Below are positions 1 to 64,000 of a stretch of DNA of 64,000 nucleotides, in pieces (the stretch's first letter is position 1; the number at the start of each line of letters is the position of its first letter). The DNA is from Octopus sinensis (Eukaryota), in contig NC_043004.1 of the NCBI RefSeq assembly GCF_006345805.1, forward strand, positions 29,636,001 through 29,700,000, written 5' to 3'. The position numbers and the translations under genes were made by a program. A model generated the notes under the pieces. The model was not told the DNA's origin. It did no database searches and saw nothing but the letters and a program-made list of their open reading frames with translations.

Positions 1-110
1 TAAGTGTTTTATTCAAGTACTCAGTGCATCGCCTGGCCCAGGAGTCAAAGCCATGGTCTTGCAGTCATGAATGAGTCCAACACCCTAACCACTATGCCTG
101 CACCTCCACA
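1..110 (-). mobile_element. tRNA-derived SINE 5' head (fragment)
   Basis: Reverse complement reads tgtggaggtgcaggcatagtggttagggtgttggactc..., an A/B-box-like head similar to the copy at ~9955. Confidence 0.55.
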
Positions 111-149
111 TATAATATATATTTCAGAGTGTGTGTGTATATACATACC

Positions 150-392
150 CTTGACTCAACATCTTGTGATGGTTATAAAGAAGCATCACTCCTATCATAC
201 AGGCAATGGTGTTTGTTTCCAGTCTTCTATGAAAAACATGTTTGGGCATGAGGAAATATTATCTTAATTGGAGAAAGGTGAGGGTTGACAACAGGAAGGA
301 CATCCAGCTGTAGAAAATCTACCTCAGCAAATTCTGTGTGACTCAAGAAAACATGGAAAACTGTATGTTAAAAGGTTGATGAGGATGATGAT
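150..392 (+). mobile_element. SINE/RTE-type 3' tail fragment
   Basis: Contains ggaaggacatccagctgtagaaa and ends in (GAT)n, matching the RTE 3' tail repeated across the window. Confidence 0.55.
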
Positions 393-917
393 ATGTATGT
401 ATGTGTATATATATATAATTTAAATATTAATCTAAATATATAAATGCATAGGTATGTATATATGTGTGTGTGTAGACAATTCATGACTCACTTGATAGTT
501 ATATTAATTAGTATGCTTATAAGCACACAAATGTACAGTTAATGAATGCACTGTTTAGTTAAATTGGTTTTCCATTTCATGATCAACTGAGCTTCCTTTT
601 GCAGCAACACAGGCTGCATTGTATTGAAGCATTTTGAAATGCTTTATGACACATGTCTACCAGGATTGTTTCACGTTCTTGGATAATAACTTGTTTAAAA
701 TGTTCAAGAGACAAAATTTTATATTTCAGGAAGTATTGTTTGGCATAACTGTGTGTATTAGAGACAAGAAAATTCTTTCTCACTTTTTTTCTCTCTCTCT
801 CACTCTCTTTCTCTCTGAAACATTTAAAATCATAAAAGGAATGCTGTCACCACTCACTGTCTCTTTCACTCTCTCTCGCTTTCTCTCTTAAACATTAAAA
901 AAAAAAAAATGAACACC

Positions 918-1190
918 GTCACCTCTCACTGTGTTTCATGTCAATGTCCGGGGAAGAGAGACATTTAGGCCAGTTTTGTTTGAGGATCTCTTTCTCAATT
1001 TGTTTCCAGTTTGCCTTATGGAAGTTCAAGCTGAAAAGATTCTGAGAGTTTCTTGTAGGCTGCATGTCCATGGTTTCCTTTGGTCTATACATGGTCAGCT
1101 CTACCATGTTGTGATCCGAGAGTAGCATCGGTGTCACTTTCACATTATGGATGAGATCCATATTATTTGTGAAGCAGAGATCCAGTATAC
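918..1190 (-). pseudogene. Non-LTR retrotransposon (CR1/L2/Jockey-like) AP-endonuclease C-terminal fragment
   Basis: Reads ILDLCFTNNMDLIHNVKVTPMLLSDHNMVEL...NFHKANW. The LDL..T, SDH and F.KANW motifs are typical of LINE ORF2 endonuclease and linker. Confidence 0.8.
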
Positions 1191-1202
1191 ATATATATAA
1201 TA

Positions 1203-1249
<47 letters not shown>

Positions 1250-1253
1250 TATA

Positions 1254-1284
<31 letters not shown>

Positions 1285-1410
1285 CTTTATTTAAAGCAGC
1301 AGAAAATTCAATTTGAATTTTCTGCTGCTTTAAATAAAGCATATTACTCTACCACTGGTATTTGAGTACTCTTTTTTCGACCTTGTTTCACACTTATGTG
1401 TTTACTACTC

Positions 1411-1412
<2 letters not shown>
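1285..1412. repeat. Perfect 27-bp-arm palindrome plus probable Penelope pseudo-LTR tail
   Basis: ctttatttaaagcagcagaaaattcaa-t-ttgaattttctgctgctttaaataaag (1285-1339), embedded in (TA)n. Confidence 0.7.
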
Positions 1413-1465
<53 letters not shown>

Positions 1466-2179
1466 GCACACATATATATATATATATATATATATACCCA
1501 AATACATATATTTTATATTATATATATGCATATGTATATTAATCTAAATTAAATTAGAGATAAAACCACTATTAGGCAAATCAAACAGTGAAAAACATAA
1601 ACCAAAACATTAAAAAAATATAATTAATATAATATACAAAATATATAAAATAAAAATTTAAATTATTTAAATTTAAAATTTTTAATTTATATCTATACAT
1701 TTTTATTTTCTTAATTCTTTTTTTTTAATTTTGAATTTATAAATTTTTTAACTTTTAATTTTTTTTTTTTTAAATAACTATCAAAAAGTATTAAAAAGTT
1801 TAATATAATATTATAAGTAAAACCACTATGTACGTTTCATTGCCATAACCCAATTCGAATTACAATAATTTAAATTCAATTAAAAGTTCGAATTATAATT
1901 ATAGTCAATCTTCAGGTTAATGATAATAGTTAAATAAATAAGCAAATATATTTAAACAATATTTTTAAAGAAATAAATAAAAACTCTATTATCAAATTAG
2001 GAACTTTAAAGATTAGGATTATGTCATACAATCCAATTATAATGTTAAATATTAATTTTTAAGGTAAAAATAGATAGAAAATGTAATCTATTAAGATATA
2101 ATATGGCTTTAAAAAAACAAATAAACTCACGAATAACCTAATCTCATTTATAGTCAATATCTAATTACCAAATTATTTA

Positions 2180-2317
2180 ACAAATCCAATCACAAGGCAT
2201 CGGTCGGCCCGAGGCTATAGCAGAAGACACTTGCCTAAGATGCCACGCAGTGGGACTGAACCCGGAACCATGTGGTTGGTAAGCAAACTACTTACCACAC
2301 AGCCACTCCTACGCCTA
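2180..2317 (-). mobile_element. tRNA-derived SINE, 5' half
   Basis: Reverse complement of ggcgtaggagtggctgtgtggtaag...ggttcagtcccactgcgtggc, the same family as 45772 and 59031. Confidence 0.85.
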
Positions 2318-2574
2318 TAATAATTATAAAATATTTAAGAATAATAACTAAATTATTATCAATAAATATAATAATTGAGATCTAAAATTTTCTCTATCAA
2401 TAAATATATATATACGTATAATGAAAACTAAATAAATTAATTATTCCATTATTACTTACGAAATATTAAAAAATTAAAGATGAAGAAGCAAATTATAAAC
2501 GTATAACCTATCTTAAAAAAACCGTTTAGCTATTTAACGATCAATATATCTCGTTGGCTAATTAATATTTATTT

Positions 2575-2680
2575 AACTATTATCCTGAAGATTGACCATA
2601 ATTATAATTCAAATTTTTAATTGAATTTAAATTATTGTAATTCGAATTGGGTTATGGCCATGAAACATACGTAGTGGTTT
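2575..2680 (+). ncRNA. Hammerhead-ribozyme-like motif (type I, long stem II)
   Basis: CTGAAGA 2585-2591, stem II tgaccataa/ttatggcca, GAAA 2662-2665, catacg-TA. The mirror copy on the minus strand is at ~1821-1920. Stem I is imperfect. Confidence 0.5.
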
Positions 2681-2847
2681 TATTTATTATATTATATTAA
2701 ACTTCTTGATACTTTTTGATAGTTATTTAAAAAATAAATAAAACGTTAAAAAATTTTTTTAAATATTTTTTAAAAAATATAAAAATTTATAAATATAAAT
2801 TAAAAATTTTAAATTCAAATAATTTAAATTTTAAATTCTATATTTTA

Positions 2848-3361
2848 CTAGCAGTATCGCCCGGCGTTGCTCGGGTTTGTAAGGAAAATAACTATATAAG
2901 CATTTTTAGAGTTACTTCCCTTATAGATGCCAATTCGGGCTTTCTTAGCCATTTCTGTTTTGGTGTCTTCAAGCTATGAAGTCGTTGTTCTAAAAGAACG
3001 CTGGTCTCCTTGACAACGCTTTACGACGTTGATTTCCTTACACTCCCTTCCCCACAGCTTCACGAGGGAAGGAAGAAGGGGGAGAAGCAAACAGGTGCAG
3101 ATGTGAGCGTGGACGCCAACTCCGCTGCCATCGACACACGAAAAATTATGCATTAAAATGGGAATAAAAAATGATGTTAAATTATTTTTAAAATCGTAGA
3201 CTCATCGTAAGACGCGCGCTAATACCCAGACGGGCTCGATATGAATCACGACTATAAGATACCCGAATTTGGTTAAACTGCACCGCAAAATGTGGGAGTA
3301 GTTAGGAATCTAAATCGAAGGGGACAGACACTCAACACAACTAACAGTTTAGTATATAAGA
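2848..3361 (-). mobile_element. Non-autonomous Helitron (514 bp)
   Basis: Minus strand begins TC (3361-3360) and ends CTAG (2851-2848), with subterminal hairpin cccgagcaacgccggg (2860-2875). Inserted between A and T with no TSD. CpG-rich relative to its flanks. Confidence 0.85.
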
Positions 3362-3572
3362 TATATTGTATATTATATTAATTATATTTATTTTTATGTT
3401 TTGGTTTATGTTTTTTACTGTTTGATTTGCCTAATAGTGGTTTTATCTCTAATTTAATTTATATTTATTTATACTGTGAAATTTGATTTAATCCTAAATC
3501 TAATTTTTCCCTGTAAGTTTGGATTTACTCCCTAATATTATTATATATATATATAATATATATATATATAGA

Positions 3573-4286
3573 CAGGGTGCAGTGAATATATTGTCGTCTA
3601 AATTACATAAAAATAAAAATAACACTGACATCTCATTTTAACAGATATATTTACAGGCAAGATTACATAAAAATATTTTGAAATACTAGAGAGTAAATTT
3701 ATTCAATAAAATTGCCATCAGCTTCAACCATGGCTTCCAGACGACTTTAGAATCTCCTGCAACTCTTCTGAATGGTCTCTTTGTTTAAGCTGGTGAATGG
3801 TGCCCTAATTCTTGCTTTCAGTTCATTTTTGGTGTTACAAGGAGTTTTGTTGGTCTCTTGCTCAACTGCACCCCACACAATAATCAAGGGGTCAGGGGAG
3901 TTAGGTGGCCAGATATTAGGGGTCATGTGGTCGCAGAAATTGTTTGACAGCATGACTGGGTTCTCTTGCTTGTATGGCCATGGTGCCAAGATTTCTGCTG
4001 GTGCAAAACAATAGGCATCTCCGCAACACACCTCTCTTGACCATTGACCCTGGTCATGCCCTACCTCATCATCCCAGATGACTTGATTATCCGGCACAAA
4101 TGCCAAGCAGTACAGCATGTTGTTTCCAAATTTCTGACTGAGTGAATTGCATCATGGTGCTGTTTTTCTCGCAGGTGGTGTCCAACTGACCCTACTATAT
4201 TGTGTAGTTAACAAAATTAAAAGCAAACAACGCACATGCGTGAAGTTGGAAATATAAAATGGTGACAATTTACCCATCGCACCCTG
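3573..4286 (-). mobile_element. Internally deleted Tc1-family DNA transposon
   Basis: TIRs cagggtgcagtgaatatattgtcgtc / ggtgacaatttacccatcgcaccctg followed by TA. Transposase C-terminus WPPNSPD...VWGAVE...IQKSCRRF. Confidence 0.85.
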
Positions 4287-4299
4287 TATATGCCAACAG

Positions 4300-4370
4300 G
4301 TTTAGAATCTGATGATACCACATAAAGCTAAGCACTTTATGGATGTGAAACCCAGGGTAATCCTATAAAC
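4300..4370 (+). ncRNA. Type I hammerhead-ribozyme-like motif, canonical core
   Basis: gtttagaat CTGATGA(4309-4315), stem II cataaag/ctttatg, GAAA(4347-4350) cccaggg TA atcctataaac. GUA cleavage triplet. Stem I partly complementary. Confidence 0.6.
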
Positions 4371-4502
4371 AGGCCTTGTCTAATTTTATTAATATATTGT
4401 ATATATGTGTGTATGTGTGCATGTATATATCTATATATCATAATTGCATGAAACTATTAGTGGCTTTTTCGGTTGTGTATTTAATTATATATATATATAT
4501 AT

Positions 4503-4900
4503 ATCATCATCATCATCATTCTTATCGTTGTTTAACATCTGCTTTCCATGCCGGCATGGGTTAGACGGTTTGACCGAGGACTGGCAAGCTGGGAGCTGCA
4601 CCAGGCTCCAATCTGATTTGGCAAGGTTTCTACAGCTGGATACCCTTCCTAACGCCAACCACTCTGAGAGTGTAGTGGGTGCTTTTTATGTGCCACCTGC
4701 ACAGGGGCCAGTCAAGCAACACTAGCATCAACCATACTCAAATGGTGCTTTTTGCATGCCAGTCACGCCCAAATGGTGCTTTTGTATGTGCCAACGGCAC
4801 AGGAGCCAGACAGGCAGCACTGGCATTGACCATGCTTGAATGGTGAGTTTTATGTGCCACCAGCACAAGTGCCAGTCAGGCGGTACTGGTATCAGTCACA
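4503..4900 (-). mobile_element. RTE LINE 3' UTR/tail (5'-truncated)
   Basis: (CAT)n followed by tttaacatctgctttccatgccggcatgggtt...ctggatacccttcctaacgccaaccac. The same tail is attached to RT sequence at 7234-8598. Confidence 0.8.
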
Positions 4901-4909
4901 TTTTTGCAT

Positions 4910-5108
4910 CTGTGTTTGCTCCTCACCACCACTTGACAACTAGGGTTGGTGTGTTTACATCCCTGCAACTCAGCAGATCAGCAAAGATTGACAGGATAAA
5001 TACCAGGCTTTAAAAAAATAAGTATTGGGACCAATTCATTCAACAAAAATTCTTAAAGACAGTGCCCAAGCCTGACCACAGTCTAATGCCTGGAGCGGGT
5101 AAAAGGAA
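4910..5108 (+). mobile_element. SINE 3' half
   Basis: cttgacaac...ggtgtgtttacatccc matches the 3' half of the full copies at 45772 and 59031. Confidence 0.7.
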
Positions 5109-5669
5109 ATTTATATTTATTATATTAGTACAGTGGCACAGACATACATAATACAGCAGCTAAAAAATTTTTTCTGAAAAACAAAAAGCAAAACAATTAG
5201 GTTAAGGAAATTGGCATAGCCACAAGATTTCCAAACGTTGTTATGTATGGAAGATGAAAGATAGGAAATAATTTATAATAGCGAGGCAGATGGTGAGGAC
5301 AAATAGAGATATGAAATGTTAAGTAGAAACAAAATGGCTGTATATAATGACGCATAGGAAGTGCATTTAGTGGCTGTTGAGGAAAATGATGTGGAAACTT
5401 TCAAACTCAATCTGTTGAACCAGGAAATGAAAAATAAAAGGAATCGCAGTTAACAGGAGTTAGCTATTATACGTTCGAACAGGGTCTGTGTCATATATAT
5501 ATATATATATATGAGGACAGGGCTTAATTTCTGCATTGTCTTTTTTGCAGACATGTAAGTAATTTATTTATTATTAAATGTAATAATATAAATTATCTTT
5601 ACATGCTTTCAGTTACAAATAATTTGTCATGATATTTGAACAACTTCTGCCACATTCCAGGGAGAAAAA

Positions 5670-6655
5670 CGAGAAATAGTTGACAGCTTCTGTTGCCTAG
5701 GTGACCAAGTCAGTAGCGGGGGGGGGGGGATGCTCTGAAAGTGTAGCTGCTAGAATAAGAATAGCCTGGGCAAAGTTCAGAGAGCTCATACTTCTACTGG
5801 TGACAAAGTGTCTTTCCCTCAGATTGAAAGGCAGACTGTTTGACGCATGTGTGCATGGCAGTGAAATATGGGCCGTGACTGCTGAGGATATGCATAAGCT
5901 TGCAAGGAATGAAGCCAGTATGCACCGCTGGATGTGTAATGTCAGTGTGCATACACAACAGAGTGTAAGCACCTTGAAAGAAAAGTTGGACCTCAGAAGC
6001 ATCAGATGTGGTGTGCAAGAGAGATGACTGTGCTGGTATGGTTATGTGTTGCGAATGGATGAGGACAGCTGTGTGAAAAAGTGTCACACCCTAGCAGCTG
6101 AGGGAATCTGTGGAAGAGGTAAACCCAGGAAGACCTGGGATGAGGTGGTGAAGCACAACCTTCAAACATTGGGCCTCACCGAGGCAATGACTAGTGACTG
6201 AGACCTTTGGAACTATGCTGTGCTTGAGAAGACCTGGCAAGGCAAGTGAGATCATAACCCGTGCCTATGCCAGAGTGCAACCAGCCTACTTATGCATACC
6301 TTTCTTTCATTGGACACTAAACTTTGCTTGCAAAGACCTGTTGAAGAAAGTGAAATCACAATCAAAATCAAATTCACTGACGTGGCCGGTGAAAGCACCA
6401 TCCGAGCATGATCGTTGCCAGGGCTGCTGAATGGCTCCATGATGGTAGCACATAAAAAACACCATTCAAGCATGATTGTTACCAGCGTTGCCTTACTGGC
6501 ACTTGTGCTGGTGGCACATGAAAATCAACATTGAAGCGAGGTCGCTGCCAGTGTCGCTGGACTGGCTCCTGTGCAGGTGGCACATAAAAAAACACCATTT
6601 GAGCATGGCCATTGCCAGTACTGCCTGACTGGCACCCACTACACACTCAGAGTGT
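5670..6655 (+). mobile_element. RTE-clade LINE, decayed RT C-terminus plus 3' UTR
   Basis: GGCSESVAARIRIAWAKFRELILLL...KGRLFDACVHGSEIWAV...RWMCNVS, with stops and frameshifts, followed by tandem UTR units. Confidence 0.9.
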
Positions 6656-6761
6656 ATCAAAAGTACTACTAACCTTGCTGATTCTGTATGAAATTTCATC
6701 ATCAAGACCAGTAGTGCTCAAGGTACTTCCTAAATCTGTCTCTCTCTCTATATATATATAC

Positions 6762-6903
6762 ATCATCATCATCATTATCATCATTTAGCGTCTGCTTTCC
6801 ATGCTAGCATGGGTTGGACGGTTCAACTGGGGTCTGTGAAGCTGGAAGGCTTCGTCAGGCCCAGTCAGATCTGGCAGTGTTTCTACGGCTGGATGCGCTT
6901 CCT
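6762..6903 (-). mobile_element. RTE 3' tail fragment
   Basis: (CAT)n followed by gcgtctgctttccatgctagcatgggttggacgg. Confidence 0.8.
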
Positions 6904-6937
<34 letters not shown>

Positions 6938-7107
6938 TATACATACATGTATATATATTTATATATATAGAGAGATGTACTTGCATAGCAAGTGATTTGA
7001 TCTGAGATCGTGTGCTGAAACGAAAACAATTGCAGCGTGGAAGGTGTTTGTAAGCCATTTAAGAAACACACAAAAGCCATTCGATTCACTTCAACATTTA
7101 AGTTTAA

Positions 7108-7158
7108 TTTGTCAAAATATTTTCGTCGCAATGAGACCGCGACCTGTTCACTGACAAA
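7108..7158 (-). ncRNA. Minimal type I hammerhead-ribozyme-like motif with G3:C8 core
   Basis: Minus strand tttgtca GTGAACA g gtcgc ggtctcatt gcgac GAAA atat TT tgacaaa. Perfect 7-bp stem I, 5-bp stem II and palindromic stem III. Lies in a ~200-bp repeat (6970-7170) between microsatellites. Confidence 0.65.
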
Positions 7159-7200
7159 AATCCGTGCTGCATCATATATATATACATACACACACACACG

Positions 7201-7231
<31 letters not shown>

Positions 7232-7233
7232 GT

Positions 7234-8598
7234 ATCATCATCATCATCGTTTAACATCCGTTTTCCATGCTAGCATGGGATGGATAGTTCGACCTGGGTC
7301 TGGTAAGCCATGGAGGCTGCACCAGGCTCCAGTCTGGTTTGGCAGTGTTTCTACAGCTGGATGCCTTTCCTAACGCCAACCACTTCATGAGTGTAGTGGG
7401 TGCTTTTTATGTGCGACCGGCACAGGGGCCAGAGGAGGCTGGCAATGTCCACAATTGGCTGGTGCTCTTTACGTGCCACCGGCACAGACACCAGTCAAGT
7501 CAGCGCTGGCATTGGCCACATTTCGGATGATGTTTTTATGTGCCACCAGCACAGGTATCACAACTACAATTTCCATTTGATCTTTATTTTGATGTTTCCT
7601 CAAGCACAGCAGGTCACCCTACGATCCAAGGTAAGCACAACAGGCTGTCCTGCGAGCCATGAACTCACTTCATTTGTCAGGTCTTTGCAGTCACAGCATA
7701 TCTCCAGAGGTCTCGGTCTTTTGTCATTGCCTCTGTGAGGCCCAACATTTGAAGATCATGCTTGACCACCTCATCCCATGTCTTCCTGGGTCTACCTCTA
7801 CACCGGATTCCTTCAACTGTTTGGGAGTGGCACTTCACACATCTCTCCTCATCCATCCATAGTACATGACCATACCAACGTAAACGTCTCTGAGGGTGCT
7901 TAAACTCTGTCGTGCGTGCACATTGACATTACACATCCAGCAGATCATGCTAGCTTCATTTCTTTCGAGCCTACACATGTCCTCTGCAGTCATGGCCCAT
8001 GTTTCACTGCCATGAAGCATGGCAGTTCGCACACATATGTCGTACAATCTACCTTTCACTCTGAGTGAGAGACTCTTTGTCACCACTAGGAGAAGAAGCT
8101 TTCTAAACTTTGCCCAGGCTATTCTTATTCTAGTGGTAACACTCTTGGAGCATCCACCCTCACTACTAACTTGGTCACCTAGGTAGCGGAAGCTATCAAC
8201 TACTTCTAGTTTCTCCCCCTGGAGTGTGATGGAATCTGTTTTCTAAGTATCTGTGGTGTCTATTGCCCCATGTGCATCTGCCGCACACGAAAGCTACCTT
8301 CTCGGTTAATTTTCATTTGATGTTGCTGCACCCCTTATGTGTCCATAGTTTACACTGGGTACATCTTATGGAGTTTCTACCTATACCTTTTCTACAGATT
8401 GAGCAGGGCCACCTACACGAGGAGGTGTGTGATGAGTTCGCCTACTTACTGGAACTTTGGTCTTTGCTACATTGACTCTAAGGCCTTTTGATTCTAAACC
8501 TATCTTCCACACTCAAAATTTCTTTGCTAGTTCCGGTAGTGACTCTGCCATAAGGGCCAGGTCATCAGCATAGAGGAGCTTGCAGGGTCAACCCATCT
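7234..8598 (-). mobile_element. RTE-clade LINE, 5'-truncated, decayed RT plus 3' UTR
   Basis: LLYADDLAL near 8560-8580, SLRVKGRLYDICVRTAMLHGSETWAM, and a (CAT)n tail at 7234. Confidence 0.9.
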
Positions 8599-8639
8599 TT
8601 GCCTGTCAAAAATATAGTTGTCATTAAAGTAATAGATTG

Positions 8640-9120
8640 TGTTAGTTAGCCCCAGCATTGCTAGAAGTAAGAGTCAAAACAACTCTTAGGCATCTGAGTG
8701 CACTTTTCTAATGGCTGAGATGGGATCATATCAGTGCTGATTTCAGATTTAGTCAGTCTTCATCAGTGACCTATTATTCCATCGATGAGAGTTAGAGAAC
8801 ATAAGTCCCCTTGTCAGCCTCGTAGAAAGCAGCAAATCATTTCTAAAATGGTGAAGTGAGAATTATGAATTATTAAGGTTGCTATTCACAGTTTAGAACT
8901 GATAGGCAAAAAGTATAGCCATCATTAAAATGAGACTGACAAGGTGACTTAGGTTCTCTAACCCTCAGTGACAGAGTAATGGATCACTGTTGAAGACTGA
9001 TTAAATCTGAAATTAGTGCTGATATGACTCCATCTCGCTTGTCAGCCATTAGAAAAGTGTGTTTACATGGCTAAGAGTTGTTTTGGTTCTTATTTCTAGC
9101 AATGCTAGTGCTTACTAACA
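8640..9120. repeat. Inverted repeat (~180-bp arms, ~110-bp spacer) with a hammerhead-like motif in each arm
   Basis: 8640-8822 is the diverged reverse complement of 8931-9120. Motifs at 8720-8774 (-) and 8979-9033 (+). Confidence 0.8.
8720..8774 (-). ncRNA. Minimal type I hammerhead-ribozyme-like motif
   Basis: ataggtca CTGATGA aga ctgactaaa tct GAAA tcag ca ctga TA tgatcccat. Confidence 0.6.
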
Positions 9121-9219
9121 CCCTCTGTCACTTTAATAACAGCTATACTTTTTGCTTATATACATATACACACACACACACACATGCATACACACATGCA
9201 CACACACACACCCACACAC

Positions 9220-9335
9220 AATGGGCTTCACATAGTTTCTATCAACCAAATTCACTCACAGGGCTATACAGTAGAAGACACCTGCTCAAGGTGCTGTGCA
9301 GTGGGACTGAACTCATAAAGTGTGGTTGTGAAGCT
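9220..9335 (-). mobile_element. tRNA-derived SINE fragment
   Basis: agtagaagacacctgctcaaggtgctgtgcagtgggactgaac matches the family. Confidence 0.7.
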
Positions 9336-9898
9336 AAAAAAAAAAGTCTAAAAGTCAATTAATTAACAAGGTCACATTATGTGACAAGAAACAGAATCAG
9401 GGAAATTTTGAATGATAGAATACCAAATAACATATGATTTTTCATGAACTCATTTCATTTTGTCTTTCAGTATTTACTTTCATTCAACTCCCTCAGGAAT
9501 AGACTTTGCCTTTCACTAGTTTGGGATCAATAAAAGAGTTATCAATTATGAATACAGTTGATTCAATTGACTGCATATGCCTGCTACAAATGTATACCAT
9601 GTTGGTGTTCTCGTTTAGATCTTACAGATGAGTTCATTTAATCAATAACATTATGGTTTTGCAAAAGTAAAAGGTTTGCAAATAAATTAGGTGTTAAAAG
9701 TACTAGAATTTGTAAAAAGAAAAATAAATGTATGTTAAATAAATAAAAAAGGAAATCTTAAAATCTAAATGATTTAATACTAATAGGTTATATGATGTTT
9801 CAGGATAGACGACAGAGTGCAAAGCAGAGATTTTCTCTTTTCATCTCTCTCTCTCTCTCACCCTAAATGTGTGTGTGTGCATGCATGCGTGTTTGTGT

Positions 9899-9948
<50 letters not shown>

Positions 9949-9954
9949 GTGTGT

Positions 9955-10205
9955 GTGTGGAGGCCCAGTGGTTAGGGCAGAGGACTCGTGGTTGTAGGAT
10001 TGTGGTTTTGATTCCAAGACCGGGCGTTGTGTGTGTTTATTGAGCAAAAACACCTACTTTCTTTCACTCTTTCTTCCTGTTTCTTGAGTAACGCTGCGAA
10101 GGACTGGCGCCCTGTCCAACTTGGGGGAACACATACGCCACAGAAACCGGGCCCATGAGTTTGGCTAGGTTTGAAACGGGCGCATAAATAAATAAAAATA
10201 ATAAT
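9955..10205 (+). mobile_element. tRNA-derived SINE (second family) with A-rich tail
   Basis: A-box-like ggcccagtggttagggc, B-box-like ggttttgattcc, and a (TAAA)/(TAA)n tail. Confidence 0.7.
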
Positions 10206-10603
10206 ATACATACATACATACATACATATATATATATATACACACACATACACACACACACACACTATAAGTAATGTTTGATTGAAAATTTACATGTTAA
10301 CCTCCCTCACAATTTTCTATATCATCATCATCATCATCATCATTTAACGTTCGCTTTCCATGCTAGCATGGGTTATATATATATATATATAAATCAGTGG
10401 TGTAGAGTCAAGACTTGCTAGTCATGCACAGCATGTCCGTTGATTTTTATATAACTCAAAAATCAATTTAAGAACGTAATGTATTTATGACCACATTGAA
10501 AATTTGTCCAAATCATTGGAAACTGAGCTGAAATAGTTACTTTGTTTCAAAGGAAACCTATCCAGATTGATACTTTGCTGTGTTTCCATTTTGCTTCCAC
10601 TAG

Positions 10604-10822
10604 GTATGTATATATATATATATATATGTGTGTGTGTATGTATATATGTATGTATGTATATATGTGTGTGTATATATATATATATGTATGTATATATATG
10701 TATATATATGTATATATATGTATATATATGTATATATATATATGTATATATATATATGTATATATATATATATGTATGTGTATATATATATATACATATG
10801 TGTGTGTGTGTGTGTATGTATA
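10604..10822. repeat. (TA)n/(TATG)n/(TG)n compound microsatellite
   Basis: Directly visible. Source of several spurious YI/CV ORFs. Confidence 0.95.
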
Positions 10823-11278
10823 TCATCATCATCATCATCGTTTTACATCCTTTTTCCGTGCTATATATATATATGTAGTATCATAATGTATACATAATAC
10901 TCTGATTGTGATGTTAGCATTAAACTGTATGCCAGGGCAAGCTCAGAACTGGTTAGACAATATTGCAGAGTATTAAGAACTAAGAAGAATTACCACTGTC
11001 AGTTTTCTCTTCTAACTATAAGCATACATATGTGTGTATATGTATCCGTGTGTGTATGTATGTATGTGTGTGTGTGTGTTATTCTGGTGGCATTGGCAGC
11101 AGGTTAAATTGCATGTAAATGTTACAAGTCACTGCAGTTGGCATACTTCCACACCCCTAAGTTTGACAATTTCGGTCAGGCATGGGCAACATTTCTCAAG
11201 AAGCAGCTTACAGAAGATGCGACTCATCATCAGGCAAGTTGCTCTACTAAAAACATTCAAGGTACTTTTTCATTGACA

Positions 11279-11776
11279 TGCACATAAAAAGCACCATCCG
11301 AACGTGGCCGATGCCAGCGCCGCCTCGACTGGCTTCTGTGCCGGTGGAACATAAAAAGCACCATCTGAACGTGGCCGATGCCAGCGCCGCCTCGACTGGC
11401 TTCTGTGCCGGTGGCACATAAAAAGCACCATCTGAACGTGGCCGATGCCAGCGCCGCCTCGACTGGCTTCTGTGCCGGTGGCACATAAAAAGCACCATCT
11501 GAACGTGGCCGATGCCAGCGCCGCCTTGGCTGGCTTCCATGCCGGTGGCATGTTAAAAGCACCAACTGATCGTGGCCGATGCCAGACTCCCCTGGCACGT
11601 AAAAAGCACCCACTACACTCGTGGAGTGGTTGGCGTTAGGAAGGGCATCCAGCTGTAGAAACACTGCCAGATCAGACTGGAGCCTGGTACAGCCCCTGGC
11701 TTCCCAGACCCCGGTCGAACCGTCCAGCCCGTGCTAGCGCGGAAAACGGACGTTAAACGATGATGATGATGATGAT
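11279..11776 (+). mobile_element. Young RTE 3' tail with ~67-bp tandem repeat (4 near-identical copies plus a partial one)
   Basis: Unit gcacataaaaagcaccatctgaacgtggccgatgccagcgccgcctcgactggcttctgtgccggtg. CpGs intact. Ends in (GAT)n. Confidence 0.9.
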
Positions 11777-11971
11777 GCCATTCACAAAATCCCCTGACTG
11801 ATCTAGATCTTAACAACTACTTCACCAAGAGCCTCCCATCTTTCTTCTACCTGGGGGAGAATATCACTGTCACTCACTTTACCTACAGTATACTGACCAA
11901 ACTTTATAACAATCACATAAACAGCAATGGTCCAATCTCAAATAAACTGGGGATCCAGAATAGTATTTTAA

Positions 11972-12116
11972 CCCTTTAGCATTTAAACTGGTCATATCCA
12001 GCCAAACTATTTTAACTGTTTTATGGTCAAACCAGCCAGGTCTAGCTTCTCATACCTACCCTATAATGCTAAATCAAATCATTGAAAACTTGAAACTATG
12101 AGATAATGCTAAAGGG
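11972..12116. mobile_element. piggyBac-type MITE
   Basis: ttaa|ccctttagcatt ... aatgctaaaggg|ttaa: 12-bp TIRs with TTAA target site on both sides. Confidence 0.8.
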
Positions 12117-12129
12117 TTAAGGGTGCATC

Positions 12130-13070
12130 AAAAATTTTGACTTTGATGTATTTATTACAAGAAGCAACTAGCTTTCTTTCTCTAACATTGTACACAGTAC
12201 AACAGGTGATTTCAAAAGAGGACATCCTTATCCTTGGTTTCCTGATCCTCCTGCCTGCCGTTCACTCCACCTTCAGGTCTAGGCTCCTTCAGCTAGAAAG
12301 ACTGAAGGGCTGGCAGAAGGCAATTGATGCCCACCCAGCATTGTTCCTGTTAAAGAACTGCTTTCACATGCCTAAGTTATTGTTTTCCTTCCACAGTGCT
12401 CAACTACATATCTCTCCTCGCAGACCTTGATTCCTGTATCCAACAGGCCACCAAAGAGATATGCAACATTCGTTTCGATGAGACTGGATGGCAACAGGCA
12501 ACTTTACCCATCAAATATGGTTTCAAATTTTGCCACGAGGGCAGCAACTTTGGAGGAGGGGATGAGTTGATTACATTGACCCCAGTGTTCAACTGGTACC
12601 TATTTTATCGACCCCTACAGGATGAAAGGTAAAGTTGACCTCAGCCTCAGCCTTCATTTTCCAGTCTCATCCTGCCAGTTTTTCTGAACCATCTATGATT
12701 GGAGAATGCAAGGCAGCCTACATGACATGGAACCAGCTTGGCCTGCGCCCAGCTGATGTCCATCCCCCTCTCCCTTCTGTGGATGTCTGGTCCTCTCAAA
12801 AGAAATGGGATGCTATTTAGTGTAGCATTACTGGGGACAGTCTGCCATATTTCCATTCAGCGTCTGAGCCTCACAGCAAAGCTTGGCTCAATGTGGTGTC
12901 ATCACTCACAACTGGCATTCAGCTTGATAGTGACTGCTTACACATTTGTGTTTCCTTGAGGCTTGGTCTCCAGATCTGTGAGCCTCACGAATGCCCCTAC
13001 AGATCCTTTAGTCAGAGGGGATGTTCGCTACCCTCTGAGGCAACGCCTTTCCCATTTTGTCTGCTGGTAC
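12130..13070 (+). pseudogene. Decayed CRE-like (RLE-type) non-LTR retrotransposon ORF
   Basis: Fragments ALFLLKNCFHMPKLLF, GWQQATLPIKYG and SLRLGLQICEPHECP resemble the post-RT and zinc-knuckle region of CRE-clade elements. Interrupted by a SINE. Confidence 0.6.
12517..12645 (-). mobile_element. SINE fragment (third family) nested in the CRE-like ORF
   Basis: aactggtacctattttatcgaccc...gatgaaaggtaaagttgacctc, same family as 15440, 18400 and 40278. Confidence 0.75.
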
Positions 13071-15439
13071 CATGAGAAATGTTGAACTATGATTGAAGAT
13101 AGTGGCCTTTACTTTTATTTATTTCTTCTAGTTGTTTTTCTTTTGCTGGGTAGACAAACAACCCACTGCATAAAGGAATTACTTGGTTGTTTGTTTTTTT
13201 TTTATTTTGTGAATAATCATGTTCTTCTGATGTTGCTGTTAAAAAGTGTTTTGGAAAATATAAAAATAATAACCTAAACAAATTGATGTGTGAATAACTA
13301 TACAGGAATTTTGAAAGAAGTATCTATAATGTTAGTTTTAATCATTGAATGTCTGTGGAGGTTTACCAGCATAAAATAGTAATCGAAGGGGTTCATAAGT
13401 GAAAAATCGTTGAGAACCATTTAGTACATAAAGAAACTTAGTCATGGTTCTCATTGAGAAAATTATAGGATGATTTTGTGTGTTGGGATAAGTTTGTATT
13501 ATTCCATCAAGAGAAGAATCTACTGACTTGAAACCAGCCATTCATCTCAGAGAAAGAGAGGTGGGTATTTTTTTCCCAGGCACTTCTAGACCTTATGCAG
13601 CAGCCTCTATTTAATAAGTCATAAATCTTAAATCATACTCTTCTTTTCATTAACCCAGAATTGTCCTGCGCTCTGATAAACCAGAGGAAATATCCTCTTT
13701 ATTCATCTTGTTAATATTTAACTAGATAATTCTGTAAGGAAACAATATTAGTAGCTAGGTTAATGGTGCTCTGGGTAGCTTTCCTTACTTCTTACAAAAG
13801 TTCAGTAGCTAAGTCAAAAAGCTATTTGTAGTAGGAATCTCTTTCTTTCTCTCCCTCCTTCCCTCTCTTTCTCACTCACTCCCCCTCTTTTTCCTCTCAC
13901 TTTTCATCTTTGTCTCTCCCTCTCCACACACACACACACACACACTCTCTCTCTTTCACCCCTCCTCTATCTTCTTGTCAGGTTAAAAATTCTTTGTATA
14001 AAAATTGGAAATATTTGCAATAGTTTCTACCTTCCCTCTCTTACACTGCCTTTCCAGCTCATCACCACCACCATCACCTCTCCTCCTCTCTTTTTCAGTC
14101 TTTTGTATGTTAAATCTGTTAATCACTCAACTATGTAGCCCTAAATTGACTGGGTTTTTTGGTGTTTTTTAAAAAAATTTGTTGCTTGTTCCCCAATCCT
14201 TTACCAGCTAAAAAAATGTGTTAGAAAAGTCAGATTTTTTTCCATTCAATCTTCTTAACTTTACACTTTTGAAGTAATCTTATTGACATAGAACCCACTA
14301 TCTAAGTAAATATGTTTCTCGTTGTTGTTGTTGTTGTTTTCTTAATTAATATCTGCAACAATATTGTCACTTCATCTATTATCAGTATCATTTTCCCAGC
14401 CTACCAGTACTTTCTGTTTTCTTATTCTGGGATGATCTATCAACCTACAATTTAGTGCTAGAAACAAAAAACAACTCATCTCTTCCAGAATATATTTACT
14501 TATCTTTTGTTGTATCTTGTAAAATAAATAAATAAATGAATAATTCTCTCTTCTCTATTATACAAAACATTGGTGAAATTCTTCTCTAAGCAGTTAATCC
14601 TTCTCAGATGACCATTTGGAAGTTCAAATCTTCTGCAAGTATTTTGTTGTGTCTAAGAACATGACACTTAATTCTGTCTGTTCCAGTTTGAAATTAGCAT
14701 CAGATATCTCAATGTCTCATGAGACTACCATCCTGTCCAGGATATATTTGACTCTCATCTGTTCCCATTATAAAACTAAAGACAAAAATCAGCCTTATGA
14801 AGCATGGGGATGTACTTCATTTTTAGTTATATCTATTGGTCTCATTGGTTTTTGAGATAAAAATTAAAGCCCCAACCCACCTCCACATCAATTTGGATTG
14901 TCTTCTTCCATGAAGTTTCTGTTTGTAACAGTTGAAAGAGATGTAATTTTATTGTCACATACAGACACCATATATGACTGTTGCATAGCTTTTGTTATAA
15001 GGTAGTGCTATCTCTATTTGTCATGTTTCCTCACTGTTATTTTAATGATTATCAGTTCTGTTCCAATCTAACAACTTGAAGAACAAGAAAGATCAGAGGG
15101 TACCCCACTTATTACAGGACACTTCTGAGAAAATGCACCATCTGTCACTACCAATGGGATCCTCACTTTGGCTATTTGATCTGCTAGGCTTAGCAGCTAA
15201 ATCTCCATCGAATTACATCCTATCATCTTAAAAATGAAAAAAAGAATATATTTTATAATGTAGTTCACAACCTTAAAAAACAGATGTGATGTTCATGACT
15301 GCAATACCTTCAATCAAAGGTCTGCTTGGTGAGGCATGACCTTATGCTAAACAACCATTTGACCTCTCCATTGAAAGCTACTATTATTTTTCAATCTATG
15401 ATGTATAAAGATGAACTTTGTCAAAGGCTTTGGAAATAA

Positions 15440-15640
15440 TCTTTTCTGCTATAGGCACAAGGCCTGAAATTCTTGGGTAGAAGCTTAGTCAATTACAGTG
15501 ATTCCGGCACTCAACTGGTACTTCATTTATCAACCCCAAATGGATGAAAGGTAAAGTCGACCTCGGCGGAATTTGAACTCAGAATGTAAAGGCAGATGAA
15601 ATACTGCTAAGCATTTTGTCTGGCATGCTAATGATTCTGT
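15440..15640 (-). mobile_element. tRNA-derived SINE (third family)
   Basis: gaaaggtaaagtcgacctcggcggaatttgaactcag, the reverse complement of a B-box gagttcaaattcc. Confidence 0.8.
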
Positions 15641-16629
15641 TTTGTTATCACTGCTGCTGTGATGATGATGACAATTATCATCATCATCATCAGTTTCTTT
15701 CTACAATATCCATTCACAAGGTTTTGGTCAGCTCTAAGTTATAATAGAAGACACTTACCGAAGGTGTCGCACCTGCTCAATACGTATCAATATATATTTA
15801 TATTCTTATCTAAGCAATAGAAACTGGGAGGATGTGATATTAGAAACTTCTTTCAGCTGTTATCAGCATTGGGTAGGAGGACGTGTATGTATAAGAAGAG
15901 GGAAACAAAAAAATTAATGATGTGAGGAGAGGGGTTGAAGAGTTAATGGAGGAAAATATAATTATATTTCTATCAAATAATGAATGGATGACTTGTTTTA
16001 AATAAAATTATCAATTTGCAGATTATTCATATTCATAAATGAAACTTTTTTTTATTGTTTCAATTAATTTGATCTCTGGTCATTTTCATATATTGAATTA
16101 CCTGGATGTGTACATGGTCCCAGACTAGACGAGACTGATGAATATATTATCACATTCATTGGTGGACATAGCAAATGAGAATGTTATTACTTCTAATAAA
16201 GGATTCTAGGTCAAATCTAGCTTGGGTTTATTTATATATCAAGGAGTAATACACCTGATATTGACTGCAGATGAAACCAATTAAAATGTAGAGCAAATGA
16301 AGATGGTATCAAAAAATCAAAAGGAAGTTAAAGCTCAGAAGAATTATAATTGTTTAATTATCTATCTAAGATTGGCATGGCATTTTGTTTGAATCTTTAA
16401 TAATTCTGTGATTCCTCCATACTTGCCTTAATTTGTAAAATTGGCACTGGATTACAAATTTGCAGTTTACTATGCTAACCTTTCACTCCATTACTGATAT
16501 TATTTTGTTAGCTTTGGAGAAAAACATTAAGTCAACACTAGCAGGATTTTAACTCAAACAAAAAAAAATGTCTTCATAATGAAATTCGAGACACAGTTAC
16601 TGAAGACATTCAAATCCTTACATTGTCAT

Positions 16630-17700
16630 TAACTAATACTCTGGTTACGGTTCATTGATGATGTTTTCTGTTTTGTCTGGGAAGGATCACTGGATAGTTT
16701 AATTGACTTCTTGCATTTCTGTGACTGTTATGCTAAAACCTATGGCTTTAAGCCCAACATAAAATTTACATCTAGTTTTTCAAAAACTAGTGTTGAATTT
16801 TTGGTCACGAAAGTTAAGTTTTCTGGAGGCAGAATAGTGACAGAGTTATTTTGCAAGCCCACGTCATTCCACATTTACCTCCACTACCACTCCAATCATC
16901 TACATCATATAATTCAGTCAAATCCGAAATCCCAATTTTTGAGGATAAACAGATTTGTACTGACATAGGGGATTACTGGAAACATGCAAATGCTTTTGTA
17001 CACCATTATGTCAAATGCAGTTACAGTGAATTATGATTGAAGGAAATAGCTAAGATTAACAAAGAAAGTCAAACCTTCATGCATAATTTTAGCAAACACA
17101 GTATATTATGTAATAGAATTCCTTCAGTGATTAACTGGCACTTCAAAAGTGTTGCATGAAAGTTACCAGCATGTTGCGGAAAAATATTTTTGTTTCAAAC
17201 AAATATTTCCTCAGTTGCCTATTGAAGCCTTTAGATGGAATAAAAATATGAGAACTATTAACCTCTACTTCTGACTCCAATTGGAATATCTGCATGCTGT
17301 ACCTTGAAAAACAGTCACAAGAGAGGTACGCCCTATTCATTGTGCAACAACATGAGTCAAGTGAATTCCATCAGGAATCATAACAGAAATGTTATGATTT
17401 ATATAGTAGGTGGGACATGTAGAAATACCCATTTGTGTATGCAGCAGAATGCATGAAACAGAACTTGATTTATATTGGTTGTGCAACAGAATGATTAAAC
17501 AAAAGATTTAGTGAGCACAGATATGACATCAGGCACAATAACAATAGTTCAACAGAACTTGCTAAACATTTTGCATCAAACAGCTGCAATTTTGAAAAAG
17601 ATTTGAAAGTGCATATTCTCAGAAATTATTCTGAATCTGAAATTCTTTCACTACTCAAAATGCATGAGGTTATTAACATCATGCTCTGGAGGAATGAATA
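16630..17700 (+). pseudogene. Penelope-like element: RT C-terminus plus GIY-YIG endonuclease, decayed
   Basis: LWLRFIDDVF (16651), FCKPT..HIYLHYHSNH...SQFLRI, then VYAAECMKQNLIYIG...RFSEHRYDI...LAKHF (17435 onward). Confidence 0.88.
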
Positions 17701-18244
17701 AAATGACAGGAGAATTTCATTAAATTTACACAAAACTGATTAAATATTCTTCTTCTTTTTCCTTTTTGTTGTATAGTGAAACTGTACACCCTTCCCAGGT
17801 AAAAAGTGGTAGTAGGCAACTGTTATAAATACACCACTAGCAGGTCAACAGGAGATGGTCAGAAGGTCGAGAGTATGTGTAGACTGTTTTGATAGTCATG
17901 TCTGGGCTGACATAATAATCCAACTTTTTGAGGATAATAACACTGTTTGAGGAGGGGTCCTATAGTGCCAGATAGAAACATTCTATTGATGTCTTTGTTA
18001 ATATAACAATATCTGTCAGGGTGACAGCTATCAGCAAAAGACAGATACAAAAGTGGTAAAAGACTGCTTTACAATACTTTTCTTTTTTTCTTTCCTTTTT
18101 TTTATTTTCTTTTTCTTTTCGCCAATTGTAAAATTGAAACTTGAAGACTGATGTTATCATTCCATCAATGCATGCACATTGGTTGCTCTCGTTCATATTT
18201 TACATTTGAATTTCTAGAATTTTGAATTTTTATCACTTTTCATT

Positions 18245-18288
18245 TTGAACTTGACAAAGACAAGCTTGCTGTCAGAAATATTTTTCAA
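18245..18288 (+). ncRNA. Minimal hammerhead-like motif with U3:A8 core, in the 3' pseudo-LTR of the Penelope element
   Basis: ttgaac TTGACAA a gaca agcttgc tgtc a GAAA ta TT tttcaa, followed by AATAAA at 18291. Confidence 0.5.
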
Positions 18289-18370
18289 CCAATAAAATAC
18301 TTGTTGCAATTACATCACGCTTTTTGTCTTGTCTGTTTACCTTTGGGAAGAGTTACATCAATCCTTTTAA

Positions 18371-18371
<1 letters not shown>

Positions 18372-18404
<33 letters not shown>

Positions 18405-18775
18405 GTTTCAAATTTTGACACAAGTCCAGCAGTTTCAATGCAGGAGTTAAGTTGATTGTATTGACCCCTGTGCTCAACTGGTACTTATTTAATTGACCTC
18501 AAAAGGAAGACAGGCAAAGTCAACCACAGTGGAATTTGAACTCAGAACCTGAAGACAGACTAAATGCCACTAAACATTCTACCTGGTGTAATGATGATGA
18601 TGATGATGATGATGTTAATAATAATTGTTTCTGATTTTGCCTCAAGGCTAGCAATTTTGAAGTGATGAAATAAGTTGATCTCATCAACCTCAGGACTAAA
18701 GTCTGCTGCTTTTTCTTATCAATCTCAGAGGTATGAAAGGCAAATCCAACCTTGGTAGGATGTGAACTCTAAATG
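18372..18775 (-). mobile_element. Two tandem SINE copies (third family) with (TAA)n/(GAT)n tails
   Basis: Both contain aaggcaaa...ggaatttgaactc-type sequence. Confidence 0.7.
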
Positions 18776-19479
18776 TCATATTCAGTATACTATTATTTAA
18801 TGTACTATTTGAATACAGTAGTTCATAGAATTGATAATACCTTTCCCTAAAACACAACTTTCTGCCAAAGGTATTGGAAATCCTTATTTGATTTATTGTT
18901 TGTTATTATCATTATTAGGTTCAATATTATTCACCATTTTAATCTTGTAAATAAATCTTCTTTTCATGGATAAATAAAAAGATGGGGATAGGAAATATGA
19001 TATTGTGTGAGATTAGTGACCAACCAAATTACCTGATGATAGTCTTCCATAGTAAACTACATTACACATGTTCTTACATTTACTATATATATATCAGGTT
19101 GGTTCTGGTATTTCTAGAAGCATCTTTATTGTGTGTGCTTGTGTATGTGTGTGTAGGGGTGGGGTTCTAATCTCAAAAGAGCTGTTATTTTCTCTCCTGT
19201 ATTCTCAGTCACACAGCCTGACCTAAATTACAGACATAACAGTTGAAGTAGTTTGATAAATGTCACATTTTAGGGTTCATGAAAGGGACAGGATACAGTT
19301 AGTTTCCTTTTACAGGGGCAATTTTGGCTGCCATTACTGATGTTGTTCTTGCTGTTGCTGCTGCTGTCTGATTTTTTTCTTTTTATCAAATAGGATATAA
19401 GTATATTGTGTGTGGGGGGGGGGGGGTACACACACACACACACACACATGTACATACGTACATGGGTGAGGGGGATAGA

Positions 19480-20095
19480 TTCTCTCAAATGCCCTAGAGG
19501 TTCCCTAGGGGTAGTAAGTAGTTAGATAGTTTCTGTTACCTAGGTGACCTAATTAGCATTGGAGGAGGTTGTTCTGAAAGTGTAGTTGTTAGAATAATAA
19601 CAGAATGAAAAAAGTTCAGGGCATGATTATCTCTGAGGGAAAGAGGGCTTGTCTAAGAAAAGGTCTCTCCCTCAGAGTAAGAGGCAGATTGTATTATGCT
19701 TGTGTTGGAACAACAATGCTATATTGTAATAAGACATGGACTCTGAATGCAGAGGACTTATGGAGACTAATGAAGAAATGGTGTTAGTATGCTCTGTGGG
19801 ATGTGCAATCTCAGTCTGCATATACAACAAAGTGCAGATGTGTTAAGACAAAAATTGGGTATAAAAGGAAGATGTAGTGTGCAAGAGAGAAGTCTGTGCT
19901 AGTATGGTCACATGATGTATATGTACGATGACAGCAGTATAAACATATGCCAATCACTTAAAGTGGATGGAACTAATGAAAGAGGGATACCCAATAGTGA
20001 GACAAAATGCTGATGATCTTAAGAAGTTGAGGTTAGCAGAGGAGATGACAAAGGACTGAGATAGTTGTTTGATTCACTATTTGAAGAGACCTGTC
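19480..20095 (+). mobile_element. RTE-clade LINE fragment (old)
   Basis: KGLSLRVRGRLYYACVGTTMLYCNKTWTLNAEDL. Confidence 0.8.
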
Positions 20096-20184
20096 TGTCA
20101 TAATGAAAGTCATTTGTAAAAGGGTAGGCAATTCATGAACTGCCTACCCTGAGTAATTACTGATGGCATGTGCCTGATATATAC

Positions 20185-20267
<83 letters not shown>

Positions 20268-20279
20268 TATTATTTTATT

Positions 20280-20525
20280 TGTTAGGGAATAAAAATTCCG
20301 GCATCACAGGGGTTCAAATTATTCTCAATGAGGAAATATATATTTTTTCATTTAGAGATAGTAGGCCCCTTCTACTTTTAAGAAAGGTTCCTGCAAAACA
20401 TGGCGTGGTTAAGGGACCAGAAAATGAACCTCAAGAAACACGTGTAGCCGAGATATAAGTAGTATTAAATTTAAATTAAAATTCTTTTATATGGTGGGAT
20501 GAAGGGGCCTACTATCTCTAAATGA
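20280..20525. repeat. Small element with perfect 25-bp inverted repeat (probable Penelope pseudo-LTR remnant)
   Basis: tcatttagagatagtaggccccttc (20348-20372) / gaaggggcctactatctctaaatga (20501-20525). Starts with ttaggg and sits within (TA)n. Confidence 0.65.
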
Positions 20526-20997
20526 GTATATATATATATATGTATGTATGTATATTGTGTCAGTCACTTGTAAGGTCTATCATGTGGTAACATGCATAGA
20601 ATCCAGTACAACCAGTTGCATGTTTGAGTCATCAGCAACTAAAGCAGCACATCCACTAGGCTTGCCTGATGAGGAGGGTTGCTAGAAACACAGCAGGACT
20701 AAAAACCAGATCTGTCAAAAGGATGGATGAACCTAGTGTAGGTTCAATGACTATCTAGCAATAGAAGCTGAGGGCAGCTACTTTGAGTAAACTGTTATCT
20801 CTCAGTCATAATCTAAGTGATGTTTTTGATTTTTAATAAAATACTTTTATTTTTGGGTGGGATATTGAGTTACATTTTCTTTTTATGCAAGGTATCAAAT
20901 TTAACTTGAATATCCTGTAATGCTGGTGTCACAAGAAGGGCACCCAAAATCTGTACCCGTTGTTTTTACTGCAAACATACACACAAACATCCTGGAC

Positions 20998-21225
20998 CAG
21001 TGGTTCTCCACTAGGATTTATATGGCCCTAGGAGATCCATATAAGATTTTTTTGTTAAAATTTATCTGGAATAAATTGTTTATACATTTTTTTAATACAA
21101 CTCCTAATAATATTTCATAATAAAAATATTATAGGATTTTTTAAACATTGAATGGTTATGAGGGTTCACATGAGTAAAATAGGAATCAAACGGGTCCATA
21201 GGTAAAAAATTGTTGTGAACCACTG
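20998..21225. mobile_element. hAT-type MITE
   Basis: TIRs cagtggttc / gaaccactg. Imperfect 8-bp TSD tcctggac / tcctacac. Confidence 0.75.
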
Positions 21226-21629
21226 TCCTACACTGTATCTTGTTAAAGCCCACTCAGCTAACTGTCCATATAGTCAGTCCCTAACACACTCCAACCTCTT
21301 GTCCTAGACATGTTGTCTCCTCTCTTTGCCTTTCCTACCCTTTCTACTACAAGTGTCTTTGTTTCTTGGAACTGGCTGCTTTATGTTCCTTCATCACTCA
21401 TATTGTGCCCTCATCCCCAAGACTTCATGCAAACTGCTCTGTGACAGAATGTCAATTTTCTGGAGCAATTCTCTCCCTGCAGCTATTGTCTTGCAACAGT
21501 TGAAGAATAAGATCAATGGCATCAGTCTTATGGATCATGGACTGTCTTTATCTGTCTCCCCCTCCAGACCAGTTCAGTAAAACACACACACTTCAAGCAT
21601 AAATACACCCAAACACAAACATACAAGCA

Positions 21630-21631
<2 letters not shown>

Positions 21632-21694
<63 letters not shown>
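21632..21694. repeat. (CA)n microsatellite
   Basis: Directly visible. Confidence 0.95.
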
Positions 21695-21698
<4 letters not shown>

Positions 21699-22169
21699 GC
21701 ATGCACACATGGATACACACATACACAAATGCACAGACACATAAGCACAATACAAACACATGTAGACACACATGCACATACATAAACATAGCACTAGTAT
21801 CATGGATAAGAACACTGAAACTGCATTAGAAAAATAGAGTTGTAAGGTCAAAGAGTAAGTGTAGGATAATAAACAGGAGGAATATGGCTATGGGAGACAA
21901 TACTGTATAGAAAGGTTAATGGTACACAGTTGTTCAATATATGGAGTTACTGGTTATGATGCTGATGAATGGCTGTAGTAGCAGTGGTGGAGTTGGTAGA
22001 AGCGAAGGTGGTGGTGAGACAACTGTGAAATTATGAATTACTGTTGTTACTGTGTAGCCTCACTCAGTTGTGTTTCACCTGACCTTTGACACAGAGAAAG
22101 TATGTTGGTATGTGGGAGGAGAGGAAGGGAACTAAATAATTAAATCATCGTTTCTAGTCATGGCTACCC

Positions 22170-22297
22170 CATCATTATCATCATCATCATCGTTTAAGGG
22201 CTGCTTTTCATGCTGGCATGGGTTGGACGGTTGCCTTAGAACTGGCAAGCCAGGAGGCTGCATCAGGCTCTAAACTGATTTGGGAAGGTTTCTCTAC
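22170..22297 (-). mobile_element. RTE 3' tail fragment
   Basis: (CAT)n followed by catgctggcatgggttggacgg. Confidence 0.75.
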
Positions 22298-23051
22298 GAA
22301 CAGCACCCCTCCTATTGTAGTGGTTGGGGTACCACATATATCTGCAATAATAGTCCCATTCCTGTAGTTTCATCACACTGTGGGTGTGGTGTTGGAAGGA
22401 GCACCCACAACTCTCCCATCACCTGCGTCATTGCTTCCTCTTTTGTTGGGAATCTTGTTGTGAGAAGTATTGTTGGTGTATAAGAGGTGGAGTCTAGGTC
22501 ACCTTCTAAAATATAGGGCAAATAAGTTTACAAACAAAACTCATTAAATGGACTAGTTTGGCCACCTAATTAAGATGTATAACCCTTGACTCCAACTTTA
22601 TCCCCCATTCACTCAATTTGACAATCCAAATAAAGGCTTTGAATATCTGATAAATGTTGTCTTTGAAAACCTGCAGCATTGCCTTGAGCAGTTTAGCAAG
22701 AGTTTAGATCATATTGATGATTAACTGTCACAAAAGGAATTCTGTGAGGACCATGATGTGTGAAGCATACAGACCCCTTCAGTAGTATATATACAAACAA
22801 CCAAGGGTCTGATCAACACACTTGATTTATGGGAAAGTAGAGGAGTTCAAATTGATGTCACTCACACAAAGTCACAAGAAAAATGGAACTTAAAAATTGT
22901 AACCCTTTCAGCCCATTTCACAGGTGTTGTCCTATGAATTATGGGATAGTGGAATGTTAAAGTGACTTACTTAGTGTTAGGACTATTTAATTAGATTAAG
23001 ACAACTAGAACTAACGACAACAGATTATTGGATCAGTTTACTTTACCTTTT

Positions 23052-23395
23052 ATCATTTACTTGTTTCAGTCATGAAACTGATGCCATACTGGGGCACTTC
23101 CTTGAAGAATACTTTTTATTCTACTGTTCTCTTTTACCAAACTGTTAAGTTACAGGGATGTAAACACACCAACACCAGATGTCAAGTAGTGGGGGGAGGA
23201 GGAGACAAACACAGACTCTAAGACACACACTCACATGTGTGTGTGAGTGTGATACCCTCCTTTTAGTTTCCATCTACTAGATCCACTCAAAAGGCTTTGG
23301 TTGGCCTGAGGCTATAGTATAAGATACTTGTGCAAGGTGCCACACAGTGGGACTGAACTGGAAACCATGTGGTTGGAAGCAAAATTCTTATCACA
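23052..23395 (-). mobile_element. tRNA-derived SINE, near full length
   Basis: Reverse complement of the 45772 family. Confidence 0.8.
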
Positions 23396-23784
23396 GATAA
23401 GAAGTTTGCTATGTATTTCATTGATATACATAGGCAATACACTAAATGGCATTTAGGATATTGCCCATATATATCAATATGAATGTAGCGTGGCCAAATG
23501 TTTAAGAAGTTTGCTTCACACTCACAAGCTTCTTGATTCAATCCTACTGCATGACATCTTGGGTAACGGTAACTCCCCTGAAATCAACCCATACCTTGCA
23601 TTTCAAAAAGTGATGATGTAACTCTTCAATGTTGTAAAAAGAAAAAAATTTTCAGGATAAAACATCAAGAGTTAATGACTGTCAAACTTGGTGTGTAAGA
23701 AAATCAGACATTTCATTCTTAATGACTTGATATATGTGTGTGTGTGTGTGTGTGTGTATGTATACATATCTATCTAATATATAC

Positions 23785-24100
23785 TGAAATATGGGATTGC
23801 ACCTAGAAAGTTATCTTCCGAGGCACAAGTCCAGGCAAGGTTGTTTTATGGAAGGCCAGCAGTCACTCATGCATACCAGCCTCCCCGCTCCACACCACTG
23901 ATGTTATCCAAGGGAAAAGCAAATGTCAATACAGCTTGGCACCTGTGACATCGCAACTCATTTCTACAGCTGAGTGGACTGGAGCAATGTGCAATAAAGT
24001 GTCTTGCTCAAGACCACAACATGCAGCCCAGTCCGGGATTTGAACTCACAATCTCATGATCGTACACTCAATGCTCTAGCCATTGAGCCATGCGCCTTCA
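23785..24100 (-). mobile_element. tRNA-derived SINE
   Basis: Minus-strand head gaaggcgcatggctcaatggctagagc...gagttcaaatccc (A and B boxes). Confidence 0.7.
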
Positions 24101-24107
24101 CTCTAAT

Positions 24108-24795
24108 ACATTAGTTAAAAGGAGCGAGCACACATGCACGTACTAACATCACCACCACCACCACCAGTAGCAGGATAGATAAAAAATTTGTGTTGATTAA
24201 GAATATGAGACAGCTCGAAACATCAGTGAGGTGTTTGGTAGAGGTTTGGCAAACGAGTGCACTGTACATTGATGGTTTGAGACGTTCCAGTCTGGTGACT
24301 TTACTCTTGAAAACACCTATTAAATATCTAACTCACTTTGTAATTATGAGTGCGGCGCCTAACTTTGTGTGTATGTATGCTCTCATCTTTGCTAATGCTT
24401 GTATGAGCATGTGTACTCATGCCATGCAGCTTGCCCGAGGGCGTTTATACATCCATATCTGTTAATGGTTATTTTCAATACTTTTCTCACTGGATTAAGT
24501 GTTCGTTTCTCTTTTTGTTTTCTGCAATTTTATTTTTGGATCTTCTACATATATGAAGAATTTTCCTCTGTCTGGCTATTTTTCTCTCTACAAAATGGGA
24601 AGTTACATTATGGAACATTCATTTTAACGAATTTTTTAAATTTATTTATCACTCGACGAGATACGTCTGCACCACCGGATGCTCCTGAACCAGTTTTTGT
24701 GTGTCCTACAAGAGGAGTCGATGCTAGATGTGTCAAAACAATTGTGATTAATAATATATTCTCGTATATTCCATCTTCTGTTTTTCATTTGTTAC

Positions 24796-24826
<31 letters not shown>

Positions 24827-24980
24827 TACACACACCACACATATACAATGTTATGCATTTGATAGCCCCTCCCCCATATCAGAATGTTAATAAGGAGGTG
24901 GAGTAAGTATAATGGTGTGGCTGCTGCTACTGATGGTGATGGTGGTACATGCATGTGTGCTTGCTCCTTTTAACTAATGT
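24108..24980. repeat. ~870-bp segment bounded by ~50-bp inverted repeats
   Basis: acattagttaaaaggagcgagcacacatgcacgtac... / ...gtacatgcatgtgtgcttgctccttttaactaatgt. Confidence 0.65.
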
Positions 24981-25685
24981 GCAAATGTAATGGCGGTGGC
25001 TAGTACACATGCTGACATCAATCAGTAGATAATCGTGTGCACACACATGCACACACACACACTTTTTTAAGCGAAATGTTTCATTAAATGACCTTGAGGT
25101 AGATTGTGATCTTTTAGGTTACTGTGTTCTGATATAGGCTGATGACTTACTAGTTTTATTAGATTTTTTTCTTTCTCTCTTTTTCTTCTCCTCGCTCCCC
25201 TCCACGTACAGAGAAAAATTTAATACATTTAACTTATATTTGATTCCAACCGTATACTAGTTTGATGGGTGATGGGTAGGAAAGGAGTTTTCTTTTTATA
25301 ATTTAGATTACACCAATTCTGATGATAGCTCAAAATACCAAAAGCCAAACTGGGTGGTTATCTTGCCAAATTATGTAGACATATCTAGCGTATATATGCA
25401 TGTGTGCATTTTAAATAATACACACCCAATCATAGACACATTACACTACATACAACATGGAACAAGTGTCCCTTTACAAGTTTGTTCACCCTACCAAAAA
25501 TACCTCTCAAATTATGCTCTACTCTCTCAAAAAAGTATGGTAGGACACATTAGATAATATACTCTTAGACACATTATCTGAAAAAGGATGAAGTGGCCTT
25601 GGCTGGGATGCCATTGATAGGTCTGCCTGATCAGAACTGACCTGGGAATAAACAACACACATATACACACCCTCAAAATAAGGAA

Positions 25686-25902
25686 AAATAAGAGCACCCT
25701 GAGAGTGCAAACCTCTGCCAAGGCAACACCAGTGTCCTCTCAATGATTAGCCAGAGAGGATTTTTTAAATGAGAATATATGAAATAATCTCGACTGTTCT
25801 CACAAACGAGAATCCTAAAAATGAACCCGACCACTCTCAAAAATTAAATAAAAACAACCAGGAAAATAATCCAGGATCCTTGTTCCGTACCTGATCGATT
25901 CC
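25686..25902. mobile_element. Probable non-autonomous Helentron/HINE-type fragment
   Basis: Terminus aagagcaccctgagagtgcaaacctctgccaaggc resembles the subterminal palindrome plus subTIR organisation of HINE/DINE-like elements. Recognition only; the other end was not found. Confidence 0.45.
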
Positions 25903-27029
25903 AGTGGTCTTGGAATGTGAACGTGGGTGTGTGGGACATGTTTGTAATGCTGTGTGTGTGTCATCTGCAATGGGTAACAGGGACAGTTTCCTCTATGAAG
26001 GCTTTTTTTTTAGTCCAGTGTCTTTATGATCATTAAGGTCTATAGTGAAAAATTTATCCGTGTGTGAAAGAAAACGGAAAGGACCTGCATACAGTGCTGT
26101 TAAGGGAGGTTTAACAACATCGTTGCGCACAAAAATGTGAGTCTAAGAAGTAAAGCTTCCTTTGAGGAAGAACTAGAAATGCAATTGTCAAGTAGGTAAG
26201 AGGTTTTAAACAGGAGCGATATATTTAAAATTAGTAAAAGTAAAAATTGTTGAGGATGAACTAAATTTATCATTGTTACTGAATATGTTAGTGTTATTTA
26301 ATTTCTGAACAGTTTTGCTGCCATTTATGTAGTTTGATTTCTTTATCCATCAGTTTCTAATTGTTTTAGTATCAACACTTGATCCCAGATGACACCATTT
26401 TCTAAACAAGTAAAATTCAAGAACACACATCATACATTCACACATACTTTGTGTTAGTCAGCGAAAGAAGAACAGTAACTGAACTTTCTTGCTGGGTCTC
26501 TGACATGGGGAGAGAGGTGAGAATGATGTAAGAAACTATGATTAATTGGTTGCTGTAGTAGGGAACAGCACATGACAATATTAAGTTTTTCTTACACCGG
26601 AGTTATAATTTGAATGTTTGAAAAAAAGGGGACAGTGGTAAAGGTACACAAGTGATGCATTCGGTCTAGTTGTAGACAGTACTTGGGAAGTATTTGGATA
26701 AAATCTTACTTCCATGAAGCTATTCCATTAATGCTGCATTAATAAGTCATCATCTCAGGAAGTCAAATGGTTTTGTGCCAAAAAAGAAACAACTGATTTA
26801 GTTTTTACTTCATCAACTTTAAAGAAAAGGTCAGAGAGCAAAGCTTTTATCTCTTCATTACTTTCATTGGTCTTATCAAAGTATTCAACAGTGTTAAGTG
26901 TGATAGTTTGTGGAAAGTACTCTCCAAGATTGGCTGTCCTCCTGGTTTTGTGGAAATCATGACATCCTTTCATAATGGAATGTAAAGAACTGTTGTTGAA
27001 AATAGAATCATAGTTACACCTTTTATTGG

Positions 27030-27960
27030 GACAAATATGTCAAGAAAGGCTGTGTTCTTACCCCATCATTATTCAGTACCTACTTCTTGATTATGCCTAA
27101 TTCAGCCTTCAAAGAATCTCCAATTGGCTGCATGATTTAGTTTCCAATTGATAGCAACATTTTCAATCTTCAACAACTTCATGTTAAGACAAAGATATCA
27201 AAAGTGTTTGTGCATTTGCTGTTGCTCTTTGCAGATGATTATTCCTTATTGATCATGCTTTTGATATTCAAAGAATTACAGATTGTTTTTGGCTGCTGCA
27301 AAGAACGTTGGTCTCACTGTCAGCATGAAGATTGAAATCATGCTCCAACCCTTACCTAGGCTTGGATCCTTCCTGAATAAACCAGTAATCCTTATTAGTG
27401 GAAAGGTGCTAAAAGTGGTGAAGAATTTTACCTACTTGAGCAGTACAACAATGTCCAATAAACTAAGAATTTCACTGTTTATTCCACAATTGGCCAAACA
27501 AGTATTGCTTTGACAAATCTGCTTTGGAATGATCCAGATATTTCACTTTATATGAAAATTCAGACATATAAAGCAGAGGTAATTACAACACTCTTGTTTT
27601 GTAAATCCCCTGTATTACATGCAGATAAAATAATTAGACAGTTTCCTCTTTATTGTATTCATAAAATCTCTAAAATCTGGTGGGAGGATATGATATCCAA
27701 TACAGAAGTCCTATCATGCTGAAAAGTCACTGGTATGCAGCCATTATTAATAAGATATCAACTTCACTAAGGTGGTCATTTGACTTGGATTCAAAATGAT
27801 TGCATTCCCAAAGAGGCTTTTTTTTATGACCAGCCTGCTAGAGTTAAGCATTTTGTATGCACACTATAGAAACAGTGTACAGATTCCCTGAGACAAAATC
27901 CAAAACTGTGTCATACAAATGAAGCTGTGATTCAAAGGTTGATTGTGATGGTTGGAGAAA
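27030..27960 (+). pseudogene. Old RTE (BovB-like) LINE RT remnant
   Basis: VKKGCVLTPSLF (~27038), LLFADD (~27225), LKVVKNFTYLSS, KISKIWWEDMISNTEVL. Confidence 0.75.
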
Positions 27961-29496
27961 ACATAGCATAAAGAAGACACTGCATATCTCTTGAATCAAG
28001 TTGTGTTGAAGACCTTGTATAGAAAAGAAGGATGCATAAACAGATTCAAACTGAATATATTCCTTTGCTTCATGCTCTTGCTTGACGAGGCTGGAATCAT
28101 CGCAGGTTTGTGGTCCCAGAGATGTCATCATGTATAGACCAGGTCCACCAGTGCTGTCCATCACTGGTGGTCCCGTGTCAGTCCCTCCTGGTTTGGCCTC
28201 ATTGTGGTGAGGAGGCTTGTGTATTCCATAGATCCAAAAGAGCGCTACAGTCTGGAGCTTTGCCCCTGGTATGGCTACCCTAGGCAGGTCATTCTCTCAG
28301 GGAGATTCCAGACTAATGGCGACCCATGGCATGTTGGCTCATTGCTGAGATGACATCCTCCTCATCCAAACATTCTGTGGAGGACCAATACCCTCCCAGA
28401 AGAACCCTCAACGTGTTACAACACTGACTAGAAGAATATATTCCCCTATAATTTTTTCCTGTTTTTGTTTTTAGCCACCCTGTTGTCTGTACTACAATTT
28501 CTACAGTCTTGACAATAACTCTGGCTGCAAGAATAAAGATGAACTTGGGAATTGAACCATGTGTCATCAGTTTACCACACAATAAAAATATACAATTACC
28601 CATCTCTGCCTACCAAACAATTATCTCAGTATACAATATAATGATTCATATACAACTTTGTAACATAGCTATGCTCACCTAGGTAAATTTCTGTTTATGC
28701 CGATTATAGAAAAATGCCTAATCATAATTTGATCCATAAATGATAATACCTAGCATTTCAGGAATATTTACTAAATTATGTCTATAGCTTTTGTGCATTT
28801 ATAAATAATACTTTGAAATGGTGTGTGTGTGTGTGTGCCTGTGCACACACAAGCACAATATATACACGTACATAAAATGAACCAGAAACAAGTCCTACCT
28901 TAATTTTGTCTTACTGCAATTTGAAAAGACTTGTAAATTAATACAGTAAGCAATAACTTGATATTTTTTAAGAGGTCATGCAATCAAAAGTGTGTGTGAC
29001 ATGCTTGTGTGTGTGTTGTGAGAGAGAGAGATTGCTCACAATAAATTTGACTACTCTCAGTATTTAGTCACCTTCATCAGTTAATGTTCCATTGTTTTTC
29101 TTAAACTACCTTTAAAATGATTAACAATTTAACACACACACTCACACAGAGTCTATAGTAGGGGGCAATTGCCTAATGTACCATGCAGTGTAACTGAATC
29201 TGAAACCATGTAGTTAGGAAGCAATCTCCTCAACCACACAGCTATGCTTGTGTCTATATATAAATATAGACACAGGCATATATAGATATGTGTGTGTGTG
29301 TGAGTGGACACACGAAAAAAGGGCCCTCAACTCATTGGGAGTTGCATGTATTATTCAAAATAGTTTGATTCGGATTCCATGCTACTTCAAGTCTTGAAGC
29401 CCCTAACAGAGCCTGAGAAGATAGGCTCAATAAGGGGCTTCAAAATTCAAAGCAACTTGGAATTTGAATCAATCTGTTTTGAATAATATATATATA

Positions 29497-29925
29497 TAGG
29501 CACCGACATGGCTGTGTGGTTAAGAAGCTCACTTTGCAACTGCATGGTTTAGGGTTCAGTACTACTGCATGGTATGTCAGGCTAGTGTCTTCTACAATAG
29601 ACCTGGGCCAACCAATGCCCTGTGAATCAATTTGAGGAAAAGAAATTGTGTGCAAACTAGTTGTGCCATATGTGTGTGTGTGTGTGTCTACTTTTTTTTT
29701 GTGTCTGTACTTGTTATCCTCCTCCAACACACCACTTGACAACCAGTGTTGGTTTGTTTACATCTCTGTAAGTTAGCAATTTGGCGAAAGAGAATGATAA
29801 AACATGTGCCACTCTTTAAAAAACAAGATAACTCGCGTTAATTTATTTGACTAAAATCCTTCAAGGCAGTGCCCCTGCATGGTTGCAATCTAGTGACTGA
29901 AACAAGTAACTGATAAAAGATAAAA
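29497..29925 (+). mobile_element. tRNA-derived SINE, full length
   Basis: ggcaccgacatggctgtgtggttaagaagc head, internal (TG)n, gactgaaacaagtaa tail. Confidence 0.8.
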
Positions 29926-29927
29926 AC

Positions 29928-29966
<39 letters not shown>

Positions 29967-29968
<2 letters not shown>

Positions 29969-30142
29969 CGGGAAGCTTTACGAAAATAAACAAAAGATGA
30001 AGGCAGGTGGAGTACAAACAAATTATTGTATTAGTATGGCGCTCAGGAATAGAAATAAAACAAGTCTTTTACGTTTTGAGCCTACGCTCTTCAACAGAAA
30101 GATACACAGAAAAGAAACAAGGAGAGAAAAAAAATGCGTGCA
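29967..30142 (-). mobile_element. Probable Penelope pseudo-LTR fragment with hammerhead-like motif (30065-30102)
   Basis: Minus strand tcttt CTGTTGA a gagc gtag gctc aAAA cg TA aaaga. Related to 30578-30740 in the opposite orientation. Confidence 0.55.
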
Positions 30143-30154
30143 GATATATATATA

Positions 30155-30570
30155 TCATGATTATCATCATCATTATTACTTTTCAATGTCTTTTCTCCAT
30201 ACTGTTTTGGGTTGGATGGTTTGACAAGAGTTGGCCAGCTTGAGAGCTGCACAGGCTACATTTGTCTGTTTTAGCATAATTTCTATGGTTGGATGCCCTT
30301 CTGAACACCAACCACTTTACAAAGTATACTGGGTGCTTTTATGTGGCACTGGCATGGGTGCTTCTATGTGCACCAGCGCAGGTGCTTTTATGTAGCACCA
30401 GCACAGGTACTTTTATGTGGCAGGAGCCCACAAGACTAGGATCTCTTGTATAAGAGGGAGATGTAGAAGACATGCCTGAATGCATGGACAGCCACAATTT
30501 TACTTCGTCTGACATGTCTTCTCAAACACGACAAACTGTCAGAGGCCTCTGCCCTTTCTCATCTCCTTGA
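30155..30570 (-). mobile_element. RTE 3' tail fragment
   Basis: (CAT)n followed by ggatgcccttctgaacaccaaccac and short tandem gtgctttt units. Confidence 0.7.
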
Positions 30571-30577
30571 TAGATTG

Positions 30578-30740
30578 CTAGCCACTAATCCTTTCTGTTT
30601 TCTCTCCTTGTTTATTTCTGTGTTCCTTTCTGTCAAAGAGCATAGGCTCGAAACGTAAAAGACTTTCTCACTTCCTGAGTGTTAAACATCTGTTTGTTGT
30701 TTACACACCCGTCTTCTTTTGTTTTTTGTAAATTCTTACT
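30578..30740 (+). mobile_element. Probable Penelope pseudo-LTR fragment with hammerhead-like motif (30625-30662)
   Basis: ccttt CTGTCAA a gagc atag gctc GAAA cg TA aaaga. Confidence 0.55.
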
Positions 30741-30758
30741 ATATATATATATACTAGA

Positions 30759-31150
30759 CTAGACTACTTGTGACCCGTTGGGTCACCAGGAAGATCAGAG
30801 TTTTCCAGCAGCGGAGTTTTGTTTTGTGAGTTTTTCTTTTCTTCTTTTCTAGGTTATTTTACATGCTTTCAACAAATGTGACATTGAAAGGTTAGAGTTT
30901 CTTCCCTTTCAGGGTGAAGTTAAATTCAGAACATTTTCCCATTATGCACCATTTTGGGCATTTATACTCCCAAACCCCAAATATCTCAATAACTGCCGCC
31001 CCGATTTATGCGGAACTTATTTCATTCCGTTCGTATTAAGATTTCAGGGTTAAGTTAATTCATAGTATTTTCCCATTATGCTCCAGTTTGGCTGGGCAAC
31101 ATTGCAAGCAAGTAAGCAAGATTCAAACTGACTTTTAATGTATTTTATAT
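30759..31150 (-). mobile_element. Non-autonomous Helitron (second family)
   Basis: Minus-strand 3' end with a perfect hairpin gtgaccc-aac-gggtcac (30770-30786) followed by CTAG|T. The 5' end is lost in (TA)n. Confidence 0.65.
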
Positions 31151-31341
31151 ATATATATATATATATAACGAGAGAGAGATACAAATAGATTGGCAGACTG
31201 ATATCATTATCATCATCAGCAACAGCAACAGTGTTATGTATATTTCCATGCTGTAATGGGTTGGATGGGACTTTTTAAGATAGTGTTTTACGGCTGGATC
31301 CTCTTCTTGTTGCCAATCCTTTTAATGCAGTGGTACATGTG

Positions 31342-31377
<36 letters not shown>

Positions 31378-31384
31378 ATGTATT

Positions 31385-31773
31385 CTTGTATTCCTTTATT
31401 TGTTTTGATCATTTGACTGCAGCCATGCTGGAGCACTGCCTTTAGTTGAACAAATCAACCCGGGGACTTATTCTTTGTAAACTTAGTACTTATGCTATCA
31501 GTCTCTTTTGCCAAACCGCTAAGTTACGGGATGTAAACACACCAACATCGGTTTTCAAGCGATGGGGGGGACAAACACAAACACACAAACATATATATAT
31601 ACATACATACGATGGGCTTCTTTCAGTTTCCATCAACCAAATCCCCTCACAAGACTTTGGTCAGCCCAAAGCTATAGTAGAAGACACTTGCCCAAGGTAC
31701 CACACAGTGAGACTGAACTTGGAACCATGTGGTTGGTAAGCAAGCTACTTACCACACAGCCACTCCTGCGCCT
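31385..31773 (-). mobile_element. tRNA-derived SINE, full length
   Basis: Reverse complement of the 45772/59031 family. Confidence 0.85.
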
Positions 31774-31994
31774 ATATGTACCCAGTGAGTAGTTATGCCC
31801 AATGTTTGGGTATAAACTGCTAGAAACGCAAAAGTGATGCCTTAGAATTCCATTCTTATTGTTTCATCAATCCTTAGATTGGTACTCTTTTTCATTAACC
31901 CAGAAAAGCAAAGGTGACCTTGATAGAATTTGAACTGAGAACACAAAGTGTTGGAACAAATACCATGAAATATTCTATTGAAGACTCTAATCAC

Positions 31995-32220
31995 CATTAT
32001 CATCATCATTAACGTTTAATGTCGTTTTTCCATGCTGGCATGAATTGGACAGCTTGACAGGAACTGGCAAAGCCAGGGGTGACATCAGGTTCCATAGACT
32101 GTTTTGGCTTGCTTTTCTACAGCTGGATACCCTTCCTAATGCCAACCACTTTACAGAGTATACAAGGTGCTTTTTATGTGGTACCAGCACCCACACCTAT
32201 GCTTTTTACATGGCACCTTG
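31995..32220 (-). mobile_element. RTE 3' tail fragment
   Basis: tttctacagctggatacccttcctaatgccaaccac. Confidence 0.7.
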
Positions 32221-32691
32221 GTTTTTGGTAATGTCTCTGCTTATTTGCCATTTGAAGAGGGTTCAGTTGATAGCATTGTTTCAGTGATTAGTCTTATCGT
32301 TTCTTTTACTAACAGCGTCTTTATTGTTTCTTTTGACACCATCAAGATTATTGATTTCTATGAAAGACTGACAAGTACAGTGTTTTTGTGGCAGGGCACA
32401 ATGAAATATATTGCTTCTAACACTTCACAAAGAAGACTCTAGTGATCATTCATTTTGCTGACAATTAAAGCCAGATTTCCTTCACATTACACACTTTGAA
32501 TTTAGGAAGGACATATGAGAAAATATAGTCATACATAAATGTAAAAAGGTGGAATGGTTTTTACCTAGAAAGTATTTGATCACAGGTCTGCTTTATTTTG
32601 GCTGATTTAGAACTAAACAACATCAAAAACAACTTATACTTCTTTGATTGACCTCAGAAGGATGACAAAGTTGACTTCATAGAAGATTGTA

Positions 32692-32985
32692 TAACACTCT
32701 GCCAATTCTACCACCCATCATTCTACAAAGTCTACCATCCACTGCTCAACTAATTCTCCCACTTACCTCTTTACCAATTAAACCATCCACTGCTTTATCA
32801 AATCTAACAGCCATCACTCTACTAATTCTACCACGTACTGCTTTATCAATTCTAACACCTTACTGATTCTATCAACCATCACTCTACCAGTTGTACTATT
32901 CTCCTCTCTTTACCAATTCTATTATCCTTCACTCTACCACTCATCGCCCTATCAATTCTACCATCCATCACCTTTCTTATGTCTA
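32692..32985. repeat. Degenerate ~24-bp minisatellite
   Basis: Recurring ccaattctaccatccatcact-like units. Confidence 0.7.
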
Positions 32986-33062
32986 TAATAAAGGTATAAC
33001 TATTGATCATGCTTAACGTTATTGCTGATGCTAGCAATGTCATAGGTGCTTGGTGAAATGAC

Positions 33063-33572
33063 ATACTGCTACTCCTACTCCTAATCCTACTGTTACTTTT
33101 ACTACCAGTTCTACTATTGCTGCTACTGTAGCTATTAGTGTTTCAACCACTATTGCTGCAGTAACTACCACAAATGCTATTGCAACTGCTGCTACTGTTG
33201 TTATTTCTAATGCCAGTACTACAGCTACTACCACCACCACTGCTACTACAACTGCTACTGCTTCTGATATTACTGTTGTTGCTGACAGGCTAACAGTTGA
33301 TGTGTGATGAAGATAATAACACTGACGTGGGTGGTGACAATTATGTTACTGAGGAAAGATGTCAGTCTCGGAAAAAAAAAAAAAGAGTTGATTTTTGGAT
33401 GCAAATGACTTTTGCTACTTCATCTCTTAATTCTGTGTTCTGATTTCAAATTCTGACTGTTGCACAGGGGTTAAACTTCATCCTTTCAGGGTCAATAAGG
33501 ATTGATACAAGTCAGACTCTACCCACTCCACATTCAAAAATTTGACCTTCAACATATGGTAAGAAAGGGTTT

Positions 33573-33646
<74 letters not shown>

Positions 33647-33690
33647 TAGTAGCAGCAGCAGTTGTAGTGGTAGTAGTAGCAGCAGTAGTT
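33063..33690. repeat. Trinucleotide low-complexity tracts: (CTA/CTG)n at 33063-33285 and (AGT/GCA)n at 33573-33690
   Basis: Directly visible. Confidence 0.85.
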
Positions 33691-35179
33691 ATGCTGTTGA
33701 GCTGTCTCAGGTCAAAGTGTTCCAACTATGACCCTCCAGTATTTTACAATGGTAAGGTGTGATACATCTAACAGGTTGAGCAACTGTGCAGAAACTGGCT
33801 CATATTTTCCAGTATTAGTGTAATGTCACAGCAGGGGCTAAATGGTTAAGAAATGTGCTTCATAATTGACATCCCAGGGTTCAACCCCACTGGATAGCAT
33901 TTTGATTTTGAGTAAAACGTTTTTTAACCGCAACCTTAGATTGTCCTAAGCCATGTGTTTGAAACTGGTGGAACTGGGTGGATGGAGACTGTGAAAGCCT
34001 GTCGCATGGATTGTACTTCTAATTTAATGGTACAGCCTTGTCGGGATCTGCACTAAACTGCCCTAAGACCAAAATCCACTTCTAGAATATGTGAATAAGA
34101 GGAAGACCATGGAGAAATGGAAGAATTTCTGAATGGCATAGGGCACAGTATCAGGTTGTAGTAAAATGAACTTTAAATGAACCTCAACACTTAATGAGGT
34201 TTTTAATATTTGGTATGATGTTCTTTTTAATATGTTCATTTTTGTGATTGGGGTTATTATATAATTAATGTAATATTTTATTTACATCACAGAAAAGTGT
34301 TCATAAACTATAAATAAATAAGAATTGAAATTATGTTTTAAAAATTGCTTTCTTTTTTTTTTTGTCCTAGTGGAATTTTGTCCTAAGGGTTTTTTTTTTT
34401 CCTTGAGTGTTCTGTCCTAAGGGAGTTTTGTCCAACATTCAGCCTTGTCACACTCTGTTACACAGACTCTACCTGACAACTTCATTAAAGGTACACATGT
34501 CTGGGGAATACTCTGCCACTTTCATACTAATTCAATGAACAAGAAATTCAGCTTACAGTCATCACTGAAACTGATGGAGATCCATTATTTAAGTGTTGGG
34601 TACTGCCTCTTCCTGCTACAACTACTGCTGCTGTTGCTGATGATGATAATGCCTTGCTACTATTGCTGTTATTGTTTTAGTTATTGTTGTTAATGTCGTT
34701 GTGTAGTAAGACATGCAATCTTTCCCAGTTGCCCCCATAGGCTGATAATTTCTCTTGAGAGGGGGGTCATTGTGCTGATTCCCTTGTTGTTGTTGTTGTT
34801 GTTGTTGTCTGGTTGGGTGTGACTTGTATGGAGGAGGGGAAGATAGTATCAGTGTAGTAATAACGATGATGCTGATGTTGTAGCTGTTGCTTGTACTGTT
34901 ATTATTACTGATGCAGCTGGTTTTCTGCCAGCAAACATGTAATACAGTGGCAGTGGCTGCTGCTGGGTCTCGTGCATTCTAACTGCAAGTAATGTTCTTT
35001 TCTACTGGAGAGAGTTCGGTGAACTGAGAAGAATGTGAAGTGAAATAAGACAGAATGTGAGGAGGAATGATGGGGGGTGGGGTGAGACAGAGACGTTTAG
35101 ACAGAAAGAAGGTTCAGTACTTCATAATGTACTCTTGGAGCTGATTTTAGTGGTGTTAACAGTTGGTTGTCATTAAAGA

Positions 35180-35372
35180 GTTGGCTGTGTGGTTAAGAAG
35201 CTTCCTCCCCACCCATGTACTTTTAGGCTCAGCTCCACCCACTGTATGGTACATTGAGAATGTGTCTTTTATTATAGCCCCAGGCCAGCCAGAGCTTTAT
35301 GAGTGGATGTGGTGGATTTGTTAGATGGAAACTGAAAGAAGCTCATTGTATGCATGTGTGTGTGTATGTATG

Positions 35373-35403
<31 letters not shown>

Positions 35404-35611
35404 ATGTATATCCCTCTCACTCTTTCGGAGAGGCACAAGCACCTACACGCACATATACACACACGGCAGTAACTTCCGCCTGCCGAATTCAATCACAAAG
35501 CTTCGGTCGGCTCGGGGCTATAGTGGAAGACACCTACCCAAAGTGCCACGCAGTGGGACTGAACCCAAAACCATGTAGCTAGGAAGCAAGCTCCCTAACC
35601 ACACAGCCATG

Positions 35612-35617
<6 letters not shown>
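35180..35617. mobile_element. Two SINE 5' halves in opposite orientation (35180-35360 +, 35470-35617 -)
   Basis: ggctgtgtggtt head on + and aaccacacagcc on the far side. Confidence 0.7.
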
Positions 35618-35649
<32 letters not shown>

Positions 35650-35651
<2 letters not shown>

Positions 35652-35822
35652 CACGTGAAAAGCACCCACTACACTCACGGAGTGGTTGGCGTTAGGAAGG
35701 GCATCCAGCTGTAGAAACATTGCCAGATCAGACTGGGCCTGGTGCAACCTTCTGGTTTCCCAGACCCCAGTTGAACCGTCCAACCCATGGTAGCATGGAA
35801 AGCAGACGCTAAATGATGATGA

Positions 35823-35826
<4 letters not shown>
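35650..35826 (+). mobile_element. RTE 3' tail inserted in (TA)n
   Basis: ggcacgtgaaaagcacccactacactc...gacgctaaatgatgatgag. Confidence 0.85.
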
Positions 35827-35903
<77 letters not shown>

Positions 35904-35948
35904 CTTACAAGATAAGCAAAAGTGTCTGTGCACTGCTATATGTATATC

Positions 35949-37351
35949 TGTTGTGTCTTGCTTGACACTGATATGTCCCGCATTATAACGATGTACTTCG
36001 TCATCTGCGTCATCTGGCCTGAATGACGTACCTCGCAGACTGACACCACTTGTGTCTGTCCACAATTGATTTGTAGTGGAACAGCCCACTATTCTCACTC
36101 AGTGGGAGTCCTCCACAACACCTCTCCTTTTGAGATTTAAAAGAAAATTTTTTTCTTCACACTGCATTGTATTCCCTTTTTTTTTTTTCACACTGCATTG
36201 TATTCCCTTTTTTGTTTCTTCACACAGCATTATTATATGTATTATTTTTCATATTCCATATCTTTCTCTTCTTCTCCAGAATGCTCCAGGCAGTTCCGGC
36301 TCTACATTCTTTCCAGTAATGCTACAAACATATGAGCGACCTGACTGAAATCTTTCAACGGACTTGTATTATTATTTTTCTTTTGTTCTTCTTCACACTG
36401 CATTATTATTATATATATTTTTTTTCATGTTCCATTTCTTTTTCTTCCACACACAAAATGTTTTTCTCCAGAATGCCTCAGGTAATATTGGCTCTACATT
36501 CTTACCAGTAGCACTACAAACACATAGCAACCTAACTGAAATCCTTCAAATGGACTTATATTATTTCTTTTTGTGTCCCACTGTTGTGGAGTATGTGAAA
36601 TTAGATTCCTCATCACCATTTTTACAAAGTCAGAGGATTTTCAATATTTTCCACTGTGTGTAGTTCGAATCTTTCTTCAACAAGATTTTTAATATTTTCC
36701 ACTGTGGGTAGTTCAAATCCTTCTTCAACAGGATTTTTAATATTTTCCACTGTGTGTGTAGTTTGAATCTTTCTTCAACAAGATTTTTAATATTTTCCAC
36801 TGCGGGTAGTTCAAATCCTTCTTCAACAGGATTTTTAATATTTTCCACTGTGTGTAGTTCAAATCCTTCTTCAACAGGATTTTTAATATTTTCCACTGTG
36901 TGTATAGTTTGAATCTTTCTTCAACAAGATTTTTAATATTTTCCACTGCAGGTAGTTCAAATCCTTCTTCAACAGGATTTTTAATATTTTCCACTGTGGG
37001 TAGTTCAAATCCTTCTTCAACAGGATTTTTAATATTTTCCACTGCGGGTAGTTCAAATCCTTCTTCAACGGGATTTTTAATATTTTCCACTGCGGGTAGT
37101 TCAAATCCTCATTGCCACTGTTGTGTCTTCCATCATTAACAACATTGTATCACAAAAGTTTGTTAACTCACCTGCGTGAGCTTTGAATCCTCATTGCCAC
37201 TGGTGTCCCGCATTATAATGACGTACTTCATCATCTGCGTGACCGGTCTGAATGATGTACTTTGCCAACTGACACCAACGTTTGTGTCTGTCCACTATTT
37301 ATTTGTAGTGGAACAACCCACTCCTCTCACTCAGGGATATCCTCCACAACA
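35949..37351 (-). mobile_element. Complete non-coding LTR retroelement (TRIM-like, probably Gypsy/Mag-dependent)
   Basis: Direct repeats 35949-36120 and 37119-37351, each TGTTGTG...CACAACA. PBS tggcaatgaggat (37117-37105, minus). PPT aaaaggagagg (36131-36121, minus). Flanks atatc/atata. Confidence 0.85.
36631..37110. repeat. 48-bp minisatellite, 10 copies
   Basis: Unit caggatttttaatattttccactgcgggtagttcaaatccttcttcaa, with two interleaved variants. Confidence 0.95.
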
Positions 37352-37799
37352 ATATATAAATCTAGAAAATGGAACAAGAATGCAACAGACAGCAATAAAA
37401 CATGCGGACAGATAGATGATACAAATCAGACAGGAAAAACAATGAAAAGACAGATAGGAAAAAACAAGGATGGGTCATTCGCATCCTTCTTTCAAGTTTC
37501 CAGATCATCCTAACAGTTTCAGTCAGTTACACTTGAGACTGTTCAAATCTGGCTGGCTTCAAAAATGTAAGCTAAGAGCATTAAATTTTGGAGGAGAAAG
37601 TAAGTGAATGTGTTCGACAACAAAAACAAAAAAAAAATGGAGTGAACTGCTAAGTTACAGGGACATGAACACACCAACATCGATTGTCAAGTGATGGTTG
37701 AGGGACAGACACAGACACACACACATAAGCATATATACATACATACATACATATAATAATATATATACATACATACACATAATAATATAAATAATATAT

Positions 37800-38200
37800 A
37801 AATATATGGGTACAGGATGTTACCAACTGTAAACAACATAAAGTTCGAGTTAAATATGCAAACAACGAGAGAGAAAAATTTAAAACAGGACAAGTAACAC
37901 AAACAACGACCCTTCATCAGTTGTCAGCTGTCTATCTACTCCTCATTTCAAGCATTCAGCGACAATATGAGTCTTTGAAGACAGTTGCTCCCATAACTTT
38001 CAAAATAAATTTTCAGTTTTATGGAGGGTCAAAGTTGGGAACAAAAACAGAACAGTGGAGACATACAAGGAAACCGAATGAAAACAAACATGGAGGGTCG
38101 TTAGACCAGAACGAGGGGGAAAATAGTGAACACTGGAAGAAATATTTTCGTTGAAAAAAGAAACAATGGAAGAGAGGGATAGAAGATGTCCAGTCTTTAG
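37800..38200. repeat. Probable Penelope-type terminal repeat fragment
   Basis: Purine-rich repeat-like sequence next to a microsatellite, containing cttcatcag. Family assignment is by resemblance only. Confidence 0.3.
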
Positions 38201-38389
38201 AACATCGCGTAGGAAAAGAAAGATGGATGATGGTAATGTGTGAGCAATGAGAGAGAGAAAAGGAGAAAGAGGCAGAAAGAGAGGAGACAGATAGAAAATT
38301 TTTGTTTTTATTTTGTATTACCTATTTATTGTCTCTTTGTGTCAAAACTTTCAGTTAACTTATATTATCTTCAAAAATTACTGTGTGTC

Positions 38390-38718
38390 CATGAAGGTAT
38401 GTGGCTTAGTGGTTAGGGGTAATTGGCTCACAGTCGTAAGGTTGTGAGTTCAGTTTCTGGCAGCTTGTTGTGTCTCTTGATCAAGATACTTTGTTTCATG
38501 TTGCTTCAGTCCACTCAGCAGGCAAAAATGAGTTACACCTGTATTTCAACGGCTTGGTCTTGTCACATTCTGTGTCTCACTGAATCTCACTAAAAATTTA
38601 TGTTCGGTATGCATGTCTGTGGAGTGCTCAACCACTTGCACATTAATTTCACAAGCAGGCTGTTCCATTGAATGGATCAACTGGAACCATCATTTCCACA
38701 ATTGATGGAGTACCAGTT
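38390..38718 (+). mobile_element. tRNA-derived SINE
   Basis: gtggcttagtggttagg A-box and gagttcagtttc B-box-like sequence. Confidence 0.7.
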
Positions 38719-39342
38719 ACTGTGTGTCCTCTTCTTTTTGTTCTTTCCACTATTATGGACACTAGTTGTTTTAATTTTCTTGGTCGAAACAGAGTTGTCG
38801 TTTTCCTTTGAACTTCACATTTACGGAGCGTAACTGTATGCTTAAGTGTTGCTTTCCATCCATGTGGTCTTGGGTTCAGTCCCACTGTGCAGTATCTTGG
38901 GCAGGTGCTTTTTATAGTCCCAGGGCAATCAAAGCCATGTGAGTGGATTTGACAGATAGAAAATGAAAGAAACACATCATATATATGTGTGTGATAAGTG
39001 TTTGTGTGTACCTCTGTCTAGACATCACATGATGGGTTGAATAAGCATCATCATCATCATCATCATCATCATACAGACAATGTTGTTTGCTTCCAGTCTT
39101 TTGCAAAAAACATGTTTAGGCATGGAAAAATATTACCTTGCTTGGAAACAGGTAAGAGTGTTTGATAAGAAGGGCATCTAGCCATAGAAAATTTGCTCCA
39201 ACAAATTCTGACTCATGCAAACGTAGAAAAGTAGATGTCAAATGATTATATATATATATGTATATTGCAATACTAATAACCTTGTGTAGAACTCAATGTA
39301 CACAGTCTTCAGAACAAAGCATTGGACAAGTACAGAGTGGTA

Positions 39343-39534
39343 ATAAGAAAATAAGATGACAAAAGAATAAGCGAATATTTTTTGAGCATCATTAGCTTCT
39401 GCTATAAGATGCAGTGGACTCATAGGTGTTACTCAGGCACTCAACAATGAATCCACTGCATTTTATAGCAAAATCAGCTGTAAGCTAATGAAGCTCATAA
39501 GATAGTAATTTATTCTGTCATCTCATTTTCTTAT
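39343..39534. repeat. Long imperfect hairpin (~80-bp arms, 23-nt loop)
   Basis: 39343-39423 vs 39447-39534, e.g. tgctataagatgcagtggactcat / atgaatccactgcattttatagca. Confidence 0.8.
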
Positions 39535-39559
39535 ATATAAATATGTGTGTGTGTATGTG

Positions 39560-39600
<41 letters not shown>

Positions 39601-39602
<2 letters not shown>

Positions 39603-39792
39603 CATCATCATCATCATCATCGTTTAACGTCCGCTTTCCATGCTAGCATGGGTTGGACGGTTCAACTGGGGTCTGGGGAGCCCGAAGGCTGCACCAGGCC
39701 AGTCAGATCTGGCAGTGTTTCTACAGCTGGATGCCCTTCCTAACGCCAACCACTCCGAGAGTGTAGTGGGTGATTTTATGTGCCACCGACAC
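39601..39792 (-). mobile_element. Young RTE 3' tail
   Basis: (CAT)n cgtttaacgtccgctttccatgctagcatggg. Confidence 0.85.
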
Positions 39793-39799
39793 ATATATA

Positions 39800-39980
39800 T
39801 CAGGTTGGTGCAAAGGTAATGGCCAATTTTAAGGTCTCTATTAAAAATGAAAAAGCCCGTGATTAAGACGATATTTATTCGTTAACATTATTTCCATTGC
39901 TTTCTAGAACTTCATTCTGTCAACAAGCTTATAAATGCCATGCTTGTAAAATTGTTTAGGCTTTGATGCAAAATGTAAAT
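39800..39980 (-). mobile_element. mariner 3' end fragment
   Basis: TA followed by tcaggttggtgcaaa TIR-like end. Minus strand resembles a mariner transposase C-terminus (FASKPKQFYKHGIYKL...VLESNG). Confidence 0.6.
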
Positions 39981-39989
39981 CTAACCTTT

Positions 39990-40950
39990 AGCAAAAAAAA
40001 AAGAGAATACAAATATTATAATTACTCATTGTTTTTTGCATCGCAAAGCACTAATTGCTCCAACTGTTGGAGATGATTTATGAAGAGTTATAAACAAAGT
40101 GGTTCAAATGGTCAATTACATCAAACGTAGACCTCTCATTCAAGATTATTTGCTCATATTTGTGCAGAAATGGGAGCAAATTTCAAGAAACTTCTACTAC
40201 TAGCAGAAGTTTGTTGGCTTTCAAAATGTCATGTGCTTTGTCATTTATACGAATTGAGAGAAATGATGCTTAAACCTATTTCTTTACTACCCACAAGGGG
40301 CTAAACACAGAGGACAAACAAGGACAGACAAACGGATTAAGTCGATTATATCGACCCAGTATGTAACTGGTACTTATTTAATCAACCCTGAAAGGGTGAA
40401 AGGCAAAGTCGACCTCGGCAGAATTTGAACTCAGAATGTAGCGGCAGATGAAATCCTGCTAAGCATTTCGCCTGGCATGCTAACATATCTGCCAGCTCGC
40501 TGCTTAAACCTTTTGAAGAAAATCAACAGAATGAATTCCATGATCTGATTCAAGACAAACTTTGGTGTACCAAATCAGCATATCTTTCGGATGTATTTGA
40601 ATATTTGAATAAAGTTAACACAGGTATGCAGGGAAAAGCAGAAAATATCTTAACATCAGTTGATAAAATTTGTGCTATGAGAGACAAGATAACAATTTGG
40701 AAACACAAAGTAAAAGAAGAAAATTTTGAAATGTTTTCCAAAACTTGTGAGTGTGAGCTAAAATGTGAGATCGGCTCATTACTTGTTCACCATTTAACAT
40801 TGCTTAGAGAAAAACTTTATTATTATTTTCTAAATATTGAAATCCAAAACTACGATTGGATCAGAAATCCAATTTCTTGCAACTGCAACAATTAATTTTT
40901 CACTTACAGAAGAAGAACTAGCCAAAATCAAGAATGATCGGTGTCTGATT
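39990..40950 (+). pseudogene. hAT (Buster/ZBED5-SCAND3-like) transposase remnant
   Basis: THCFLHRKAL...VVQMVNYIK.RPL...LLLLAEVCWLSK...; AYLSDVFEYLNKVNTGMQG...DWIRNP. Stops, frameshifts and a SINE insertion. Confidence 0.85.
40278..40500 (-). mobile_element. tRNA-derived SINE with 11-bp TSD
   Basis: Flanked by tgcttaaacct at 40267-40277 and 40501-40511. Confidence 0.9.
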
Positions 40951-41536
40951 GATGACTTTTGATTAAATACTGTAGCAAATTGAAATGACTTCCCTCTACA
41001 TAACTAGATCTTCGGGACGGTCATTGTTTGAATGTTTATGACCATATCTGCTTAGCCAAGAATGATTCAGCACTAAACAACAGCCTGGATTTTATCAATT
41101 TTGTCCCACATGTCACTTCTGTTTTTTAGCAAACTGCTGTTTGGGCAATATTAATAAACACCACCAACAACAAGGTGTAACATATGTCAAAAAACACAAA
41201 AAAATTATTGGTGTTTTGCAATATTTTAGCATATTTAAGCCATGTTCATATATTGTTTATGATGTAAACGTTGTCTTAGAACAGATGTTTTAAGGAACCA
41301 ACAAAAATGTTGTAATTGGTTGGCATGTATATATTTTCTATTTTTGCTTCCTGATTACACATCAGTTTCTTTCATTCTGATTTGTTTGTATATTTCATAT
41401 ACAATTCTGGTTTCCAATTTGTATATTGTCTTGTCTTACATTAGTTGACTGTATTGTATGTGGTAACTTTGGTGTATTACTACAGCCACCTTTGATCAGT
41501 TCTTTGACACAACTCTACAAAAAACTAGCACACATG

Positions 41537-41582
<46 letters not shown>

Positions 41583-41585
41583 GTC

Positions 41586-41639
<54 letters not shown>

Positions 41640-41640
<1 letters not shown>

Positions 41641-42250
41641 TAGGTCGTCAAGTATGAAATTTGTAAAAAAGAAAAAAAGGTTGCTAATGTTTTATAAATA
41701 CAAGGAATAATTTTATTCATCAAAGTATGCACCCATATTGTCAATACACTTTTGCCATTTTAAAGGTAGCTTGTCCAGCCCGGAACTGTAAAAGCCCAGC
41801 AATCTAGAGTCAATAAAATATTGGAAGGCCTGTTTTACAGCATCGTCAGAATTAAATCTTTTCCTATCAAAGAGTTATCAAAATTCTGGAAGAAGTGGCA
41901 GTCAGTGGGGACAAGATCAGGTGAGTATGGTGGATGATGGAGAACTTCCAACTCCAACTCCTGTAGTTTTGCCAATGTCATTTTTGTGATGTGTGGTCTG
42001 GCATTCATAGAGAACTCCAATCTGGTTGTAAAGTTCTTTCTTTCCATGCTGGTTTGAAAAGTTATTGATCCCATCTTAGTGAGAGATCAACTCCAAGGTT
42101 GCCTGTTCCAGAAGAAATTTTGTTCAATAGTTTGGTTGAATTCCCTATCATTGCCAGTAACATGTGTATTGTCTGGGTCAATAACACTTCACAGCTTTAC
42201 AATTACTGATTTATATAAAACCTTAGAAATTCAGATTATAAATTTGATTC
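41640..42250 (-). mobile_element. mariner transposon remnant
   Basis: NARPH...LEVLHHPPYSPDLVPTDCHFF. TIR-like ttaggtcgtcaagtatgaaa next to (CTAT)n. Confidence 0.85.
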
Positions 42251-42779
42251 TAGTTATATGAACAAAACAAGACAACTAGAAACAAAAATGTACTTTATTT
42301 GAGAATACATCTGTTCCCATACTGTTTCGAATGATTTATTTCCTTTACCAGATAAGCTTTGTGGGGAGAGCGTGAAAGTGTGTGGGCTGTCCTATATTAT
42401 TCTTTCTCTATTTCTGCTCTAATTCAGCTGTGTGTTGTAGTAGTACATTCAGTGATAATTCATTATACAATTCAGTCTTCTAGCATGTGAAATATACCAT
42501 GCAATTAGAGTTTCAATAGTTGTTATGTGATAGTCCAAATGATTTCAACAGTTTCTCCGCGACAAGAATATATTTACAAAATGCTTGATGTAAATTTATG
42601 CTAAAAATGTTGGAAATTTTTGACTTGACGAAACAGAAATGTTTACCAAGTCCAAAATTTAAAATAGAAAGGATCACATTTTGAAATTTAAATTAAAATC
42701 AAAGTTCTGTAATATATTGAAACTTTATTGAGTTGAATTGAAAATTAAAAATGTTAATATGTAATTACAATCACCCACC

Positions 42780-42935
42780 TGTCTTTATGTTCTGAGTTCA
42801 AATTCTGTTGAGGTTGACTTTGCCTTTCATCCTTTTGGGGTTGATAAAATAAATGCCAACTGAGCACTGGAGTCAATATAATCGATTTACCACCACCCTC
42901 GAAATTGCTGGCATTGTGCCCAAATTTGAAATCAG
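42780..42935 (+). mobile_element. SINE (third family)
   Basis: gagttcaaattc...gcctttcatccttttggggttgataaaat. Confidence 0.75.
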
Positions 42936-43230
42936 TATGTTATATTGATGTCTCCTCCTTTGACTTGTACTTAAGAGATAAAATGTCATCAAAATTTTAT
43001 TAATTTGAAAGTTCAAACCAAAAGAACAAAAAATAATGTTAAAATGAATGATTTTAAAAGTAGTTTCAGACTCTCTTCCTGGTTATGATTGAAACAAATT
43101 TGTAACTTTATTTACAAAATTTGATTTTTACAAAAAGGGAGCCTACAAGGATTATGGATTTCTACAAGGATTATGGACCTTCTATCACTGAATTTAAGTG
43201 TGGGTGTGTGTGAGTGAGTGCCATTGCTTA

Positions 43231-44318
43231 TGTGGGTCAACTGAAAAGCTCATAGACTTACCAAGATACCCACATGGAATGTGACCTTATGAGGTTTATT
43301 TCTCAATGTAGTTTCCCTTGTGACTCATACACTTTTTCCATTGGTGTTGCAGTGCTTTGATACTATTGGTGAAGAATTTTTATTTTATCCTGTTAGTCAT
43401 AAAAGTCATCAGCAGTAGATCATCATCATTTCTGCATTACTGATTCTCAGCCAAGTGTTTATTCATGTTGGGGAACAGATGATATTCAGATGGGGCCATA
43501 TGAGAAGAATAGGGTGGATGATCAACCAATTCAAAGCCACAGTCATGCACAGCAGCCATTGAAACTAGGGAGTTGTGTGCTAGAGTATTATGCAAATAAA
43601 ACAAGACCCTTTTCATCAGTTTTCCTGGGTGCTTTGTCTTGATAGCCTTTCATAGCTACCTCAGCAAGTTGGCATTGATTTCATGACCCTTTTGAAGATA
43701 GCCAATAAGCACAATACCTTTTGCAACCTAAAAAACTGAGGCCATCACCTTCCTTGTAGATGAAAGGGAACCAGCTTGATCTGCCTGAAAGAATGTCAGA
43801 TTTTTCCATATGATCAGCCTGGTGTGCTTTTGACAAGGTCTCAGATGTGGCACTCACCAAGCAGAAACCTTCATCATGTCAAGTAAGTCACCTGTCATCC
43901 ATTATCATGTAGTGAACATGATCAATGTTTTCCTCAGTGGTGGCAGTTGCAGGACATCCAGAACTTGGGTCATCTTTAAAACTCTCCCTTCCCCTCCTAT
44001 ATTCAGCTGCCCACTTTTGCACTGTTGATAAAGCTGGCGCATCACCCCCTAATGTAACAACCATGTCAACATGAATATCCTTGGAGCCTAAACCTTTTTC
44101 TGCAGGTACTTGATAACACCATAACGTCAAATTTTGTTGATTTTCAAGAGAAGTCACCAGTTACTTTTGAAGTCTTATTTGAACAGTTAGTTGTCAGTTT
44201 AGCTGGAAAGAAACAGTATAGTTATTAATAAGAAGGGTTGAAATTAATGCATGTGAGATTTCACAGCTCTGATGTCACTCCTTCATAGTCAGTCTATGAA
44301 CTTTTCAGCCCATTCTTG
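43231..44318 (-). mobile_element. Decayed mariner element with both TIRs
   Basis: TA-flanked ends ...ctgaaaagctcatagact / agtctatgaacttttcag.... HTH region KDIHVDMVVTLGGDAPALSTVQKWAAEYRRGRESFKDDPSSGCP. Confidence 0.85.
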
Positions 44319-44914
44319 TATTGTATCATTGAAAGACTGTTTAGAGATTTGATCGTCATGTTGAAGATCTAAGACAAGTATTCCTGACACATTCAACAGT
44401 GAGTTCTACCATCTTGTTTACAGTTAAGTAAACTGAAGTATTGGGAATAAAGCAACACAAAGATAGCTTTGATTATTTTCAATGTTGCCAACATTCTGAA
44501 ATAACCACAATAAAGTTAAATGTGGTGATTAGGCAAAAATATTAAGGTTAAATAATACTGTTTTCTGACTGAGCAAGAAACAGAGACAAACTCCAAATGT
44601 TTCTGACAAATTAAGTTTTACACATAGATTGAGGGTAAAGTATCTTATATATAGACACACTGCAAAACTAATAAAGGTTAGACTCTTCAATAAGCAATAT
44701 TGCCTGATTAGATGTAGTCACATGTCTTCCATTTCCATAGCAATACAAAGTAAACTTTGCTAAAAGATATCTGTGAAAAATGATTAAGCATCACTAAAAC
44801 TTTATATCTTTCTAATTACCATGCTGTTAAAAAAATACCAGAATTACTTGAAAAACATTAATGTTTATTTATTTTACAGGTTTGAGTGTGTGAAAGTGTA
44901 TCCATTGCAACATT

Positions 44915-45149
44915 ATGGAGTCTTCACAAAAACATTGGGTTCAAGAACTATTTCCCCCTGCATTCCAGTATTCTGAAGATGATTTCAGTCTAATATGTAA
45001 CCCAAAGTACACATCAAGAATCTCTAGCAAAAGCCCAGGAATTACTCCAAATGAAATTAAAGACATCTATCAGAAAGTAGCTGAAATAAATCTTGCAAAG
45101 AAAATAGCTGAAGAGAAAAAAGCAGCTGACATTAAGCAACGAGAAAATG
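44915..45149 (+). CDS. Probable first coding exon of an unidentified host gene (exon 44880-45149)
   Basis: Acceptor tttatttattttacag|G (44879/44880), upstream in-frame TGA at 44891, attATGG Kozak context, 78 non-repetitive codons (MESSQKHWVQELFPPAFQYSEDDF...KKAADIKQREN), donor G|gtaact at 45149/45150. Confidence 0.65.
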
Positions 45150-45771
45150 GTAACTTTGCTTTCATATTTTACTTTGTCAGGTATTGTGTGTGTGTGTGTG
45201 TGTGTAAATAGATAAATAGATATGCAACCCCTAAACAAGTATAACCCTTAAACCAGAATTAGATTCTTAATGAAGGGCCATTACACAATATTGATGTATG
45301 GAATAATATATACAACAAAACTACCATAAACTAAGAAATCAAGATCTCTTTAAACAAATTTAACCTTAAATTACTAGAATTACAATAACTAGAATTTCAA
45401 TGAAGGACCGTTTAGAACCACGATACAAAAGGTTCACTGACAATGATGCATACACAAAAAAAGAAAAAAAGAAATTAAGAAGATCCCTAAGAGCAAGCAC
45501 ATGAAACATACATTCCATCTTCAGCTACTGAACAGATATCATTATAGTTTCAACACAATAAATATCTTAGATATAATAAAATGCAATGTGTGTCCCATTG
45601 GTCACACTGATACAGGGAAACTAAAACAACAAATAGAGTGAGAGCGAATTGCAGTCAGAGATGCTAAATGCAGGCAAACTGCAGTAAAAGGTTTTGTACT
45701 GATGATGCTAGCATTCTAATCAAAATAAACTGCAAATTTTTATCAAATTATATTTATCACTTATATACACA

Positions 45772-46186
45772 GGCACAGGAGTGGCTGTGTGGTAAGTAGC
45801 TTGCTTACTAACCACATGGTTCCAGGTTCAGTCCTACTGCGTGGCACCTTGGGCAAGTGTCTTCTACAATAGCTTTGGGCTGACCAAAGTCTTGTGAGTG
45901 GATTTAATTGATAGAAACTGAAAGAAGCCTGTCGTATATATATGTGTGTGTGTGTATTTGTGTGTATAATATGTATTTGTGTGTCTGTGTTTGTCCCTCG
46001 ACCATTGCTTGACAACTGATGTTGGTGTGTTTACTTCCTCATAACTTAGCGGTTCAGCAAAACAGACTGATAGAATAAGTACTAGGCTCACAAAGAAGAA
46101 GTCCTGGGGTTGATTTGTTCAAATAAAGGTGTTGCTCCAGCATGGCTGCAGTCAAATGACTGAAACAAATAAAGGACTAAAAGAAT
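45772..46186 (+). mobile_element. tRNA-derived SINE, full length (dominant family)
   Basis: ggcacaggagtggctgtgtggtaag...ggttcagtcc...cttgggcaagtgtc...(TG)n...gactgaaacaa. Confidence 0.88.
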
Positions 46187-46462
46187 ATGAAATTAAATAT
46201 TAAACTTTTCATTTCAAAACATTATCATTCATGTAACATTTATATAGATATAGGCACAGGTGTAGCTGTGTGGTAAGAAGCTTTATTGAAATAATGAAAA
46301 GATATTAGCTTCTCATCGATGCAAATGGGTATATTAATTACTTTGTTCTGATGATATCTGAAAAGAAACAGCAGTTTTAGCAAAACATTAAGCAACACTA
46401 ATAATAAATCAAAAAACATAAAAATAAACATGCTTTTGACAGTTTTATAGATATTTCAAAAG

Positions 46463-46680
46463 TATGATGCTATGATGCTAGGTGTTTCCATTATTTTGTC
46501 CAACCCCTGTATATTGTTGTATTTCGGGATGGTAATTTTTCTTTTTTTTAACCAAATAAACACACACCCTTTATATTCGTTCTTCACTCGTTTATTACTG
46601 TTCTTATTTTAACTCATGTCCATTGTCCGGAAATCTTTCATCACAGATCTGTAACCTCTTCAGTGACACTTTCCGTCTTC
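46463..46680. repeat. Chimeric segment (Tc1/mariner TIR end plus pseudo-LTR with hammerhead-like motif), duplicated at 47782-47997
   Basis: Near-identical direct copy 1.3 kb downstream. Contains ccattattttgtccaacccctg-TA. Minus-strand tgtca CTGAAGA g gttac agatct gtgat GAAA gatt TC cggaca at 46624-46668. Confidence 0.8.
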
Positions 46681-47289
46681 GTCTATGCTCTTCCTCCACT
46701 TACTCCATTCTGCATTTCTATGATGTGTATCCTTAAGTGCGCATGCATTTGCATCCGTGTTTGTGTGTGTATGTGTGTGTGTCCTTGTTCTTGGCAGCAG
46801 TATGGCTTTCCTCTCAGCCTCATCCTCTCACCCCATTGTGCTGCTGCTGTCCTAGGACCTGAAAATTTGCTACACTTCCTGTATCTCTGTGTTCATCCAT
46901 GGTATTGTCATCATGGTAGTTGTTGTTGTTATAGCCATCGGTGTCACGTCGCTGCTGTTGTCATTGTTAGTCATGTTGTTGATATTATTGCAGCCATCTG
47001 TGAAGTTATTTTGTGTGTGTGTTTGTGTGTATGTATATGAATTCGCTTCTTATGTTGTTTGTATTCATACCCTTTATATTTATTTATTTATTATATATCT
47101 CTATTTCTTATATTTGTCATAGGAATGTAACAAATATATTTATTTATTTTTATATATTTATCGATCTCTATTTCTAATATAATGTATAACAGGTATTTTC
47201 ATATATATCTATTGTGTGTGTATTACCCTGTTTGTATCTATGTTTTATTTATTATCTTCTTTACCTCTCACTTCTCCTCCCTTCTGTCT

Positions 47290-49080
47290 TTAGTCGTGTG
47301 GTGTTCCATTCATGTTTTCTCTCCACTTCTATGTGTGTAGCCTCTGTGAGCTGTCATAGTGTCGTGTCAGTTCTATGTATCGAAAATACTTCAACCTCTC
47401 TGCTATTAACTGATCTTCCATGTTCTGCCTGAGCATGTTGCTGGAGCACTGATGAGCCTTTCTCTTCTTTGAGCTCTCGCCAGTCTTCACTCCTATGCTG
47501 CATGCAGTCTCTGCAATGTAGGTAGTTGTCATGTTTCTGCACCATCCCTCACTACATTGTAAGCTATACACTATATTCCTAACTTTACAGTTAACCCATG
47601 GGTTCATCCTACATTCAACACAATTGTTCTCCATACATAGAGACTTATCAAAGGCATAGGTTCTACAGATCAGGGATTTTGTAGGAGTACCAGGCCTTTC
47701 TACTACTTTAATCTGTAGATTAGCCTTACTTAATGTTTTCCTAAAAGGGTATGTTAGTTTGCTGCCAGGGGTAGCATCAACTATGATACTATGATGCTAG
47801 GTGTTTCCATTATTTTGTCCAACCCCTGTATATTGTTGTATTTCAGGATGGTAATTTTTTTTTTCTAACCAAATAAACACACACTCTTATTATTTGTTCT
47901 TCACTCATTTATTACTGTTCTTATTTTAACTCATGTCCATTGTCTGGAAATCTTTCATTAGACATCTGTAACCTCTTAAGTGATACTTTTCGTCTTCATG
48001 TGTGTTCTTGCTGTCATACCAAGAGTTGGCCTTATCTATCTTGGTCCTTTCTGTGCTGTTCCAGGATTTATTCCTGTACAGCAGGCAGATCCTCTTAACA
48101 TCACTCTTTATGATGGCTTTGTACTTAGTTCTGATTCCTTTGTACACTCTAATCCTGTCCCTTTGATTGTGACCAGTGATCTGATTGCGATGGATGAAGT
48201 GTTGCATGTGTCTTCCCAATTCCATAGGGTCGCACATGTGAGACACATTCCTCATCTCTCTCACCAAGTCAGCTATAAGAATGTTGAACTTGGCGTTGTC
48301 TGCAATAGCTGCATTCTTGTGAACAAGGTACTTAGAGGCCATGGGTTTGGCATATTGAGAGTGAAGGATCTGGACCTTACCATTCTTCATTTCTAGTCAG
48401 AGTTCTGTGTCTTAAATGGGTAACCTATAGTTAAGGTGCTTACTAGGGTAGTCTATTGTTATTTCTATACTCTGGTGGATGGAGTTAGCTATTAGTTGGA
48501 TGTTGTCCATAGTGTTAGCTTCTGGATCATCAATGTTGTCTTGTAGGGGTGCTTTGGCTTCTATGTTGATGTCATCCACATAGCAGGTGTACATGGTTAG
48601 ATTTATGGAGTTCTTTGCTAATTTCTCTTTAAGTCTCCTATCCTACTATACCATAAATATGTTAGACACATCGCCAGTAATACTGACACTGTTGTCTCCA
48701 CCTTCCTCTTAGGCATATATCTTGTTATTAAACTTAAATATATGGTCCTTGAGTGTGGTCTTGGTACTCGCACCCACCTCATGTGCGACCATCTTTTTAA
48801 CATGATCATTGTTTTTGGAGGTCCATATAACTCTGGTCCACTCATTCCATCTCTCTTTAGGGGTCTTCTTGGTCATAGAAGTTATGGTACGGGGGTCTAC
48901 CTGTTATCAATCTAGTGGGGCAGTGTTTAATGTACCTGCACATCTGCCACATGTAAAGACTACTTTCTCTGTTAGTCTTCAAGGGATAGCACTGCACTTC
49001 TTATGTGACCATAGCTTGTACTGTGTACACCATATGGAGTTTCTCCTGAAACCTCTTCTAAATACCAAGCAGGGTTATCT
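47290..49080 (-). pseudogene. Penelope-like element RT plus GIY-YIG, decayed
   Basis: YTCYVDDINI, IEITIDYPSKH..YRLP, YAKPMAS, then CKVRNIVYSLQC...YIAETACS. Interrupted by the 47782-47997 insertion. Confidence 0.85.
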
Positions 49081-50065
49081 CCGTGTGTGTGTATGTATGT
49101 GTGTGTATACACACACACGAATACATAATACATATATGCATACCTCAAAATGGTCAAAAGAACTAGGATGATAAGGATGAAATAAGATTGGAGAGTTGGA
49201 GAGTATGTCAGGTAGTTGCAGCCAACTGAAACCAGTTAATGTCAGTAATAACTGGTATTTAGATATCTATATGATAACAAGAACTGTCATTGCAAGTTTT
49301 CTCTCCTTATTTACCTTTGGCTAGGTTTAATCAATAATTAAACAAAAGCTCTAAATGTTCAAACAATGATGTCAGTTATTCCAAAACAATCATGTAGTTA
49401 AAATTTAGTTGCAATCAAGGTTCAATATCCAGTTTAGCAATTTTATTTCACTAATCTCCAAACAAAAACTTTAACCTATTTGACACTGGTCTATCACCCG
49501 TTAACATAAATACCACTCAGTATCTTGTAATTACTAATTACTCAGCTTAACAAATATTTAATTTATCTCTCAGGTTATTGATCACTATTTATATCAATGT
49601 AACATCACCTTTTAAGAGAGCAGAGATAATAAAGATGTACAGTGTACATGAGGCTTTAATATTAATCAATTTGATGTCTCAATGTTCATGGTAGTCAGCT
49701 TTGTCTTTCATTCTTCAAGTAAGAGTAATTGGAGTAATGTCTCCAGGCTGATTAATTATCCTCTGTGATAAAGAAATAATTTTATTTGTTGTTGTTGTTG
49801 TTGTGTGAACACACACACACACATACACGAGACATTTTGTACAACATCACCACTTCTTTTCTTTCTTAATTTATATTATACCTTATAAACAATTGTTTCG
49901 TTAGTTACAGGTGCCACTATGAACTGTTTTTGATTCAATATATTTATGTTTCTGAGTGTTAATCACTGACAGAACAAACTTTAGAATCACCATTTTATCT
50001 TGTTGATGTTTACATCTTTCATCAGTGTGTGTGTGTATGTGTGTGTGTGTGCACGTGCACGTGTG

Positions 50066-51115
50066 TATCATCATCATCATCATCATTTAATGCCCGTTGT
50101 CCATGCTGGCATAAGTTGGACGGTTTGACTGGGCTGGCACACCGGAAGGCTGCATCAGACTCCAGTCTGATTTGGCATGGTTTTCTATAGCTAGATGCCC
50201 TTCCTAATCCCAACCACTCCGGGAGTGTCATGGGTACTTTTATGTGACACCGGCATGATACCAGGCTGTGTTTACATACCACCAGCATGGGTACCAATTT
50301 GCATGAAACCAGTATCTGCCATGACTGTGATTTTGCTTGGCTTGATGGGTCTTCTTCTCAAGCATGACATAATGCTAAAGGCTTTGGTCATTACCTTTGT
50401 GAAGCCCAACACTCAAAAGGAACTCAGCCATTTTGCCTCCATGAAGCCCAATATTCAAAAGATGTTCTTTATGTGCCATCAGCATGGGTACACTTGGCTT
50501 GACAGGTCTTCTCAAGCATAGCACATTACCAAAGGTCTTGGTCACCAGTCATTGCCGCTGTGAGGCTCAAAGTTCGAAGATCATGCTTCACCACCTCGTC
50601 CCATGTCTTCCTGGGTCTACCTCTACCACAGGCTCCCTCCACAGTTAGAGATCGGCACTTCTTTACACAACTGTCTTCATTCATACACATCACATGACTA
50701 TACCAGTGCAGTCATCTCTCTTGCACACCCCATCTGATTCCTCTTATGCCTAACTTTTCTCTTAAGATGCTTACACTCTGTCAAACATGCACACTGACAT
50801 AGCACAACCAGCGAAGCATACTGGCTTCATTTCTTTCAAGCCTACGCATGTCCTCGCCTGTCATAGCCCATGTTTCACTGCCATGCAGCATAGCTGTTCG
50901 CACACAGGCATCATGCAATCTGCCTTTGAGAGAGAAGCCCTTTGTTGCCAGCAGGGGTAGGAGCTCTCTGAACTTTGCCTAACTTAATCTTATTCTCACA
51001 ACAATGCTCTCGGAGCATCCACCTCCACTACTAACTTGGTCACCTAGATAACGGAAGCTATCTACTACCTCTAGCTTGCCCCACTGGCAGTTGATAGAGT
51101 CTGTTTTCTGCACAT
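50066..51115 (-). mobile_element. RTE-clade LINE, 5'-truncated
   Basis: (CAT)n tail at 50066. RT C-terminal sequence homologous to 7700-8230. Confidence 0.88.
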
Positions 51116-51231
51116 TTCAGATGGTTCTCATCTGCTGTGATATATGTCTGTACTTGTAGCACTATGCTACAGAGAGGATGCTGGTAAAACCTCGAATATA
51201 TTTATCAAAAATCATTTAAACATAATAAGTA

Positions 51232-51562
51232 ATATTAGGGTAATAAGAATTATAGAAATTTTTATTACAAGTGGCCTAGCACAAAAAAAAAACATTAGTC
51301 AATAGACTATATATTATTCATCTAAAAATATTGTGTATATTAAAACACATTAAGAGGCTTCCATCATAGAAAAGCCTTGCGCTAGAAAGAGCAGTAAACA
51401 ACTCAAACCAGTAATTAGGGATAAATTCACGAAGGGAAAGAAAATTAAAAACATTTTGTGTTTTAATATACACGATATTTTTTATATAATATATAGTCTA
51501 TTGACTAACTTTTTTTTTGCGCTAGGCCACTGGTAATAAAAATTTCTATAATTCTTATTACC

Positions 51563-51569
<7 letters not shown>
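51232..51569. repeat. Inverted repeat (~115-bp arms) with attaggg/ccctaat termini
   Basis: 51232-51349 vs 51457-51569, highly similar. A further attaggg occurs in the spacer (~51414). Confidence 0.85.
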
Positions 51570-51601
<32 letters not shown>

Positions 51602-51852
51602 GTACATATCTATATGTGTGTGTGTGTGCCTGTTTGTGTCTGTGTTTGTCCCCCCCCCCATCATAGAATAATTACTGGGTTTAAAAAAGGCTTGGGGTCA
51701 ACTTGTTTGACAAAAAAACCCTTCAAGGCAATACTTCAGTATGGCTGCAGTCAAATGATTGAAACAAATAAAAGAATATATATATATTTATAAGTAGTTA
51801 AGTTTATGTCTGGTCATAGAGTGACCAGTGGTTTTGCATCCACAAAGGGCTG

Positions 51853-51941
51853 TACACACACACACACACACACACAACACACACACACACACACACACAC
51901 ACAACACACACACACACACACAACACACACACACACCACAC

Positions 51942-51979
<38 letters not shown>

Positions 51980-52145
51980 ACAGGGCTTCCACACAGTTTC
52001 AAGCTACCAAATTCACTCACAAGGTATTGGTCAGCCCAGGACTATTGTAGAAGATACTTGCCCAAGGTATAGTACAGTGGGATTGAACCTGAAACCATGT
52101 AGTTGCTAAGTGAGCCTCTCAACCTCTCAGCCATGCCTGTTCCTA
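51853..52145 (-). mobile_element. (CA)n microsatellite plus SINE 5' half
   Basis: Directly visible. agaagatacttgcccaagg...gaaaccatgt. Confidence 0.8.
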
Positions 52146-53485
52146 TAGCAATTAGTAAGGCAAATCTTCCCCGAAATACTTTGGAAGTTTATTTTCTAGG
52201 TATTAGTAGTAGTTTAACAATTTACAGCTGATTGTTTCATGAAGTAAAATGTGGTCTTTTGAAATTAAGATTGATATTATATCTATAGAATCTCTGGGGA
52301 CTTCATAGTTTCAATTCTTATCAATGTAAGACTGTTTTCATGCTAGTGGGAGGTCAACATAGCAATGATATTTCTGTTTAATAGGATAAATTCCTGAGGC
52401 ATAGGAATGATGCCTACCTTGGTGCCCAACATAATATGGAAAAGCTCCTCAAAGAGAAATTAAAAGACAATTTAGCATCTCTAATATATTTGAGACTACA
52501 ACAGCAATGTAGTAGCAGTGCTACTTAAGAATACTTTTACCAGCTTCCAGTTCTTAGTAACAGAAAGCATTTGAGCAAAGAGATTGATATCAAGTTACAA
52601 CTAACGTGTTGCCCTCAGCTTTTACAGATGCTGACCTGGTGATATTCTGCTAACTTACATATCATATAGATCAAGGCTACAACTATTAGAAACTTCTCAT
52701 AATAAACTGGTTTTGTTTTTCGTTTTTTAATTTTTATTTGGAAGTATTATTTTAGTATGATGTACTCCAGAGTTCCATTATCAAATCTTATTTTAGAGAC
52801 ATATCGTTGCTAACCATTACTTATTTATTACTCTGTGTGTGTGTGTACTGCTGTTGTAAATCACTTAAGGATGTTGATAAGTCTATGTATATATATGTGT
52901 GTGTGTATATATATATATAAAGATATACATGTATGTATGTTTGTAGGATATATAGGATGTACATTTAGATGAAAATAAAATTGATAGCAAAATTTAATAA
53001 CAACTACTTCAAAAATAAAAATATAGAGTAAATTTGTTTTGCATCTACATACGATACATTAAATATCTTTTTGCAAGACTATAATTGTGATTTTAATACT
53101 ATTTTTATAGTCTTGTTTCATTATAATTCCTATTATTTCAATTGAAATGTGGTCACTATCACATTTTACCAATGAAATATATTTCACTGTTATACTTCTT
53201 ATGTCACAATCCAATTTTAATAAGAGCTTTGCATTGCTTAAAGTGATATTTATAAAACTGAATATGTATAGATATAGCTAAAAATATACATTGTAACTCT
53301 ATCATAAGTTTTGTTAGAGGAGATATCTTTTACAGCTGTCATTACTTTTTTATCTTTATTTTCATTATTTTTTTATTTTTATGAATTCCTACCATGTGAC
53401 AGCGAGAACATAAACATAATCTTTACATGCTTCAGAATGTCTTCTTCTCAATGTAGACGTAATGCTAGGGTCATTAATTTGTGGG

Positions 53486-53526
<41 letters not shown>

Positions 53527-53864
53527 AACCTTACAATACATACAACTGGCAACAACTAAGCTTTTCCATCTTTGTCAGTGTTTGATAAGCCAAGAAACAT
53601 AGGTATAGCTAGGGGACTACTGACATTAATATTCGTAAGCTCAAATTCTGTCATTAGAGATGTGTTCTTCAATAAAGTACATTATTGTACACTCACCTCA
53701 GTAATACCAAGCTGTAAAATAGGTAGGCCATCCCAAAACTGCAAAATATTACCATAAAAACCTACCTGTAAATGTCATTGGCATATCTATGGTGGTTACT
53801 GTAATGAGAAGTGTTTAGTATTATAATTAAATATGGTCACATGTATGGCTCTGTTGTTAAGAAT

Positions 53865-54060
53865 AGGTGCAGCTATGGCTAGGTGGGTAAGGCATTTGCT
53901 TTGCAACCATGCAGCCCTGCGTTCAATCCCATTGCATAGCACTTTGGCTAAGTGTCTTTTGCTTTAGCCTCAATATGATCAAAATTTTGTGAGTGGAGTT
54001 TAGTAAAAGGAGACTGTGCAGAAGCCTGTTCTGTGTGTGTTTATTTGTTGTTTGTGTGTG
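53865..54060 (+). mobile_element. SINE 5' half (old)
   Basis: ggtgcagctatggctaggtgggtaag...gttcaatccc. Confidence 0.6.
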
Positions 54061-54099
54061 TTTTGCTTTGTGGTATTTTAGATGTTCTCAGAAAGTTTG

Positions 54100-54910
54100 G
54101 TTCCTGCATATATTCACAAGTCTCCACCATTACGTCCACATAGGGATGATGGTTTGAATTGTTGGAGAGTAGAAATCTGAGCTTGTCGGTATAAAATGGG
54201 AGCTAAGAAAGGTTGCACACTGGCTCCTGTGTGGTCATCTATCTCATCTAGGTTGTCGCATAGGATGCTCCCATAGGGGTTTCAGTTGCGCATACTATAG
54301 GAGTCACAGGGTGCTACTCCATGTGATCCCGCAGTTTCCGCCTAACCATGAATATTAGGGTCCCATCCATTGTCTTGTATTCAAGATCCTCCGCATGATA
54401 TCCTGCTAGTTCAAAGCCAGGAATCTGATCTGTTAGGTCCTGCTGATAACTAAATCCACACCCTGCTGCCGACGCTTCAATTTATTGGCATTATGGTTTT
54501 GTCCGTCTCCTACCCTTCGACCTGCCTGAAGATTTCTCTCTCTCCAGCATAGTTCTCTGGGTCAATGGAGCACACAGGCACTTCACTGTGACAAGGTACT
54601 TGTTGAATTGGCCATTGACTACACAGTAGTTCTTCCACCCTTTGATGGGTCTTATTTTTCATCCCACAGAGTGTCCAACAATCACCCTCCTCATCAAGCA
54701 AGCTTGATGCAGTTGCCAATTTAGTCGCCAACGACCCGACCATGTGACAGGTTGTACTGGTTTACATGTTACCAGTAGCGCTCAAGAGCACAGAATAAAA
54801 AGAGAGGCATGTGCCACTATCAAAACCTGACAGAGGCATGTGCCACTATCAAAACCTGACAGAAATCTTTTCAACATGAGAAGGCAGCAAGCCATCACCA
54901 ACTTTAGATT
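54100..54910 (-). mobile_element. Probable LINE (RTE-like) 5' region, decayed
   Basis: GC-richer block resembling RTE 5' UTR and ORF start. Includes a ~30-bp tandem duplication at 54802-54862. No clear protein motif. Confidence 0.3.
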
Positions 54911-55914
54911 TGAACAGATCCTTGGGTTATAACATATTGAAGTTTGTACTCAGATAGGTCAGATACCAGAGTGCTCTAGGTCATCTTTTCACTGGTGGTT
55001 ACACTTTAGGAAAAAATGGGCTTAATAGTTAATACCTAGAAAACTGAGGTCGTCTGTGAATTAAACACTGCAACACCCTCCCTTCTTTTGACTTTCTCAT
55101 GACTACAACCTAATTTTGGTGCCTAGGCAGCTTCATTGCCTATCCTTTGAAAGACTCAGAGTGTCATTCTAAATAACACAGCTCCCACACCAAAGCCCTC
55201 TTCTCCTGGCCAGTCTGTTTCTACTCTCAGCCTCCATACATACTGTCATGGTCAAATCTTGGGTCTCCTTGATAGCCTCCCATCCTTCTAATATATCTGT
55301 CACTTGCCTCTCTTACCACACATCCTTCTCATCACTTACCTATCTCTCAGTCATATCACTGCTACCCATTTGTCATCCTTGGCCTTTTCACTTGTGCCCA
55401 TATCACTTATCTCTTTTTCTCACTCTAACTATACTGTCCATGTGAATACAGATAGCAATAGATCTCTTAAATTCACTGAACTTTGCCCACAATGTAACTA
55501 GGAATGCAACAGGGAGTGAGACCTGTCTGATTTTTGCTTTCCTTGTGTGCAATTAAAATGTCAATAAATGAAGAATTTATTGAGTATTGCATGGAATATG
55601 TTCACCTAACTTTATATCTATTGCTCTTATATCTATATCTATATCTAACTATCTGCTTGCCTGCCTGCCTATCAATTAATCAATCTATCAATCATTGTGC
55701 CTAAACAATGCAGATAGGATTGTGATCCTGCTTATTCCTGTACTTCAAAGTTGTATGTAGATGTTATGTTTGTGAGAGGTAAGTCTAAGAGTTGAAAATG
55801 TTTTCTATTACATGTACAATTTTGTAATTCCTATTAGAAAATGAAACATGTAATAGTGAATAAATAATGTCACAAAATTTTCTAGTCTCATGTTTTGATA
55901 TATATATATATATA

Positions 55915-58765
55915 TCATTGCCATTATCATCATTGTTTAACATCCATCTTCCATGCATGCATAGGTAGGACAGTTGACAGGAGCCAGACTGGTAGGAAAA
56001 CTACCCTAGGCTATTCTGTCTGTTTTGCAGGGATTTTACAGCTGGATGCCCTTCCTGACACCAACCACTCCATAGAGTGAACTCAGTGCTTTTTACATGG
56101 CACTAGCACAGGTAATGTTAGTTTTGGCATGATTTTTACAGCTGAATGCCTTTCCAAACACCAACCACATTACAGTGTGGACTGGATGCTTTTAACATAG
56201 CACCAGCACTGGCAGAGTAACCAAGTAACTCACAAGACAAGAGGATGAAAGGTTGGAGTGTGACAGAGAGACAGAAGCAGGTGTCTTGTCACAACAGAGG
56301 GGGCATTATAGGAGGTGATCCAGTATCAAATGATGAAAGGTTAGCATGTAACAGGGAAATAGAGAGGCAGAAATAGGTGTCTTGCTGTAGATAAGGTACA
56401 TGGTTACCCAGTGAGAGAGAGAGAGAAATACAGAGTAAGAGAGAGGTAGAGGAAAATCAAGAGAAGGAGAGAGAGAGTGATGAAAGGGAATAGAGAGAGT
56501 AGGAAACAGCAAAAGTGTAAGAGAGAGAGCAGAAGTGAGATGGTGTAATGCTAGAGTGTACTCACAAGTAACAAGAATATGAGCATAGAACCTGGTTTGA
56601 AAAATAGGGTGTGGGTGTTGGAAGTGTGGGAGCAGCAAGAAAGGGGATTGGAAAACAATCATAATTTATGAAGAGAAAATGTGAAGAAGACAAAGATGCA
56701 GTTAGGAGAGGAGCTGTAGTTTGATTTCTTAGGGTAGAATGGGTGTGACACAACTCTTCTAACACTCAGTTTCATGGACGGGTCTTCTCTAGAACTTCAT
56801 ATCTCCAAACATCTCGGTCCACTGTTATTTCCTCCATAAGTCCCAACATCCTAAGATCAGTCCTTACTACTTCATCCCATGTCTTCTTGGATCTCCCCCT
56901 TCCACAAGTACCATCCACTTACAATGACAGGCACTTTTGTATACAGCTGTCTTCACTCATATGCATCACATGTCCAAACGAAAGCATTCTCCTCTCCTGC
57001 ATACCACATTTAATCCCTCTTATGGCTAACTTTTCTCTCAACACAGTTGTGCTTTGTCGGTCATGCACACTGATGTTGCAAATTCAATGACACATACTAC
57101 CTTCCTTCCTCTCCAGCCTATGCATGTCCTCCGCAGTCATAGCCCATGTCTCACTACCATGTAACATAGCTATTCTCACACTCTGAGAGAGGGTCCTTTT
57201 GCTGCCAACAGAGTTAGTAGTTCTCTAAACTTCCTCCACCCTGTTCTTATTCTAGAAACAATACTTTCAGAATATCCACTAATTTGATCACCTAAACAGC
57301 AGAAACTATCTACTACCTCAAGAGAGTCTCCTGAGCATTTGAGAGAGTTTAAGTCCCTCATGCTCTTAGTACTTACTGTTCCTGCACATCTGCCACACAT
57401 GAAAGCAACCTAATCTGATAAACTTCCTATGATTCCACTGCATCTCTTATGCATTCATAACTTACACTTGGTGCAGCAAATGGAATTATATCCTACTCCT
57501 TTCCTACATATTGCACAGGGACATTTACCAGCCGGAATGAAAGTCTTATCTCCTTTCTTGTTAATAGCAACTTTAGTCTTAGCTAAGTTAACTTTAAGGC
57601 CCTTGATTCCAGATTTTGCTTCCAAACCTGGAATTTTTCCAATTCTGCTTCAGATTCTGCAATAAGAGCAAGATCATCAAAATATAATAGTTCCCATGGG
57701 CATCCAGTTTTGAATTCATCTGTTATGGCTTGGAGAACTATGATGAATAAGAGTGGACTAAGAACTGATCCCTGGTGTACTCCAACTTTTATGCTAAATT
57801 CATCACTGTATTCAAGGTCAACTCTCACCTTACTGACAGCATCGCTGTACATGGCTTGAACTGCTCTAACAAGCCACTCCTGTACTCCTAGCTGCCTTAG
57901 AGACCACCAGATAAGAGAGCAGGGAACCCTGTCAAAAACTTTCTCCAGGTCAATGAAGGCTAAGTGCAACAGCCAAATACTTTTCTTGCAACTGTCTCAC
58001 TATGTAGTTGACATCTGTGGTGCTTCTCCCAGGTACAAAACCAAACTGCATCTCATCTAGGTTAATTCTATCCCCATTTAGTTGTGATATAACTCTCGCT
58101 GTAATTTTCATGGCCTAATCCAACAGTTTGTTATTTGTATCTAAGGCATCACCTTCACCCTTATAACAGCTGACTACGATATTGCTTCACCTGTCTTTGA
58201 TGTATAACCTGATTAACTATGCGAGTGATTAGACTGTATCCCACACTACCTGATATTTCAATCATCTTGGCAGTGATATCTAATGGTCCAGGGCGCTTTC
58301 CCAGTCTTCATTTTCTTAATTGCCTTATCTATCATATGGCTACCCATTCTGATGGCTGGTCAATATTGAAAGACTCTCCTTCTCCCAGTCATTCTCCACA
58401 TTTAACAATCTTTCCTAATGGCATCTCCACACATCTTTCTTCTCTGAGTCACTAAGTGCAAGCATACCATTATCCATTCGCACACATTTCTCACCTACCA
58501 CATCTCTATTTTCTCTGATACACTACTTTGCAATCCTGAACACCTTACATCCCTGATCCTCATGCTGTATAACATTAGCAAACTTCTTATCTTCTGCTAT
58601 CCTACTTTGCTATGTAAACCTGTCACCTAGCTTCCCTTCTGGCTCCCTGATATAATGCTTTGCTTCCACCATTTTTGCAGTTTTTTAAGATCTGTCTTTT
58701 TGCTTTTATAGCGCTGTCCACCTTCTTGTTCCACCACCAAGTCACACTTGGCCTGGCTGGACAAC
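55915..58765 (-). mobile_element. RTE-clade LINE, largest copy (RT domain plus 3' UTR), decayed
   Basis: QFGFVPGRSTTD, HLAFIDLEKVFDRVP, VGVHQGSVLSPLLFIIVL, LLYFDDLAL. Tail at 55915-56240. Confidence 0.92.
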
Positions 58766-59030
58766 TAGTTGTGGTGCATCCTGGTTTTGCTTAGTTCGAT
58801 TATAATACATTTCATTACTTGCCTGTAGCTGGTTGTTGTGTTATATATTCAATGGACATGGAGGATTTCCTGAAGTAAATCCAGTCGTATTTATATCCAT
58901 ACTGTTGATGACATCAGGTGAATGTGCTTTAATTGGCACACTACCAGGTGTATACTCAAGTCTAAAATAATTCCTGTGTAATGTATATGTGTAATTACTA
59001 TATAATATATATGTGTGTTTATATATGTAT

Positions 59031-59395
59031 AGGTGCAGGAGTGGCTGTGTGGTAAGTAGCTTGCTTACCAACCACATGCTTTCCAGGTTCAGTCCCACTG
59101 CGTGTCTTCTACTATAGCCTCAGGCCGACCAAAGCCTTGTGAGTGGATTTGGTAGACGGAAACTGAAAGAAGCTTGTCATATGTATGTGTGTGTGTGTGT
59201 TTGTGTGTCTGTGTTTGTCCCCCCAACATTGCTTGACAACTGACGCTGGTGTATTTATGTCCCCATAACTTAACAGTTCCACAAAAGAAACTGGTAGAAT
59301 AAATACAAAGCTTACAAAGAATAAGTCCTGGGGTCGATCTGCTTGGCTAAAGGTGGTGCTCCAGCATGGCCACAGTCAGATGACCGAAACAAGAG
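59031..59395 (+). mobile_element. tRNA-derived SINE, full length
   Basis: Same family as 45772. Confidence 0.88.
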
Positions 59396-59465
59396 TGTGT
59401 GTGTGTATGTATATATGTATGTATATTTATGTAATTTTTTATATACACACACACACATACATATG

Positions 59466-59499
<34 letters not shown>

Positions 59500-60005
59500 T
59501 ATATTATATATGTATACGTGTATGCATTTATGCACTTTCATAAATACATATATAGAGTTATGCTTGAGTACGTGCAGGCCTTCTTTCTCATCCCCTACCT
59601 TTCTCTCTCTCTCTCTCTCATACACAAGGTTACTGGCATCCGAAAATATATTACATACCCCTCCTCCCACCCTGCCATAATCCACATAAATTTAAATGTA
59701 AATATTATAGCATACATTCACCCCAGACATTTATAAATACACATAACCTAGCACACACACACACAAACACACACACACACACACACATACAACAAATACA
59801 CATGCACCCCCCCCCCCCACACACACACACACAAATATGTATTCTTAACAGGCTTTCTTTCACATAGTTTGGTTTGTTATTAGTGCATGGAACCTTTAAG
59901 ATTATCTTGAAAGGATGGTAAAGTAGCTTTTCTACTAGCCACCAGTAACTCTAGCATCCACACCCCATAAAACATTTTTTTGTATTACACACGCACATGC
60001 ATACG

Positions 60006-60058
<53 letters not shown>

Positions 60059-60364
60059 ACACACATGATCTATTCTGATATTTCATATCAAACCAAGGCT
60101 ACATTTCAATTCAGCCCTGTTATTGTCTTTGTTATTTCCAGCAAAATTAATGTTTTTTGTAATAATTAAGTAATTGACATTTTGGTCTTTTACTCGTTAC
60201 AGTCCATTGACTGTGACCATGCTGGGGCAACATTATCATGAACTTTCAGGAGAGAGATATACCTGTTGTGAAGGGTCTTAACTGAGTTGGAGCAGATCAC
60301 CACAAGGCAGCTTTGCTCAGTATTTCACGGGCAATGCTACAACCTTTTGCTTTTGTGTCTTCTA

Positions 60365-60560
60365 TATTCATTGTCATTGTTTCAATCCCCACTTTTCCAT
60401 GTATCAAGGCAGATTTTCTACATTTAGAGGCTCTTCCTGTTGCACACCCCTTACCTGTTTCACAGCAAGGTAATGTTTTCTCAAAACAGCTCAATGGCCA
60501 GACATGTTTTCACAGAAGATTGCAAATGAATACTATCACTTGAATAACAGTGATGTTACC
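60365..60560 (-). mobile_element. Old RTE-tail-type SINE fragment
   Basis: Reverse complement similar to 150-392. Confidence 0.5.
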
Positions 60561-61285
60561 TGACCACCTGAGCTGGCTCTTCCACTCTCATAAGATTAAT
60601 GTAGTTGACGTTCAGGGTGAGTGTCTGTAGGGCAACATCTGCAGATGTTTCTGGATGTCAAGAGGAATTACCCAAGTAGGAGAATTATAAGATACAGTAA
60701 AGTTTAAGTGAAAGATCTAAAAAACTGAGACATACAGGGTGTAATAAGCAAGCCTAAGTGAAAGGAGTATGTAGATAGTTGCATGAGAGGAGGAGAGGAG
60801 GCCTATATAGCTAGTAACTGAAGAAGCAGAAAGAAGTAAAAGTGTGTTTGCAAGTTATAATATACTACAAATATTTTTCAGTCAGATATCCTAGATTACA
60901 GTGTAGGATGTCTGTGTGCATGTAGCAGCAACGCTGTCCTGTGTACTATAGAAATACTTGAATGTGGGTGTTACTTCATTTTATGTAGATCTTTTTTAGC
61001 AACTGAAGTTCTTTCTGATTCTAAAGAGAAAATCTAGTCTTTGGAAGAATACAGTTTTGGCAACATTGTGTGTGTGTGCGCATGTGTGTGTGTGTGTGTG
61101 TGTGTGTATATACATGCATGTGTGTGTTTGTGGGTGTGTGGGTGGGAGTTGTTAGAATTGACAAGGAGATTGTTAATTTGTTATGGAAGAATGTGGTAAA
61201 TTATGCTAAATACATTTGCTGACAGTCTAGGCTGGTAAATCTGGTTCTTCAGAAGCAGTGACCATTACTGTGATGTTCACTGACA

Positions 61286-61335
<50 letters not shown>

Positions 61336-61672
61336 TGTGTGTGTGTTGCAGAAGACAGTGTAATTATACCATACTGGTTCAAGCATTATGGAGTAGAGAT
61401 GTTTTTACTATCAAAGATGGAAATTTTTCTATCAGTGTATGAGAATTCTCCATGATCTATTTAATTATTCCTGACAGAACATACCACAATTCTTTGCTTC
61501 TTATTTCAGATGAGATTTTCTATAAATGAACAGTGTTTTTCTTTTAATTGTTTAGTATTGTCTTGTTATTCTCATCATTATCTTCATTATTATCATGCCA
61601 ATAATTTATGTATTTTGGGGATTGTATGTCTCAAAAACATTTTACTCCTCCCTAACTCTTATATATATATAT

Positions 61673-61735
<63 letters not shown>

Positions 61736-62120
61736 CTGTATCTATGTGTGTATGTGTATGTGTGTGTGTGTGTGTCAGATATTTCTCCCAATTTCCTCTC
61801 CCTTAGGTCAATCCTATATATGTCTTACTCACCCTATCCCCCTTCCACTCAAACTACAGCCAGCTCATATTACTCGTTCATCCTCTTATCTTGTGATACT
61901 TCTAATTCCCTGTTGCTTACTGAGATTGTTTCAATTCATTCATCTTATCATCTTTATCTAGCAATACCTTTTATAAGCAGTTCTCATTCTGCCTTTTATT
62001 GCTCAGCCACAATATATTATATTCCTATCTTACACAAGTATTTCTTTCTCTAGTATTTGTTTCTCTATCATGTCATTATTCTCATTTATCTGTCATATCA
62101 CTAACCTTCCTTCCATCTAT

Positions 62121-63165
62121 TTTGTGTTGGAAGGTGTAGTGTTGTGAGTTGAAAAGATGTAGTGTTGTTTGTTATGTAGCTGGTATGTTCTGAGTTAGAA
62201 AAGTGTAGTGTTGTGAGATAGGAAGGTGTGGAGCTGTGACATGGAAAGATGTGATTTGAGATTGAAAGGGGTGTAGTGTTGTGAGCTGAAAAGGTGAAGT
62301 GTTGTTTGTTAGATAGCTGGTATGTTCTGAGTTAGAAAAGTGTAGTGTTGTGAGATAGGAAGGTGTGGTGCTGTGAGCTGGAAAGATGTGATTTGAGATT
62401 GAAAGGGGTGTAGTGTTGTGAGCTGAAAAGGTGAAGTGTTGTGTGATAGGAAAGTGTATGCTTGGAGATAGGAAGGTTTAGTATTGTGAGTTGGGTAGGT
62501 GTAGTGTTGTGAGTTAGGAAGGGGTAAGGTTTGTGTTGGAAGGTGTAGTGTTGTGAGTTGAAAAGATGTAGTGTTGTTTGTTAGGAAGCTGGTATGTTCT
62601 GAGTTAGAAAAGTGTAGTGTTGTGAGATAGGAAGGTGTGGAGCTGTGAGCTGGAAAGATGTGATTTGAGATTGAAAGGGGTGTAGTGTTGTGAGCTGAAA
62701 AGGTGAAGTGTTGTGAGATAGGAAGATGTATGCTTGGAGATAGGAAGGTTTAGTATTGTGAGTTGGGTAGGTGTAGTGTTGTGAGTTAGGAAGGGGTAGG
62801 GTTGTGAGATAGTAAGGTGTGGTGCTGTGAGCTGGAAAGATGTGATTTGAAATTGAAAGGGGTGTAGTGTTGTGAGCTGAAAAGGTGAAGTGTTGTGAGA
62901 TAGGAAGATGTATGCTTGGAGATAGGAAGGTTTAGTATTGTGAGTTGGGTAGGTGTAGTGTTGTGAGTTAGGAAGGGGTAGTGTTGTGAGATAGTAAGGG
63001 GTAGTGTTGAGAGTAGGAAAGGTATTGTGTTGTGGAAATTGTAGCTTTGTGAGTTGGGAAGGTGTTTTGAGATAGAATAAAAAGAGATAATGTAGTGAAT
63101 TGGGGAAAGTAGAGTGTTGTGTGATAGGAAGGTGTAGTTTTGTGAGTTGGGAAAGTGTAGATGTA
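62121..63165. repeat. G/T-rich ~22-bp minisatellite with higher-order blocks
   Basis: Unit ~ggaaggtgtagtgttgtgagat. Diagnostic variant blocks recur at ~62180/62318/62589 and ~62243/62380/62652/62834. Confidence 0.9.
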
Positions 63166-63549
63166 TTGTTTTGTATATTGATACTATTGAAACAGTAGAG
63201 TAGATGTTATCAAGATTCTGGAAATATCATCTTAGAAGATGTTTCCGAGGACTTCTATTCATGCAAGTGGAAATGTCTGATGATATTCAGTGTCGAATGT
63301 GAATGATGTCAGTGGTGAAAGGCTAGAAATAAAATGGAACTCACTCAACTCTGTATGTAAACTTTAATTGACTGTTCATATATTCTTATGGTTATAGTTA
63401 CTTGATAGTTTGTGTCTCAGATAGTGTCCACCTGTTTGCAGGGAACATATGTTTGATGCATTTCTCATCTTATGTGCAGCTCCCAATCTAACTCCGTGGA
63501 ACTTATTTTAGTTTTATTCTGAGCATGATATGGATCTTTTATATCTGTT

Positions 63550-63948
63550 ATCTGTCACTTGTTTCAGTCATTTGACTATGGCCATGCTGGAGCATCACCT
63601 TGAATGGTCTTGGTCAAACAAATTGACCTCAGAACTTGTTTTTAAAGCTTGGTACTTATTCTATCAGTCTCCTTTGCTGAACTGTTAAGTTATGGAGACG
63701 TAAACACACTAACACAGGTTGTCAGGCAGTGGTGGAGGACAAACACAAAGACACACGCACATAGGTGCACACACTCACACACATGACTGACTTCTTTCAG
63801 TTTCTGTCTACCAAATCCACTCACAAAGCTTTGGTTGGCCCAAGGCTATAGTAGAAGACACTTGCCCAAGGTTCCATACAATGGGACTGAACCTGAAACC
63901 ATGTAGTTTTGAAGCAAGCTTCTTACCACACAGCCATACCTGCACCTA
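63550..63948 (-). mobile_element. tRNA-derived SINE, full length
   Basis: Reverse complement of the 45772 family. Confidence 0.85.
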
Positions 63949-64000
63949 TAATTTAAATATTTGATCTATAAGCTTTAATATTTGTCAACATTGTTGGTTA

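What the first reader, a model, noticed from the sequence alone, without database searches (positions are those of the whole stretch)
7108..7158. Structurally clean minimal hammerhead with inverted G3:C8 core pair
Seen (minus): tttgtca-GTGAACA-g-gtcgc(ggtctcatt)gcgac-GAAA-atat-TT-tgacaaa. Stems I (7 bp) and II (5 bp, G-C closing) are perfect and CpGs are intact, suggesting a young copy. Stem III is the palindrome AAUAUU. Both core changes from CUGANGA are mutually compensatory. Established: the C3G/G8C double mutant partly rescues hammerhead activity in vitro. Inference: this could be a natural G3:C8 ribozyme with a UUU triplet, cleaving after position 7115, possibly only as a dimer.
Basis: partly seen in the sequence, partly recalled or inferred. 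Interest (0 to 1): 0.75.

Follow-up and report, generated by a model that had tools for sequence, protein, structure and literature searches.

The report
Swapped-core hammerhead in Penelope-like retrotransposon
This 51-base stretch is one of thousands of copies of a hammerhead-shaped RNA motif at the end of a Penelope-like jumping gene, in which two paired core letters are swapped (G-C instead of the usual C-G that related elements in the same genome keep); it likely still cuts RNA slowly, but cutting is untested and left no trace in the genomic copies.

Summary
The motif is real and sits where described. It is not a single copy's quirk: 3504 genomic copies carry G3:C8 with an intact stem II, and none with this stem carries C3:G8. 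It lies on the sense strand of a Penelope-like retrotransposon's terminal repeat, 0.9-1.0 kb behind a reverse-transcriptase/GIY-YIG reading frame. Related families carry the canonical C3:G8 core in the same architecture, with compensatory changes in all three stems, so the swap is a natural covariation. Against strong function: 5' junctions of copies show no peak at the predicted cut (11 of 134; neighbours 11-12); a predicted-dead G3.G8 variant made at least 14 independent insertions; the youngest sister subfamily has A9C; G3 is predicted to wobble with U17. Best reading: a slow, probably dimer- or protein-dependent ribozyme, dispensable for copying. This copy is a solo 200-nt fragment, not especially young, with no partner in the window. 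I found natural G3:C8 in no paper I could read (a key 2017 paper was not held). The scan noted this family before on other DNA, many times.

The parts
6970..7172 (-). Solo ~200-nt fragment of the terminal repeat (pLTR) of a Penelope-like element, family 'A'; carries the hammerhead and the first codons of the reading frame
   Evidence: dispersed copies 95-99% identical; same sequence 918-1043 nt behind the frame's end, same strand, in 5 loci
7108..7158 (-). Type I minimal hammerhead-like motif with G3:C8
7152..7158 (-). Stem I, 5' strand
7145..7151 (-). Core positions 3-9; G3 = 7151, C8 = 7146, A9 = 7145
   Evidence: 3504 copies with G3:C8
7144..7144 (-). Extra G between A9 and G10.1, shared with the canonical sister families
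   Evidence: the search pattern fixed this G; an extra nucleotide here is typical of PLE hammerheads (PMC4209133)
7125..7143 (-). Stem II (5 bp) and loop II (7130-7138); loop II is where subfamilies differ (8- and 9-nt forms)
7115..7124 (-). GAAA, minimal palindromic stem III and U17; predicted cut between 7115 and 7114
   Evidence: cut position inferred from hammerhead numbering
7108..7114 (-). Stem I, 3' strand; a subfamily has G at 7112, which keeps a U-G pair
6972..7058 (-). Likely start of the element's reading frame (ATG at 7058-7056), cut off by the copy's end; so the hammerhead itself is likely non-coding leader
   Evidence: in L106 this ATG frame runs on into the N-terminal part seen in L104's long frame; one locus only
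6970..7025 (-). Optional 'tail': copies end either near 7024-7029 or at 6970-6972; this copy has the long end
   Evidence: 3' ends at positions 144-150 (82 of 234 hits) and 198-201 (132 of 234)
6901..6969 (.). (TA)n-rich microsatellite at the 3' insertion point
   Evidence: same context in most copies

Best explanation
The motif is the hammerhead of a Penelope-like retrotransposon's terminal repeat, with its tertiary core pair swapped to G3:C8 throughout the family, and it is likely a slow self-cleaving ribozyme that would cut after U17 only with help from a second copy or the element's protein. Shown: sequence, family-wide G3:C8, position and strand in the element, compensatory changes against sister families. 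Inferred: the swap was kept by long-term selection on the hammerhead fold; cleavage is slow enough that most RNAs are reverse-transcribed uncut, and is dispensable for a round of copying. This particular solo copy likely does nothing.
For: G3:C8 with intact stem II in 3504 copies, position 8 changed in 194, both 3 and 8 changed in 3, none to C3:G8. Parent element: 722-aa frame with RT motifs, CX3CX2C linker and GIY-YIG-like motifs, hammerhead on the same strand 918-1043 nt downstream in 5 loci, inverted 5' arms, two 3' ends, TA targets. A family 51-57% identical in protein has the homologous motif at the same place with C3:G8; 981 further motifs without G3, about 67 of the first 100 listed with C3:G8 (counted by eye). 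On 18 picked copies, 4 of 12 pairs show changes on both sides (3:8, stem I 2.3:1.3, stem II 10.4:11.4, 15.2:16.2); covariation score 0.247 against 0.144 shuffled, 0 of 500 shuffles as high, while the two families' 3' regions share only microsatellite matches in BLAST. Family A has U17 in 205 of 207 copies whereas C3:G8 relatives have C17 in 22 of 31; a G3-C8 mutant is reported less active with C17 (PMC3884650, passage), so U17 fits. C3G/G8C partly restores cleavage of a lizard PLE hammerhead, which needs the element's protein and is not needed for insertion in vitro (PMC11167929, sections read).
Against: No cleavage data. No excess of 5' junctions at the predicted cut: 11 of 134 junctions, against 12, 11 and 11 at three other positions. 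G3.G8 copies, a single change that abolishes cleavage in the lizard element (PMC11167929), number 120, and 14 of them form one lineage with unique flanks. The youngest sister subfamily has C9. G3 is predicted to pair with U17 (about 0.65) and the stem III dimer duplex is worth only -0.2 kcal/mol. An extra G after A9 was strongly detrimental in a viroid hammerhead (PMC3705267, passage), although published PLE hammerheads have it (PMC8557442, File S2). The covariation set was picked by a pattern that fixed part of the core and stem II, and family A contributes one event, not many.
Confidence: 0.58

Rival explanations
1. The motif is catalytically dead: a hammerhead-derived three-way fold kept as a structural or protein-binding element of the RNA leader, or simply inherited, with G3:C8 reached by two steps under weak selection.
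For: No cleavage footprint; G3.G8 lineage spread; C9 subfamily with intact frames; G3-U17 wobble; 8 of 9 frog retrozyme dimers did not cut (bioRxiv 10.64898/2026.07.22.740005, passage).
Against: All other catalytic positions (U4, G5, A6, A9, G12, A13, A14, A15.1, U16.1, non-G 17) are intact in family A although the flanks have diverged beyond recognition from the sister family; a purely structural role would not need the 3:8 pair restored; the double mutant is partly active in vitro (PMC11167929).
Confidence: 0.3
2. The motif is an efficient ribozyme in the cell (helped by the element's protein) that cuts tandem transcripts into units or circles, as proposed for PLE hammerheads.
For: Perfect stems I and II; proposal in PMC4209133 (sections read); protein-assisted cleavage in PMC11167929.
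Against: Thousands of copies run through the cut site, so their templates were uncut; no junction peak at the cut; no RNA ends at the site were found for the lizard element either (PMC11167929).
Confidence: 0.1
3. Chance look-alike, private mutations of one copy, or a by-product of protein coding (one frame is open across the motif).
For: One minus-strand frame is open over about 66 codons across the motif in many copies.
Against: 0 of 100 simulations; family-wide; homologous canonical hammerheads in sister families; the commonest subfamily has a 1-nt shorter loop II that breaks that frame, and the element's frame likely starts downstream in another phase.
Confidence: 0.02

Closest known systems
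Minimal type I hammerheads in pLTRs of metazoan Penelope-like elements (Cervera and De la Pena 2014, PMC4209133; parts 1-2 of 4 read)
   Same: Type I order, extra nucleotide between 9 and 10.1, G10.1-C11.1, vestigial palindromic stem III, place in the pLTR, mostly solo or opposite-strand copies; a natural U3-A8 covariation is reported there.
   Different: G3:C8 is not mentioned in the parts read; stem I here is 7 bp and stem II 5 bp in the family (4-5 and 7-8 bp there).
Hammerhead of Poseidon from Anolis carolinensis, PAc (Frangieh et al. 2024, PMC11167929; parts 1-2 of 4 read)
   Same: Hammerhead next to the frame start, two reverse-transcription start sites inside the first codons giving an optional tail, AT-rich targets, uncut RNA as main template; engineered C3G/G8C partly active.
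   Different: PAc is naturally C3:G8 and of the Poseidon clade; here G3:C8 is the natural state, the tail is about 55 nt, and the protein has the CX2-5CXXC linker.
Natural hammerhead core variants (Perreault et al. 2011, PMC3088659; section 8 and passages read)
   Same: Natural covariation of the 3:8 pair (U3-A8).
   Different: G3:C8 not among the variants named in the text read; figures not seen.
Neptune/Nematis-type EN+ PLEs (as described in Craig et al. 2021, PMC8557442; passages and supplement part 2 read)
   Same: C-terminal GIY-YIG-like domain behind the RT, CX2-5CXXC linker, (TA)n targets, inverted 5' arms, tail.
   Different: Clade not tested by a tree; all hammerhead cores listed in that paper's File S2 begin with C3.

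Membership tests
Hammerhead ribozyme (canonical consensus) | Core letters C3 and G8 (CUGANGA) | tested here: not met
   G3 and C8; so filed as a variant, not as a canonical member
Hammerhead ribozyme (canonical consensus) | Watson-Crick pair between positions 3 and 8 | tested here: met
   G3:C8 here, C3:G8 in sister families
Hammerhead ribozyme (canonical consensus) | U4, G5, A6, A9, G12, A13, A14, A15.1:U16.1, non-G at 17 | tested here: met
Hammerhead ribozyme (canonical consensus) | Three helices around the core, G10.1:C11.1 | tested here: met
   stems I and II predicted and covarying; stem III only 2 bp and not formed in the monomer fold
Hammerhead ribozyme (canonical consensus) | Match to an Rfam hammerhead model | tested here: not met
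   no hammerhead family among 62 matches at E<=1
Hammerhead ribozyme (canonical consensus) | Site-specific self-cleavage after position 17 | not testable with these tools
   only contig-level runs were offered; indirect genomic footprint test negative
Minimal PLE hammerhead (Cervera and De la Pena 2014) | Extra nucleotide between A9 and G10.1; palindromic minimal stem III | tested here: met
Minimal PLE hammerhead (Cervera and De la Pena 2014) | Located on the sense strand in the pLTR of a PLE | tested here: met
EN+ Penelope-like element | One frame with RT followed by a GIY-YIG endonuclease | tested here: inconclusive
   motifs seen by inspection in the 722-aa frame (motif names recalled and from PMC8557442); Pfam and PDB sequence searches returned no family
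EN+ Penelope-like element | 5'-truncated copies with inverted arms, optional 3' tail, AT-rich targets, pLTR-to-ORF junction | tested here: met
   junction in L106
Neptune or Nematis clade | CX2-5CXXC linker between RT and endonuclease | tested here: met
   residues 593-600 of the 722-aa frame
Neptune or Nematis clade | Placement in the clade on an RT tree | not tested
   no reference proteins fetched

The most novel reading that the evidence does not exclude
A natural hammerhead that flipped its catalytic C3:G8 pair to G3:C8 by passing through a non-cutting G3.G8 state that could still retrotranspose, and that is now tuned to be slow (G3:C8, U17, extra G) so that the element's RNA is copied uncut and cleaved only when its protein or a second copy licenses it: the completed swap and mobile copies of the intermediate state both lie in one genome.
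Probability: 0.2. Interest if true: 0.72.

Novelty: new variant of a known kind. Interest (0 to 1): 0.5.

Why it matters
The 3:8 pair is the tertiary contact that defines the active hammerhead; G3:C8 is known to me from print only as a laboratory rescue mutant, and searches built on CUGANGA would miss such motifs (Rfam missed this one). One genome offers a natural allelic series on a nearly identical scaffold (C3:G8, G3:C8, G3.G8, C9, scattered U3 forms), which makes the open question of what PLE hammerheads are for directly testable: long-term conservation of the fold, yet no sign that cutting is needed for copying.

Tried and rejected
(1) Cleavage footprint: of 30 loci (of 107 matches) with a non-T just before the cut site, 16 looked like 5' junctions at the cut, 5 were inversions in the 7-nt stem I microhomology and 9 were point changes or nearby junctions (sorted by eye). 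The control removed the signal: 189 matches from two first-100 lists (of 478 and 364 matches), 48 dropped as indel or point variants and 7 as internal rearrangements, left 134 junctions over positions 46-72, mean 5.0 per position, 11 at the cut, 12, 11 and 11 at three other positions. (2) A canonical C3:G8 ancestor within family A: none found. (3) G8 as marker of one old subfamily: rejected, it occurs on 21 different haplotypes and in 9 of 12 two-armed loci the other arm has C8. (4) Coding constraint on the core: rejected. (5) Core state in other species: runs of three other organism labels hold the repeat, but the variant tables stop at 7141, short of the core, so this is untested. (6) RNA ends at the cut: only contigs were available; they cannot show ends. 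(7) Pfam and PDB searches of the protein: no hit. (8) Papers not held: Lunse et al. 2017, Przybilski and Hammann 2007, and two structure/kinetics papers. One of three supplements of PMC4209133 could not be searched and figures are not held; its hammerhead alignments may bear on novelty.

Full report
Observation. It folds better than 199 of 200 shuffles (z -2.95), and a matching descriptor fired in 0 of 100 simulated windows. Rfam does not see it. The window lies in a 2.72-Gb animal genome; that it is an octopus is my inference and the wording of earlier scan notes, not a tested result.

It is a repeat. Window 6970-7172 has dispersed copies 95-99% identical (471 candidates, 40 scored). G3 was present in 30 of 30 fetched copies and C8 in 27. 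With anchors outside the motif, 1131 copies matched and 98 of the first 100 listed had both G3 and C8 (by eye). Exact counts: 3504 copies with G3:C8 and intact stem II, 194 with position 8 changed, 3 with both changed and none of these C3:G8. Frequent subfamily differences inside the motif fall in loop II (including a 1-nt length change) and at one stem I position that keeps a U-G pair. This copy is not specially young: nearest 98.5%, median 94.5% of 119.

Parent element. Extending upstream led to a 722-aa frame with RT motifs, a CX3CX2C linker and GIY-YIG-like motifs (assigned by inspection, since Pfam and PDB gave nothing). Copies with open frames up to 1042 codons exist. In five loci the motif lies 918-1043 nt behind the frame's end on the same strand. 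In one locus the repeat runs on into the frame's N-terminal part from an ATG that corresponds to window 7058, 56 nt behind the predicted cut, so the motif is likely non-coding leader. Copies have inverted 5' arms, two 3' ends about 55 nt apart and TA-rich targets, the marks of Penelope-like elements described in PMC8557442 (passages) and PMC11167929 (parts 1-2 of 4). The window copy is a solo end fragment; BLAST finds no second copy of the motif in the window.

Is the swap compensatory? A family 51-57% identical in protein has at the same place a motif with C3:G8, the same extra G and nearly the same stem II, although the two 3' regions share only microsatellite matches in BLAST. A pattern that excluded G3 gave 981 motifs, about 67 of the first 100 with C3:G8 (by eye). 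On 18 copies that I picked (2 of family A), 4 of 12 pairs change on both sides: 3:8, one in stem I, one in stem II and 15.2:16.2; 90% of cells pair, slid controls 24-47%, 0 of 500 shuffles reach the score. Caveats: the pattern fixed part of the core and stem II, relatedness inflates such scores, and family A is one evolutionary event. Family A has U17 in 205 of 207 copies; C3:G8 relatives have C17 in 22 of 31. PMC3884650 (passage; data not shown there) says a G3-C8 mutant is less active with C17, which fits avoidance of a G3-C17 pair.

Does it cut? For: every other catalytic letter is intact; C3G/G8C partly rescues a PLE hammerhead whose single mutants are dead (PMC11167929) and the Schistosoma-type ribozyme (review passage, PMC8495972). 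Against: G3 is predicted to wobble with U17 (0.64-0.67) and the stem III dimer duplex is marginal (-0.2 kcal/mol); an extra G was harmful in a viroid hammerhead (PMC3705267, passage), though several published PLE motifs have it (PMC8557442, File S2). I tested for a footprint. A first look seemed positive (16 of 30 loci began at the cut), but the control showed 134 junctions spread over 27 positions with 11 at the cut and 12, 11, 11 elsewhere: no distinct peak. Thousands of copies run through the site, so their templates were uncut, as for the lizard element.

Dead-looking variants move too. 120 copies of family A have G8, 99 of the first 100 with G3: about 3% of the 3504, against a C-to-G background of 0.29% at other non-CpG C sites (similar but not identical patterns). 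They lie on many haplotypes; 14 share diagnostic letters, have unrelated flanks and both kinds of 3' end, and 12 of them lie on contig C20 between 2.0 and 17.7 Mb, which points to a G3.G8 source element that made new insertions. All 23 hits with the stem I of the sister family's frame-bearing subfamily have C9 instead of A9 (the search motif included C9 but allowed 3 mismatches), while other copies of that family have A9. Cutting therefore looks dispensable in the short run, whatever keeps the fold over the long run.

Mechanism (committed, 0.58). The element's RNA carries the hammerhead in its leader; reverse transcription starts at one of two sites in the first codons and usually copies through the uncut motif into TA repeats (layout shown; enzymology from PMC11167929). 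The G3:C8 motif likely cuts slowly after U17, needing a second copy or the protein (inferred). Rivals: dead structural relic (0.30), efficient in vivo ribozyme (0.10), chance or coding artefact (0.02).

Known and new. It works like the minimal PLE hammerheads of PMC4209133, but fails the C3/G8 letter test, so I file it as a variant. Natural U3-A8 is in print (PMC3088659 section 8; PMC4209133). Natural G3:C8 appeared in none of my searches, nor in the parts of those papers, the review passages (PMC6765202, PMC6155905, PMC10085705) or the supplements searched; Lunse et al. 2017, the largest survey of PLE hammerhead variants, was not held, and figures are not searchable. Earlier scan notes report the same family repeatedly; I formed my reading before opening them.

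Verdict. Real, family-wide, compensatory; activity untested and probably low. New variant of a known kind; interest 0.5.

Noticed in passing
G000:C20:2.0-17.7 Mb (L442-L454), also L458, L459: A G3.G8 sub-lineage of the element with 12 independent insertions clustered on one contig, suggesting local hopping from a source with a predicted-dead hammerhead.
   Followed up: partly
L110-L119, L123 (e.g. L110:6887-6936): Sister Penelope-like family with long open frames whose hammerhead has C9 instead of the conserved A9, and C or U at position 17 by subfamily.
   Followed up: partly
family A, position 8 (window 7146): C-to-G at position 8 is about ten times the background rate and occurs on many haplotypes, often in only one arm of a two-armed insertion; only partly explained by the C20 lineage.
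   Followed up: partly
L003, L008, L024, L031-L060, just 5' of the position matching window 7172: Longer copies have a branch-point-like and acceptor-like sequence directly before the start of the 200-nt fragment (341 matches), while many short copies begin at that point after a G; an intron end or an RNA start site. Splicing not tested.
   Followed up: partly
L455-L457 (G000:C30:11.8-12.5 Mb): Short head-to-tail arrays of the 150-200-nt repeat end with several hammerheads on one strand, mixing G8 and C8 units, some next to the sister family's end; a natural setting for dimer cleavage.
   Followed up: no
window 8715-8771 (-): A second hammerhead-like match with canonical core, 5-bp stem I and a 5-bp stem III but only a 3-bp stem II; fold z -0.23, may be a decayed copy of another family or chance.
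   Followed up: partly
window 26359-26412: Weak 54-nt match (76%, E 2e-5) to the repeat's tail, with no hammerhead upstream.
   Followed up: partly
L067:4021-5499 and L066:1548-3348: Other Penelope-like frames (one resembling the Hydra-clade protein shown in the supplement of PMC8557442) lie next to family-A copies.
   Followed up: no
window 6765-6903 and 7231-7600: The copy sits between two copies of another abundant short repeat that begins after (ATC)n (11 copies in the window).
   Followed up: no
window 62108-63000, 36636-37169, 11213-11614: Tandem arrays with 23-nt, 48/50-nt and 67-nt units.
   Followed up: no
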